This document shows positions 1 through 64,000 of a stretch of DNA of 64,000 nucleotides, in pieces. Made by a program: the position numbers and the translations under genes. Each line of letters opens with the position of its first letter. Positions within the stretch are counted from its first letter, which is position 1. A model generated the notes under the pieces. The model was given only the letters and a program-made list of their open reading frames with translations, was not told where the DNA came from and did no database searches. Location of the stretch: IMG/VR virus record IMGVR_UViG_3300046616_000314, positions 496,001 to 560,000 of that record. The stretch is one strand, 5' to 3'.

Positions 1-839
1 TTGGCGGTGACAGCCGGAACGGCGGTCAAATGGTCACGAACAAAATAAATTTCAGAAGTTTGACCGGCGCCTGTGTGGTTCAGTCGGAATTTGTTGACGC
101 CAAGCGGTGCAGCCGCCAGGGTAACAGTAGTATCAATGGACTTCCAAAAACCAGCAGTCGAAAGCGGATAATCTTTCTGATCGGCAAGGACCAGACCGGA
201 ATATGTACCGCCGTCGCCTGTACCTGTCAGAGCCTTAGAGCCAAGGACCGAACCGTTCAGCAAGAGTTGCATGGTACCCGAATTGCCCGGTCCCATGTCT
301 TGGAAGGTGTTGGAAGAAACGCCAGCCGCCGTGATACGCGAAACAGCGTTGGTAGGAACGAGAGTAGAAGTACCGCTGTTATCAACGACACCGTTAGCCA
401 GGACCGGAGTAGTACCGGCGGTGTTGGCAACGGTCAGGGCGTTGCCGTTCGGGAACGCGGGAGGCGCAGCCGGTGTGAGCAAAGCCAAGATTTCGTTCAA
501 GCCATCAATGGCATCCGAAACCTTTGTTGTTTCTGTGATAGTGATTGCACCCGGCGAGAACGATCCGTCGCCCTCAGTCGCGGCATTACCCATGACAAGG
601 TGAAAGCCATCAACTGGACCGGCGTTTGCGACGGCGTTGCTGATGGACGTGTTAAGTTGGTTCAGGGTCACAACGTCGTTGTTTCCAACGCCGGGAGCCG
701 CACGAACAACCGCCAACGAACTATCGTCAGCGGTACGAGCCTCGATTGTTTCCGCATTTTTCTTCAGGCGCGGACCTGACTTACCTAGTTGTACGTTGCT
801 GCCAACGCCAACCAGACCGAAATTTTTAATATCAGCCAT
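1..839 (-). CDS. Virion structural/fibre protein, runs off the left edge; paralogue of 37988-39316
   Basis: Manual translation from ATG 839: MADIKNFGLVGVGSNVQLGKSGPRLKKNAETIEARTADDSSLAVVRAAPGVGNNDVVTLNQLN, near-identical in pattern to the N-terminus at 37988; GGAG RBS and ATAAATA late motif upstream (874-880); absent from the ORF track. Confidence 0.8.
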   Translation of the reverse strand, partial: MADIKNFGLVGVGSNVQLGKSGPRLKKNAETIEARTADDSSLAVVRAAPGVGNNDVVTLNQLNTSISNAVANAGPVDGFHLVMGNAATEGDGSFSPGAITITETTKVSDAIDGLNEILALLTPAAPPAFPNGNALTVANTAGTTPVLANGVVDNSGTSTLVPTNAVSRITAAGVSSNTFQDMGPGNSGTMQLLLNGSVLGSKALTGTGDGGTYSGLVLADQKDYPLSTAGFWKSIDTTVTLAAAPLGVNKFRLNHTGAGQTSEIYFVRDHLTAVPAVTA

Positions 840-1117
840 GATTGTCTCCGAACAAGGGAAAACCCCTCGCCTTTATTTATGGAGACACGGACCAATTTAT
901 CTGTAGCTTAATCATAAACATGGTTAACAACCATGATAATATTCATGGTTGTAACGTCTTGAAAACATTCAATTTTGAGTAGTGGGAGCTTTCTGTTGAC
1001 AGGCTATAAGTCCGAAGACTTGGCTCCCTGGAGGCGCCGCTTTTGAGGTCGGGTCTTGCTCGGGTAGTAACTCAAGTCAACAATTCAACTCTATTTAACC
1101 ACGGGATACCGCGCGCG

Positions 1118-1407
1118 TCAACAATAATATGAATTATCGCCAACGCCGAATAAAATTTTGAAACCGATGAACAGCCACCAACCAAGACCGATGCAGAAAC
1201 CAAGTCCAACAACGATAACGAAAAGAACTTTGAACAGTATCAAATATTTGATGAGCGCAAGAGCGATCACTACCGTCGCGATGGCGGTGAAACCTATCAC
1301 GGCGAACACAAAAATTTTGTTCCAGAAAGGAAGATTGTCCACTTTACGAACCCATTGCTTAGTCGGATGTTCGAATAGAAGTTCCCATTCTTCTTTCTTC
1401 GTAGCCA

Positions 1408-1408
<1 letters not shown>
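1118..1408 (-). CDS. Hypothetical membrane protein
   Basis: Two hydrophobic segments; abuts the serS stop. Confidence 0.6.
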
Positions 1409-3612
<2,204 letters not shown>

Positions 3613-3622
<10 letters not shown>

Positions 3623-3879
3623 TTCAGTTTGAAATATACCGCATCATCTTTGTTGTTAAACGATATGGCTGATCCACCGGAAAGCCCGTAGAGATCGAGT
3701 GTGCAATCGATCTTTTCTCTAGCCAACCATTCAGCAAATTCGCCCGTAAACCGATGCTTGAGAGTGCAAGAAACTGGTGATTTGATACCTTGTACAAGGT
3801 AATGTTCCCCAACCGTCTTTGGTGGATTCAGGAAGACGTACTTGCCGTCAATAATTTTGAAACTCATAACGCCATCCAA
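3613..3879 (-). CDS. LKW-family small protein
   Basis: C-terminal SFNNKDDAVYFKLKWL. Confidence 0.75.
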
Positions 3880-4757
3880 AGTTGGAACTTACGAATGTAA
3901 TCAACATCCGGTTTATTAATTTGAGACCAATTCTCAATCAGAAAATCTCGGAACCATCCGGTAGTCATGACCGTGGTCAATCGTTGTAGTGCCTTTGAGT
4001 AGGCTTCGGACGGGTTGCGTTCTCGACCGGGGAGGATGAAACGCTCTAGGGCGATCACCATAATTTCTTCCCGTGCCAATTTTTGTTGAACGTCTAGGGA
4101 TGCCGCATCGAATAGTGTTTTGTCGAGGCTGGCTTTGGACAAATCATTTTTGAAAGTTTCGAACAGCGGACGCCCGCCGTACTTCATCGCATCGTGCAAA
4201 TCGTCGTGATCAAGCATACGCCCGACAGAGTTGTTGCTTTTTGCAAAGAATGCTTCGTTACTCATGTTGGTGTTGATACGTCGAACACCGAATTTTTCTA
4301 CATTCTCGGCGTGGCGAAACTGATAGAAATAAAGTTCGCTGAAGCTAGGCTCACCTTCGCTACGATCCTTCAGCCAATGATAATCCTCGATGTTCTTGCG
4401 CCAGTGAACATTCCAATCCAGATGGCTTCGTTTGATCAACGTCAAAATGGACGGGGAAGGAACGTTTGCCTCACCAAATGGAATATCCATTTTGAAGGAA
4501 TATGGTAGAGCGTTGATTTGCGTTTCTAGCGTTTCGTTGCTTGACAAGGGCGTGATCGTCTCAAACTCTAGACGTGAGCCGTCCTTGAGCTTGAAGCGCA
4601 CTTTCTTGTCATGCGGCGACACCATATCCACGATGGAATCTTTTGCTTCGGTAGCCCACGCCAGGATTTCCGAAGGTCGGGCAATGATGTCCCAATCCTT
4701 AGCTTCCCGAAAATCGGGATACCAAAAACTAATTGCGCGTGAGCCGATGATGATCAT
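3864..4757 (-). CDS. Putative nucleotidyltransferase-like phage protein
   Basis: N-terminal IIGSRA...KDWDII resembles the pol-beta-type hG[S]x9-13DxD motif. Confidence 0.5.
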   Translation of the reverse strand: MIIIGSRAISFWYPDFREAKDWDIIARPSEILAWATEAKDSIVDMVSPHDKKVRFKLKDGSRLEFETITPLSSNETLETQINALPYSFKMDIPFGEANVPSPSILTLIKRSHLDWNVHWRKNIEDYHWLKDRSEGEPSFSELYFYQFRHAENVEKFGVRRINTNMSNEAFFAKSNNSVGRMLDHDDLHDAMKYGGRPLFETFKNDLSKASLDKTLFDAASLDVQQKLAREEIMVIALERFILPGRERNPSEAYSKALQRLTTVMTTGWFRDFLIENWSQINKPDVDYIRKFQLWMAL

Positions 4758-5059
4758 GTGTCTGGGTCAATAATGATTTGAGGATATTTTAGTTTTATAA
4801 ACGCGAGGTCTTCTTCGCTTAGATCAAACGCGACATAGTGATTATTGTCAGCAATATTTCCGCCCCAAGGACGAACAGAAATAGATTTATCGGGAAATTG
4901 TTTTCTAAACCACTTCACGAATTCTCTATTATCATTTCGAAGCGTCTTGAACAATGTTCTAGTCCAAACCGAAGTGCCTTTGGGATGAAACAAAGACAGG
5001 GTGAATGACCCATCGTGTCGTTGTTGGTATCGCGGCGCAAAGGTGAGAAACGTTGTCAT
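4754..5059 (-). CDS. LKW-family small protein
   Basis: WFRKQF...FDLSEEDLAFIKLKYP. Confidence 0.65.
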   Translation of the reverse strand: MTTFLTFAPRYQQRHDGSFTLSLFHPKGTSVWTRTLFKTLRNDNREFVKWFRKQFPDKSISVRPWGGNIADNNHYVAFDLSEEDLAFIKLKYPQIIIDPDT

Positions 5060-5262
5060 TACGATTCGCGTTGAGACAGCCCGGCATGAGCGCGAAGCGT
5101 GTACTCAAAATCCACGATTGAGAACGAGAGCCCTACCGCCTCGGCTTCGATTTGGATATCGTGTGCCATATCCAGGGCTTCGCGAAGGTCAATGCGTTCT
5201 TCGCGTAGGTCGTCAATGATGCCAGCTTGCGCGGCATTGAGATCGAAACTGGTTGTAATCAC
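5059..5262 (-). CDS. Hypothetical protein
   Basis: Fits operon packing with neighbours. Confidence 0.55.
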   Translation of the reverse strand: MITTSFDLNAAQAGIIDDLREERIDLREALDMAHDIQIEAEAVGLSFSIVDFEYTLRAHAGLSQRES

Positions 5263-5330
5263 GGTAAAAACTCATAAAAAAATTACGAGAATTTAGTTAC
5301 CGAATTTGGTTAAGGGATGCAAGCGAAAAA

Positions 5331-5945
5331 TTAATCGTCTTTTAGGAGATTGAGAAGCGACGTGTTAGCCACGGCTCCCAAAACAGCCTTTAGCGAAAAA
5401 TCTGCGAACGATTCCGCATACTTGTTGGCTTGCTCGATAGCAGCGGCTTGAGCCGTGCCATCGGAATAAAAACTGCCCTCACCCGCGATCATGGTACTCA
5501 CAGTGGTAGGAGTAGCAACGATTGTGTTAACACGCGATTGTAAAATGACGGTATTGGCTTCGCTGGGATTAGCCGCCGCCGCTTCTAACTCATCAATCGC
5601 AGTCAGAAATGTTCGTGCTCCAAATGTCGCACCAAATGCCTGAGATACACTGTTCGCCGGTTTATTGGTAGTCAATATGACAGTCGAATAGGTATCCATT
5701 TGAGCGGGCAAGTCAGCAAGCGTGTTGCCAACGTGCATGGATAGTGCATCCATTTCGCCTGAATTTACAAAACTAGCCGATAGGGTTGTGCTAAGTGCGA
5801 TAAGATCGGCGTCTCCTGAGTTGGCAAGATTTGCCACTACGGCATTCACGACATTGTTCGCGTCAGCCAATCGTGTGACGAAATAAGGATCAAATTGGTT
5901 GCCCGCACCGATGATGCCAGCAATTTCGTTAATTTTATCGCTCAT
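5331..5945 (-). CDS. Hypothetical, probably virion/baseplate-associated protein
   Basis: Ala-rich 204-aa ORF coupled to 5945-6802 in a late operon. Confidence 0.65.
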   Translation of the reverse strand: MSDKINEIAGIIGAGNQFDPYFVTRLADANNVVNAVVANLANSGDADLIALSTTLSASFVNSGEMDALSMHVGNTLADLPAQMDTYSTVILTTNKPANSVSQAFGATFGARTFLTAIDELEAAAANPSEANTVILQSRVNTIVATPTTVSTMIAGEGSFYSDGTAQAAAIEQANKYAESFADFSLKAVLGAVANTSLLNLLKDD

Positions 5946-6802
5946 TATGCGCTCTTAGGAAGATTGGGGTGATATGGTGTGCCGCCGGTCATAGTGTATC
6001 CAAGTGGAAGCCCTGACATTTGTTGAGAACGTCGGTTCGCGAAATGAATCCAGCCGGGGCTACCTGAACCGCTATACTCCAAAAGAAATTGGGTATAGGG
6101 AATTTTGGCAGTCGTAATGATCTTGACGGCGAGTTGACGAAGTTCTTCACGGCTAAGTCTGTTACCATTTTTGAACATATGTAGATCGCAAGCCGAACCA
6201 ATGTTATGATCCGAAGTGCCAGTAGAATTTCTAAAGCCGCTACCAATCTTGAATTCGATCCCATCGGTGTTGTGTGACAACCAATCCTTAAGAGCATCGA
6301 CGCTATTGGTAGCGAGAAATTTCAAATTACAAATAATGTCTGCTTTGTTGACACCATTGTTTCCGCCAGAGGGGATGGTATGGCGCAAAGCCGGTTGATA
6401 GACGCCAGACGAGAAATCAGCGACCGTAAAATATTTTGAAATTTTTGTGGAATCTGGGGTGGATGAATTGTAGTCGCCGCATCCGACACCCTTGGATGTC
6501 CCGTTGACCGGAGTAACGCCCGCCGCTCCTGGGTCTTCTGCGTTGCTTACTGAAGCCCGCTCCAAGCTATCAGCGGTACCGGGACCATATTTGTTATCGA
6601 GATACGCCCGGCGTTGATCCGGTTCCATATCCTCGGTTTCCATACCGATAGATTCGTATTCGGCGACTTCAGCCGAAACACCGCTAGAGCCGACAACAGC
6701 CCCGCCGCCTTCGACAAAATGCGAAGACGCGCCAGTGATGACTTTTCCAAGTTTGCCTTGGACCATGACAACACTACCAACGTGGGCTACAGGATATGGC
6801 AT
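5945..6802 (-). CDS. PAAR-like N-terminus fused to a peptidase M15-like domain
   Basis: N-term PVAHVGS...GKVITGASSHFVEG (PAAR-like); C-term SGFR, SDHNIGSACD and WIHF (M15 Zn ligands). Confidence 0.65.
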   Translation of the reverse strand: MPYPVAHVGSVVMVQGKLGKVITGASSHFVEGGGAVVGSSGVSAEVAEYESIGMETEDMEPDQRRAYLDNKYGPGTADSLERASVSNAEDPGAAGVTPVNGTSKGVGCGDYNSSTPDSTKISKYFTVADFSSGVYQPALRHTIPSGGNNGVNKADIICNLKFLATNSVDALKDWLSHNTDGIEFKIGSGFRNSTGTSDHNIGSACDLHMFKNGNRLSREELRQLAVKIITTAKIPYTQFLLEYSGSGSPGWIHFANRRSQQMSGLPLGYTMTGGTPYHPNLPKSA

Positions 6803-6862
6803 GAAAACCTCAAATAAAAACCGATGTCTCCGAATAGAGACACCGGTATTTATTGTATTAAA

Positions 6863-7201
6863 TTAGCCCTTTAGGATCGTGCTGGGCGATGCAGCGACGA
6901 GACCCGTGGTGGCGTGAAGATAAGAATTGTCGATATCTTCGCGCGGAGCCATCGGAGCCACGACGAGACGATCAAACGAAAACGTGAAAATTGAGTCTTC
7001 GTCAACGGCGCCCATGAAGGGAGCGAAGCCCAAACCGGCTTCCTGGGCACTAACCATTCGCATCTGAATGGCAATCGGCTTGGTGATGGAAATGGTCTTT
7101 TCATCGACCGAATGCACTCGTCCAACCAATTCTTCTCCGGTAACTAGTCGAAGAACAACGGTTTTTCCTGCTTCGGGCTTATATTTGGTTTTGATAAGCA
7201 T
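6863..7201 (-). CDS. Sm/Lsm-like fold phage protein
   Basis: VVLRLVTGEELVGRV...ISITKP pattern; late motif context. Confidence 0.55.
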   Translation of the reverse strand: MLIKTKYKPEAGKTVVLRLVTGEELVGRVHSVDEKTISITKPIAIQMRMVSAQEAGLGFAPFMGAVDEDSIFTFSFDRLVVAPMAPREDIDNSYLHATTGLVAASPSTILKG

Positions 7202-7310
7202 AATTTAAAACTCCTAAATAATGCATCATCTTATCATGCCTTAACCATCTTTTTCCATTTAAAAGTCTGAGATAATACTGATTTTTTGGGGTCGTTTTGG
7301 GGAGGTCTAG

Positions 7311-7317
7311 ATAAATA
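7311..7317 (+). promoter_or_regulatory. T4-like late promoter motif (T/G/C)ATAAATA, representative copy
   Basis: Also at 874(-), 6847(-), 12868, 16521, 24205, 25320, 27205, 29645, 32185, 34437, 37954, 41663(-), 60537, mostly upstream of structural genes; T4 late consensus is TATAAATA. Confidence 0.75.
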
Positions 7318-7348
7318 CTTTTACTACTCATTTTGGAGAATAATAATC

Positions 7349-10258
7349 ATGGCAACACTCGTAAGTCCCGGTGTAGACGTTCAAATTTATAATGAAAGCT
7401 TCTACGCAACCGCTGGTACTGGGACAGTTCCTTTGGTGGTATTCGCTAGTGCTGCGAATAAGCCAATTTCTGCTAGTGACTCTACTATCGCTCCATATTC
7501 TGTTCCTTCCCGCGCTGGCGAACTTTTCTTGGCTACTTCGCAACGCGAACTGATCCAACAATTCGGTACGCCTACCTTCAAGACCGTTCAGGGTACCCCT
7601 CTGCACGGCGACGAACTGAACGAATATGGTCTTCTGGCTGCTTATCAATATCTGGGAATTTCGAACCGTTGCTACGTTGTTCGCGCTGATATCGATACGG
7701 CTCAACTGGAATCCAGCACTTCGGCTCCGGTCGGTGCTCCGCAAGCTGGTACATTCTGGTTTGACGTTGGTGAAACTTCGTTTGGTGTCTTCCAATCGAA
7801 CGGCAATCCGAACGCTGGTGTTGCTTGGTTGACCCAACCGGTTCTGGTCGCGGGTTCGGCGAACACCACAAACGGCGAGCCTTCAACTGGCTTCGGCGCC
7901 GATGGCGACTTCGCTGTTGTCGTAAGTGTTTCGGATAACCTGCTTTATGAAAAGCTGGCTGGTGCTTGGTTCCTAGTTGGTTCGACCGCTTGGAAGGCAA
8001 ACTATCCGACTAAGGTCCAAGGTTCGACCAACCCGGCTCCGATCCTGACCACCGATACCATCGTTATCACTGTTTATGACAGTGTTGGTGCTCCGACCGC
8101 AACAACCATTTCCTTCAGCGCGACCACTGGTACGCTTCCTGAAATTGTTACAGAAATCAACAACGCAGCTATTCCGAACGTTACGGCTTCGGTCACAACT
8201 GGTACGGCTCTGCTGATCGCTGAAATCGCTGGTGGTAAGATCACGGTTCAAAATGGTGCTGGTACTCCGCTGGCAACTTTGGGCATCGTTCCGAATACCT
8301 ATAATGGCGTTTCTCTGAAGCAAACAAGCAACGCTCAATATCCGGCTAATTCGGTCGCGGGCGACGTTTGGATCAAGGGTACGGTTCCTAACAAGGGTGC
8401 TGACTGGTCTGTTAAGTATTGGTCGTCGGCTGGTCAATGGATCGAAGTTGCGGCTCCGTTCTATCCTTACGACAGCATCGCCGCTGATGGCGACGCTGGT
8501 AAGGACGCTGCTGCCTTGCTCGCCTTCGGTGTTCCTACTGTTGGTACAATCTACGTTGGTTATGACGATGGCGTTGCTTCGGGCGGCACACCGGGTACTC
8601 AACAAATTCGTCGTTGGAATGGCACTATGTTCGAAAACCTCGTTTATGAGGCTTCGACTGTTCCTCCGACTTCGGCTCCTTCGGAAGGTACTCTGTGGTA
8701 CAATTCTGATCTGCGCGTTGACATCATGTACGGCGATGGCACGACATGGATGGGCTACAAGCACAAGTTCCAAACAACTGACCCGAACGGCGTCATCATT
8801 TCGGGCTCTAAGCCTCTGGTCCAATCGACCGGTTCGGCTCTGGTCGATAATGACCTGTGGCTGGATTCGAGCGATCTGGAAAACTATCCGCTGCTGTATC
8901 GTTACTCGACCACAACTGGTCGTTGGACACTGATCGACAACACTGACCAAACCTCGCCGTTTGGTGTCGTGTTCGCTGATGCACGTGCTGACTCGGGTCC
9001 GACCTATAGCGGTGCGCAATCTGGCTATGCATTTAACTCGGAACTGCCCGCCGATATGGTGAAGTCCGATTACCTGCTGCCGGATGCTCCCGATCCTCGC
9101 ACATACCCAGACGGTATGCTGCTGTTCAACACTCGCTATGGTACGTACAACGTTAAGCAATGGGAACCGAACTACTTCGCTCTCGGCGGCTACGACGCTA
9201 ACACCGACTATACCGAAGAAACATATCGTATCGGAACCGCTGGTCCCGTCTTCCCGGCTCTGACTGATGCTGGTGTTTGGCTGACAGCAAGCGGCAATGG
9301 AACAAACGGTGCTCCGCTGATGGGTCGTAAGGCTCAACGTGCGATGATCGTTCGTGCCATGGGTGCCACAATCTCCGAAAACGAAAACCTGCGTTCAGAC
9401 CTAGTTTATTACAACCTCATCGCCGCACCGGGCTACCCGGAAATGATCGATGAAATGGTTGTCCTGAATACCGATCAAAAGGAAGTGTCGTTCATCGTTG
9501 CCGATACGCCTGCGCGCCTGCGTCCGACCGGTACAGACATCACCGCGTGGGCAACCAATGCGAATGGTGCTTCGTCTAACGGCGAAGATGGTCTGACCAC
9601 TTCTAGCGATTACGTTGGTGTCTATTACCCTTGGGGTCTGAGCACCGATCTGTCGGGTAACGAAGTTATGGTTCCGCCTTCTTCGGTTGCTCTCTGCACC
9701 ATGGCTTATAACGACCAAGTTGCTTACCCGTGGTTCGCCCCGGCTGGCTTCACTCGTGGTCTGGTCCAGAATGCTACCACCGTTGGTTATCTGACTAGCG
9801 AAGGTGAATTCAAGCCTGTTCTGTTGAACCAAGGTCAAAAGGATGTTCTTTACACCAACAAGATCAACCCAATCGTGTTCATTCCGAACCGTGGCTTGGT
9901 TGTCAATGGTCAAAAGACCCGTGCGCCGCTTGACAGCGCAATGGACCGCATCAACGTTGCTCGTCTGGTCAACTACCTGAAGTACCAACTGAGCAACATC
10001 ACGCAACCGTTCTTGTTCGAACCGAACGATGAACAAACACGTGAATCGGCTCGCGTAACTGTCGAACGTTTCCTTGAAGGTCTCGTTGGTCTGCGCGCCC
10101 TGGAAGACTACGGCGTCCAGTGCGACTTGAACAACAACACCCCGGAACGTCGTGATCGTAATGAATTGTGGATCGATGTCGCTATCATCCCGACCAAGGC
10201 TGTCGAATTCATCTACATCCCGGTTCGTATTCTGAACAGCGGCGATTCTATCGCTTAA
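7349..10258 (+). CDS. Contractile tail sheath protein (gp18-like)
   Basis: MATLVSPGVDVQIYNESFY start; C-terminal PWFAPAGFTRG, KINPI, RINVARL, FLFEPND, AVEFIYIP; GGAG RBS places the start at 7349. Confidence 0.95.
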   Translation: MATLVSPGVDVQIYNESFYATAGTGTVPLVVFASAANKPISASDSTIAPYSVPSRAGELFLATSQRELIQQFGTPTFKTVQGTPLHGDELNEYGLLAAYQYLGISNRCYVVRADIDTAQLESSTSAPVGAPQAGTFWFDVGETSFGVFQSNGNPNAGVAWLTQPVLVAGSANTTNGEPSTGFGADGDFAVVVSVSDNLLYEKLAGAWFLVGSTAWKANYPTKVQGSTNPAPILTTDTIVITVYDSVGAPTATTISFSATTGTLPEIVTEINNAAIPNVTASVTTGTALLIAEIAGGKITVQNGAGTPLATLGIVPNTYNGVSLKQTSNAQYPANSVAGDVWIKGTVPNKGADWSVKYWSSAGQWIEVAAPFYPYDSIAADGDAGKDAAALLAFGVPTVGTIYVGYDDGVASGGTPGTQQIRRWNGTMFENLVYEASTVPPTSAPSEGTLWYNSDLRVDIMYGDGTTWMGYKHKFQTTDPNGVIISGSKPLVQSTGSALVDNDLWLDSSDLENYPLLYRYSTTTGRWTLIDNTDQTSPFGVVFADARADSGPTYSGAQSGYAFNSELPADMVKSDYLLPDAPDPRTYPDGMLLFNTRYGTYNVKQWEPNYFALGGYDANTDYTEETYRIGTAGPVFPALTDAGVWLTASGNGTNGAPLMGRKAQRAMIVRAMGATISENENLRSDLVYYNLIAAPGYPEMIDEMVVLNTDQKEVSFIVADTPARLRPTGTDITAWATNANGASSNGEDGLTTSSDYVGVYYPWGLSTDLSGNEVMVPPSSVALCTMAYNDQVAYPWFAPAGFTRGLVQNATTVGYLTSEGEFKPVLLNQGQKDVLYTNKINPIVFIPNRGLVVNGQKTRAPLDSAMDRINVARLVNYLKYQLSNITQPFLFEPNDEQTRESARVTVERFLEGLVGLRALEDYGVQCDLNNNTPERRDRNELWIDVAIIPTKAVEFIYIPVRILNSGDSIA

Positions 10259-10279
10259 GGGAAACCTTAAAAGAATTGA

Positions 10280-10310
10280 AGAAGGGGAGGGCGAAAGCTC
10301 TCCCCTTTTT
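10280..10310 (+). terminator. Rho-independent terminator after the sheath gene
   Basis: GGGGAGGGC-GAAA-GCTCTCCCC followed by a T run. Confidence 0.85.
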
Positions 10311-10312
10311 CG

Positions 10313-10343
10313 TTGACAATTATACTCTATCGCTGTATATGAT
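10313..10343 (+). promoter_or_regulatory. Sigma70-like promoter
   Basis: TTGACA, about 17 nt, TATATGAT. Confidence 0.65.
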
Positions 10344-10366
10344 ATGGATCATTTATGGAGATAGGC

Positions 10367-10843
10367 ATGTCTGATCTTGTTGAAAAGTATTTTATGGATG
10401 CGTGGCGTCCACTCAGCAAGGTCTATGCACACCCTCCGGTTCTCAACTCACAAGCGGATGCCCTTGCCTGGATTGCCGATCAGCATTCGTATATGCAAAA
10501 CCAATATCGGCTGACCGATCCGGCGAACGATAAAACACCACCGCCCAAGCTCACCTTGGATTTGGGTGAATTCGAAAAAGCCATCACCGTTTCGCAATTT
10601 CCCTGGACGGCTGTTAAGATGCGTCGTCGCCCAATTATCGCGAATGGCGTACCGCAACCGCATTATAACTATTCCTACGATATGTGGGAATGGAACGTGT
10701 ACAAGATGAAGTGGGTTCGTCTTTCGAATACGGCTTGTGGCTTCGGCGAGCAAAGTGATGCAGATCGTTGTGCCAAGGAACGTTCGGACGAAATTCAAGA
10801 CATGCTTGATTCTAACAAGAATCATCCGCCCGTAATTAAGTAA
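10367..10843 (+). CDS. Hypothetical protein
   Basis: GGAG RBS before ATG 10367; upstream of tyrS. Confidence 0.7.
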   Translation: MSDLVEKYFMDAWRPLSKVYAHPPVLNSQADALAWIADQHSYMQNQYRLTDPANDKTPPPKLTLDLGEFEKAITVSQFPWTAVKMRRRPIIANGVPQPHYNYSYDMWEWNVYKMKWVRLSNTACGFGEQSDADRCAKERSDEIQDMLDSNKNHPPVIK

Positions 10844-10848
10844 AGAAA

Positions 10849-12018
10849 ATGAAATCTGAATTATTCAAAGTCCTGTCCGACCGTGGGTTCATCAACCAAA
10901 CAACCAATTTGGCTGCGTTGGATGATGCGGCTGTTGCTGGTCCGATCACGGCATACATCGGCTTCGACCTGACGGCGAACAGCCTGCATGTCGGTTCTCT
11001 GATTCAGATCATGGTGTTGCGTTGGATGCGCAAGCTGGGTCACAATCCCCTAATTCTCCTGGGCGATGCTACAACTCGTGTGGGCGATCCCTCGGGTAAG
11101 AGCACGGCTCGCCCGATCCTGACCACGGAACAAATCGGTTCCAATCGCCAAGGAATCGAGAAAGTTTTTAAGACGCTTGTTCCCGAACCTCAATTCGTCA
11201 CGAACGAAGCGTGGTTCAACGGCGAAACGGGTTTCTTTGAATTTCTCCAAGAATACGGTTCGATGTTCAGTATCAATCGTATGCTGACGTTCGATTCGGT
11301 AAAGAGCCGTCTCAAGCCCGACTCGTCTCTGTCGTTCCTTGAATTCAACTACATGCTGATGCAAGCGGTTGATTTCTTCAAGCTGAACGAATTGCAAAAT
11401 TGTATCTTGCAAGTCGGTGGCTCGGATCAATGGGGCAACATCATCAACGGCGTCGAGCTAACCCGCAAGAAAGCTCAACGGGAAGTCTTCGGGCTGACTA
11501 CCCCTCTGATGACCAACGTTGCTGGGGAAAAAATGGGCAAGACGGCTTCTGGCGCCGTTTGGCTTGATCCCGAAAAGACTTCGGCGTTTGATTTCTGGCA
11601 GTTTTGGCGCAATGTCGAAGATGCCAAGGTTGGTGAATTCCTGCGTCTGTTCACCGAACTTGATCTCGGAGAAATCGAAAATATTATTGCCAAGGATGTC
11701 AACGAAGCCAAGATCGTCCTGGCGGACACCGTTACTGGAATGGTTCATCCCAATTTTGGCGGCGAGCTTCCCGTTCTCAATCGCCATCGGTCGCATCTGT
11801 TCGCCGCTGGTCAAGTATCGATCTCGCAACTGTTCGTGGAAGTTGGGCTGGCAAAATCGAACGGTGATGCTGCCCGTCTTGCTCAAAATGGTGGTTTGAA
11901 ATTGGATGATGTTCTGGTACAAGATGTTCGTCGTCTTGTATCCGAGAGTGACATTCCCGCCTCGGGTATGAAATTCTCGCTTGGGAAAAAGAAGTCGGTA
12001 ATTTTGAAATTGGTTTAG
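10849..12018 (+). CDS. tyrS: Tyrosyl-tRNA synthetase
   Basis: YIGFDLTANSLHVGS (HIGH), QVGGSDQWGNI, KMGKT (KMSKS), C-terminal S4-like segment. Confidence 0.97.
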   Translation: MKSELFKVLSDRGFINQTTNLAALDDAAVAGPITAYIGFDLTANSLHVGSLIQIMVLRWMRKLGHNPLILLGDATTRVGDPSGKSTARPILTTEQIGSNRQGIEKVFKTLVPEPQFVTNEAWFNGETGFFEFLQEYGSMFSINRMLTFDSVKSRLKPDSSLSFLEFNYMLMQAVDFFKLNELQNCILQVGGSDQWGNIINGVELTRKKAQREVFGLTTPLMTNVAGEKMGKTASGAVWLDPEKTSAFDFWQFWRNVEDAKVGEFLRLFTELDLGEIENIIAKDVNEAKIVLADTVTGMVHPNFGGELPVLNRHRSHLFAAGQVSISQLFVEVGLAKSNGDAARLAQNGGLKLDDVLVQDVRRLVSESDIPASGMKFSLGKKKSVILKLV

Positions 12019-12168
12019 TAGCTCCGAAAGGGCGAAAGCCCTGAACCCATAAGTCCGAAGGTAGGTGACTGGGAGGCTGTTCAGCGTAAAGGTACTGCTT
12101 CACTCCATTAAACACAGGATGAAGATGCCTCGGATAATCAAGAGTTTGCTTGATATTGGTAGCTACTA
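12016..12168. ncRNA. Candidate ~150-nt multi-stem structured RNA
   Basis: TAGTAGCT(12016)/AGCTACTA(12161) closing stem; internal GGGC-GAAA-GCCC, CTGAAC/GTTCAG and TCAAG/CTTGA stems. Confidence 0.45.
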
Positions 12169-12200
12169 AAAAGAGCCGGGGAGTGATCCCCGGCTCTTTC
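12168..12200. terminator. Bidirectional terminator
   Basis: AAAAAGAGCCGGGG-AGTGAT-CCCCGGCTCTTT. Confidence 0.85.
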
Positions 12201-12315
12201 TACGATTCCTAAGAGCATCCTACCATTTCTGGCTGTGGGTTTTTCGGGGTCACTCGTTTGAACCGTTGCTACTCTAGACCCTTGTTCACATATTAACCAT
12301 ACGCCTTAACGAAAA

Positions 12316-12807
12316 TTAACTCAAGTAAATTCGTGCTTTCATGGCGTCTTCGACATATTGGAAGACAAACGAAGTATCTAGTTCGGCGAAAAGCCCTTCG
12401 CACCGATCCTTCAACCATTGCAGGTTGGATTTATCATCGCGGATGCGCTTCTTCTTCATGACGCGATAGACCTTGTTATTTTCATCGCGTTCGAAGCCTG
12501 GGAAGCCCGCTTGTTCCAGAACCCTTGATTGACGCTTGTTAAGACGGCGCCATTCCCAGTAAGGCAAAAGATACTGGTTGGCGGTGTTCGCCGTGATTTC
12601 ATACATCGTCATGTAACGACTATCAGTCACGCGAGCATATGGGCGCCGCACCATTTCCGCGATCTTGAACGGGCGGTTTTGGGGACTGACCTGTTTCGTC
12701 TCACGTTCTGGCTGCACCTGTTTAGGTGGCACGTATTCCACGTGTGGAAGCCAGTATTGAGGATCAGGAGAAACCATATCACCAACATTAATTGAAATTA
12801 TAGTCAT
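12316..12807 (-). CDS. Hypothetical protein, possible divergent LKW-family member
   Basis: WLKDRC...FVFQYVEDAMKARIYL. Confidence 0.6.
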   Translation of the reverse strand: MTIISINVGDMVSPDPQYWLPHVEYVPPKQVQPERETKQVSPQNRPFKIAEMVRRPYARVTDSRYMTMYEITANTANQYLLPYWEWRRLNKRQSRVLEQAGFPGFERDENNKVYRVMKKKRIRDDKSNLQWLKDRCEGLFAELDTSFVFQYVEDAMKARIYLS

Positions 12808-12911
12808 ATATTAACGCAGGAATCCCACAAGTCAAGTATTAACTGAGACTATTACGAATTCTCCTAAATAAATACAGTAAGTGCCTTTTACAGGCTATTA
12901 AGGAGATATTC

Positions 12912-13496
12912 ATGGCTACGGTTTCCAATTTCGGAATTCCTAATGGCGGTGGCGGTGGTCGTGGCGGCTTCATCCATCCCAAGACAAAGCAGAAGTTCCG
13001 CGTCCGCGTGTTCAATTTTGGACCGGTAGCCGGTGGTTTGGAACTGACGCAACAAGTTGAGACGGTTGATCGTCCCGGCGTTACTTTCGATTCGAACGAA
13101 GTTCACTCGTACAACTCACTGGCGTACTACGCTGGTAAGGCGAAGTGGGATTCGATCAACCTTGTTATCCGTGATGATATTTCTAACTCGGTAAACAAGT
13201 TGGTCGGACACCAGTTGCAGAAGCAAATGAATTTCTTCCAACAAACGTCGGCTGCTGCGGGTTCGAACTATAAGTTCCAAACCTTCATCGAAACCCTCGA
13301 CGGTGGTAATGACACTGTGTACGAGCAATGGACTCTTGAAGGCTGCTTCCTAGAATCCGCTAAGTACGATCAGTTTGACTACAAGTCGAGCGATCACATG
13401 ACCATCCAACTGAGCATTCGTTACGATAACGCAACCCAATCTGACGGCTTGATGGACCTGAATCCTCAACTGGGCGTCGGACCTATGCAAATGTAA
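12912..13496 (+). CDS. Tail tube protein (gp19-like)
   Basis: QQVETVDRPGV...WDSINLVIRDD...WTLEGCF...LSIRYDNA; AGGAG RBS; ATAAATA at 12868. Confidence 0.85.
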   Translation: MATVSNFGIPNGGGGGRGGFIHPKTKQKFRVRVFNFGPVAGGLELTQQVETVDRPGVTFDSNEVHSYNSLAYYAGKAKWDSINLVIRDDISNSVNKLVGHQLQKQMNFFQQTSAAAGSNYKFQTFIETLDGGNDTVYEQWTLEGCFLESAKYDQFDYKSSDHMTIQLSIRYDNATQSDGLMDLNPQLGVGPMQM

Positions 13497-13511
13497 TGAG
13501 AGAATTGGTCT

Positions 13512-14831
13512 ATGGCTGATAATAGACTTATTCGCTCACCACGTCAGGCTTCAACGGTTTACGGGTTGGACGGTAATACCGTCCCCCGTAAGAAGTCGCT
13601 TTTTTATGTTCGTTTCCGACGTTCGTCAAACGGGCAAAATAGTAGTGAATGGCAACAAAATTTAGGTTTCATCGTAAAGTCGATTGATCGTCCTTCGGTG
13701 CAACCTAATATTGAGGAGCTAAATCAATACAATAAGCGTCGTCAAGTCACGACAGGGTTTAAGCTACAAGCTATCCGCATGTCTCTATATGATACTGCGG
13801 ATAGCCTTGTCATGCGTATGTGGGATGAATATACCCGCTGGTATTTTGGTGACTTCAACCAAGAAGATGACCGTTATTTCAAGTATGACGTTACGTCTGA
13901 TGAAATGCTGAACAACAACGGCGCCGGTTTCGGTTACGTACCTCGTTCGGGATTAGCAGACGAATTGGATTTGAATTCACAATTTTTCTTTGATGCAATC
14001 GAAGTCTACCAAGTCTTCGGTGGATATTTCACGCAATTTGACTTGATCCATCCTAAGATTTCGACTTTCGATCCCGATGATTTCGACTTCGAAAACACCA
14101 CGCCTTCTACTATTCAGATGACTTTGAATTATGAGGCTATCAATTATCGCAACAGCGGCGCCCCTCTACCGATCAGTTCTAACGAACAAATCAGTGCAGC
14201 TTTCAATCAACAGTTTGATGGCAACACAATTGATACCGGTGATATTCCATCGAACAAACTGACACGTTTCAGTCAACCGGCTAGTCCGCCTAATTCTTCT
14301 TCTATTTTCGCGGATTTGTCAGGCTCCACAAACATTGGTTCGATCATGCGCAAGACATCATCGACCGTGGGTAGCGGCGTCCTGGGGGTGTTTGGGAACT
14401 ATGACTTCGGAGCCCTCGCCACCGGAGTCGCTAACAATCTCGCGGGTAGCAATGATCCGAAGACTCGTAGCCTCGCGGTTGATGTCGCATACCTCGCTAA
14501 GGGTAGTCGTACGCTTGCTACGGCGTTGAATGTTGGCAAGACACTCAATCCCGCCGGTATTTCTGGCGTGAATGTAGCGGCTGGTTCTGCTGCATTGACT
14601 GCGGCTGGATCGACTAAAAACAACGCTTATGCCAACAAATATGTAAACAGTCAGCTTTTGAGTGGCGTGATTTCTTCCGCGATTATTGGCGGAAAAGATT
14701 CCAAATCACAAATTCTTTCTCAGGCGTCTTCGCTAGCTAGTAGTTCTGGGCTTGCTTTGAATTCACAAAGCATCGGAATTATTAATTCATTGCGCCCCGT
14801 TATTAGCCAGATTGGCTTCAACAAAGGATAA
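13512..14831 (+). CDS. Tail-tube-related baseplate/tail initiator-like protein
   Basis: VKSIDRPS...ELNQYNKRR...IRMSLYD tube-like N-terminal domain; follows the tube gene. Confidence 0.6.
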   Translation: MADNRLIRSPRQASTVYGLDGNTVPRKKSLFYVRFRRSSNGQNSSEWQQNLGFIVKSIDRPSVQPNIEELNQYNKRRQVTTGFKLQAIRMSLYDTADSLVMRMWDEYTRWYFGDFNQEDDRYFKYDVTSDEMLNNNGAGFGYVPRSGLADELDLNSQFFFDAIEVYQVFGGYFTQFDLIHPKISTFDPDDFDFENTTPSTIQMTLNYEAINYRNSGAPLPISSNEQISAAFNQQFDGNTIDTGDIPSNKLTRFSQPASPPNSSSIFADLSGSTNIGSIMRKTSSTVGSGVLGVFGNYDFGALATGVANNLAGSNDPKTRSLAVDVAYLAKGSRTLATALNVGKTLNPAGISGVNVAAGSAALTAAGSTKNNAYANKYVNSQLLSGVISSAIIGGKDSKSQILSQASSLASSSGLALNSQSIGIINSLRPVISQIGFNKG

Positions 14832-14832
14832 T

Positions 14833-15285
14833 ATGCTCGGAAAGAGAACCGCGCACGGAATATTCGTGCCCAAGAACCCACAAAAATATCGCGGAACCAA
14901 CGCGGATAATATAACCTATCGTTCTAGCTGGGAACACACATTCATGAATATGTGTGATGCTCATCCTAATATTGTTCAATGGTCGTCGGAATGTATCTCT
15001 GTACCCTATCGTAACCCTCTAACCGGGCGATGGAGCATGTACGTTCCCGATTTCTTGATTGTATATATAGATAAGAAAGGTCAGCACCATTCGGAAATGA
15101 TCGAGATCAAGCCCTTGAAAGAGACCCCTCTTTTTGAAGGTAAGGTTGGAAAGCAAGTAAAAATTTCACAGGCTATCAATCAAGCCAAGTGGACTGCCGC
15201 TCTCCAATTCTGCGTTAAGCGCGGGATCAAGTTCCGGGTTATGACAGAGAACGATTTGTTCGGATATAAGAGAAAAACTAAATGA
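14833..15285 (+). CDS. Head completion nuclease (T4 gp4-like)
   Basis: YRSSWE, WSSE..VPY, YVPDF, IEIKP, KW.AA..F, FRVMTE. Confidence 0.85.
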   Translation: MLGKRTAHGIFVPKNPQKYRGTNADNITYRSSWEHTFMNMCDAHPNIVQWSSECISVPYRNPLTGRWSMYVPDFLIVYIDKKGQHHSEMIEIKPLKETPLFEGKVGKQVKISQAINQAKWTAALQFCVKRGIKFRVMTENDLFGYKRKTK

Positions 15286-15806
15286 CACAAGGTATTATCA
15301 ACACACTGAATCTTCCTAACATGGATGAGCTTTTCGCCGAAGGCGCGGAGAACGCGGAAAACCATGTCGAAATTGAAGATGATGTTGAGACCGAAACCGA
15401 ATCTTCGGATGGTGATGCACTAGTTCTTCAAAAAGCCCAAGAAGTTTTGGGTTTGATGAACGGAAAAGAGCATGGACAAAAGACTAACGAAATCCATGAC
15501 CAAACACTGAAGCACGCACAAGAAATCGTTGATCTTTCGTTCAACGTTGATCAACGTTCGCAACGCGGGCTTCTAGAAGTTGCGGCTTCTTTCTATAAGA
15601 ATGCCCTGGACGCAGCCAATTCCAAGCGTGATGCCGAATTGAAAGCCATGAAGCTTGCGCTAGAGAAGCGCAAACTTGACATGGAAGAACATCGCATGAA
15701 GGCGGAACTTGGTGACAAATCGCTCGCTACGGAAGGTGTCATCGTGGAAAACCGCAACGACATCATCCGTAAGCTGATCGAAATGCGGAACCAAGCAAAA
15801 CCTTAA
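15282..15806 (+). CDS. Possible terminase small subunit
   Basis: Helical core followed by a coiled coil; position after the gp4-like gene. Confidence 0.35.
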   Translation: MTQGIINTLNLPNMDELFAEGAENAENHVEIEDDVETETESSDGDALVLQKAQEVLGLMNGKEHGQKTNEIHDQTLKHAQEIVDLSFNVDQRSQRGLLEVAASFYKNALDAANSKRDAELKAMKLALEKRKLDMEEHRMKAELGDKSLATEGVIVENRNDIIRKLIEMRNQAKP

Positions 15807-16462
15807 AGGCGGTTTTTCATCTTTTGCATGATGACGAGCGATTCCCAATCGCATTCGAACATAGTCAATTCGTATGCATACCCGTTAGTACCACGCGATC
15901 CGCCCGTTCCTGAAAAAAGCCCGGTGTTGTTCAAGATGTCACTTCCACTAGCGGAATCGTGATATCCAGCACCTTCGGGTTTCCGAATGACGAAACTGAT
16001 TCTACCAGACCAACCAAGTAGTTTTTCGGCGCCACTTGGATTATTGTTATCACGCCTCAGTGGACGCCCCAAACGCAAAGGGCGAGCCCAATAAGTAGTC
16101 TGATATCCGTAATGAATATCCGAGATTTCGAAATTCGTGATCTTGGTTTTGCGTACAAATTCGCGCCGTTTTTGTTGGCTCTTGGTCAGCTTCCCCTTCG
16201 GGGTGCCATACCGGAATTCTTCATTGGCTAGATAGTTCTCCATGATGACATGAGAATTATCTTCCATCCACTTACAGATTTCCGTGAACGACCCACACCC
16301 GCGCAGTTCGTCCATTTTCTCGTCAAGTGCCCTGCGAATGCTCGCAATACGCTCATCGTAGCGACGCTTCCAATAGCGATCACAGGAATATCGCGCATAC
16401 TCTTCGCGAGTGGCGAAAAATTCCTGAGTTTTAGGGCAACGATACGCAGTGACACGCGGCAT
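15803..16462 (-). CDS. Hypothetical protein
   Basis: 219-aa ORF with AGGA RBS. Confidence 0.65.
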   Translation of the reverse strand: MPRVTAYRCPKTQEFFATREEYARYSCDRYWKRRYDERIASIRRALDEKMDELRGCGSFTEICKWMEDNSHVIMENYLANEEFRYGTPKGKLTKSQQKRREFVRKTKITNFEISDIHYGYQTTYWARPLRLGRPLRRDNNNPSGAEKLLGWSGRISFVIRKPEGAGYHDSASGSDILNNTGLFSGTGGSRGTNGYAYELTMFECDWESLVIMQKMKNRL

Positions 16463-16555
16463 AGGAAATCCTCATTAATATGGGTGCAATCTAGCAAAAC
16501 ATATTGAAAAGTCAAGTCGAATAAATATAAGATAGTTTTTAGGAACGCCATAATC

Positions 16556-17335
16556 ATGTCTATTAAGAAGTATCTCGCCGAGGGCGAAAAGCACTACCAA
16601 TATCGTTTGAAGACGGTTATGAAGTTGGACGACGACGCAATGGATCGCGTCGAACGTGTTCTGTTGAAGCACCTTCCGGTGGACATTAGCCGTCCTAAGA
16701 AGATGATGTTCCAAGCCCGTCCTCTAGATTTCACCAACGTCGAAAACGCTGAAATTTATTTCGTGGATTTCACCCTAGAGCTTCCCGCTTCTCCTAACGT
16801 TTTGGAGAGCGAAATTCGTATCGCTCTGAAAGCACCGGCTCCCTATGTCATCGTTCGTGGTTTCAATGACCCGACCGCTCTTGAGCAAAACTTGCTGGAC
16901 GCAGAAGGCGCCATGGCAATCGCTGCTGCAAAAGAAGGTATGACCCCTGGCGCCCTGATGGACGAAGGTAATTACGCTGATGGTGATGAACCGGAAACTC
17001 CGTTGTACGGCGATGCATACAACGCAAAACTAAAAGACTATCTGCGTACGATCCAAAAAGATGATCCGACCAACAAGAAGATCGATGCTCCGAATGCTCT
17101 CTTCAAGTGGATGGATATGCCCAAGGATGGTGCCGATGACAACATGGCGTTCAACAACGGCATCAAAGACGCCCCTGGTCTCGGTAAGGCTGGCACAAAA
17201 GAAAAGCCGGTTGAAACTTCGCCGGAAGGAAATCTTGACGATACACAGAAGCGTTACAAGCGTCTCTACGGTAAGGATGGTACTCGCGTAGCATTGACCC
17301 GTACTAGTGATGAAGTTCGCAAGGGTGGCAACTAA
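16556..17335 (+). CDS. Hypothetical late/virion protein
   Basis: ATAAATA at 16521; phage-type codon usage. Confidence 0.75.
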   Translation: MSIKKYLAEGEKHYQYRLKTVMKLDDDAMDRVERVLLKHLPVDISRPKKMMFQARPLDFTNVENAEIYFVDFTLELPASPNVLESEIRIALKAPAPYVIVRGFNDPTALEQNLLDAEGAMAIAAAKEGMTPGALMDEGNYADGDEPETPLYGDAYNAKLKDYLRTIQKDDPTNKKIDAPNALFKWMDMPKDGADDNMAFNNGIKDAPGLGKAGTKEKPVETSPEGNLDDTQKRYKRLYGKDGTRVALTRTSDEVRKGGN

Positions 17336-18162
17336 TGGCTGATATGCGCTCTCTTCTGCGGATTGTCGAAGGTTGGGAAAAAACCAAGACGAATATGCCG
17401 CAACGAATGACATCGGGACGGTATTCGGACAACCCGATGAAGGATGCTGCTGGTCAGGAATTCCGTAACACGTCACCGCGTTATGCAGATAACCCATTGA
17501 AAGAAGACAACGAATTTCCTCAATACCCCCAAGAAACATTGGACACGCTTCGTGGTCTATTGAATTCCATTGGTGTTGAAGATGATCGTATTGCCCGTGG
17601 TGTTGAATTGCAGCCTTCGGGTTATGCGAAGATCGCGGGAACCATGGGTATTCATCAAAAAGATGTCGTTCGTATGATCGCATTCTTGCGTACCGATCTC
17701 CAAGACGATGAAGAACAATTGGACGAATCCGAAGACCCGCGTTTTACCTATGAAAAAGACATCATCGGAAACGTAACGGTTCGTGACACCATCACCGGTA
17801 AAGAAGAATATATCCAAGGCGAGCCCGCTTCACAGTTGCTCAATCGTTTGAAGTCAGGTACAGATGAGCAACAATTGCTTAGCTTGTATTTCAAGGATGA
17901 GCCTCACGAACTGCATGAGGATGACAATTTGTTTAGCCCGTCTGATGACAATTTTGAAGACGAAATCAACAGCAAAAGCGGTTCATACAATTTCCCCTGG
18001 AACATTGGTGACGAACATGGCACGGCTACGGCGACCTATACCGATGATGGAAAGATCAAGGTAGTCAGCCTACGTGACGAAGAGGGTCATGAGCTTCAGA
18101 TGGACCCGGCTATCAAAGACCAAATTCTTCAACAAGCTATTTCGTTTATTTCAGAGGTATAA
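17335..18162 (+). CDS. Acidic hypothetical late protein, possible head-internal protein
   Basis: MADMRSLLRIVEG start; Glu/Asp-rich; coupled to the upstream gene. Confidence 0.7.
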   Translation: MADMRSLLRIVEGWEKTKTNMPQRMTSGRYSDNPMKDAAGQEFRNTSPRYADNPLKEDNEFPQYPQETLDTLRGLLNSIGVEDDRIARGVELQPSGYAKIAGTMGIHQKDVVRMIAFLRTDLQDDEEQLDESEDPRFTYEKDIIGNVTVRDTITGKEEYIQGEPASQLLNRLKSGTDEQQLLSLYFKDEPHELHEDDNLFSPSDDNFEDEINSKSGSYNFPWNIGDEHGTATATYTDDGKIKVVSLRDEEGHELQMDPAIKDQILQQAISFISEV

Positions 18163-18163
18163 T

Positions 18164-19147
18164 ATGTATATCAAGGAATTGTTTGAAGACGTTACGCCTT
18201 CTGATAACGAATCAATTCTTTATCACGGCATGAGCTTTACTCGTGCAGTCGGTGCGATGATGGACAATTCCATTCATGGTCCTTCTGGTGGAGTGACTAT
18301 GTTTACGGATATGTCGGCTGCTAAAAAGCAAGCTCGCGAATCGGTAAAAGACCCCAAAAATCTGTATGGTGCGATTGGTGCCATTTCAGCCAAGGTCGAA
18401 AACGAACTTCCTCCGGTTGGTGTTGTTTTCGAATTGAATGGCTATCGTTTGACCAAGGGATATCATATCCAACCGTTGAACGTCGGTTTCTCGGGCACAT
18501 ACCGGGTCGATGGTGAGATTCACGAACTGCGTCAATTCATTGAACACTTGGAATATCCCAAGACTGTTGCTCGTGCCTATATCGAACGTCTGGTGCAAGC
18601 CGCTGCTGAATTGGGTGATGATTACGTTGCTCAACGTTTTGTTGCGACCGCAAAAGATTTCATCGGCTCGATCAGCGAAGCATACGATCCCGAAAAAGAA
18701 AAAGTTCATTTCGACGCCTTGGATCGTACTGGTTTCTATGGTGCGCAAGGTGCAGGCTGCATTATCCTAGCAAAAGACACTGGTCGTTTGCTGTTTAATC
18801 ACCGAAGCAATATGGTTGAACAACCGGGCACTTGGGGTAACTGGGGTGGAGCAATTGATCCTAATGAAGACCCCGCCGTTGCAGCGCGCCGCGAAGTTCA
18901 AGAAGAAGCTGAATACCACGGTCCTCTAGAACTATTCCCGTTGTTGGTGTTTACAAAGGGTACGTTCCGCTATTCGAATTTCCTCGCTGTCGTAGCTTCA
19001 GAATTTGAACCGCAATTGGATTGGGAAAGCCAAGGATATCGTTGGTGTGACTTCGGTGATTTCCCTGAACCGCTGCACTTCGGCATGGTTTCATTGTTCA
19101 ACGACCCGGCGAGCGTCGCAACGATCAAATCGCACCTGAAAAAATAG
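18164..19147 (+). CDS. NUDIX hydrolase domain protein
   Basis: GGAIDPNEDPAVAARREVQEEAEY Nudix box; GAGG RBS places the start at 18164. Confidence 0.85.
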   Translation: MYIKELFEDVTPSDNESILYHGMSFTRAVGAMMDNSIHGPSGGVTMFTDMSAAKKQARESVKDPKNLYGAIGAISAKVENELPPVGVVFELNGYRLTKGYHIQPLNVGFSGTYRVDGEIHELRQFIEHLEYPKTVARAYIERLVQAAAELGDDYVAQRFVATAKDFIGSISEAYDPEKEKVHFDALDRTGFYGAQGAGCIILAKDTGRLLFNHRSNMVEQPGTWGNWGGAIDPNEDPAVAARREVQEEAEYHGPLELFPLLVFTKGTFRYSNFLAVVASEFEPQLDWESQGYRWCDFGDFPEPLHFGMVSLFNDPASVATIKSHLKK

Positions 19148-19206
19148 TAGCATTTAAAATTTAAATTTCGTATAGGGCGCCCCTGAGTAATTTCTTGAGG
19201 CGCCCT

Positions 19207-19512
19207 ATGACTGTTACCCTGGCTCAAAGCGAATTGGCAAAGACCGTGCCTTGCGGGCATTGTGAAGCTAAGGCAGGGCATTCATGTGTTGATTGGCGAA
19301 AGAAGCCGATCCGTTACTCGCATTCGTCGCGCGTTCTCCAAGCACAAAAGCAAGACGTATCCAAAGATGAATGGACGCCTCAACCTACTCTAAATAATTT
19401 TGCTGGCGATATTGATACGCTGGTATCTCGTCTGATGGAATTGAAGGCGAAGGGCTTTCAAAACGTTGCCGTTCAAGGCGGTTATTACACCGCTCTGGTT
19501 TCCGCAAACTGA
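19207..19512 (+). CDS. Zinc-finger-like hypothetical protein
   Basis: CGHC...C...H..R. Confidence 0.6.
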   Translation: MTVTLAQSELAKTVPCGHCEAKAGHSCVDWRKKPIRYSHSSRVLQAQKQDVSKDEWTPQPTLNNFAGDIDTLVSRLMELKAKGFQNVAVQGGYYTALVSAN

Positions 19513-19577
19513 CCAAAATTTTCATGGAATTTGGTGGTTTCGTGTGCTAACGTCACCGTCTGGTTTGGGATTCCAAA

Positions 19578-19958
19578 ATGTCTGATATTGAAAACGCTCG
19601 CGGTACAACTTTCCTTAATGAAATGGGTGACATCGAAATCACCTGGGAACCCGCGCAAGATGCAGCCATGCGCGAGATCATCGAAAAGAAAATGAGCGAA
19701 GGTGTTCGCTTTATGATTCTTGCCCCGATTTTGGGTACGTTCCTGAAAGCCAAGCGTCGCATCAAATCGGTTGACGAACTTCAGACGCTAAGCATCCGTG
19801 TCAAGGACCCGGATATTGAAGCCCTGTTCAAGGCTGGCAAGGTGTCTCTTGAACGCGCTGAAAACACCGGGACGATCAACCCGGTTGGCTACGCGAAGAC
19901 TGCGGATGATGCCGTTAAAAACCGCACTGTGGCTGTCAAAGCCTATCAAGGTGGCTGA
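19578..19958 (+). CDS. Small protein ending in di-glycine (ubiquitin-like C-terminus)
   Basis: GDIEITWEP motif; C-terminal YQGG-stop. Confidence 0.7.
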   Translation: MSDIENARGTTFLNEMGDIEITWEPAQDAAMREIIEKKMSEGVRFMILAPILGTFLKAKRRIKSVDELQTLSIRVKDPDIEALFKAGKVSLERAENTGTINPVGYAKTADDAVKNRTVAVKAYQGG

Positions 19959-21214
19959 TGCCCGCTCCTGATGTTGCTTATTTTCTAGATTGTTCGGTGC
20001 AATGCGGACATATGGGTGGTGATACCTATCACTACTTTATGAACGTGTGTCCTGACACCAACGAGATTCTAGACAATTACGACAAACTGGAACGCCCGCC
20101 GGGCGAACGCCATATGCATACCCTATTGGATATGGGTCTCTATCATGAAGACCTGTATCTGAATTGGCGGCATCACAACCGCCAAGACTCTGTAATCGCA
20201 TCCTTCAATGGAATGCGCCCCGTTTCCTATACCATTAAGGAACTGGGTTTGACTGCGGTCAACGAACTATACTCGCTAGGTAAAGAGAACCTAGATCGCC
20301 CCGGTATGGAACACTTGCAAGCCAAATACAAATTTGAAACTTGTATTGCTTTGCAGCGTCGATCCATTGCACGCTCGCACGCGGATATGTCGCAACTTTC
20401 TACGACAGAAATTCGGGCGATCCGATTGGATTCCGATGCCCGTGAACGTCAGCAAATGATCGCTGCGCAAGAAGCGCGCAATCAGTATATCAATCCCAAT
20501 GCACTTCCTGCCCTTCCCGATGAGGAATGGAATGACGGGCGATGGACACCCACGCCGAAACTAACCGGACCTGAACTGGTTCGTGCTCAACGTTTGCTCC
20601 AAGATAAAAACCGGCGCGTTGTCAAACGAAGCATTAAATTTTTTGAAAAGCTGGTTGGTTCAACGACTGCCCGATTGCTGATTTCTGGCGACAGAATTCG
20701 TATTGAGGGTAAGCATGGCGTTTATGAAATCAAGAAATCTGGCACGCTGACTGCCGCCCACGGTGCAGCGCGATTGTCTGTGTTCACAAAGAAAAATGAT
20801 CTGCATCTTTGTGACGTGTGCATTTACACACCTAATGTTCCGATGCTTGATCACGTCGCCGCGATGATTATGGATATACAGTGCGGCAACGAAGAACAAA
20901 TTCTATCAATCGGCAATCCTTACAACGTGTCGGTACATGCGCGCGAACAGGATTGGCTCGTTCCATTTTTGCCAAAACAAACCCTTGGTGTGAACGGAAT
21001 TATTTTTGCGGACCATATTACCGCTGGAATGATAACCGGAAATCAAATGCTTGCGTATGGTCCTCGTGAGCTTGAAGACCCGAAAGCCATCGCAGAGCGG
21101 GTCCGTATCCAAACACTTCTCCGAAAGAGTGTTAGTAAATATTTGTACAACGAACTGATTGATGATTTCGCCGATAGTTATCGCAAAGTCATGGCGTACG
21201 CCGAACCATATTAG
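19958..21214 (+). CDS. Hypothetical protein coupled to the GG-ended protein
   Basis: TGATG overlap; LCDVC...P.LD...NEEQIL..GN segment. Confidence 0.75.
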   Translation: MPAPDVAYFLDCSVQCGHMGGDTYHYFMNVCPDTNEILDNYDKLERPPGERHMHTLLDMGLYHEDLYLNWRHHNRQDSVIASFNGMRPVSYTIKELGLTAVNELYSLGKENLDRPGMEHLQAKYKFETCIALQRRSIARSHADMSQLSTTEIRAIRLDSDARERQQMIAAQEARNQYINPNALPALPDEEWNDGRWTPTPKLTGPELVRAQRLLQDKNRRVVKRSIKFFEKLVGSTTARLLISGDRIRIEGKHGVYEIKKSGTLTAAHGAARLSVFTKKNDLHLCDVCIYTPNVPMLDHVAAMIMDIQCGNEEQILSIGNPYNVSVHAREQDWLVPFLPKQTLGVNGIIFADHITAGMITGNQMLAYGPRELEDPKAIAERVRIQTLLRKSVSKYLYNELIDDFADSYRKVMAYAEPY

Positions 21215-21217
21215 TGC

Positions 21218-21245
21218 TTGACAAATTTCGTAGCACGTATAGATT
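21218..21245 (+). promoter_or_regulatory. Sigma70-like promoter
   Basis: TTGACA-N16-TAGATT. Confidence 0.6.
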
Positions 21246-21278
21246 ACCGATATTCTTTGATGGTTTCGGGAGATATGC

Positions 21279-21974
21279 GTGGAAAAGACCCTCGGACAAA
21301 TTGCCGCTGAAGCCATCGCCGCTGGTAAGCTGGCTGAAGCTGCGGCAACGGTAGACGAAGCCGAAGCGCATCAGCGCAAGATCGCTCTCGCTGTTGAACG
21401 TGCCAAGAATTTCGTTTCCGAAGCCAAGGAACGCATCAGCGGCGCCATCATGTCGAATCGCAAGATTCCCGCCATCAAGGTTCTTCCGTCGCTCCGGGTT
21501 TATAGCCCCAAGCGCGATGATGTTGGCGTTCGCGTCGGCGGCGATATGCTGTTTCCTCACGCCTCGGAACAATATGCCGAACTGGTTCGCTGGGGTGCCG
21601 AAAACGATCTCGATATCACGCTTCAAAATCAACACGATGGCGTAGGTATGGAAGACTGGTACGTCGTCCACACGGTTCCGACTGTCTTGCTCAATAAGAA
21701 GCGCGATGCCTACTTCGCTGCCCTGAAGGGGCATGACGTAAATGGCAAGAACGCCAACCCGACCATCTTCGTCAAGCTGCTGAAGAGTGACAATAAGGTC
21801 ATTCAGTATCCGGCTTTGGGTCTTCTGGAAATCCATGAGAAGACTTCGGATGCGCTGATCAACGTCGCGACCTTCCGTCAACTGAACAAGGACGGCACGC
21901 TTGGTGCCAAGGTCGGCGCCAGCCGCCCGGTGTTCGAATTCGACTCCGCTATCCTGACCGAGGGTCTGAAGTAA
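21279..21974 (+). CDS. Hypothetical protein
   Basis: GGAG RBS, GTG start, highly biased codons. Confidence 0.75.
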   Translation: MEKTLGQIAAEAIAAGKLAEAAATVDEAEAHQRKIALAVERAKNFVSEAKERISGAIMSNRKIPAIKVLPSLRVYSPKRDDVGVRVGGDMLFPHASEQYAELVRWGAENDLDITLQNQHDGVGMEDWYVVHTVPTVLLNKKRDAYFAALKGHDVNGKNANPTIFVKLLKSDNKVIQYPALGLLEIHEKTSDALINVATFRQLNKDGTLGAKVGASRPVFEFDSAILTEGLK

Positions 21975-21975
21975 C

Positions 21976-23202
21976 ATGCTGAACCCTCTCATTTTTTTGC
22001 TGATCGGTATTCCGATTGCGATTTCGCTGCTGTTCTATGCTGCGCTGCGAATCTTCGCGCCCAATTCGGAATTCAAGATCACGCTTCCCGAACTGGGCGT
22101 TCAAGCCCTGGTGGGTACGCTCTGTATCGCCCTAGTTTGGTGCGTAGGCAATGCTAGCGCGCACTACGATACCGAAGTGCTCAATGGCGCCGTGGTCGCT
22201 AAGAAGCCCTGGACGTTCTCTTGTCCGATTAACACGAGCAATCCATGTCGTAATGGCTACGACTGTAATTGCGTACAAGTGCCGTATGATTGCAGCACGA
22301 CGACTACGGATTCCAAGGGCAATAGCGTCACTGTTCCCCAGACGTGCTATCGCACCGAATGCGATACTTGCTACAAGTACGACTGGGAACGTAACTGGTA
22401 TATCTATACCAATCTTCCTGGCGATAAATCTTACGAGATTGATCGAATTGACGCACAAGGCGCGGACGAACCTTCACGCTGGACCAAGACCCGCATCGGT
22501 GATGGTGCCAGCATCACTCACCGCTATAAGAACTGGGTCCGTGCATCCGCCGATTCCCTATTCCATGCGGATAAGGAAAAGGCTGAACGATACGCGCCGA
22601 TCATCGCCGAATATCCGACTGAGATTTACGACTACTACAAGGTGGATCGCGTCGCGGCTGCTAATTTCAAGTTTGCCAATGAGTATGCTTGGAATGAAGA
22701 AATCGGTCGCACTCTCGCGGTTGTTGGTCCGAAGCGTCAGATGAATTTGGTCGTTGTCATCGTCAATAACGTTGGGCGTGACTATGCCCCGGCTGTTCGT
22801 CGTAATTGGCAAGGGTTCAAGAAGAACGACGCCATTCTGTTCATCGGTCTGCACAATGGAACGATTGATTGGGCAGAGTCTATGTCTTGGTCCAAGAATG
22901 CTCTGTTTGACGTACAGATGCGTAATCTTGTGATCGATTACGAAGGAAAGAACATCAATTCGGTTGACCCGGTTGAATTCTTTGGTAAGGTGCGTACGAT
23001 TTCGGAGACGCAGTATGTGCGTCGCCCGATGAAAGAGTTTGAGTATCTGAAGGGCAACATTCCGCCCCCGAAGGGTCTTGTGATTACTGCGGTAATCCTG
23101 GGTATCCTCTTGGGTATCGGAACCAGCTACCTATTCTATCGGATTGATCTGATGGCATTGTTTACTGGTCGTTACTCTTCTTCTCCGCGTTATCGCTATT
23201 AA
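21976..23202 (+). CDS. Membrane protein with Cys-rich insert and TPM-like periplasmic domain
   Basis: Two N-terminal TMs, C-terminal TM, GFKKNDAILFIG segment. Confidence 0.6.
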   Translation: MLNPLIFLLIGIPIAISLLFYAALRIFAPNSEFKITLPELGVQALVGTLCIALVWCVGNASAHYDTEVLNGAVVAKKPWTFSCPINTSNPCRNGYDCNCVQVPYDCSTTTTDSKGNSVTVPQTCYRTECDTCYKYDWERNWYIYTNLPGDKSYEIDRIDAQGADEPSRWTKTRIGDGASITHRYKNWVRASADSLFHADKEKAERYAPIIAEYPTEIYDYYKVDRVAAANFKFANEYAWNEEIGRTLAVVGPKRQMNLVVVIVNNVGRDYAPAVRRNWQGFKKNDAILFIGLHNGTIDWAESMSWSKNALFDVQMRNLVIDYEGKNINSVDPVEFFGKVRTISETQYVRRPMKEFEYLKGNIPPPKGLVITAVILGILLGIGTSYLFYRIDLMALFTGRYSSSPRYRY

Positions 23203-23227
23203 TTTCAACAGACAAAAGGGTTAAAAC

Positions 23228-23812
23228 ATGAGCAAGGGTTCGGGTATTGGTGGTCTGGCTGTCGCTGGGATCATCGCCGCTGTCGTCGTGGCTTTCGGTG
23301 TGTTCGGCTTCGTTCAGTACGCCAACACCGTCGCCTATGGTACGCGCACGGAAGCGGGCATCGAGGCAACGTGGCAGAACAACACGAACATCCTCGGCAC
23401 GTACACCACCAAGATCAGCGAAATGGCGCAAGTTCCGAGCATGGCTCGCAACGACCTGACCAAGGTTCTGAAGGCGGCGTTCGGTGATCAAGGTCGCGCG
23501 GGCTCGCAAGCCGCCGTGCAGTTCGTTCGCGAAGCCTATCCGGGTACGATGGATGCGACGCTGTATCGTCGTCTCCAAGAGACCATGGAAGCCGGTCGTA
23601 ACGAATTCCGCGACAACCAAACCAAGCTGATCGACCAAAAGCGCGACTACGAAGTTTCGCTGGGCACGGTCTGGACCGGCGGTTGGCTGAAGATGGCTGG
23701 CTTCCCGCGCAAGGACATGACGAAGTTCAATATCGTCACGTCTTCGTCCGCCCAAGAATCGTTCCGTACGGGCGTCGATAACGGCGTCAAGCTGCCGGGC
23801 GCCGACAACTAA
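23228..23812 (+). CDS. LemA-like membrane-anchored coiled-coil protein
   Basis: N-terminal TM; EAGRNEFRDNQTKLID...Y...W.KMAGFP resembles LemA. Confidence 0.55.
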   Translation: MSKGSGIGGLAVAGIIAAVVVAFGVFGFVQYANTVAYGTRTEAGIEATWQNNTNILGTYTTKISEMAQVPSMARNDLTKVLKAAFGDQGRAGSQAAVQFVREAYPGTMDATLYRRLQETMEAGRNEFRDNQTKLIDQKRDYEVSLGTVWTGGWLKMAGFPRKDMTKFNIVTSSSAQESFRTGVDNGVKLPGADN

Positions 23813-23872
23813 GACCGCGAATGCGCCGGGGGAAAACCCGGCGTCTTTCCCATCAAATCAAACGAGGAAAAC

Positions 23873-24139
23873 ATGACCGGTCTAGAAACTGCTGACAAGG
23901 TTATCGCTGACATTCTCGCCCACGGTGGCAAGGACTATTCGGCGGCTCGCCAGGAAATCGCCGATTTGTTCGATGAAACCCTCTGGAATGGAAACTGGGA
24001 CGCTACGACCGATTTCAACCCCGGTCTTCCCAATCTCCGGTTCATCCAAGAGGACGAATACGATCAGCACATGGACGATGAGCGTCCCTCCAAGAAGATG
24101 ATCTGCTATTCGTGTGGTCACTACGTCTTCCCGGCGTAA
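23873..24139 (+). CDS. Hypothetical protein
   Basis: GAGG RBS; C-terminal CYSC. Confidence 0.7.
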   Translation: MTGLETADKVIADILAHGGKDYSAARQEIADLFDETLWNGNWDATTDFNPGLPNLRFIQEDEYDQHMDDERPSKKMICYSCGHYVFPA

Positions 24140-24161
24140 AGCAAACCACCTAGCGACAAAG

Positions 24162-24191
24162 GAAAGCCAGGGCGAAAGCTCTGGCTTTTTT
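24162..24191 (+). terminator. Rho-independent terminator
   Basis: AAAGCCAGGGC-GAAA-GCTCTGGCTTTTTT. Confidence 0.85.
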
Positions 24192-24230
24192 GCATTCAAC
24201 AATCATAAATAATCTGTGTGGAATTTATGA

Positions 24231-24578
24231 TTGGCTCCAATGGGTGTTCTGAATAATATTTTTAAAAAGAAAACAGCAAAGCCGCCATTGCCGATGCGAA
24301 TCATCAGTAATACAGCGGACAAGGCTATCGTAAAGATTGGTGAAACGATCTACGATATGTCTCGTCGTGTAACGTTGGTGTCGCGTCGAAGTGCTCAATT
24401 CACTAGTGAAGACGATTGGGTGGCTACCTCTCGCGCAACTGGCAAACAGTTTGATACCGGTACAGGCTCAATTCACGAGGCTCTGAAGAAGCTACACGAT
24501 TATTGCAATAGCCTTCAAGAGAGTGAAATCCCTTCCATCTTTGATTTTGTTTGCGAAGCTCCTCAAATTAATATTTGA
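24231..24578 (+). CDS. Hypothetical protein
   Basis: ATAAATA at 24205; start may be ATG 24240. Confidence 0.55.
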   Translation: MAPMGVLNNIFKKKTAKPPLPMRIISNTADKAIVKIGETIYDMSRRVTLVSRRSAQFTSEDDWVATSRATGKQFDTGTGSIHEALKKLHDYCNSLQESEIPSIFDFVCEAPQINI

Positions 24579-24675
24579 CAAGAATCTCGTAATCTCGTAT
24601 AAGTACATTATCGACTGACTATCAAGACCATTCCTCTTATCTGGCAATTGCATTTGCACGGAGAGGAATAGAACT

Positions 24676-25044
24676 ATGTTCGAAGGTTTTGAGAATAAAG
24701 AAGATGTGTGTAGCCAATTCAACATTGGTGATTTTGACGGCGTTATTGTACTCGCCATCTATGATCAGGGAAGCTACGACGGCACTGCCGAAGTAATCTA
24801 TGTTCATGGGGGTAAGTTCTACATGGCGTCAGGATCGCATTGTTCGTGTTATGGTTTGGAAGATCAATGGAACCCGGTAGAAATGCCGGTCGAAGGGATC
24901 GAAAAAATCATCGCGGGCGGTGGGCTGCTAAGCGGCTACAAGGATTGGCTATTGAAAGTGATCGCGGCATATGAGCGATTGGACTTATTCAATGCGTCTT
25001 CGGACGAGGTTGATGTAGCCCTGAAATTCATCGTGAACACTTAA
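24676..25044 (+). CDS. Conserved phage hypothetical protein
   Basis: GSHCSCYGLEDQW motif; GAGG RBS. Confidence 0.75.
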   Translation: MFEGFENKEDVCSQFNIGDFDGVIVLAIYDQGSYDGTAEVIYVHGGKFYMASGSHCSCYGLEDQWNPVEMPVEGIEKIIAGGGLLSGYKDWLLKVIAAYERLDLFNASSDEVDVALKFIVNT

Positions 25045-25101
25045 TCCAGGGGTTGGACCCCACAACAAGGCTCGCATGATCTTCGGATTGTGCGAGCCCT
25101 T

Positions 25102-25296
25102 TCAGGTCTCCAAAAATTTCTTAAGCTGATACCAGACGAGCACGGGAACAGTGTGTCCGCCGTCTACTGGTTCTAGTAAATTCATTTCAACAAGCTGTTC
25201 AACGATGTCAGCGTCATGCGTAGACGACTGTTCACCGTTAGCAATAGCCGTCAAAACGGCTAGTTGGGCTTTATTGCAATTCTCAAAGCGTTTCAT
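25102..25296 (-). CDS. Hypothetical small protein
   Basis: GGAG RBS before MKRF. Confidence 0.55.
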   Translation of the reverse strand: MKRFENCNKAQLAVLTAIANGEQSSTHDADIVEQLVEMNLLEPVDGGHTVPVLVWYQLKKFLET

Positions 25297-25362
25297 GTTT
25301 AAGACTCCTGTCAGGTTATATAAATAACACATAATGTAAAGCTGTCAAGAGGAATAATTTAC

Positions 25363-27147
25363 ATGCGTCTTCGCGAATTCCAAGGTGAGAGCCCACGTAC
25401 TATCGATGCTGTTGCACAAGCCCTTCAGGGCGGCGGTTTGGGAACCCTGCAACGTCTAGGTGGTAAAACTCGGGTTTACGATGTCACCGACCACGCCCAA
25501 AAGGCTGCTATTTTTGCTATTGCCGGTACACTCTCGGCGGTTGCTTTGGCTTACACCGCCGATATGGGCGATGTTGGCGTAACCACGATTTATTATTGGA
25601 AAACATTTGATTTCTATCGTGATCCTGACTACCAACTAGATTTGCCGATTCGCGGAAATCTTTATGACATGGTTGAGACCATTGTCGATGCGATTAAGCA
25701 TCCGCAAATGGGTAACATCCCAGTTGAAGAAGAAATCCATGAAGATCGTGAATTGACCGAAGCTCGTCGTTCTACTGAAGATGAATTTATTGGTATGGTT
25801 CGCAACGCTACGGATATCAATCCGGCGTATGTTACCTGGGTTGAATTGGACAAGGTTGCTAAGGCAAACGACGTTCAAATTCCGGGTAGCATTCGTTTCA
25901 ATAAAGCGTTGAAAGTCGATTCGCACCACTGGAACCTGTCGGGTGGTGATGCATCGAACGTCGAAAAGGATAATGCTAAATTGGGCGACACCTTGGGTGG
26001 TCCTATCGAGCAACCCGAAAACGACGATCCCGAATTCCAAAACATGCTGCAACTGGCGAAGGTCAAGAGCCTGAAGCCCTTGGCGGCAAAGGGTCGTTTG
26101 CACTTGACCGGTCGTAAGCCGAACGGCGCCTTCTTCAAGGTTCCGGGTGTTGAACTGGTTCTGGCTCAACTTGAGCGCATGTTGTCCAATCAGCTTCAAG
26201 GTGCTGGCGAACAGAACATGCAAGAACAGTACGAGCAACTTCACGACAAGGTGAAGCTGGTCGCTGGTGGACAATCAAACTTTATTAAGTCTCTTTTGAT
26301 TATGGGTGCGCCGTCTTCGGGTAAGACTTTCACCGTCATGAAGACCATTAAAGAATTGGGTCTAGTTGAAGGCAAGGACTACGTTGTCAAGAAGGGTCGT
26401 ATTACGACTGTTGCGATGTATCGTACTCTGATTGAGCAAGTCAACGGCATGGTCATCTTCGATGACTGCGATAGCGTCGTTGATGACAAGAACGCTGTTA
26501 ACATGCTGAAGGGTGCGTTGGATACTGACCCGGTTCGTGAAATTTCTTACGATACCGCTCGTACCATGAACACCGCTGCAATGGAGGCAGGAGACCGTGA
26601 TGAGGTAGTTGACGCTATCTCTCGTATCCTGCGCAACAAGCCCGCTCCTGGCGATCTGGAACGCTTTGAGCACCTACTGAAGGCTAAAAAGAAAGCCCGC
26701 CCTGGTCGCGACGATCAAGAAGACATGATTGACGATACCGATGACGAAGATTACGGCGACGATTTGGAAGGCGATGAAAACGCCGAAAAGCTTGGCGAAA
26801 TTCAATCGCTGCTGATGAAGCGTCTACCGAACAAGATCGACTTTAAGGGTCGCGTGATCTTCATTTCGAACATGGACGAATCTGAATGGGATGGTGCTAT
26901 CATCACCCGTGCTTTCACCATCAACATGAACTTCACTTCTTCGGAAATGCTGGACTACATCGACAAGGTTAAGTCACACATTAAGACTCCTGGCTTGAGC
27001 GAAGAAGACAAGCAAGAAGTTATGGATTATCTGCGCGCTCTGTGGACTTCGGGTAAACTGAAGCGTGATGTCAACTTCCGTCTTGTTCAGCAAGCATTCG
27101 ATTTGCGCCTGACCGACAACTGGAAAAAGATGCTGGCAATGCTGTAA
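25363..27147 (+). CDS. AAA+ ATPase domain protein
   Basis: Walker A GAPSSGKT, Walker B VIFDDCD, sensor-like FISN. Confidence 0.85.
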   Translation: MRLREFQGESPRTIDAVAQALQGGGLGTLQRLGGKTRVYDVTDHAQKAAIFAIAGTLSAVALAYTADMGDVGVTTIYYWKTFDFYRDPDYQLDLPIRGNLYDMVETIVDAIKHPQMGNIPVEEEIHEDRELTEARRSTEDEFIGMVRNATDINPAYVTWVELDKVAKANDVQIPGSIRFNKALKVDSHHWNLSGGDASNVEKDNAKLGDTLGGPIEQPENDDPEFQNMLQLAKVKSLKPLAAKGRLHLTGRKPNGAFFKVPGVELVLAQLERMLSNQLQGAGEQNMQEQYEQLHDKVKLVAGGQSNFIKSLLIMGAPSSGKTFTVMKTIKELGLVEGKDYVVKKGRITTVAMYRTLIEQVNGMVIFDDCDSVVDDKNAVNMLKGALDTDPVREISYDTARTMNTAAMEAGDRDEVVDAISRILRNKPAPGDLERFEHLLKAKKKARPGRDDQEDMIDDTDDEDYGDDLEGDENAEKLGEIQSLLMKRLPNKIDFKGRVIFISNMDESEWDGAIITRAFTINMNFTSSEMLDYIDKVKSHIKTPGLSEEDKQEVMDYLRALWTSGKLKRDVNFRLVQQAFDLRLTDNWKKMLAML

Positions 27148-27171
27148 AAGCATTAACATTTCAATACTTTA

Positions 27172-27203
27172 AAGGGGATGCTGTAACGGCATCCCCTTTT
27201 TTG
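27172..27203 (+). terminator. Rho-independent terminator
   Basis: AAAGGGGATGC-TGTAACG-GCATCCCCTTTTTT. Confidence 0.85.
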
Positions 27204-27262
27204 TTATAAATAACTATACTTAACTGATTAGGATCATTGCTAAAGCAATATTCAACATAATT

Positions 27263-28870
27263 ATGGCAAAAAGTTCAGCCTCCGACGTTACCAAAAAAGC
27301 AAATATCGATGATGAGTTTACGGATCAAAATCTAATTGATCTTACTCGTTGTTTCGAAGACCCGGTTTATTTCATCGATAATTTCATGAAAGTCCAACAC
27401 GCAACCAAGGGGTCTATCCCTTTGAAAATGTGGGACTATCAATATGAAATGGTCAAGGCGTTCCACGAAAATCGTTACGTGGTGGCTCTGACTGGTCGCC
27501 AGCTTGGTAAGACGACTATCGCGGCGGCGTACCTTCTTTGGAAGGCGATGTTCACGCCCGACACTACGATTCTGATCGCGGCGAACACCTACAACCAAGC
27601 CTTGGAAATTATGGACCGTATTCGCTACGGTTATGAAAATCTTCCAAATTTTATTCGTGCTGGTCAAACCGAATACAACAAGGGCACGATTGCTTTTGAC
27701 AACGGTTCTAAGATCATCAGCCGCGCCACGTCGCCGAACGCCGGTCGTGGTCTTTCGGTCTCGGTTCTGTATCTGGACGAATTTGCATTCGTTGCGCCGA
27801 ACATCGGTCGCGATTTCTGGACTGCTATGCTTCCCGTTCTGTCAACGGGTGGTTCGTGTATCATCACGTCAACGCCAAAGTCCGACGAAGACCAATTCGC
27901 TGAAATTTATAAAAATGCTCTGAACAACACTGACGAGTATGGCAATCCGCTGCCAGGGAAAGTGGGTAAGAATGGTTTCTTCCCCATCACCTTCAAATGG
28001 GATGTTCACCCGGATCGGGATGAAGCATGGGAAACTGAATATCGCTCTAAGCTTGGTGACGCTAAGTTCCGCCAAGAAATGTGCTGCGAATTCGTTACCG
28101 ACGATGAAACCTTGATCAACGGTGTTAAGCTGTCGATGCTGAAAGGCATTGATCCAGATTTCTACACACAAACGGTTCGATGGTACAAAGAGCCGGAAGC
28201 CAATAAAACTTATTGCGTTGCTCTTGATCCAAGCCTTGGAACCGGGGGTGACTATGCGGCTATTCAGGTATTCGAACTTCCTGAAATGATTCAGGTCGCC
28301 GAGTGGCAGAATAATAACACCGTGGCTATGGGTCAGGTTCGTATTCTCATGCGAATCCTTATGTACATAGAACAGACCATGATGGAGAGCGGCAAGCAAG
28401 CCGGTGAGCCTGACATTTTCTGGACCGTGGAAAACAACACTATTGGTGAGGCTGTTCTTCAGATCATTGAAGATACTGGTGAAGAACGTTTCCCCGGTAT
28501 TTTTGTGACCGAAAAACGTCGTAAGGGTCAAGGCAAGCGCGTTCGTAAGGGTATGAACACGGACAACAAAAAGAAGTTGTCGGGCTGCGTTCGTCTCAAA
28601 AGCCTTATCGAAACTGATCGTATGGTGATCAATAGTAATCAGCTAATCAAGGAACTGAAATTTTTCGTGGCTTCTGGTGCATCTTTCAAAGCCAAATCAG
28701 GCGAACACGACGACTTGGTTATGGCTACGTGTCTAGTGGTACGAATGCTAGATGTTGTGTTGAATTGGTCCAACGCTATTGGTGATTTGAAAGAACATAT
28801 CTCGGACGATCAACTTTTTGATGATGCTGACGGCGAAGATATGGATGCGGGAATGCCAGTAGTCATTTAA
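27263..28870 (+). CDS. Terminase large subunit (T4 gp17-like)
   Basis: GRQLGKTT Walker A, LYLDEFAF Walker B, IITSTP, ALDPSLGTGGDY, HDDLVMA; TATAAATA at 27205. Confidence 0.95.
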   Translation: MAKSSASDVTKKANIDDEFTDQNLIDLTRCFEDPVYFIDNFMKVQHATKGSIPLKMWDYQYEMVKAFHENRYVVALTGRQLGKTTIAAAYLLWKAMFTPDTTILIAANTYNQALEIMDRIRYGYENLPNFIRAGQTEYNKGTIAFDNGSKIISRATSPNAGRGLSVSVLYLDEFAFVAPNIGRDFWTAMLPVLSTGGSCIITSTPKSDEDQFAEIYKNALNNTDEYGNPLPGKVGKNGFFPITFKWDVHPDRDEAWETEYRSKLGDAKFRQEMCCEFVTDDETLINGVKLSMLKGIDPDFYTQTVRWYKEPEANKTYCVALDPSLGTGGDYAAIQVFELPEMIQVAEWQNNNTVAMGQVRILMRILMYIEQTMMESGKQAGEPDIFWTVENNTIGEAVLQIIEDTGEERFPGIFVTEKRRKGQGKRVRKGMNTDNKKKLSGCVRLKSLIETDRMVINSNQLIKELKFFVASGASFKAKSGEHDDLVMATCLVVRMLDVVLNWSNAIGDLKEHISDDQLFDDADGEDMDAGMPVVI

Positions 28871-28883
28871 TTGAATATTGTAG

Positions 28884-28911
28884 TTGACAGTTCTCTAGAA
28901 GGTGATATCTT
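28884..28911 (+). promoter_or_regulatory. Sigma70-like promoter, twin of 42064
   Basis: TTGACAG...GGT.ATATCTTACATA. Confidence 0.65.
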
Positions 28912-28945
28912 ACATATAGAGATTGACCCCAACGGAGACGACCTT

Positions 28946-29617
28946 ATGGCTTTCGCCAACGCCAAGACCATCGCCAAGCCGGAAACCAAGGCTAAGAAGG
29001 CTGAAGCTCCCGTTGTGCAAATCGTCGGCGTTGAAGAACACGCCGCTCTGGATGCCGTCATCAAGTCGCTGCTGGCTCTGCAATCGTCGCTCGCCGAAGA
29101 AATCAAGGCTGATGGCGCCGAGCATTTCATCGAAGCTGGTTGCGCTCTGAAGAAGGCGCCGCCGAACTTCCGCGCCATCGAAGGCACTGCCTCTTCGTCG
29201 CTGGAACTGAAGAAGCGTTCTTCGGCTTCGCACCTGACCGAAACCGACGTTGAGCTTCTGAAGGAAGCCGGTATTTCGATCAAGGAAAAGATCGTCACCG
29301 TTGGTACCTACGTCATCAACCCCGCCTACAAGGATGACGTGGAACTGCTGGAAAAGGTCGAATCGGCTCTGTCGGGCGTCGAAGGCATTCCCGAAGATTT
29401 CATGATGATCCAAGAAGAAGACAAGAAGTTCGTCACCACCGAAGAATCGCTGGACGAACTGTTCACCAAGGACCCGGCTGTTGTTGCCGATCTGATCAGC
29501 ATCGTGGGTACCATGGCTCTGAAGCCGACCCTCACCATCAGCGATATCGCTCACGCCCACGGCATCGTTTCGAAGCTGGTGGACAAGCAATTGAAGGCTT
29601 CGAAGGAAGCCAAGTAA
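28946..29617 (+). CDS. Hypothetical protein, probably early
   Basis: GGAG RBS before ATG 28946; strongly biased codons. Confidence 0.75.
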   Translation: MAFANAKTIAKPETKAKKAEAPVVQIVGVEEHAALDAVIKSLLALQSSLAEEIKADGAEHFIEAGCALKKAPPNFRAIEGTASSSLELKKRSSASHLTETDVELLKEAGISIKEKIVTVGTYVINPAYKDDVELLEKVESALSGVEGIPEDFMMIQEEDKKFVTTEESLDELFTKDPAVVADLISIVGTMALKPTLTISDIAHAHGIVSKLVDKQLKASKEAK

Positions 29618-29684
29618 CGTCGGTATCCCGACAGAGCCTCTAACATAAATAGCCTCTGAGACCCTTTCTCGGAGGCTATTTTTT

Positions 29685-30998
29685 ATGTCGTATAATCTTG
29701 GTTATTGGGATGATGCCAGAGGCAGTCGCTTCCGTAGCTATGCCATCGGTGGCAAAGCCGGTCCCGTAATTTATCAGGGTGCAAATTCCCCTGTTCAACC
29801 CGATGTCGCCAAGTCTGGTGACTTGTGGATTCAAACCGGAGTTACCCCAACCCTTCAACAATACGTTGATGGTGAGTGGACAATTCTCGGTGCTGGCGCC
29901 GGGGGCACTGGTCCTCAAGGTCCCGCCGGTCCCGCTGGTGCAAATGGCATCGCAGGCGCGGACGGTGCAGATGGTATCGACGGCGTAAGCGTCTCGAATG
30001 CTGTTGTGAACGGTTCGGGAAATTTAATTCTCACTCTATCCGATAACTCGGTAATTACAGCCGGTTCGGTTTATCCAACCGCCGCCGATACCGCTGTTCT
30101 TTACGTATCTAAGTTCACTGGTTTCTCTGGGGCTCCCAATGGTTCGGCATCGAAGCCTTTCCCGAACCCGCAAGCCGCACACGATTGGGCACTTGCAAAC
30201 ATTTCTAATGCGGCGGCTCTGGTCATTCGCATCAACCCTGGTAGCTATCCCGAAGCCCTGACCATTAGCCGCGCAAAAACATTTGTTCGCGGTTATAATG
30301 GTAAGCAAGCCGCAACAGGTCTATCGGGCGGTGTAACAGTTAACATGGCAAACGCCACGGGCGATTGGACTACTCATCGCTGTAGCGTTGAAGAAGTTCA
30401 AGTTACCAATCTTTCGGGCGGAACTATTTTCGCCGTCACGGGCGCCAGCCCGGTTGGTCTGTATATCAATAAAGTAAAATTGTTTTCGGAAACTCCTTCA
30501 CAAATTTGTTTCCTGGCAAACAACACGGTCGCTGCTGGCGTTCGTCTTGAAATCGATGACTGTGATTTCCAAAGCCAAGCCAACGCGGTTGTTGCCGATT
30601 TCTCTAACGTTGCTGCTGGATCGACATATAAGCGTATCCTCACGGAATCCGGTACTGCCCCCGCTATGCGTTTCCGTTCGGGTTACATGACGTGTAGTGA
30701 CCTGTTCATTGGTTCAACCGGAAGCAACGCGGTTATTCAAATTGATGCTGGCACATTGAATATGTCTGGTTCGATTGTGTACAACAATGCTCCTAACACT
30801 GATGGTGTTGTCTTGGCAACTGGTGCGCAATATTTCACTTCGGGTACATTCTACAATGTTCCGACCGGAAGTGGTTTTGTTATTCGAGCCGCTGCGGGTA
30901 GTTCTGTCTATTATTCGTCAACAACATTCCAAGCTAATACTAAAATTTCTTCGAACGCGACCGTAGTTGCTCTGCCAACTACTTTCACACCGGCATAA
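29685..30998 (+). CDS. Virion fibre-like protein with short collagen repeat and beta-helix-like C-terminus
   Basis: GPQGPAGPAGANG repeat; late motif at 29645. Confidence 0.7.
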   Translation: MSYNLGYWDDARGSRFRSYAIGGKAGPVIYQGANSPVQPDVAKSGDLWIQTGVTPTLQQYVDGEWTILGAGAGGTGPQGPAGPAGANGIAGADGADGIDGVSVSNAVVNGSGNLILTLSDNSVITAGSVYPTAADTAVLYVSKFTGFSGAPNGSASKPFPNPQAAHDWALANISNAAALVIRINPGSYPEALTISRAKTFVRGYNGKQAATGLSGGVTVNMANATGDWTTHRCSVEEVQVTNLSGGTIFAVTGASPVGLYINKVKLFSETPSQICFLANNTVAAGVRLEIDDCDFQSQANAVVADFSNVAAGSTYKRILTESGTAPAMRFRSGYMTCSDLFIGSTGSNAVIQIDAGTLNMSGSIVYNNAPNTDGVVLATGAQYFTSGTFYNVPTGSGFVIRAAAGSSVYYSSTTFQANTKISSNATVVALPTTFTPA

Positions 30999-31064
30999 TA
31001 ACACTTGACTTAAACGTATAATGGGGTAATCTAAGCTTCTCTTTTGAAGCATGGATTACCCTTT

Positions 31065-31694
31065 ATGCGTTTTGATGCTTGGTCCTATCTGTATCCTCCG
31101 CGCCCCGACAAGGCGATCTCGCCTTCGTTTGCGAGCTTTTATGAGGATCGCGGATACGTGGCGCAAGTCAAGATGAACGGGACATGCAACATGATTTCGG
31201 TTTCACCGGAAAAGAAACTGGTCACGATGAACCGCCACAATGAGCCCCATCGCCTGTGGATGCCATCGGTAAAATCGTCGGCGGCTTTTGAAGCTCTGCC
31301 CGGTCCCGGTTGGTACGTGTTCGTCGCCGAACTGATGCATTCGAAGGTCACGGGTTTCCAGCGTGACACGAATTATATCCATGACGTACTGGTTGCCGAT
31401 GGAGAATATCTGGTCGGACAAACCTGGGCTGAACGTCAAGAAGTTCTAGCCGGGCTGTTTGAAACCACGGACACCGGATCGCTTAGCCATCTGGTGATTA
31501 ACGAGAATACGTGGCTTGCCCGCAATCATTTCACCGGTTTCGACAAGCTCTATGCTGATGTCCAGCCGCACACCGAAATGGAAGGCTTGGTGTTCAAGAA
31601 CCAGAAAGCGAAACTCGCCCTATGTTCGCGCGAGAACGCCAACAATTCCTGGCAAGTGAAGTGCCGCAAGGGCGGCAAGAACTACACTAGCTAG
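31065..31694 (+). CDS. ATP-dependent ligase-type nucleotidyltransferase domain only
   Basis: AQVKMNG (motif I variant), AELM, YIHDVL, EGLVFK, WQVKCR; about 209 aa, no OB domain. Confidence 0.7.
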   Translation: MRFDAWSYLYPPRPDKAISPSFASFYEDRGYVAQVKMNGTCNMISVSPEKKLVTMNRHNEPHRLWMPSVKSSAAFEALPGPGWYVFVAELMHSKVTGFQRDTNYIHDVLVADGEYLVGQTWAERQEVLAGLFETTDTGSLSHLVINENTWLARNHFTGFDKLYADVQPHTEMEGLVFKNQKAKLALCSRENANNSWQVKCRKGGKNYTS

Positions 31695-32194
31695 ACACCG
31701 TACTTCAGTTTGTAAGCGGTTCGTGCTTCTTCGTTATTGAAGAAGATGATGGATGATTTTGCCAATTCAAAGTAGTCCCATTCGTCATCTGCGAATGTAG
31801 AACCGCACCAGTGAAAAACTTCCAAGTTTTTAGTATCGACAAACACTGGGTCTTTGTCTTTTAGAAAATAGGCGGCGATGTCCGCCAGTTCTCCCATAAA
31901 CTTGCCTTGTTCATTATTGAAAGTCGCAAGACTTTCGGCGAACACGATGCATTCATCAGCGATTTCGCTGATCGCACTTTTTGTAGTTTTTTCAATTGTG
32001 TCCCAATTGATATGACCTTCGTCATCGACATTTTGATCAATTATCGAAGTAATGTCATCGGTTATGTGCCCGATAGCCCGACTCAATGATTTGTTATTGA
32101 AGTTTGCAACCGAATCCGGTTCGTCCGCTTTGAATTGACGGAGGATTTCATCTTTCAGCCACATAGGTCTTCTCTCAGATTGGAATAAATACAT
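31691..32194 (-). CDS. LKW-family protein with extended N-terminus
   Basis: WC...FFNNEEARTAYKLKYG; start uncertain (32194 or 32164). Confidence 0.6.
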   Translation of the reverse strand: MYLFQSERRPMWLKDEILRQFKADEPDSVANFNNKSLSRAIGHITDDITSIIDQNVDDEGHINWDTIEKTTKSAISEIADECIVFAESLATFNNEQGKFMGELADIAAYFLKDKDPVFVDTKNLEVFHWCGSTFADDEWDYFELAKSSIIFFNNEEARTAYKLKYGV

Positions 32195-32218
32195 ACTATA
32201 GATATTTGGGAGAGCCAA

Positions 32219-34216
32219 GTGATTTTGCTCGACACAGTTGCTACCGAAGTTTTTCAAATCCTGAGATCGTATGACTATACGGTTAAGATGTACGACGACG
32301 ACGGCAAGCGCGTAACTGAACCCTCAGAATGCCGCCGTTTTTTCGCTGAACCCGAAGGTCCCATGGTTGCCATGAACGACGAAGGCGACAACAACAAAAT
32401 TCGTTTGATTTTGGGCGAAACTGACATTTCTTCCGTTCGTGGATTGGTCGATACCCTGCGTACCGCAGCCACTAAATACAATATGATTTTTAATATTACA
32501 CGTCGTGGGCACAAGATCACCCCTGCTGATTATGCGACCAAGACATCTGTGAATGAAGACAAGAAAGAAGATAACATGATGATCCTAGAGGGCATGTACG
32601 GTACCACTCGTAGTTCGTACTTAAAGCTAGAGAATGCGCGTATGATCGTGCGCCATTCGAAGAAGATTGACGAAAATGTCATGGGTAGCCGTGGACGTAA
32701 CATCGAACAAATCTTCGTTGAAAATGCTCAAGGTGAGCGTTTCTTGTTCCCCACCGCCAACCTTGCTGGTGGTCGCGCTATGACGCAACATATCAATCAC
32801 GGCGGAACATTCGCCGATCAGGTTGGTAGCCAAATCACTCGCATCGCCAACGATTTCCAAAATCTCGGCACGGCTGCTTCGTACATGGGTCAAAATGCTG
32901 GCGCCCTGGCAGAATCGGTTGGTCCGATCCGCGAAGCTTGTAAGGAACGTCTGCGCGAAATGCGTAAGTGTTTTGAGAAGCTGTCTCGTTCGGGCGGCTA
33001 TCCTGCTGAAGCTCGCAAGCTTGAAGAACAAGCCAATATGTTGAATGAAGGCGACGAATTCGACTTCACACCGCACGTCAAGAGCCTGCGTAATGCTCTG
33101 GTCGTTGAAGGCAAGGAAATTGATGACACAGTTCTGAAGTCGGTTGCGGAAGCGATGAAACATTGCGGTTGCGAGCCGCTGAAGGAAACCGGTAACGAGA
33201 CTGTTAAGGTATTTGGTCGTTTGATCAACAAAGCAGCCTGGGACGAACTGATCTCGGGTCACATTGAATTCATGCAAACTCCGTCGATGCCGTCTGACTC
33301 GCCGGGCTTCACAAATAAGGATTCGGAACTGCGCTTCAAGCTGGGTCTGGTTATCCCTCAAGTTCGTGACGACACACTGATGACCTTCCTTAGCTTCGTT
33401 TCCGATCAACTGGATAATCCTCGCCAAGGCGCCGACTTGAAGAACTATCGTCGCGTCGCCAACGCTGCCCTGAAAGCGGCTGGTATGGACGCTTCTTCGG
33501 AACTGGCTGGCAATGCCCAACCGATCCGCGAATTTAATGAATGGTTGAATTCGTTCGATACCCGCAAGGTTCTCGCCCCGGAAGTTGTTGCCGAAGACGA
33601 AGACGGCGATGCTGCTGCCGAAGTTGAAGACGAAAGCGCGGGCGATGATGATTCCATGATCGCGGAAGACGATGATGAAGAGTTGGATGAAGCGCGTGCT
33701 CGCCCTTTTGCTAAGGGAAAATTTGGACTAGGTGAAGATTGGAATGATCCGACTAGCGATGCTTCGGAACAATATTCTCAAGATTCGGAAGATTACATTG
33801 AAGAACTGATGAACGATTTCTCGGCATCAGACTTCCTAGATTCGGATTATGCCACCAATCTTGATTGGAAGCATGACGAACCAGATAAGACGCAATCCAA
33901 GGAATACATTCTTAGCTGCGTAACTCGTTACCTAGAAGGCAAAGCTCGTGAAGCTGGTTACGATAATCTGAACCTGAAGAACGAAGCCAAGAGCCTCATT
34001 GCTGACGTTATCAACATGATGTCGGAAGCTGGTTACACCCTGGTTGAAGGAAGCCTTGATAAGTCGGACGTTCTATTGCCTACGAACCAAGGCGAAGACC
34101 TGAAGCGCGAAGTCAGTGCTCCAACCGATGAAGACCCTATGACGGGTCGAGAGGTTGCCACAGACGGCGACCAAGTAGACCGCCTACGAACATTGGCGGG
34201 TGTTACTCGAAACTAA
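32219..34216 (+). CDS. Large acidic late protein conserved in jumbo phages, function unknown
   Basis: ATAAATA at 32185, GTG start, 665 aa. Confidence 0.75.
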   Translation: MILLDTVATEVFQILRSYDYTVKMYDDDGKRVTEPSECRRFFAEPEGPMVAMNDEGDNNKIRLILGETDISSVRGLVDTLRTAATKYNMIFNITRRGHKITPADYATKTSVNEDKKEDNMMILEGMYGTTRSSYLKLENARMIVRHSKKIDENVMGSRGRNIEQIFVENAQGERFLFPTANLAGGRAMTQHINHGGTFADQVGSQITRIANDFQNLGTAASYMGQNAGALAESVGPIREACKERLREMRKCFEKLSRSGGYPAEARKLEEQANMLNEGDEFDFTPHVKSLRNALVVEGKEIDDTVLKSVAEAMKHCGCEPLKETGNETVKVFGRLINKAAWDELISGHIEFMQTPSMPSDSPGFTNKDSELRFKLGLVIPQVRDDTLMTFLSFVSDQLDNPRQGADLKNYRRVANAALKAAGMDASSELAGNAQPIREFNEWLNSFDTRKVLAPEVVAEDEDGDAAAEVEDESAGDDDSMIAEDDDEELDEARARPFAKGKFGLGEDWNDPTSDASEQYSQDSEDYIEELMNDFSASDFLDSDYATNLDWKHDEPDKTQSKEYILSCVTRYLEGKAREAGYDNLNLKNEAKSLIADVINMMSEAGYTLVEGSLDKSDVLLPTNQGEDLKREVSAPTDEDPMTGREVATDGDQVDRLRTLAGVTRN

Positions 34217-34219
34217 AAC

Positions 34220-34250
34220 AAAAGAGCCGGGTTTTCCCGGCTCTTTTTTT
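34220..34250 (+). terminator. Rho-independent terminator
   Basis: AAAAGAGCCGGG-TTTT-CCCGGCTCTTTTTTT. Confidence 0.85.
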
Positions 34251-34275
34251 GTTTACGATTAATATTGCAACCGCA

Positions 34276-34386
34276 TTAACCATTCTGATATATTAACCAT
34301 ACTGAGTTGAAGCGGTACCGTTTCTTTCCCCAAATCGAAGCAAAAAACTTCTAAACTTGGTTAAAAAAATATTGCGAATTAACCAT
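34276..34386. promoter_or_regulatory. Cluster of TTAACCAT motifs (CtrA-type half sites)
   Basis: Exact at 34276, 34293, 34379; inverted near-match at 34357. Confidence 0.55.
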
Positions 34387-34521
34387 GTTTTTTGCGATAC
34401 TGAACAAATCGAGAGGGAATTACGACCTTTCGAAAGATAAATAGAAGGTCGAAGAATTACTTCGACAGTTACTTTTAAACTACTTTTATACCTGGCAAAT
34501 TTTAAAAAGGCACATAATATA

Positions 34522-35520
34522 ATGGCAACTCTAGCAGAAATTAAAGCTAAGCTTGAAGCTCAAAAGGCACGTACAGGCGGCAACAATAATAACCAACAAT
34601 CGACTGGCGGCGACAACGCCAGCTATCCTTTCTGGAACATGAACTTCGACCAATCGGCGACTGTTCGTTTCCTCCCCGACGCAGACGAAAGCAACGACTT
34701 TTTCTGGGTCAAGCGCGAAGTCATCAAGCTGCCGTTCGACGGCGTTGAAGGTGGCGACAACCCCTCAAATAAGCCTGTAGAAGTCACTGTTCCTTGCTTG
34801 GATATGTGGCAACCGAATTCCTGCCCGATCATCCAACACACTAAGTCGTGGTGGAAGACCGACAAGGAAGAGATCGCACGTCGTTACTGGAAGAAGAAGT
34901 CCTATATCTTCCAAGGTTTCGTGATCAACTCGCCGTTTGAAGAACAAACCCTTCCCGAGAATCCTATTCGTCGCTTCATGATCAATGCCTCGATTTACGA
35001 GATCATTGAAAAGTCGCTGCTGAATCCTGAAATGGAAGACATGCCGACCGACTTCACTGGTGGTCGTGACTTCAAGATTCAAAAGACCAAGAAGGGCGAA
35101 TACGCCAACTACGGTACGTCGCAATGGTCCATGCGTACTCGCGCTCTGAACGAGCAAGAGTTGATCGCCATCGACCAACACAAGCTGTACGATCTGAAGG
35201 AATATCAGGGCAAGCGTCCTGATGCAGACGGCATCGAAGCTATCAAGGCGATGTTCTTGGATAGCTTGGACGGCAAGCCTTTCGATATGGAAAGCTACGG
35301 TAAGTATTACCGTCCGTACGGCACTCGTTTCGACAACGGCAACGCCCAAACCACTTCGGCTCCGAAGACCCAATCGACTGGTTTCACCGCCCCGGCGGCT
35401 GCTAAGGCAGAAGACACCACCGTTGGTGCTGCTGAAGCTTCGGCTCCTGCGACCGAAGAAAAGAAGAACACTGACGATATCATTGCGCGCATCATGGCTC
35501 GCAAGGCTGCCGCTCAGTAA
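34522..35520 (+). CDS. Single-stranded DNA-binding protein (T4 gp32-like)
   Basis: ATVRFLPD, PC...CPI, KKKSYIFQG, GRDFKIQKTKKGEYANY. Confidence 0.85.
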   Translation: MATLAEIKAKLEAQKARTGGNNNNQQSTGGDNASYPFWNMNFDQSATVRFLPDADESNDFFWVKREVIKLPFDGVEGGDNPSNKPVEVTVPCLDMWQPNSCPIIQHTKSWWKTDKEEIARRYWKKKSYIFQGFVINSPFEEQTLPENPIRRFMINASIYEIIEKSLLNPEMEDMPTDFTGGRDFKIQKTKKGEYANYGTSQWSMRTRALNEQELIAIDQHKLYDLKEYQGKRPDADGIEAIKAMFLDSLDGKPFDMESYGKYYRPYGTRFDNGNAQTTSAPKTQSTGFTAPAAAKAEDTTVGAAEASAPATEEKKNTDDIIARIMARKAAAQ

Positions 35521-35602
35521 TTTTTTCTGAACACAACTTTGTGCCGTGGGAGACTAACCGCGCTTCCACGGCATATTTTTTCCTTCATTTTATAGGCAAT
35601 GA

Positions 35603-36709
35603 ATGACAAGACCAATTGACATGACTAAATTTCGGAAAAAGGTCGATAAGTCCATTCCGAATATTTCTCAAGGCTTCAACGACCCGCGCACTTGGTTGAG
35701 CACCGGTTGTTATGCCCTGAACTATCTAATTTGTGATCGCTTCGACGGTGGTATTCCGCTTGAAGGCAAGTTCACAATGTTCGCAGGCGACTCCGGTTCG
35801 GGTAAGTCGTATATCGCTTCGGCAAACATCGTTAAGGATTGTCAAGACAAGGGCGTTTACGTTCTGATCGTTGACACCGAAAACGCCCTGGACGAATCCT
35901 GGCTGCATGACTTGGGCGTTGACACGTCCGAAGACAAAATGTGGAAGATTTCTGGCGCCACCGTCGATGACGTAGCTCAATTACTGGGCGAATTCATGGA
36001 CCAGTATCGCGAAGAAAACCAAGCCAAGAAGTATGAAGATCGCGCCAAGGTGATGATCATCATCGACTCGCTTGGTATGCTGATCACGCCGAACCAAGAA
36101 CGACAGTTCATGGAAGGCGACATGAAGGGCGACATGGGTCTGAAGGCTAAGCAGATCACCGCTCTGCTGCGCGTGACCATGGCTAAGATCGCTTCGCAAC
36201 CCATCGGTCTGATTGCAACCAACCACGTTTATGACAGCCAAGATCAATACAAGCCGGATACTATTCCGGGTGGTAAGATGTTGGAATTCGCTTCGTCGGT
36301 TATCATTCAGATGAACAAGTATCTTCTGAAGGAAGACGAAGACGGCACAAAGCTGGTTGGTGGTGCTGTTGCTGGTATTCGTTCGACAGCGGTGGTTCGT
36401 AAGAGCCGTTATGCTAAGCCGTTCGAAAAGGTTTATCTGAACATCCCTTATGACAAGGGAATGGACCCCTATTCGGGTCTGTTCGATTTGTTCGAAAAGA
36501 AGGGTCTCGTTGTCAAAGACGGTATGCGTTACGTTTATACTTCTCCGGTAACTGGTGAAGTTCTGAAGGATTATCGTAAGCGTTTCAAGGCTAATGGTTG
36601 GCTTGATCAAATCATGTCCGAACAAGAAGCTTGGGATCAACCCGCTGTTCAAGAAGGCTTCGACCTTACTGAAACAGCGAATGTCACCGATATTACTGAA
36701 GTAGAATAA
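35603..36709 (+). CDS. uvsX: UvsX RecA-like recombinase
   Basis: WLSTGCYALN, AGDSGSGKS, VDTENALD, IIDSLG, ATNHVY, PGG. Confidence 0.92.
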   Translation: MTRPIDMTKFRKKVDKSIPNISQGFNDPRTWLSTGCYALNYLICDRFDGGIPLEGKFTMFAGDSGSGKSYIASANIVKDCQDKGVYVLIVDTENALDESWLHDLGVDTSEDKMWKISGATVDDVAQLLGEFMDQYREENQAKKYEDRAKVMIIIDSLGMLITPNQERQFMEGDMKGDMGLKAKQITALLRVTMAKIASQPIGLIATNHVYDSQDQYKPDTIPGGKMLEFASSVIIQMNKYLLKEDEDGTKLVGGAVAGIRSTAVVRKSRYAKPFEKVYLNIPYDKGMDPYSGLFDLFEKKGLVVKDGMRYVYTSPVTGEVLKDYRKRFKANGWLDQIMSEQEAWDQPAVQEGFDLTETANVTDITEVE

Positions 36710-36773
36710 CTAGTTAACCCCCGGTGCGGATTTTGATCCATGGGGCGTAAATTCCGTGGAGTGTATACAGTAA

Positions 36774-37004
36774 ATGAAACATGAATGTCAGTTGATTGCG
36801 GAAGTATGGGATTTGTTCAGAGAGCATATTTCTACTTCTCGCAAGCTTGAAACAGCTATTGCTTTTCTTAAAATTTATGAAGAACATGGCGTAGAAAAAC
36901 GAGACCTTCTCGACTTAGTTGAAGAAGACCCCTACCTAGCCCGTGCATTCGATGATTTGTACGGCGAGGAAGAAGAAGACGAAGAAGAAGACTACGAATA
37001 CTAG
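36774..37004 (+). CDS. Hypothetical acidic-tail protein between uvsX and uvsY
   Basis: 76 aa with acidic C-terminus. Confidence 0.7.
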   Translation: MKHECQLIAEVWDLFREHISTSRKLETAIAFLKIYEEHGVEKRDLLDLVEEDPYLARAFDDLYGEEEEDEEEDYEY

Positions 37005-37012
37005 GATAGACA

Positions 37013-37492
37013 ATGGCAAGAAAATATTATTCAAAAATCGTTCAGAATCCAGATGATTATTCACACGTTGCTGACGCTCTTGAATATTTCGATGCCGAAC
37101 TAGACAAAGCTTCGGCTGAGTTGAACCCCCACGGAAGAATCGAGGAAATCGCTCGATCTCTTCCGGGGATTGTCGAATTCCGGTTCGGACAGCTTCAGGA
37201 AATTGAAGCCATCATGAACTATCTAGAGCGTAAGGAAGACAAGGTAAAAGGCGACATCAAGCGTAATTACCTTGAAAACTACAATCGTGCTATTTCTGAA
37301 CGTCTTGCGGACCAGTATGCGAGCATCGAAAAGGAAGTGCTGAACATTCGGCAAATCCGAGAAGAAGTTTCTCTGGTTCGTAATAAATTTTTGGCGATCT
37401 CAAAGGGTTTGGAATATCTTCATTTCCAAATCACCAACATCGTCAAGCTTCGGGTCGCTGGTATCGAAGATGCTGAACTAACCCGACGCTAA
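37013..37492 (+). CDS. uvsY: UvsY recombination mediator
   Basis: Helical; KGLEYLHFQITNIVKLRVAGIED C-terminus; synteny with uvsX. Confidence 0.8.
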   Translation: MARKYYSKIVQNPDDYSHVADALEYFDAELDKASAELNPHGRIEEIARSLPGIVEFRFGQLQEIEAIMNYLERKEDKVKGDIKRNYLENYNRAISERLADQYASIEKEVLNIRQIREEVSLVRNKFLAISKGLEYLHFQITNIVKLRVAGIEDAELTRR

Positions 37493-37968
37493 ACCAGCAC
37501 CGTATAAAATACCGCGCTATTGATAACCTTGAGTAGGGTAATATCCCTCTCAAGGTTTTCTGTTTCTGCCTCATCGAATTCATATCCGAAAAAGCTGTAG
37601 GTGTGGGGCGTTCTGCTACCGTTGGAAAATATGTCAACCGCGTATTTGCGTTGCCATTTGAAATACATTCCACTTCTGTCTTTCGACAAAAAGAACTTAA
37701 TTTCCCAATCATCGCCTCTTAGGAGATAATTGGAGGCATGTCGCGGTGTGTTTTCGGTTCTAAACCACGAATCTCGCGCTCGAATGATTACGCCTTTGAA
37801 GTCGTATACCATTTCGAGATTTTCAAATGTGCCATTTTCCTTAACGAATTTCCATAGTGACAACATTGCCACGGCATCCCAGTGGGCAATCTGGGTACGC
37901 AGAGAAATCGGATCGGGTGCCACAACATTCATAGGTAATTGAAATAACATAAGTATAAATATTAGCAA
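37489..37968 (-). CDS. Hypothetical protein
   Basis: 159-aa ORF convergent with uvsY. Confidence 0.5.
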   Translation of the reverse strand: MLIFILMLFQLPMNVVAPDPISLRTQIAHWDAVAMLSLWKFVKENGTFENLEMVYDFKGVIIRARDSWFRTENTPRHASNYLLRGDDWEIKFFLSKDRSGMYFKWQRKYAVDIFSNGSRTPHTYSFFGYEFDEAETENLERDITLLKVINSAVFYTVLV

Positions 37969-37987
37969 CCTTTATTATGTGGTTTTC

Positions 37988-39316
37988 ATGTCCGATATCA
38001 AACAATTCAAATTGGCGGGGCTATCGGGCAATGTGCAACTCGGTAAGAGTGGACCGCGCCTAAAAATCAACGGGACAGCCGTTGAAGTCCGCACGTCGGA
38101 TGATACCTCCCTGGCAGTGCTGCGCGGTGCTCAAGGCTCTGGTTCTAACGATCTGGTCAACCTTACACAATTAAACAACGGGCTTGCAAACGCCGTCAAT
38201 CTTTCCGCTTCGGCTGCATATGCCAACGCGACATTTTCAACGATCACCTATACCGACACCAAGGCTTCAGCCGCATATGTAAACGCCGCGCTTTCATTAG
38301 CTGCATCAATTACATACGTTGATACGAAAGCTTCGGCGGTATATTCGAACGCCACGTTTGCAACATACACGTATGCCAATACTAAAGCAGATGCAACATA
38401 TGCCAATGCAACCTTTGCATCCGGTTCATATGCCAACGCTACATTTGCTCCATTGTCCTTGGTCAATACCAAAGCTGACGCCACTTATACCAATGCTGCG
38501 TTAGCAAATGCTGCCACTATCACGTACGCCGATACTAAAGCATCAGCGGCTTATGCCAACGCTACTTTCTCAACGATCACTTATGCAGATACTAAGGCTT
38601 CCGCCGCATATGCTAACGCTACCTTTGCTACACAATCCATTGTAAATACCAAAGCCGATGCGGCGTATACCAATGCCGCGCTAGTAAATGCTGCGACCAT
38701 CACTTATGCAGACACGAAAGCTTCCGCTGCATACGCGAATGCCACTTTTGCATCAGCAACATTTGCGAACGCGACGTTTGCAACGATGTCATTCACCAAT
38801 GCCTCCATCCTGGCTGCTGCGTACACCGCAGGACCCGGTTTGTCTCTTACTGGACGTGCGTTCTCTGCGAACACGACAGGGGTCTCTACGGGGCTTGTGG
38901 CTAACAATATCGCGGTACGTTCAACCGCGACCAATGGTCAAATTTTGCGTTCGATTGGAACGGCGGGAAGTGAGGCGACTTGGGGCGCCCTCGATCTTAC
39001 CAATGCGAACAGTGTTACCGGTGCATTGCCGGTCACAAACGGCGGCACGGGCGCCACCACGGCTGCTGCGTCACGCGCGGCTCTCGTAACACCAAGTTTT
39101 TATAGAGCAAGCTTTACCAGTGCTAACGTGTCTAATGGGTCTTATGTCATCGCGCATAATCTTGGACAACAGTTTGTAGCTATTACTTTGGTCGATAACA
39201 CCAATAGTGTAGTAATGCCAGATAACATAGTAATGACTAATGCAACAGCTTCGACAATGGATTTGACTTCTTTTGGCGCGTTATCGGGAACGTGGCAAGT
39301 TATTGTATTAGGGTGA
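37988..39316 (+). CDS. Virion fibre protein with tandem YADTKASAAYANATF repeats
   Basis: About ten imperfect repeats; GALPVTNGGTGAT fibre motif; TATAAATA at 37954. Confidence 0.8.
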   Translation: MSDIKQFKLAGLSGNVQLGKSGPRLKINGTAVEVRTSDDTSLAVLRGAQGSGSNDLVNLTQLNNGLANAVNLSASAAYANATFSTITYTDTKASAAYVNAALSLAASITYVDTKASAVYSNATFATYTYANTKADATYANATFASGSYANATFAPLSLVNTKADATYTNAALANAATITYADTKASAAYANATFSTITYADTKASAAYANATFATQSIVNTKADAAYTNAALVNAATITYADTKASAAYANATFASATFANATFATMSFTNASILAAAYTAGPGLSLTGRAFSANTTGVSTGLVANNIAVRSTATNGQILRSIGTAGSEATWGALDLTNANSVTGALPVTNGGTGATTAAASRAALVTPSFYRASFTSANVSNGSYVIAHNLGQQFVAITLVDNTNSVVMPDNIVMTNATASTMDLTSFGALSGTWQVIVLG

Positions 39317-39319
39317 TAA

Positions 39320-39967
39320 ATGCGCTTCGGTAAAATTGATCAACAGACATCGAACAGTACGGTAAGCTATTTTCAGTTAGCTACGGGTCCTACGTCTGCA
39401 CGTCCAAGTCCTGCGACCAATGGGCAGATTCGTTATAATTCAACAAACAGTCGTGCAGAATACTATGCCAACACTGGTTGGAATAATGCTCCCATGTTTG
39501 GCAACACAACCATTTCTGTTCAAAATCTGACGTTACCGGATGCATCCCCGACCGGAAACATGATTTATTGGAGAGACCCGGCTACCTACAATAAAACGCT
39601 ATCTGTAATGATGCTGAATTACCGTTTCTCGGTGGCGACTGCTTATAAAGACACATGGTTGCAGGTCGATCCTTCGATTACGGGTTCTAATGTTGGATAC
39701 GTAGTGCCGACCGCCGCGACACTAACGTTTATGACTGGCTTTACGGATAACGCCTCCAATAAATCAATCTCGTTGTATGTGGATGACACCGAATACACTA
39801 ACAGAATGATTTTCACGTCCAGCGGTGACATTACGGACCAAGCGGTAAGTTCGCCGATCAATATTGATATCGCCGCCGGGCAAAAAATTCGCTTACGTGT
39901 TCGATCCGGTAGCGTTTTGAGCTTAGGATCGATAGTTTGTATCCTTTATTTCATGTTGAGAAAATAA
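39320..39967 (+). CDS. Virion structural protein, fibre-associated
   Basis: GPTSARPSPATNGQIRYNSTNSRAEYY motif; late operon. Confidence 0.7.
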   Translation: MRFGKIDQQTSNSTVSYFQLATGPTSARPSPATNGQIRYNSTNSRAEYYANTGWNNAPMFGNTTISVQNLTLPDASPTGNMIYWRDPATYNKTLSVMMLNYRFSVATAYKDTWLQVDPSITGSNVGYVVPTAATLTFMTGFTDNASNKSISLYVDDTEYTNRMIFTSSGDITDQAVSSPINIDIAAGQKIRLRVRSGSVLSLGSIVCILYFMLRK

Positions 39968-39968
39968 A

Positions 39969-40748
39969 ATGCCATCAATTTATAATCCTTCTACTACAGT
40001 AGATATTGAGATCGATGATTTGGGTATTACCATTCATGCTCAACAAATTTTTGATATTACCTACATTCGTCGTCTCACAGTTGTAAATTCTGAGGGATTG
40101 CGTGCTGCAATCACTTCTGGTGATCTAGCATTTGTTTTGTCGGACATTGATAACGTCGTTACGACTTATAGCGTAGCAGATGGTCTAGAAATTATTGACC
40201 ATGGTGTTTCGGGAACGGACGTTGGTATCAACAAGCCGACTCGTCCTGGCATTGTTGAAGGTAATTTCTATGGTCCTTCCACTGACGCGGCTTTGATCAA
40301 TGATGTCGTTCCAGCCGATCATTTGAATGCCATTCCCGTAAACTACATGAATGAAACATTCAATAGAATTGGAATTTGCGTAACGACTGCTGTTGCAAAC
40401 ACCTTTGTTAGACTTGGTGTGTACGGCAACAATAATGGCGCCCCTGGCGAACTTTTGCTCGATGCTGGTGTTGTCCCGTGTGACACCGCTGGAAACAAAG
40501 AAATCGTTATTGATTTCACTACTCCCAACGATTGGATTTTCGTGTCAACGCATACGAGCGGCGATGTCGAATGTAAATCTGTAACCGGTGTTGTCAGCGT
40601 CTTTGGTAATATCGAAGGTGACATTGAAAATGTTGTTCGCCATCTTCATACCGATTTGACCTACGACGGAAGTGGTCTTCCCGAAGAATTTCCTGCTTAC
40701 ACTGTATCCAGTAACTATCCACCTTTTGTTTGGTTTAGAAAACTCTAA
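39969..40748 (+). CDS. Virion structural protein
   Basis: VRLGVY....APGELLLDAG jelly-roll-like segment. Confidence 0.65.
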   Translation: MPSIYNPSTTVDIEIDDLGITIHAQQIFDITYIRRLTVVNSEGLRAAITSGDLAFVLSDIDNVVTTYSVADGLEIIDHGVSGTDVGINKPTRPGIVEGNFYGPSTDAALINDVVPADHLNAIPVNYMNETFNRIGICVTTAVANTFVRLGVYGNNNGAPGELLLDAGVVPCDTAGNKEIVIDFTTPNDWIFVSTHTSGDVECKSVTGVVSVFGNIEGDIENVVRHLHTDLTYDGSGLPEEFPAYTVSSNYPPFVWFRKL

Positions 40749-41206
40749 TGGCAACACGTAATGAAACTTACGATAGCAATGGTAATTTGCTGTCGGTTGT
40801 AGATACTCGTTCGATTGAACAAGTAAAAGAAGTAAAGCGTCAAGAGATCAACGCATATCGCGAGGTCAAGCTTGATTCTGGATTGTGGTATCTTGGATAC
40901 AACTGGGATACCGATGAGCGTAGTCGCGCCAACATCACAGGCATGACGGCTGGTATGGCATCTGGTATTCCGTTGCCAGCCGGTCTCACATGGCGTGATA
41001 GTAATAACAACAATGTGCCGTTTAATCAGACTAAGCTAGTAACGTTGGCTGGATATATTTTGTTATATGTCAATCAAGTCTACGGCGCTAGTTGGGCAAT
41101 GAAATCGGTACTTGAGAATATGGAAACGCTTGAAGAATTAGACGCCTTTGATGTTCGCACGCAATCATGGCCCGATGGCGATATGGATGGCTCGCGCCCC
41201 GATTAA
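40748..41206 (+). CDS. DUF4376-like fibre-associated protein
   Basis: KRQEINAYRE, WDTDERSRANI, WRDSNN. Confidence 0.7.
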   Translation: MATRNETYDSNGNLLSVVDTRSIEQVKEVKRQEINAYREVKLDSGLWYLGYNWDTDERSRANITGMTAGMASGIPLPAGLTWRDSNNNNVPFNQTKLVTLAGYILLYVNQVYGASWAMKSVLENMETLEELDAFDVRTQSWPDGDMDGSRPD

Positions 41207-41643
41207 ATATTTTTGGCGGTAGACCGGAGCATCCAACGATGCTTTTGGTGAGCTTCGATACGATCACCTAGCAAATTTACGATGCCTTGTTCATTCATTT
41301 CGTCAGCGATATGAAGGGCTTCCGTCATCAAATCCACTATGATTTCGTGCGACGCCATCAGATGCACAAGCATTGCATCTGCGTCGATAGGCGACATGCC
41401 AAGTTCTTCAACTCGGCTCAATTCTAAGAAACGAGCCATACTGGCTGGTGCGTAAGCATCTAGCGTGCGAATGCTTTCGGCAATTTTATCATTTGCTTCC
41501 CACATTTCGGTGTATTGATCTTCCAACATTTTATGAAGTTGATAAAAATCTCGACCTTCCACGTTCCAATGCGCCCCGTGGGTCATCAGATAAAGGGAAA
41601 ATGACGTTCCTAGAACGGCGCGCATGGCTTCAATTAGATTCAT
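41203..41643 (-). CDS. dps: Dps-family ferritin-like protein
   Basis: HWNVEG.DFYQLHKMLEDQY...DKIAESIR ferroxidase signature; HQKHRWML. Confidence 0.9.
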   Translation of the reverse strand: MNLIEAMRAVLGTSFSLYLMTHGAHWNVEGRDFYQLHKMLEDQYTEMWEANDKIAESIRTLDAYAPASMARFLELSRVEELGMSPIDADAMLVHLMASHEIIVDLMTEALHIADEMNEQGIVNLLGDRIEAHQKHRWMLRSTAKNI

Positions 41644-41741
41644 AACGATCTCCTGTTGGGGATATTTATCAGTATATAAAAGTAGTTGACGGATTTTGGT
41701 GGCGTGTTATATACGTAACTGAAGTCAAGCGGAGACTAATT

Positions 41742-42056
41742 ATGGCGAAGCATCACGAACTGACGAATTCGAAAGACGGGCTGCTTCGTCTCACCGCGAA
41801 AATCGAAATTCGTCTGACCTTGCAAGACATCGCCACCGCTGTTGTGGCGTCGAAAGGTTTCAATTTCGATGAGGAAGAGGGTCGTGATGAAATCATCGCG
41901 AAACTCGTTCCGTCGCGTCGCCGCGCCGTAGAGATTGCTACGGACGCCAGCACTTACCACGGTCGCGAAAACTGGTGGGAACGTGTGACTAGTTACGACG
42001 ATGGCGAAGAAATGGTTGAAGCTGTTCTTCGTCATCTGGAAAAACTCTGGGCGTAA
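41742..42056 (+). CDS. Hypothetical protein
   Basis: GGAG RBS; TTGACG promoter upstream. Confidence 0.75.
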   Translation: MAKHHELTNSKDGLLRLTAKIEIRLTLQDIATAVVASKGFNFDEEEGRDEIIAKLVPSRRRAVEIATDASTYHGRENWWERVTSYDDGEEMVEAVLRHLEKLWA

Positions 42057-42063
42057 TTACCGC

Positions 42064-42091
42064 TTGACAGTCTCGTTATTTGGTATATCTT
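42064..42091 (+). promoter_or_regulatory. Sigma70-like promoter
   Basis: TTGACA-N16-TATCTT. Confidence 0.65.
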
Positions 42092-42120
42092 ACATACATA
42101 GCAACCACGGAGATTTATTA

Positions 42121-42570
42121 ATGGCTACCCGCACTCGTAAGGCTCCCCGCACCATCCAGCACACCGTTCTGAGCGACTTCGGTCGCGCCCGCCGGGATGA
42201 ACCCCACTTCCTCGTCTACAAGCACAAGATTTACGTCGAGAAGGAACGGGTCAACGCCGATCAAGTCCATGCGTGGCTGCAACTGCGCTATGCCGAATCC
42301 GCCAGCGGACACCGCTACCGCGTGGTCGAATACATCCACGTCAACGGCAAGCGGTACGTGGACTACATTTTCATGGAAACCTGCACCGATGACGATCTGG
42401 CGTTCATGAAGCTGAAGTGGGGCTGGTCGCTGGACAAGGTGAAGCGCGGCGCCCGCGTTCCCCGTCGTCGCCTGTCGAAGGCGTACAAGACCCAACTGGA
42501 CGACGAAATCGCCCAACTGCGCGAGCGGTACTATGCCGCCCAAGCCCTGGAACGTGGCGAAGCGGCGTGA
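42121..42570 (+). CDS. LKW-family protein
   Basis: GGAG RBS, start 42121; WLQLRY...DDDLAFMKLKWGW. Confidence 0.75.
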   Translation: MATRTRKAPRTIQHTVLSDFGRARRDEPHFLVYKHKIYVEKERVNADQVHAWLQLRYAESASGHRYRVVEYIHVNGKRYVDYIFMETCTDDDLAFMKLKWGWSLDKVKRGARVPRRRLSKAYKTQLDDEIAQLRERYYAAQALERGEAA

Positions 42571-42729
42571 TCGGACGACGCCTCACGTGGGACCGCCCTA
42601 GGCGGTCCCGTCATGCGCGCCTTCAGGCTTTGACGGCGAGCATGATGATCCTCGGTGTTTCGCGCGAAGACGCTGAACGCCTCGCTCTCGCTGAAATCAC
42701 CAAGTACGACTTGGTTTAAGGATAAAATC

Positions 42730-51347: not shown

Positions 51348-51637
51348 GAATACATAACGCGGACTAAACCGCCCTTAAGTTTGAAGTATACCGCGTCATC
51401 TACGTTGTGAAACCGAACGATAATCCGATCATTGATCGGTCTCTCAACATATAGAGTGTGCGGGAAACCTTCTAATGTGTCATATAATTTATCAGAAACA
51501 TTACTGGCTGTCCATAAAATCACGTCATGTTCGGGATCGTAGGTATATCTAAGCTTGGTCAGAAACAGATATTCAACCCGTTTATCCGATGTCCAAACGG
51601 CATCGTATACTAAGTCAATACCATCCCAGTCACTCAT
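51344..51637 (-). CDS. LKW-family small protein
   Basis: VRFHNVDDAVYFKLKG. Confidence 0.75.
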   Translation of the reverse strand: MSDWDGIDLVYDAVWTSDKRVEYLFLTKLRYTYDPEHDVILWTASNVSDKLYDTLEGFPHTLYVERPINDRIIVRFHNVDDAVYFKLKGGLVRVMYS

Positions 51638-51933
51638 CAGAAGTATTTAAGCTTGAAGACAGCCGCGTCCTCTTCGGACTTACACCGGACGACGTAAACA
51701 CACTCGCCGTTGCAGTACAGTAATTCAAAGTCGATGGGAGAGCCCTCAACCATCAGTTCTTTGATAATTTCTAGTCGGTTATCGCAGATATCGCTAAGAA
51801 TCTCATCGTCAACCAACAGGTCGCCCGGCTGTTCATGATAAGCGAAGAAATCTGAATCGATTTCGAAGTACGAACTTCCTTCGGGTGAGGGCTTAACCGT
51901 CCTGCATGTTCTGGACACGTATAATCCCCTCAA
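51637..51933 (-). CDS. LKW-family small protein
   Basis: KSEEDAAVFKLKYF. Confidence 0.75.
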   Translation of the reverse strand: MRGLYVSRTCRTVKPSPEGSSYFEIDSDFFAYHEQPGDLLVDDEILSDICDNRLEIIKELMVEGSPIDFELLYCNGECVYVVRCKSEEDAAVFKLKYF

Positions 51934-51937
51934 AAAA

Positions 51938-52012
51938 TGGTAGACCGGGTGGGGATCGAACCCACGACAATCCGATTAAAAGTCGGATGCTCTACCACTG
52001 AGCTACCGGTCC
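51938..52012 (-). tRNA. tRNA-Lys(TTT)
   Basis: Cloverleaf; TCCGA-CTTTTAA-TCGGA; GTTCGAT; CCA encoded. Confidence 0.95.
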
Positions 52013-52064
52013 ACGGTGGTATGTGTTTTTCTACAGAATTTTTGTTAGAGCGTCAAGTAGAAAA

Positions 52065-52352
52065 TCAAAGCCATTTGAATTTAAACAGAGCGTAGTCTTC
52101 TTCCGAACCAAACTCAAAGTCGATATAATAGGGAAGATGATACGAATATCCTGCAATAGATGGGCATTTGGACAAGTGTTTCTTGCACCAATCACGCACG
52201 TTACTGGTAAGACTCAAATAAAAAGACGGTGAATTACCCATGCGAGATTGATAAAGCAGATATGTGCGCTCTTGTTCAGTGTCCCAACGAAACGCCATGC
52301 TACGATCAAAGATCGTAACTTTGTCCTCACGCACAATCTTGACTTTGAACAT
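52065..52352 (-). CDS. LKW-family small protein
   Basis: WCKKH...FEFGSEEDYALFKFKWL. Confidence 0.8.
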   Translation of the reverse strand: MFKVKIVREDKVTIFDRSMAFRWDTEQERTYLLYQSRMGNSPSFYLSLTSNVRDWCKKHLSKCPSIAGYSYHLPYYIDFEFGSEEDYALFKFKWL

Positions 52353-52630
52353 CAGAACCACTTCAGCTTGAACAGAGCCATATCTTCTTCTTTCTCGAAT
52401 AGGATATAGGCTGCTTCAAGTTCGGATGCTTTATCCATACCAGTACCAACCGCTCCAAAATATTGATATACAATATTTTGATCGCTAAGCCAATACTCGA
52501 TCTCTTGATACATTTCCGTAGTCAAAACTTCTTCGGAGTAAACGCCGCCCAACAACTCGAAATGAGTCATTGCGTCGATCACCTTCCAACGTTGTTCATA
52601 CGGAATGATGAGGCAGTTCGTTAAAGCCAT
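52352..52630 (-). CDS. LKW-family small protein
   Basis: WLSDQN...LFEKEEDMALFKLKWF. Confidence 0.8.
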   Translation of the reverse strand: MALTNCLIIPYEQRWKVIDAMTHFELLGGVYSEEVLTTEMYQEIEYWLSDQNIVYQYFGAVGTGMDKASELEAAYILFEKEEDMALFKLKWF

Positions 52631-52941
52631 TTCAATTGGAACAGTACGAGATTTTCTACAGTGTCAAACTTGAGAAAATATAGCACGTCGGAATAGTAGC
52701 TGTCATACCTAAAATTGAAATCAAACTCATGCTTCCCGGCAACCTCAACCGCATCGTGCTTGAAGAAAGCATAGCCATTATGCATGGGAAGATTGTGAGC
52801 ACACCATACCCGAATGTCGGGATGTAAGATGTAATCGTAAGTACCGCGCGCAGACCAACGATAAAGCAACAAGCATTTCGTTGGTAATGCTAAGCAAGTC
52901 GGGTCCGTAAAAGGTTCGCTGGGGATCGGTAACACCGTCAA
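52621..52941 (-). CDS. LKW-family small protein
   Basis: WCAHN...KFDTVENLVLFQLKWL. Confidence 0.8.
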   Translation of the reverse strand: MTVLPIPSEPFTDPTCLALPTKCLLLYRWSARGTYDYILHPDIRVWCAHNLPMHNGYAFFKHDAVEVAGKHEFDFNFRYDSYYSDVLYFLKFDTVENLVLFQLKWL

Positions 52942-52969
52942 CCCAGAAAGATAGCGTCCATAATATTAC

Positions 52970-53284
52970 TTATACTTGGGCGCCAGCCCATCTAAGCATG
53001 AACAGCATCTTTTCGTCTACAGTTCTAAAAATAATATACGCCCCATGTTCAAAGCCGCCTGCTGGATAAACGAATATCCCATCAACGTCGTGATCGTAAC
53101 ACCATTGCAACGCCGTGGGGTGCAGCCGATGGTAAGAATGGAACGGACTGAAACCGTAATACGGAAACTCAAAAAAATTTTCAGAAGGAAAAGTGGGACT
53201 ATCAGTCACCGCCCAGGTCGTAGTGGTAATACCAACACCACCGCGACATTGGATTCCCAACTCGGATACATCATCAAACGTCAT
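52970..53284 (-). CDS. LKW-family small protein
   Basis: WCYDH...IFRTVDEKMLFMLRW. Confidence 0.8.
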   Translation of the reverse strand: MTFDDVSELGIQCRGGVGITTTTWAVTDSPTFPSENFFEFPYYGFSPFHSYHRLHPTALQWCYDHDVDGIFVYPAGGFEHGAYIIFRTVDEKMLFMLRWAGAQV

Positions 53285-53505
53285 CCGAACTTCAACCGAA
53301 ACAATGCTGCGTCGTGTTCATCAATGAACCTAAAGGTAAGGTCTACACGCTTGGTGTTCTCGTTGATTTCAACATCCGAGCATAGCCAATCATTGACCAT
53401 CATATTGTTTGTGTTACACCAATTCTTGCACTTGGTAATTGCTTCCACATAGTTCTCGTATGTTATCAAGTGAACGCAATGAGGATATTTCCAACTCGTA
53501 GTCAT
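53281..53505 (-). CDS. LKW-family small protein
   Basis: WCNTN...FRFIDEHDAALFRLKFG. Confidence 0.8.
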   Translation of the reverse strand: MTTSWKYPHCVHLITYENYVEAITKCKNWCNTNNMMVNDWLCSDVEINENTKRVDLTFRFIDEHDAALFRLKFG

Positions 53506-53756
53506 CCGAATCTCAACTTGAATGCGATAACGTCTTCTTCAAATCGGAAGTAATAGACCACTTTCCCTTCCAACAATCGCGCCGCCAAAACATACGCAGG
53601 AAGCCCCTCGGCATCCTTGCACGTTTTTCGTAGCCAATCTTCAGCCAGACCGATGGCTTGAAAACTTTCAAATTGATGGGTCAACCGATGCGGATATTTC
53701 GCAAAGTTATGAAGCGGTAAACCATTTATATCGCGCCGCCGAATAGGATGTATCAT
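53502..53756 (-). CDS. LKW-family small protein
   Basis: WLRKTC...YFRFEEDVIAFKLRFG. Confidence 0.8.
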   Translation of the reverse strand: MIHPIRRRDINGLPLHNFAKYPHRLTHQFESFQAIGLAEDWLRKTCKDAEGLPAYVLAARLLEGKVVYYFRFEEDVIAFKLRFG

Positions 53757-54010
53757 CCGAATTTCACCTTGAACATCATGGCGTCTTCTTCGCTCTCAAA
53801 CATATACGTTGTCGTTGCCGAAAAATCACCGTCTCGCTTTTTATAGTCCGTATGATACTTCCAACGAGACGTGCAGTTGTCTCGCAACCAACTATATAAC
53901 ATTTGAAACGTTGCGCGATTGCTCACAAATTGCTGCATCGAATCATAAGTGAATGCAACTATAACGTTCGGGATTGTATCAGAGTGCGGATCGCGCGCCA
54001 TCAGACCCAC
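53753..54010 (-). CDS. LKW-family small protein
   Basis: WLRDNCTSRW...MFESEEDAMMFKVKFG. Confidence 0.8.
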   Translation of the reverse strand: MGLMARDPHSDTIPNVIVAFTYDSMQQFVSNRATFQMLYSWLRDNCTSRWKYHTDYKKRDGDFSATTTYMFESEEDAMMFKVKFG

Positions 54011-54234
54011 TTCAATGCAAACATGATTGCATCTTCCTCGCTCTCAAAAAGGAACTGTATTAGTAAGTCGGGACCATCGTCATACCATTTCCACATAGTA
54101 TCGTAATTCCACCGATCTATGCAGTTTTTCTGAAGCCAAATCCGCATCTGTTCCAAATCAATTTCATCATCCATTTCGATGACGATTTTCGGATCAGTGT
54201 CTTTATGAGGACCGAGCCCGATCACGATAGCCAC
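54001..54234 (-). CDS. LKW-family small protein
   Basis: WLQKNCIDRW...LFESEEDAIMFALKWV. Confidence 0.8.
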   Translation of the reverse strand: MAIVIGLGPHKDTDPKIVIEMDDEIDLEQMRIWLQKNCIDRWNYDTMWKWYDDGPDLLIQFLFESEEDAIMFALKWV

Positions 54235-54554
54235 TTCATCTTGAACAACAAAGCATCATCGTCGCGTTGAACACTCAACATGAAATGAGACGCCTTCGGA
54301 TCATAATCCGGGTCATCACCGCGCATCATCCGCATGATGATTTTGAACTTAGCCTTCGGATGCGTAGATGACATGATCCACGCATACACTTCCGGCTTGA
54401 AAGTGACGTAATCATTGTTACGTCCGCGCTTACAACTAAATTTTTGGGGATGACTGACAGAGGTCAGAATATCAGGCAACATGATGTCCCGAAATCGTTG
54501 TCGATCCGGTTCACGAGGCTTTGGAAGCCTAATAAGAGTTGCCTGTTGACGCAT
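54222..54554 (-). CDS. LKW-family small protein
   Basis: WIMSS...QRDDDALLFKMKWL. Confidence 0.8.
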   Translation of the reverse strand: MRQQATLIRLPKPREPDRQRFRDIMLPDILTSVSHPQKFSCKRGRNNDYVTFKPEVYAWIMSSTHPKAKFKIIMRMMRGDDPDYDPKASHFMLSVQRDDDALLFKMKWLS

Positions 54555-54740
54555 AGAATAATTATCGCATGTTACGATAATTTCGTCAAGTATTGTGAAG
54601 ATGCTATCTGAATGCAGTTAGCCGAAAATTAATACCAACCTTCTCAATAAGCTGGTTTTCCAGAATCCCATCATCCACTAGGCATTACAAGTGACGATCC
54701 TGTCATCAACCTCATGATACAATAGCATCTACAGAATACT

Positions 54741-54826
54741 TGGTGCGGGCGGTCGGAATCGAACCGACACGGGCTATGCCCAACAGATTTTAAGTCTGGT
54801 GCGTCTACCAGTTTCGCCACGCCCGC
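54741..54826 (-). tRNA. tRNA-Leu(TAA)
   Basis: Cloverleaf with variable arm; loop CTTAAAA; CCA. Confidence 0.95.
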
Positions 54827-54842
54827 TCACAAGTTTACTTTC

Positions 54843-54927
54843 TGGTAGCTCTACCCGGAGTCGAACCGGGACGCCTTTCGGCAATAGATTTTGAGTCTAC
54901 CGCGTCTACCAGTTCCGCCATAGAGCC
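54843..54927 (-). tRNA. tRNA-Leu(CAA)
   Basis: Loop CTCAAAA; variable arm GCC-GAAA-GGC; CCA. Confidence 0.95.
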
Positions 54928-54970
54928 TCACAGAAAGTATTCTTGATCCTAGATCAAGGGTGGTTTGGTG

Positions 54971-55225
54971 TCAAGTTCTTTTGCCGCGTGTTCCGCCATA
55001 ATCCGAAAATTTAAACACTTCTTTGGTAGTCTTGATGTTTGAATAATCAATTCTGACGTAATACTTGCCCTTGCGTTTCTTCACTTCGGTAGAACCTCTC
55101 AGTTCGCGAATAAAGAAACTGCCATCGGGTCTTTCGAGCACGGTTCGGTTTAGCGTCTTGGAGCTATCCAATCGACCATTGACGTAGTTTTCGAAGATGA
55201 TTTCTTGTGAACCAAGGTTGTTCAT
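54971..55225 (-). CDS. Hypothetical basic protein between tRNA genes
   Basis: GAGG RBS; 84 aa. Confidence 0.6.
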   Translation of the reverse strand: MNNLGSQEIIFENYVNGRLDSSKTLNRTVLERPDGSFFIRELRGSTEVKKRKGKYYVRIDYSNIKTTKEVFKFSDYGGTRGKRT

Positions 55226-55242
55226 TCAATCCTCGAAAAATT

Positions 55243-55327
55243 TGGTGCGAGTGAGAGGAATCGAACCTCCACGCCTTTCGGCGCTAGAACCTAAATCTAG
55301 TGCGTCTACCAATTCCGCCACACTCGC
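55243..55327 (-). tRNA. tRNA-Leu(TAG)
   Basis: CTAGA-TTTAGGT-TCTAG; CCA; TTGACA promoter directly upstream. Confidence 0.95.
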
Positions 55328-55392
55328 GCAGTGACCTAAGCCACTGTTTAGAAAGTACCATACGAAATTTTTGATGTCAAAATCTAATTTCG

Positions 55393-55680
55393 TCACCAAG
55401 CCAAAAGCTGGTCACTCCCGAAACTCAGAACAAACATGAAGGCATCATCAACCAAATCAAAGTAATAGATGATGTCATATTTACCGCCCCAAACATATTG
55501 GCAATAAACTTCATGTTGCGGGCAATGCTTTTTAATCCATTGGACACGTTTCGGATGGTTGTGAACGTGATCTTTGATGCCACACTTAATGGCAACCAAA
55601 TAAATTTCATCGCCATTGGGCAGAGTGGTTTTCTCGATCTCCATCAGAACCATTCCGATTTCAAAAGCTTCCGGTCCCAC
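55393..55680 (-). CDS. LKW-family small protein
   Basis: WIKKHC...YFDLVDDAFMFVLSFG. Confidence 0.7.
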   Translation of the reverse strand: MGPEAFEIGMVLMEIEKTTLPNGDEIYLVAIKCGIKDHVHNHPKRVQWIKKHCPQHEVYCQYVWGGKYDIIYYFDLVDDAFMFVLSFGSDQLLAW

Positions 55681-55922
55681 TTCAGTTTGTACAACGCGGC
55701 ATCGGTGTCATCATCGAAGACGATGGCTTGAATCTGAAATGACGGCGCCAGGAAAATAATTTCCCATTTGCCTTTGATGTTCTGAGCCAACCATTGACCC
55801 AATTCATTTTCGGGAATAGGAACCCAACCCGTGCCATTCACCCAGACGGTTTTGCACGCTACTCCATCTACCGTTCTAGGTAGAGGGAGTGAGTGCATAT
55901 TCATGGCATTGGCGTCGATCAT
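55644..55922 (-). CDS. LKW-family small protein
   Basis: WLAQNIKGKW...FDDDTDAALYKLKW. Confidence 0.75.
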   Translation of the reverse strand: MIDANAMNMHSLPLPRTVDGVACKTVWVNGTGWVPIPENELGQWLAQNIKGKWEIIFLAPSFQIQAIVFDDDTDAALYKLKWDRKLLKSEWF

Positions 55923-56278
55923 TGACCCCGGAACTTCTTCGACAGGCGTTCGAATTCCTGGCGTTCCCGTTCCAGAACGAACACTTCGCGCTCGCGTTCC
56001 AGCTTCACGCGCTTCTCGAATTCTTCGTCGGTTTCCAGTCGGTCGCCAACCAAGCCGAGATATTGCTTGTCGGTGGTTTCCGAATAGGGACCATAATCGA
56101 CGCCGACGTATTCGAAGCGGATATTGGTGAAGACGCCCGCGCCTTCATGTTGCGTACGCAGTTCATTGATGCGCTTGATGACTTCATCGAAACTGCCTTC
56201 GACGTAGGCGTCATCGGTGATCGTCTTGGTGACGCGCAGCTTTTGGGGACCAGCGGGGGTCTTGACTTGCTTGCTCAT
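55919..56278 (-). CDS. Hypothetical protein
   Basis: Charged C-terminal helix; biased codons. Confidence 0.7.
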   Translation of the reverse strand: MSKQVKTPAGPQKLRVTKTITDDAYVEGSFDEVIKRINELRTQHEGAGVFTNIRFEYVGVDYGPYSETTDKQYLGLVGDRLETDEEFEKRVKLEREREVFVLERERQEFERLSKKFRGQ

Positions 56279-56279
56279 G

Positions 56280-56543
56280 TTATTGGTTCCAGACGGAGGC
56301 GACGACGAACTGACCGGTCGCCCGGTCCTTGATCAGGGTGGTGATTTGCAGCACGTTCCAAGCAAGAGCCTTGCCACGAACGTATTCAGCGGCGAAACGC
56401 AGGTATTCGTTGCGACCCTGTTCGGTGTCGCGTTTGCTGTCCGAATAGCTCTGGTTGAATTCCATGGTTTCGATTTGACCATCGACGTTCAGCGCGAAGG
56501 TCTTAGCGCAGCCGAGGATGTCTTCTTGGGCTTGATCGGTCAT
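56280..56543 (-). CDS. Hypothetical protein
   Basis: GGAG RBS before MTDQ; TTGACA promoter upstream. Confidence 0.7.
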   Translation of the reverse strand: MTDQAQEDILGCAKTFALNVDGQIETMEFNQSYSDSKRDTEQGRNEYLRFAAEYVRGKALAWNVLQITTLIKDRATGQFVVASVWNQ

Positions 56544-56592
56544 GTGAATCTCCATAAGCAATAATGGGAGAATATCACATATCAGAGTGTTG

Positions 56593-56919
56593 TCAAGCCC
56601 ATTTTATCTTGTAGAGGAAGGCGTCTTCTTCATTTTTGAAGAGGAAATAGTATTTGTACTTCCCGGTCTTACGATAGTCGTAAACGAGGAAGTAATCGTA
56701 TCTACTGATGTTTTTGAATAGCCAATCGTTAAGCGGCGATGGATAAACCAGTTCGCCATATTGTCTGCCAGGATTGAACTTGATTATGTTTTTAAGCTGG
56801 AAAGGGATGGTGTATCCCACGGTAAGTTTGACATCACCGAAGGCATGACACGTGTCGTACAAAAGGTCGGTGACGGTATGCACGGGCATTAATGGTCTTT
56901 CCAGGCTAAATAACAGCAT
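56593..56919 (-). CDS. LKW-family small protein
   Basis: WLFKN...LFKNEEDAFLYKIKWA. Confidence 0.75.
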   Translation of the reverse strand: MLLFSLERPLMPVHTVTDLLYDTCHAFGDVKLTVGYTIPFQLKNIIKFNPGRQYGELVYPSPLNDWLFKNISRYDYFLVYDYRKTGKYKYYFLFKNEEDAFLYKIKWA

Positions 56920-56942
56920 AACATTGTTCGGAAACTATTGCT

Positions 56943-57191
56943 ATGCGCGAATTTATGAAACTCTTTGAGAACGTCAACGAAGAAAACGATGACATTGAAG
57001 TCGAAGAATCTGCTGATACTCTAGAGGAAGCGGTTGCAAATATCAAGTCGGTTGGTATGGCACGTGAGCTATTGGCTTCGCATGGTCTAGAACATCTGAC
57101 TACAGATGGTAGCGTTATTCAGTGCATCCTTGATGCATATACCGCCGGTTATGCTGCTGGCTTCGATGCTGGCGACACCCCAGGCATCTAA
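56943..57191 (+). CDS. Small acidic protein, possible head-internal protein
   Basis: MREFMKLFENV start; TAAATA upstream. Confidence 0.65.
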   Translation: MREFMKLFENVNEENDDIEVEESADTLEEAVANIKSVGMARELLASHGLEHLTTDGSVIQCILDAYTAGYAAGFDAGDTPGI

Positions 57192-57197
57192 AAATTT

Positions 57198-57273
57198 TGG
57201 AGGATGATCTCGGATTCGAACCGAGGACCCGCAGGTTAAGGGCCTGCCGCTCTGACCACTGAGCTAATCATCC
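57198..57273 (-). tRNA. tRNA-Lys(CTT) with atypical C33
   Basis: GCAGG-CCCTTAA-CCTGC; GTTCGAAT; CCA. Confidence 0.9.
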
Positions 57274-57374
57274 TCAAGCCTTTGAAAAGGCTGAAGTTTC
57301 TGCATCGGAAGGATCACTGCTTGCAAATTCCCGAATGCTTGAGGGGCGGACCTACGGGTGCCGCCCTTCTTTTT

Positions 57375-57461
57375 TGGTGCGGTCAGAGAGGTTCGAACTC
57401 TCACGGGATTTCTCCCACAACGCCCTCAACGTTGCGCGTATACCGGTTCCGCCATGACCGC
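57375..57461 (-). tRNA. tRNA-Leu(GAG)
   Basis: CAACG-TTGAGGG-CGTTG; variable arm; CCA. Confidence 0.93.
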
Positions 57462-57479
57462 ATGAACCGTTTTAAATTT

Positions 57480-57566
57480 TGGTGCGACTAGAGGGATTCG
57501 AACCCCCACGCCCTTTCGGGCACTGCCATCTGAGGGCAGCGCGTCTACCAATTCCGCCATAGTCGC
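57480..57566 (-). tRNA. tRNA-Leu(CAG)
   Basis: CTGCC-CTCAGAT-GGCAG; CCA. Confidence 0.95.
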
Positions 57567-57579
57567 CCTTTCGGCTTAG

Positions 57580-57652
57580 CAGGCGCGGCAGGATTTGAAC
57601 CCGCGACCGTTGGTTTTGGAGACCAATGCTCTACCATCTGAGCTACACGCCT
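57580..57652 (-). tRNA. tRNA-Trp(CCA), 3' CCA not encoded
   Basis: TTGGT-CTCCAAA-ACCAA; discriminator G followed by CTA. Confidence 0.9.
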
Positions 57653-57671
57653 GCAAAACCGAAAGAATAGT

Positions 57672-57748
57672 TGGCGCGAGTTGTAGGATTCGAACCCACG
57701 ACCCCTGCGTCCGAAGCGCAGTGCTCTAATCCGCTGAGCTAAACTCGC
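57672..57748 (-). tRNA. tRNA-Arg(TCG)
   Basis: CTGCG-CTTCGGA-CGCAG; CCA. Confidence 0.93.
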
Positions 57749-57761
57749 AAAATGTACTTTG

Positions 57762-57835
57762 CAGGGATGACGGGATTCGAACCCATGACCTTTGCCTTCG
57801 CAGGGCAACGCTCTAATCCGCTGAGCTACACCCCT
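57762..57835 (-). tRNA. tRNA-Arg(GCG), 3' CCA not encoded
   Basis: TTGCC-CTGCGAA-GGCAA; discriminator G followed by CAA. Confidence 0.9.
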
Positions 57836-57953
57836 GCAAAATACATTCATAGTTGCCCCCGGTACCGGATTGCACCGGGGGCTTTGTTAAGAGACCTAAA
57901 CCGTTGGTAGAACGGCGTAGATCGGATTCACGATGTAAAAGTTGTAGAATAGA

Positions 57954-57993
57954 CAAAGAAAAACCCCGGAGACATTTCTGTCGCCGGGGTTCC
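57954..57993 (-). terminator. Attenuator terminator upstream of the six-tRNA cluster
   Basis: GGAACCCCGGCGACA-GAAA-TGTCTCCGGGGTTTTTCTTT. Confidence 0.8.
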
Positions 57994-58020
57994 AATGTGC
58001 CAGTAGAGAATTCCTATCCG

Positions 58021-58113
58021 TTAGATAGGCATACCCTCACGCACACGGCTCCCCGCGCGTCGAAGCCACTTACGGCGACGCAGCAATTTGGAGAGGGTGG
58101 ACGACAAGGACAT
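58021..58113 (-). CDS. Putative attenuator leader peptide MSLSSTLSKLLRRRKWLRRAGSRVREGMPI (30 aa)
   Basis: Manual translation; AGGA upstream; lies between promoter and terminator; codons match the downstream tRNAs. Confidence 0.75.
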   Translation of the reverse strand: MSLSSTLSKLLRRRKWLRRAGSRVREGMPI

Positions 58114-58168
58114 AATTTTCTCAGTTTCCTACAGGTGTGATTGTGCCACGAATGGCGTGTTTCGAATA

Positions 58169-58200
58169 CTATTTATCGCAGAACGATAGCCCATGGTCAA
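58169..58200 (-). promoter_or_regulatory. Promoter of the leader/tRNA operon
   Basis: TTGACC-N17-GATAAATAG, same architecture as 62846. Confidence 0.7.
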
Positions 58201-58244
58201 TAAAAAAATTCGCTTTCGTCAACTTTTTTATAACCCATTGATTT

Positions 58245-58595
58245 CTAACCAAATTTTATCTTACATAGGGCATAATCGTATTGCCAAATGTCGTAGTCTC
58301 CTTCAAACCAAACGCCTTTTTCTGAGACATCATCCCAACTGAATGCGGACCCCACGGTTTCGACTCTCCAATCGGTCGTGAAGAGGATATGATTCTTGAC
58401 TTCCGTGGGACCTAGAAAATCGTCTCGGACTTTCCGTGGTATAAAAGTACGATGATATGCGTATTGTTTGGTTTCAACCGGACCTTCCCACACGCCCAAG
58501 AAGGAACCGGAGCGATATTTTACATCGTTGCTGGACATGGCTAATTGCATGTGTTCGACCATACGCTTAGCGTCGTCGGTATCTACTAATCTCAT
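58245..58595 (-). CDS. LKW-family small protein, divergent
   Basis: VWFEGDYDIWQYDYALCKIKFG. Confidence 0.65.
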   Translation of the reverse strand: MRLVDTDDAKRMVEHMQLAMSSNDVKYRSGSFLGVWEGPVETKQYAYHRTFIPRKVRDDFLGPTEVKNHILFTTDWRVETVGSAFSWDDVSEKGVWFEGDYDIWQYDYALCKIKFG

Positions 58596-58930
58596 CTACC
58601 TAATGCCCAAACCATTTGGAATGCTTCGCGATCCTCTGCGCTAGAGAACCACATATACGCAACGTACTCTTTTCTTTTACCGATTTTGCGTTGAATGACA
58701 CAACCGGTGAAGGGACCAACTTCAAGCCGTCTTAGGGTGTCGGAAAAGCCGCCGCCTTTACTAAACACAAAAAATTTATGCGCCCATTTCAATTCGTATT
58801 TTCTATGAAAATATTTTATGTCGCCCCAGTTCATGTGAGTGCGTTCACCGCGATCTGGCGTGATCGTAAAATAATTTGCGGGTTGGTCCTCTGGATCAAA
58901 CAGAACCAGAACCGGAGTCTTATTATCCAC
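58592..58930 (-). CDS. LKW-family small protein, divergent
   Basis: WFSSAEDREAFQMVW. Confidence 0.65.
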   Translation of the reverse strand: MDNKTPVLVLFDPEDQPANYFTITPDRGERTHMNWGDIKYFHRKYELKWAHKFFVFSKGGGFSDTLRRLEVGPFTGCVIQRKIGKRKEYVAYMWFSSAEDREAFQMVWALGR

Positions 58931-59318
58931 GCGGGCACAACCAATTTTGGTGATCGTAATCTGAAAACTTGAGTTTCAAGAAGGCGATATCATCCATGAC
59001 CGGGACGAAGCTTCTTCCGGCAAATCGCACAAACACGGTTTCATTATTGACTCCCGTATGGAAGTGAGCCGTCCATGAAATGTTGTGGTCCGTGTGAATG
59101 AACCGAATGGAGTCTCGGGGATGCCAGGGAATACCCATGGTATATTCGCGAGACCATTCAACGCGAACGCCCGGCATGACATCTTCAACCACAGTCAGTT
59201 CTTTAATATCTTTTGCGGTTCGTTCATGAACTGAAATGACACCATGATCGTTCATGTAGCTCATGAACTTTTCGATGATGATGATGTCTTCTTCCATGAG
59301 ATCGCCATCGATTTTCAT
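58923..59318 (-). CDS. LKW-family small protein, divergent
   Basis: MDDIAFLKLKFS. Confidence 0.65.
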   Translation of the reverse strand: MKIDGDLMEEDIIIIEKFMSYMNDHGVISVHERTAKDIKELTVVEDVMPGVRVEWSREYTMGIPWHPRDSIRFIHTDHNISWTAHFHTGVNNETVFVRFAGRSFVPVMDDIAFLKLKFSDYDHQNWLCPRG

Positions 59319-59665
59319 AGCAGCAATCTCGCTTTCACCATGTCTTCTTCATTTTCAAAAAAGAAAACGAGCGCGATTATACCATTCTCGATAATACCCT
59401 CTTTGGTAACTGGACCCTTGGAAGTTTCAAACTCGAAATCCCAACGATCAACAAACGTCTTGTTTGTCAGCTTGGGAATGAAGTCATGGAAGCTTACCAA
59501 AGGATTAGGGGTACGAACCACCATCTTGAAATCTGTTCGCACACCCATATGCAAACCTTTTTTCCGAAGCTCATGACGCCATAGGAAAAGATTATAGATC
59601 GTGAACCCAGGTTGACGAGTGCGGAAAGCCGCAATCCATGAGATCGGAAAACCAAACGTGCTCAT
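59315..59665 (-). CDS. LKW-family small protein, divergent
   Basis: FFFENEEDMVKARLL. Confidence 0.65.
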   Translation of the reverse strand: MSTFGFPISWIAAFRTRQPGFTIYNLFLWRHELRKKGLHMGVRTDFKMVVRTPNPLVSFHDFIPKLTNKTFVDRWDFEFETSKGPVTKEGIIENGIIALVFFFENEEDMVKARLLL

Positions 59666-60480
59666 GCTGAAGCCGCCTTGTCTTCAGAAAGCGTCAGTGC
59701 ATGAGCGGTAATAGGAGGAAGTCGCTTACCGATGGCTTCTTTGGTCTGGCGAAGGCGTTCCATTCCCACGGCATCATTCTTGATCCAATCTTCGGCGGCG
59801 AAGATCAGCTTCATCATCGGAGAAGTATCCTTGTTGGATAGTTCTGTTCCGTCTGAGTTTTCTCTGAAATATTGATCGCGAAGATTACTAAGTGCAAGAC
59901 TGTGTGTGCGTTCAGCATTCGATGGAACATATTTCAACAATTCATCGATCTCAAACGTGATATGCCGGTCGTCGGTGCATTCGGCGACGAGAGAAATGTT
60001 TTTGAATGAATTGTAGTCGTTGTATATCATGTCAGCATACAGATTCCCGCGCTCTTTCCATTGGGTCTCTGTCATCCCATCGGGATAATTATCCGTATAG
60101 AAATACGGTTCATGGCTAACCCAAGGCAGATCGTAGAATTCCATAGCCCATGCGGTTATATTATAAGAAACATGACCGTAAACTTTGCCACGAAACGGAA
60201 TAATGAATACCGTAAAATTGAAGTCTACATCATTGCCGCCATAGCCTTTTACTTTGGATTCCAGGCGTTTCTTTTCGATTTCGTCACGAACATTCGACAG
60301 AATGTGATAAGCCGGTTTTTGTTGCATCCAAGCGGAGTCATGAATGTACGTGCATTGCTTTGCGATATGCGAAAGCTCTCCAATCCGGGTGAGATCGGTC
60401 ACGCGCTGGCGCCATGCCATCAGGTTATGATGGATGGTGGCGATGTCTCCGGTGAAGCGCACGATATTATTAGCATTCAT
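59662..60480 (-). CDS. Hypothetical protein
   Basis: 272-aa ORF at the head of the operon. Confidence 0.7.
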   Translation of the reverse strand: MNANNIVRFTGDIATIHHNLMAWRQRVTDLTRIGELSHIAKQCTYIHDSAWMQQKPAYHILSNVRDEIEKKRLESKVKGYGGNDVDFNFTVFIIPFRGKVYGHVSYNITAWAMEFYDLPWVSHEPYFYTDNYPDGMTETQWKERGNLYADMIYNDYNSFKNISLVAECTDDRHITFEIDELLKYVPSNAERTHSLALSNLRDQYFRENSDGTELSNKDTSPMMKLIFAAEDWIKNDAVGMERLRQTKEAIGKRLPPITAHALTLSEDKAASA

Positions 60481-60570
60481 CCAAGCATCGTACCGATTCG
60501 GGCTACAAAAATCAAATCGTTTAATTTGGTCAGGGCATAAATATCATCATACGCTAATTGGTGATTTTTT

Positions 60571-61524
60571 ATGCCTGATATTAATGACGCCCGCATTGAC
60601 GGCACTTCTGTTTATTTCATTCCCGATGACGCTAACGTAAGTGTCAGCGGTGAACCGACGACAGTTAAAACGGTTGAAGGTCCCCCAGGTCCGCAGGGTC
60701 CGATTGGTAACACGGGTGTCACGGGCGCATCGATCTCCAACGCGGTTGTCAATTCGACAACGGGTGCTCTGACTTTCACGCTGACTGATAACACGGTCGT
60801 TGAAGCAGGCATCGTGCCGCCCGGTCCCGCTGGTCCACAAGGACCCCAAGGCAACACGGGTGTTCAAGGTATCCAGGGTATTCAGGGCGTCCAAGGAAAC
60901 CCAGGCTCGCCCGGCATCCCAGGTATTCAGGGCATCCAAGGTCCGATTGGTAACGCGGGTGTCCAAGGTCCGCAAGGCGTTGGCGTTACGAATGCTGCTG
61001 TCAATTCTAGCACGGGTGTTCTGACTTTCACCCTATCAAATAACGCCACAGTCGTCGCAGGAACGGTCCCCGCTGGTCCTCAAGGGGTGCAGGGCATCCA
61101 AGGCATTCAAGGGCTTCCTGGCTCTCCTGGCGCGACCGGCAACACGGGTTTGACAGGCAACACGGGTCCGATTGGTCCCAAAGGTGACAACTTCGAAGTC
61201 GTCATTTCCAACAGTGCCGTATCTGGTAACTACGTCATGGACATCGGAACGTCGAACAACCTTTACAACTTGACACTAGTCGGTTCCACGAGTTTGATTT
61301 TCTCGAATGCGACACAAACAACGCGCACCTATACAGGCATCGTTGTCATTCGACAAAACGCCACAGGTGGTTACTCTGTGACTTTCCCTGCCAATTGCCG
61401 CACTCCAAATGACGAACAATACATCGTTTCCACTGCACCAAACGCGATGGACGTGTACACGTTCTTCACATTTGATGGTGGATCAACCTATCTATTGAAT
61501 CAAATCGGGCAGTATTACCAGTAA
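60571..61524 (+). CDS. Collagen-repeat fibre protein
   Basis: Two G-X-Y tracts separated by duplicated NAVVNSTTGALTFTL modules; ATAAATA at 60537. Confidence 0.85.
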   Translation: MPDINDARIDGTSVYFIPDDANVSVSGEPTTVKTVEGPPGPQGPIGNTGVTGASISNAVVNSTTGALTFTLTDNTVVEAGIVPPGPAGPQGPQGNTGVQGIQGIQGVQGNPGSPGIPGIQGIQGPIGNAGVQGPQGVGVTNAAVNSSTGVLTFTLSNNATVVAGTVPAGPQGVQGIQGIQGLPGSPGATGNTGLTGNTGPIGPKGDNFEVVISNSAVSGNYVMDIGTSNNLYNLTLVGSTSLIFSNATQTTRTYTGIVVIRQNATGGYSVTFPANCRTPNDEQYIVSTAPNAMDVYTFFTFDGGSTYLLNQIGQYYQ

Positions 61525-62795
61525 TGTTATATCGCCACATTTTAAAATTCAAGCCCAACAAGGCAACGATCACAACGAGTCCGAGTTTTTCCACGTTTAG
61601 TAATCGTGTGAACAATGGTACTGCGTATGCGCTCCCCATTGGTTCTAACGGATCGGCATTTCGGTATACTTGTGCGCAAGGTGGACAATACGTTCTCACT
61701 GGGAACGGTGCGACTCTTTTGAGCATCAGCAAATTTGATGTAAATGGTGTTCTAGAAAGTACGCCAATTTTTACCGATGATTTGATAGCCCGCTGGAATA
61801 ACCCAAGTGCAGGGTCTTACGATAGTGCATTTGCATTCATGTCTCGTAATGGGAAAACGGTAATATACGGGTTGACTCGATATAATGGCGGATTGAGAAC
61901 CACAGGTGTATTCTATTATCAGTTCAACGATTCTCTACAGGTTTTCGAGTATAAAACTTTTAGTGCAACGACACCATCCGTCGCAGGCGTCGGGCTGAAA
62001 TATGCCCTTAGCGATGATGGTACGAAAATGGCTCAGTGGTATATGAACGGTACGGATTACGCCACCGGTCAAATCAACGTCGTGGACGTTAACACAATGG
62101 CACTCATATACACGGTTCCGCTGACCAATGTCGCGGTCTCCGATATGTGTTTCATGCCGAATGACGATCTCGTAATAGCCTATGGAACCGGCGGACTATA
62201 TAATTGGCCAAAGGCTACAGTTCGCGTTTATCGGAACGCCACCACTTCGGCAAATGTGTTCGGATCGGTAACTAACCCATCCACCGATGCATCAACAACC
62301 TTACCTATTTTCCGACGTGAAAATTTTGTGACGAACAATCGTCTTTATATGTTTGGTCAGGGCGCCCCGCTCTCGTCACCGGGCGCGGTCCCAGGTGGCA
62401 CTTCCACGGGCGCCAGCATATTCGCCATGGACTACGATCCTGCGACCATGCAGTTCACCCGCGTTTACACGTCTTATGAACCGCGACGCGCAACAGACGC
62501 CGCCGTCATCAATACGGGTGGATATACGCGCCAGCCAACGACCGCCAGCCAAAATTTCTCCATTGGTCACGATGCCAACGGGAACACCTATATCTATGCC
62601 ATCGCCCCCGGAACCCCGTACAGCCAGGGCGACCAAGTTCAAGCTCTCCATAAGATCAAGAACGGCGTTGGAAGTGTTCTGAAACCATCTTACATTCCGG
62701 TCGCGGCATTCACTAACCCAATGCAAAGCGGAATGCTTCAAGCCCCCAACGGCGAAATAATCGTCCCCGGTAATATGATCAAATTCGAAAACTAA
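61524..62795 (+). CDS. Beta-rich virion protein, possible receptor-binding or propeller
   Basis: Coupled to the collagen gene; beta-strand-rich composition. Confidence 0.6.
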   Translation: MLYRHILKFKPNKATITTSPSFSTFSNRVNNGTAYALPIGSNGSAFRYTCAQGGQYVLTGNGATLLSISKFDVNGVLESTPIFTDDLIARWNNPSAGSYDSAFAFMSRNGKTVIYGLTRYNGGLRTTGVFYYQFNDSLQVFEYKTFSATTPSVAGVGLKYALSDDGTKMAQWYMNGTDYATGQINVVDVNTMALIYTVPLTNVAVSDMCFMPNDDLVIAYGTGGLYNWPKATVRVYRNATTSANVFGSVTNPSTDASTTLPIFRRENFVTNNRLYMFGQGAPLSSPGAVPGGTSTGASIFAMDYDPATMQFTRVYTSYEPRRATDAAVINTGGYTRQPTTASQNFSIGHDANGNTYIYAIAPGTPYSQGDQVQALHKIKNGVGSVLKPSYIPVAAFTNPMQSGMLQAPNGEIIVPGNMIKFEN

Positions 62796-62845
62796 GTACC
62801 TGATTTTTAACAGGAAATTATTTTATCGAAAATTTGATTTTATTA

Positions 62846-62877
62846 TTGACGCTCACTCGTCGTTATGAGATAAATAG
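62846..62877 (+). promoter_or_regulatory. Promoter of the second leader/tRNA operon
   Basis: TTGACG-N17-GATAAATAG. Confidence 0.7.
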
Positions 62878-62933
62878 AAATACGAACTGCCACTGAGGCG
62901 GCTCGCAACCCATTTTTGGAGACCACCAGTTCA

Positions 62934-63059
62934 ATGACTCGTTCGTTCCACATTGTTGCAGATATCACCAGCGCGGGCATTCCAGCCGCCGCTGTGATGA
63001 TCCGTGACTTTGCGAACCAACCCGTCAATCAACCGGGTCTCGGAGGCATGTACGTGTAA
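62934..63059 (+). CDS. Putative attenuator leader peptide MTRSFHIVADITSAGIPAAAVMIRDFANQPVNQPGLGGMYV (41 aa)
   Basis: Manual translation; GGAG upstream; followed by a terminator and then tRNAs. Confidence 0.6.
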   Translation: MTRSFHIVADITSAGIPAAAVMIRDFANQPVNQPGLGGMYV

Positions 63060-63087
63060 ACTGAATATCATCAGTTTTAGGGTACCG

Positions 63088-63122
63088 AGCCTCCTGAACG
63101 TAAAGTTCTGGGGGCTTTTTTA
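63088..63122 (+). terminator. Attenuator terminator upstream of tRNA-Ile
   Basis: AGCCTCCTGAAC-GTAAA-GTTCTGGGGGCT followed by a T run. Confidence 0.8.
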
Positions 63123-63141
63123 ATGCCCGAAATCCTGATGG

Positions 63142-63217
63142 GGTCCTTTAGCTCAGTTGGTAGAGCATCGTCTTGATAAGGCGAGGGTCGCTGGTTCAAG
63201 TCCAGCAGGGACTACCA
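63142..63217 (+). tRNA. tRNA-Ile(GAT)
   Basis: TCGTC-TTGATAA-GGCGA; CCA. Confidence 0.95.
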
Positions 63218-63257
63218 AATTTTTAACTCTAACCGGAAGCCTTATCAACTTCCAAGT

Positions 63258-63332
63258 GGTGCTGTAGCTCAGTGGGAGAGCATCGGGTTGTCAGTCCGAG
63301 GGTCGCGGGTTCAATCCCCGTCAGCACCGCCA
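63258..63332 (+). tRNA. tRNA-Asp(GTC)
   Basis: TCGGG-TTGTCAG-TCCGA; CCA. Confidence 0.95.
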
Positions 63333-63745
63333 CTTTCGCAGAGGAAGAAATTCCAATGCAAAATTTTCTGATTTGCCTCCCCGGCTGTTTCGATGACCGG
63401 GGAGGCAGGTAAGGAAATGGTCTTTGACATAACACTCATACTTTTTGAGTGCCTGAATATTATCAGATGGGAACAGTGCCGTTCCTGTGCATGGGAATCA
63501 TTTCGTGCTTAGCAGTCTGATATGGGAAGAAATACAGTCACCAAGCCCTGTAGGCTTGTTCTGACTGTTGGCAACTCCACCCGCCTACGGGCGTTTCGGG
63601 CACTTTAATAGTATGAGCGTTGTGTCGGTCTTTGACATTGTTGAAAAAACAAACAGTACACCCCGCCGTGGCGACGATGATCGCGGCGGGGTGACAGGAA
63701 AGTTGCGCCAAGTATCAACCGTGGTACTTCGCATAACTTTTCTGT

Positions 63746-63819
63746 TGGGGAATGGTGTAATGGTAACACGCTGGGCTTTGGTCTCAGAATTCTAGGTTCG
63801 AGTCCTAGTTCCCCAACCA
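63746..63819 (+). tRNA. tRNA-Gln(TTG)
   Basis: CTGGG-CTTTGGT-CTCAG; CCA. Confidence 0.93.
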
Positions 63820-64000
63820 TTTAAGTTATTACTATTGCTTGAAGGAAACTTCAAGCTCAAAGTCGCGGGAAGGACAAGATAGTTAGTCACCAGCCTCATA
63901 AGCTGGAATATCTGGTAGATGCGAGCACTACTCCCGCTCCCAACTCGGCACGGTGATGAACCGGTAAGTCCAAGCGAATGAAGGTCCGACATAGCGGTTG

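Follow-up and report, generated by a model that had tools for sequence, protein, structure and literature searches.

A predicted leader-peptide attenuator in front of a tRNA operon in an uncultivated huge phage

Organization of the leader unit

We analyzed a window of 64,000 nucleotides (positions 496,001 to 560,000 of IMG/VR record IMGVR_UViG_3300046616_000314), which forms the end of a 561-kb contig of a myovirus-type huge phage. Near the end of this window, a promoter, a 5' hairpin, a Shine-Dalgarno (SD) site, a short ORF encoding MTRSFHIVADITSAGIPAAAVMIRDFANQPVNQPGLGGMYV and a terminator hairpin followed by a U-tract precede genes for tRNA-Ile, tRNA-Asp and tRNA-Gln (Table 1). Every feature listed in the initial annotation was confirmed, including its codon counts for the leader ORF, that is four Ile codons (ATT/ATC), two Asp codons and two Gln codons (CAA). 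The tRNA genes were identified with ARAGORN and supported by Rfam (65-68 bits). By extending the search to the contig, we found Pro(GGG), Asn(GTT) and Pro(CGG) tRNA genes on the same strand just beyond the window, so that the guess of the initial annotation that more tRNAs would lie there is correct. The 300 nt between tRNA-Gln and tRNA-Pro(GGG) are not unusually structured (z=-1.3) and gave no Rfam hit.

Table 1. Features of the leader unit and the downstream tRNA genes. Coordinates are those of the window; L001 is the locus designation used for the coordinates beyond it.
Feature	Coordinates (strand)	Description and support
-35 box	62846-62851 (+)	TTGACG of the conserved leader-unit promoter (62846-62877); followed by a 17-nt spacer ending in TGa (62866-62868)
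Extended -10 region	62866-62877 (+)	TGaGATAAATAG, with GATAAATAG at 62869-62877; transcription start inferred a few bases downstream, near 62880-62884; promoter function inferred from conservation and TGn geometry
5' hairpin	62887-62901 (+)	CUGCC-ACUGA-GGCGG; a local hairpin at the same position in all u2 homologs, with different sequences (RNAalifold, columns 40-54)
SD-like site	62918-62921 (+)	GGAG, 12 nt before the ATG; 11-12 nt spacing kept in the u2 homologs; conserved start context TTCAATG
Leader ORF	62934-63059 (+)	ATG at 62934, 41 sense codons plus TAA (63057-63059); also called as a gene by public gene callers
Candidate sensor codons	63015-63035 (+)	Codons 28-34, AAC CAA CCC GTC AAT CAA CCG (NQPVNQP)
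Antiterminator 5' strand	63042-63053 (+)	GGAGGC (63042-63047) and GTAC (63050-63053), inside the ORF; nascent-RNA fold
Inner hairpin	63058-63077 (+)	AAACUG-loop-CAGUUU; starts inside the stop codon and forms the tip of the antiterminator; helix 3, 97% of cells paired
Antiterminator 3' strand	63082-63094 (+)	GUAC (63082-63085) and GCCUCC (63089-63094), the latter also the 5' arm of the terminator
Intrinsic terminator	63088-63121 (+)	Hairpin 63088-63115, an 11-12 bp stem with one U.U mismatch (-18.8 kcal/mol; -18 to -19 kcal/mol), then U6 (63116-63121)
tRNA-Ile(GAT)	63142-63217 (+)	First gene after the terminator, 20 nt after the U-tract
tRNA-Asp(GTC)	63258-63332 (+)
tRNA-Gln(TTG)	63746-63819 (+)
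tRNA-Pro(GGG), tRNA-Asn(GTT), tRNA-Pro(CGG)	L001 12596-13292, same strand	Just beyond the window

A simple consensus scan listed neither this promoter nor this terminator, since the -10 GATAAA lacks the T at position 6 and the stem has a U.U mismatch. Both assignments therefore rest on folding and on conservation in relatives. The exact promoter pattern was found only twice in the window and only twice in the whole contig, and both copies sit in front of the two leader units. The same 32-nt pattern precedes most of the leader units that we found in related phages, with small variants at loci L124 (unit u1, see below) and L164. Apart from the related phage loci, none of the other matches to the promoter pattern in viral, metagenome or bacterial-genome collections is followed by tRNAs; a scan of genome contigs, which served as a negative control, gave 22 chance hits, none with tRNAs. 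The tRNA genes at 52012, 54927 and 55327 have promoter-like sites without a leader ORF or terminator.

Conservation of the frame and of two mutually exclusive structures

We then searched for relatives of the unit and found six further homologous units in related uncultivated phages, hereafter called u2 together with the window unit. All of them keep the homologous frame open (41-46 codons), with indels in multiples of three, conserved SD and start context, and a labile peptide sequence. In the close group, 10 columns vary only synonymously and 13 non-synonymously. In contrast, GenBank phages, near and distant, showed only tRNA-level similarity, and the 423-aa upstream neighbour found only itself in IMG/VR and in a set of 5.8 billion proteins. 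A pattern combining the -10 region and the start context gave three chance hits besides the window and the related locus L016, while the 20-mer following the terminator identified loci L009/L054 and one unrelated terminator. Finally, SerRS used as a handle mostly retrieved bacterial SerRS, and its best phage-like hit, a 1.1-Mb contig, has no tRNAs near the gene.

The pairing between GGAGGC near the end of the ORF and GCCTCC in the terminator, proposed in the initial annotation, is the base of a larger composite antiterminator present in all seven homologs. In each of them the nascent RNA pairs the ORF end with the 5' arm of the terminator, and the predicted antiterminator (-21 to -32 kcal/mol) is stronger than the terminator (-17 to -21 kcal/mol). 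The two structures are mutually exclusive because they share 63089-63094. In L016, a different and unrelated 10-bp pair, GGCTTCATCA:TGATGAAGCC, does the same job with the same overlap. Shuffling the ORF end gave P=0.038 for the window unit and 0.004 or less for the three relatives tested. On a six-sequence alignment, the antiterminator pairs 94% of cells, against 34-46% when slid, with three compensatory pairs, including pairs in its middle helix. The terminator helix is 92% paired across homologs, also with three compensatory pairs, and its stem is followed by U6-7. Moreover, GGAGG starts exactly 15 nt before the stop in six of the seven homologs, which is one footprint edge, and the distance from the stop to the end of the U-tract is 62-67 nt in all seven. 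This geometry fits the statement of the initial annotation that a ribosome at the stop codon would mask the pairing. By geometry alone, a ribosome at codon 32 or earlier would leave it free. The terminator lies between the only nearby promoter and the tRNAs, and the 19-nt gap in front of tRNA-Ile leaves no room for a separate promoter; similarly short gaps are found in most homologs.

We found no conserved anti-antiterminator. A long-range pairing of the 5'UTR with the ORF end, seen in the minimum-energy fold of the window leader, could have played this role, but we rejected it because relatives have only a local 5' hairpin. An untranslated leader would therefore read through, unlike the trp paradigm.

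Match between leader codons and downstream tRNAs

Paralogous units sharing the promoter, chassis and spacing precede Leu/Arg/Lys/Trp (u1), Ser/His and Ser/Tyr/His operons, and their codon runs match their own tRNAs. Unit 1 of the window has 9/9 consecutive cognate codons, the L009 unit has SSSSHCSSSHS in front of Ser(CGA)/His/Ser(TGA)/Ser(GCT)/Ser(GGA), and the L120 unit has SYSSCYLLSYAH in front of Ser/Ser/Tyr/His. The corrected P is 0.0003 or lower for these three units and 0.005 or lower for every u1 and Ser-type unit. Each leader matches its own operon with a mean z of +3.2, against -0.7 across families, and only in the ORF frame. Thus, four leader families (u1, u2 and the L009 and L120 Ser-type units) bear out the idea of a reusable module put forward in the initial annotation.

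For the unit studied here, the match is statistically weak. All six downstream tRNAs have a cognate codon in the leader, but covering all six is, by a rough estimate, only about a 1-in-10 event, and the whole-ORF match is not above chance (12/40 against 24.7% expected, P=0.27). Ala, Gly, Thr and Ser codons have no partner tRNA in the operon, and the window leader matches the Ile/Val/Gln/Phe/Met/Pro set of its relatives (z 2.0-2.2) better than its own set (z 0.8). Locally, however, six of the seven codons of NQPVNQP are read by the downstream tRNAs Asn(GTT), Gln(TTG), Pro(GGG) and Pro(CGG) (scan-corrected P about 0.045), three of which lie beyond the window. The homologous NQNIQP cluster in L124 scores 6/6 (P=0.017), and the NQNIQP codons vary only synonymously. 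Since Asn and Pro(CGG) have their own promoter-like site and terminator, their match would act only in trans. Interestingly, Asp codons occur only in this leader and tRNA-Asp occurs only in this operon, and within-family covariation of leader and operon gave a permutation P of 0.025. Also, Leu is depleted among the hydrophobic residues of u2 leaders (5/60, P=8e-5) and enriched in u1 leaders, which mirrors where the tRNA-Leu genes sit.

Interpretation and comparison with known systems

Together, these data suggest that the unit is a ribosome-mediated transcription attenuator controlling a phage tRNA operon, a reading to which we give a probability of roughly 0.6 in the absence of expression data or any experimental test. 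In this model, the promoter starts a leader RNA of roughly 240 nt carrying the ORF, whose translation is inferred. As RNA polymerase moves on, the last codons of the ORF can pair with GUAC and GCCUCC, which uses up the 5' arm of the terminator, and transcription runs into tRNA-Ile, tRNA-Asp and beyond. If the ribosome translates the leader quickly and reaches the stop codon, its footprint (about -15 to +12 around the stop) would cover the 5' strand, the terminator would fold and transcription would stop 20 nt before tRNA-Ile. Slow decoding would therefore turn the tRNA genes on and fast decoding would turn them off. Slow decoding could come from scarce charged tRNA for leader codons, notably the Ile/Asp codons and the Asn-Gln-Pro cluster, and the result would be a negative feedback on tRNA supply. 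That ribosome position decides termination and that the signal is specific to the tRNAs encoded downstream are inferences. The SD-to-ATG spacing is long, no RNA run holding this sequence was listed, and contigs from four other metagenomes showed only tRNA-level matches and a few low-depth fragments, none covering the leader usefully.

It is possible, although unlikely, that the switch is real but not tRNA-specific, the leader reporting overall translation capacity or transcription-translation coupling, for example early versus late infection or ribosome availability, with a codon content largely inherited or incidental. The non-significant whole-ORF match and the better fit to the tRNA set of the relatives favor this view, as does the lack of an anti-antiterminator, since any delay anywhere upstream of about codon 32 would cause read-through. 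On the other hand, the unmistakable codon runs of the paralogous units, the conservation of the local NQP cluster with only synonymous changes, the within-family covariation and the partition of Leu between u1 and u2 leaders speak for specificity.

Less likely still, the ORF might encode a functional small hydrophobic (membrane) peptide with its own terminator, the tRNAs being made by constitutive leaky read-through and the complementarity having no regulatory role. Indeed, the u2 peptides of relatives look like a single transmembrane helix (19-residue hydropathy of 1.85-2.30, against 1.57 for the window peptide) and show some purifying selection, and another terminator sits directly upstream of tRNA-Pro(CGG) without any leader, so that leaky terminators before tRNAs exist in this genome. 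However, the window peptide is only 32-42% identical to the others and carries Asp and Arg inside the hydrophobic stretch, Leu, the commonest residue of membrane helices, is nearly absent, and the same chassis carries basic (u1) and Ser-rich (L009, L120) peptides that share no peptide property. Neither the exact -15 position of GGAGG, nor the fixed 62-67 nt spacing, nor the compensatory antiterminator pairs are explained by a plain gene end. We consider it very doubtful that the transcript is a non-coding structured small RNA or a processing leader with the open frame as a by-product. Although the leader folds far better than shuffles (z=-5.8, and z=-5.6 for unit 1) and attenuator-derived small RNAs with trans functions such as rnTrpL are known (PMC6614838), pairs internal to the ORF are not conserved whereas the frame, start context, SD and 3-nt indels are, despite the low peptide identity, and there is no Rfam match. 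A trans function of the terminated RNA would not exclude the attenuator.

A broader reading, which we hold to be only slightly more likely than not, is that a clade of huge phages runs its tRNA operons from duplicated, codon-customised attenuators, each switched on when ribosomes are slow on the very codons read by the tRNAs it encodes. This would give the phage a self-tuning tRNA supply and may also give an automatic response to host tRNA depletion or to anticodon-nuclease defences. It would be the first case of ribosome-mediated attenuation governing tRNA genes. If so, it would explain how large phages dose their tRNA arrays, link phage tRNAs to the current debate on host tRNA depletion and tRNA-cleaving defence systems, assign a function to small ORFs in phage tRNA clusters and supply compact natural sensors for the availability of specific tRNAs. 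The four leader families on one chassis also form a natural experiment in how an attenuator is re-targeted by changing only its codon run.

The tRNA gene clusters of large phages such as T4 and T5 likewise appear to be arrays interspersed with small ORFs and small RNAs, but our full-text literature searches found no leader-peptide attenuator described for them, nor any other precedent. In Sinorhizobium meliloti, the terminated RNA and leader peptide of the rnTrpL/peTrpL attenuator may also act in trans (PMC6614838, PMC7298713), which bears on the hydrophobic u2 peptide and the well-folded leader RNA; no trans function is indicated here, and the comparison only shows that the rival readings need not exclude the attenuator. 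T-box riboswitches also monitor tRNA status through terminator/antiterminator competition upstream of translation-related genes, but they bind uncharged tRNA directly and need no ORF or ribosome, and neither a specifier or T-box motif nor an Rfam T-box hit was found here. Leader-peptide attenuators of amino-acid biosynthetic operons (trpL, hisL, leuL, thrL, ilvL, pheL) have a promoter-proximal short translated ORF, an intrinsic terminator before the first regulated gene and an antiterminator that shares a strand with the terminator, ribosome position deciding which structure forms; runs of the relevant codons are found in our paralogous units. Here, the genes concerned are tRNAs in a phage and not enzymes, the sensor would cover several amino acids at once, matched to the tRNAs downstream, the ORF is longer (41-46 codons) and no conserved 1:2 (anti-antiterminator or pause) hairpin was found. 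Moreover, only tRNA hits reached the Rfam gathering score, with no leader family even at E up to 5. The pheM-pheST attenuator of E. coli and leader-peptide control of aminoacyl-tRNA synthetase genes, of which actinobacterial examples have been discussed (PMC1262725), likewise seem to read the level of charged tRNA and adjust a component of the translation apparatus. The output there is the synthetase, whereas in the switch proposed here it would be the tRNA genes themselves, which would close a direct feedback loop on the molecule being sensed.

Genomic context and anatomy of the leader unit

The window belongs to IMGVR_UViG_3300046616_000314, a viral contig of 561,116 bp from a rhizosphere metagenome that encodes a tail sheath, a tail tube, a large terminase, a collagen-like tail fibre and a seryl-tRNA synthetase (SerRS). 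It also carries 13 tRNA genes in the window and three more in the last 1.1 kb of the contig, and from all these features we conclude that it is a huge myovirus-type phage. Its SerRS is closest to alphaproteobacterial enzymes (55-57% identity), which is only a hint about the host, and in relatives (the related phage contig L124) this gene lies directly downstream of the tRNA operon of the homologous unit to the one studied here. Another SerRS, 62% identical to that of L124, was found in L133 (GCA_043956695.1, contig JBINOA010003469.1, 1,136,180 bp), whose gene content is phage-like, with many small unknown ORFs, ribonucleotide reductase and SprT, but which could be either a very large phage genome or an assembly or binning artefact. 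We also noticed a 375-aa protein of the window with a weak match to the ADP-ribosyltransferase domain of polyvalent proteins, although this match (22 bits) is below the Pfam cut-off.

We could confirm every feature of the leader unit listed in the initial annotation, that is a promoter, a 41-codon ORF, two complementary hexamers and a terminator hairpin followed by tRNA-Ile(GAT), Asp(GTC) and Gln(TTG). The exact promoter pattern occurs twice in the window and twice in the whole contig, and both copies precede the two leader units. A simple consensus scan missed both the promoter and the terminator, given that the -10 GATAAA lacks the final T and that the stem has one U.U mismatch, so that both calls rest on folding and conservation. 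In contrast to these units, the tRNA genes at 52012, 54927 and 55327 have promoter-like sites directly upstream and no leader, in agreement with the initial annotation, which had pointed to the tRNA operons at 52012 and 55327. The region between tRNA-Asp and tRNA-Gln contains two GC-rich hairpins without U-tracts, the first of which is overlapped by an 18-codon ORF, as well as two occurrences of a 12-mer.

Coordinates of the features of the leader unit and of other loci of interest
Feature	Sequence	Coordinates	Strand	Description
-35 box	window	62846-51		TTGACG, followed by a 17-nt spacer ending in TGa
-10 region	window	62869-77		GATAAATAG
Leader start codon	window	62934		ATG, then 41 codons
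GGAGGC	window	63042-47
Leader stop codon	window	63057-59		TAA
GCCTCC	window	63089-94
Terminator hairpin	window	63088-63115		-18.8 kcal/mol, followed by T6, with tRNA-Ile(GAT) 20 nt later
Post-terminator 20-mer	window	63116-63135		TTTTTTAATGCCCnAAATCC
Post-terminator 20-mer	L009	5882-5901		TTTTTTAATGCCCnAAATCC
Post-terminator 20-mer	L099	750-769		TTTTTTAATGCCCnAAATCC
Region between tRNA-Asp and tRNA-Gln	window	63346-63693
18-codon ORF	window	63346-63402
GC-rich hairpins	window	63363-63418, 63659-63693
Repeated 12-mer	window	63419, 63627		GGTCTTTGACAT
Sister unit	window	58200-57836	minus
Sister unit ORF	window	58113-58021	minus	30 codons
Ser-type unit	L009	5672-6281
Ser-type unit	L120	3749-4487
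SerRS gene	window	1408-2670	minus
375-aa protein	window	49926-51053	minus
tRNA with anticodon TCA	L016	690-767
62-aa ORF inside the tRNA array, with neighbouring elements	L001 (just beyond the window)	12737-12965		own promoter-like site; followed by a fragment resembling a tRNA T-arm; strong terminator directly upstream of tRNA-Pro(CGG)

Related units in uncultivated phages

GenBank phages hold nothing similar except tRNAs. By scanning IMG/VR and JGI metagenomes with the promoter pattern, and by searching with a profile of the leader peptides against 5.8 billion proteins and against 1.8 billion cluster representatives, we found six further homologs of this unit (hereafter u2) in related uncultivated phages, designated L016, L116, L124 (=L108), L161, L162 (=L163) and L164 (=L165), while a seventh is known only as a peptide (P0127). 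The same searches identified homologs of the other (sister) unit of the window (u1) in L016, L116 and L124, together with two further unit types, one in the contig L009 (=L054) in front of Ser(CGA)-His-Ser(TGA)-Ser(GCT)-Ser(GGA) and the other in L120 in front of Ser(GCT)-Ser(GGA)-Tyr-His. Apart from the related phage loci, none of the other pattern matches in viral, metagenome or bacterial-genome collections is followed by tRNAs. The tRNAs of these relatives include a tRNA with anticodon TCA in L016, called SeC by ARAGORN and possibly an opal suppressor, in the only phage whose u2 leader ends in TGA, and an unusual A34 tRNA-Leu (anticodon AAG) in the u2 operon of L116.

The 12 units that we tabulated share one plan, and L164, tabulated separately, has it too with a slightly different -10. 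This plan comprises the near-identical promoter, a 5'UTR of 38-59 nt that begins with a hairpin in the u2 units, an SD-like site, an ORF of 28-46 codons, a small hairpin at or just after the stop codon, and a terminator with U5-U7 followed by the first tRNA. In L009, an ORF of about 85 aa lies between the terminator and the first tRNA. For the seven u2 homologs the constraints are tight, with the start context TTCAATG, GGA GGN beginning exactly 15 nt before the stop in six of them, and 62-67 nt from the stop to the end of the U-tract in all seven. Moreover, the 3' parts of the ORFs are similar at the nucleotide level across families (GGAGG-TGTKGTG in u2; CGTGTGCG in u1, L009 and L120). The families therefore look like duplicates of one chassis whose codon run was exchanged. 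Interestingly, the 20-mer directly after the terminator is shared by the window unit, the non-homologous Ser unit of L009 and an unrelated terminator in another viral contig (L099). In most u2 homologs an ATG or GTG follows the U-tract within 0-1 nt, with the GGAGG of the terminator's 3' arm placed like an SD.

Evidence on translation of the leader and alternative RNA structures

To evaluate whether the ORF is likely to be translated, we compared the homologs and found that only the homologous frame is open in every one of them, with length differences that are multiples of three. The peptide sequence is labile, the window peptide being 32-42% identical to the others. In the closely related group, 10 variable columns are purely synonymous against 13 non-synonymous, and the NQNIQP codons change only synonymously (AAC/AAT, ATT/ATC, CAA/CAG and CCA/CCC), which keeps the amino acids of the cluster the same. 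ORF-internal base pairs, on the other hand, are not conserved. This pattern fits a translated leader better than a structured non-coding RNA, although the evidence for translation is indirect and the SD spacing is long. Contigs from four other metagenomes gave nothing useful on the leader.

Then, we folded the nascent RNA from 30 nt before the stop to the end of the terminator's 5' arm. In all seven u2 homologs the ORF end pairs with that arm in one long composite hairpin, made of an outer stem (GGAGGY:GCCUCC), a middle stem and an inner hairpin (AAACUG/CAGUUU), with an energy of -21 to -32 kcal/mol against -17 to -21 for the terminator. Shuffling the ORF end gave P=0.038 for the window and 0.004 or less for the three relatives tested. 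On a six-sequence alignment the antiterminator pairs 94% of cells, against 34-46% after sliding, with three compensatory pairs in the middle stem, whereas the outer stem never varies and so carries no covariation signal. The terminator pairs 92% of cells, also with three compensatory pairs. L016 achieves the same overlap with an unrelated 10-bp pairing that covers its stop codon. The u1 units and L120 show the same design, but in L009 the minimum-energy fold of the nascent RNA does not pair the ORF end with the terminator arm.

Based on established footprint sizes, a ribosome with the stop codon in its A site protects roughly -15 to +12, which is exactly the span of GGAGG, the middle 5' strand and the 5' arm of the inner hairpin. 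A ribosome with its A site at codon 32 or earlier leaves GGAGG free. We found no conserved partner that would sequester the GGAGG strand in an untranslated leader. The default state should therefore be read-through, and a completed translation should cause termination, which differs from the trp paradigm.

Codon content of the leaders and comparison with known attenuators

We next asked whether the leader codons are read by the tRNAs encoded downstream, with cognate codons defined by standard wobble rules and backgrounds taken from long ORFs of each locus. In window u1, the nine consecutive cognate codons (CTG CGT CGC CGT AAG TGG CTT CGA CGC) are read by the six tRNAs that follow (Arg, Arg, Trp, Leu, Leu, Lys). 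The leader of L009 contains SSSSHCSSSHS before its Ser/His/Ser/Ser/Ser tRNAs, and that of L120 contains SYSSCYLLSYAH before Ser/Ser/Tyr/His.

Best local cluster of cognate codons in individual leaders
Unit	Best local cluster	Scan-corrected P
window u1	9/9 consecutive cognate codons	0.0000 (0 of 3000 simulations)
L009	10/11	0.0000 (0 of 3000 simulations)
L120	9/14	0.0003
L124 u2	6/6 (NQNIQP)	0.017
window u2	6/7 (NQPVNQP, codons 28-34)	0.045

For window u2 the whole ORF scores 12/40 against 24.7% expected (P=0.27), and this unit is the least convincing member of the class on codon content. Its best cluster is read by Asn(GTT), Gln(TTG), Pro(GGG) and Pro(CGG), and three of these tRNAs lie just beyond the window, where the initial annotation had anticipated that more tRNAs may be found. 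However, Asn and Pro(CGG) have their own promoter-like site, and a terminator precedes Pro(CGG) without any leader. In a leader-by-operon matrix, each leader family matches its own operon type (mean z +3.2) and not the others (-0.7), and this holds only in the ORF frame, but the window u2 leader fits the tRNA set of its relatives better than its own. Within the u2 family, leader composition tracks the tRNA set of the operon (permutation P=0.025). Asp codons and tRNA-Asp both occur only in the window, and L016 has the most Gly codons and carries two tRNA-Gly genes. Since these sequences are related and some operons are truncated by contig ends, this result is only suggestive.

The u2 peptides have a transmembrane-like look. 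Leu is strongly depleted among the hydrophobic residues of u2 leaders (5/60, P=8e-5) and enriched in u1 leaders (17/27), which matches the placement of most tRNA-Leu genes in the u1-side operons. This also suggests that the transmembrane-like look is a by-product of an Ile/Val/Phe/Met/Ala-rich codon set.

Taken together, the comparative evidence supports the interpretation of this unit as a leader-terminator switch in front of a tRNA operon, although, in the absence of experimental data, translation of the ORF, the control of termination by ribosome position and the specificity for the downstream tRNAs are inferred. The unit has no similarity to the Rfam leader or T-box models. No description of leader-peptide attenuation of tRNA genes was found in full-text literature searches, although most subscription journals were not covered and an older report cannot be excluded. 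On this reading, the unit works like the leader-peptide attenuators of amino-acid operons, whose structural criteria it fulfils except for the anti-antiterminator. What would be new is the output and the logic, that is tRNA genes controlled by a leader whose codons are read by those tRNAs, in a phage, on a duplicated chassis with exchangeable codon runs.
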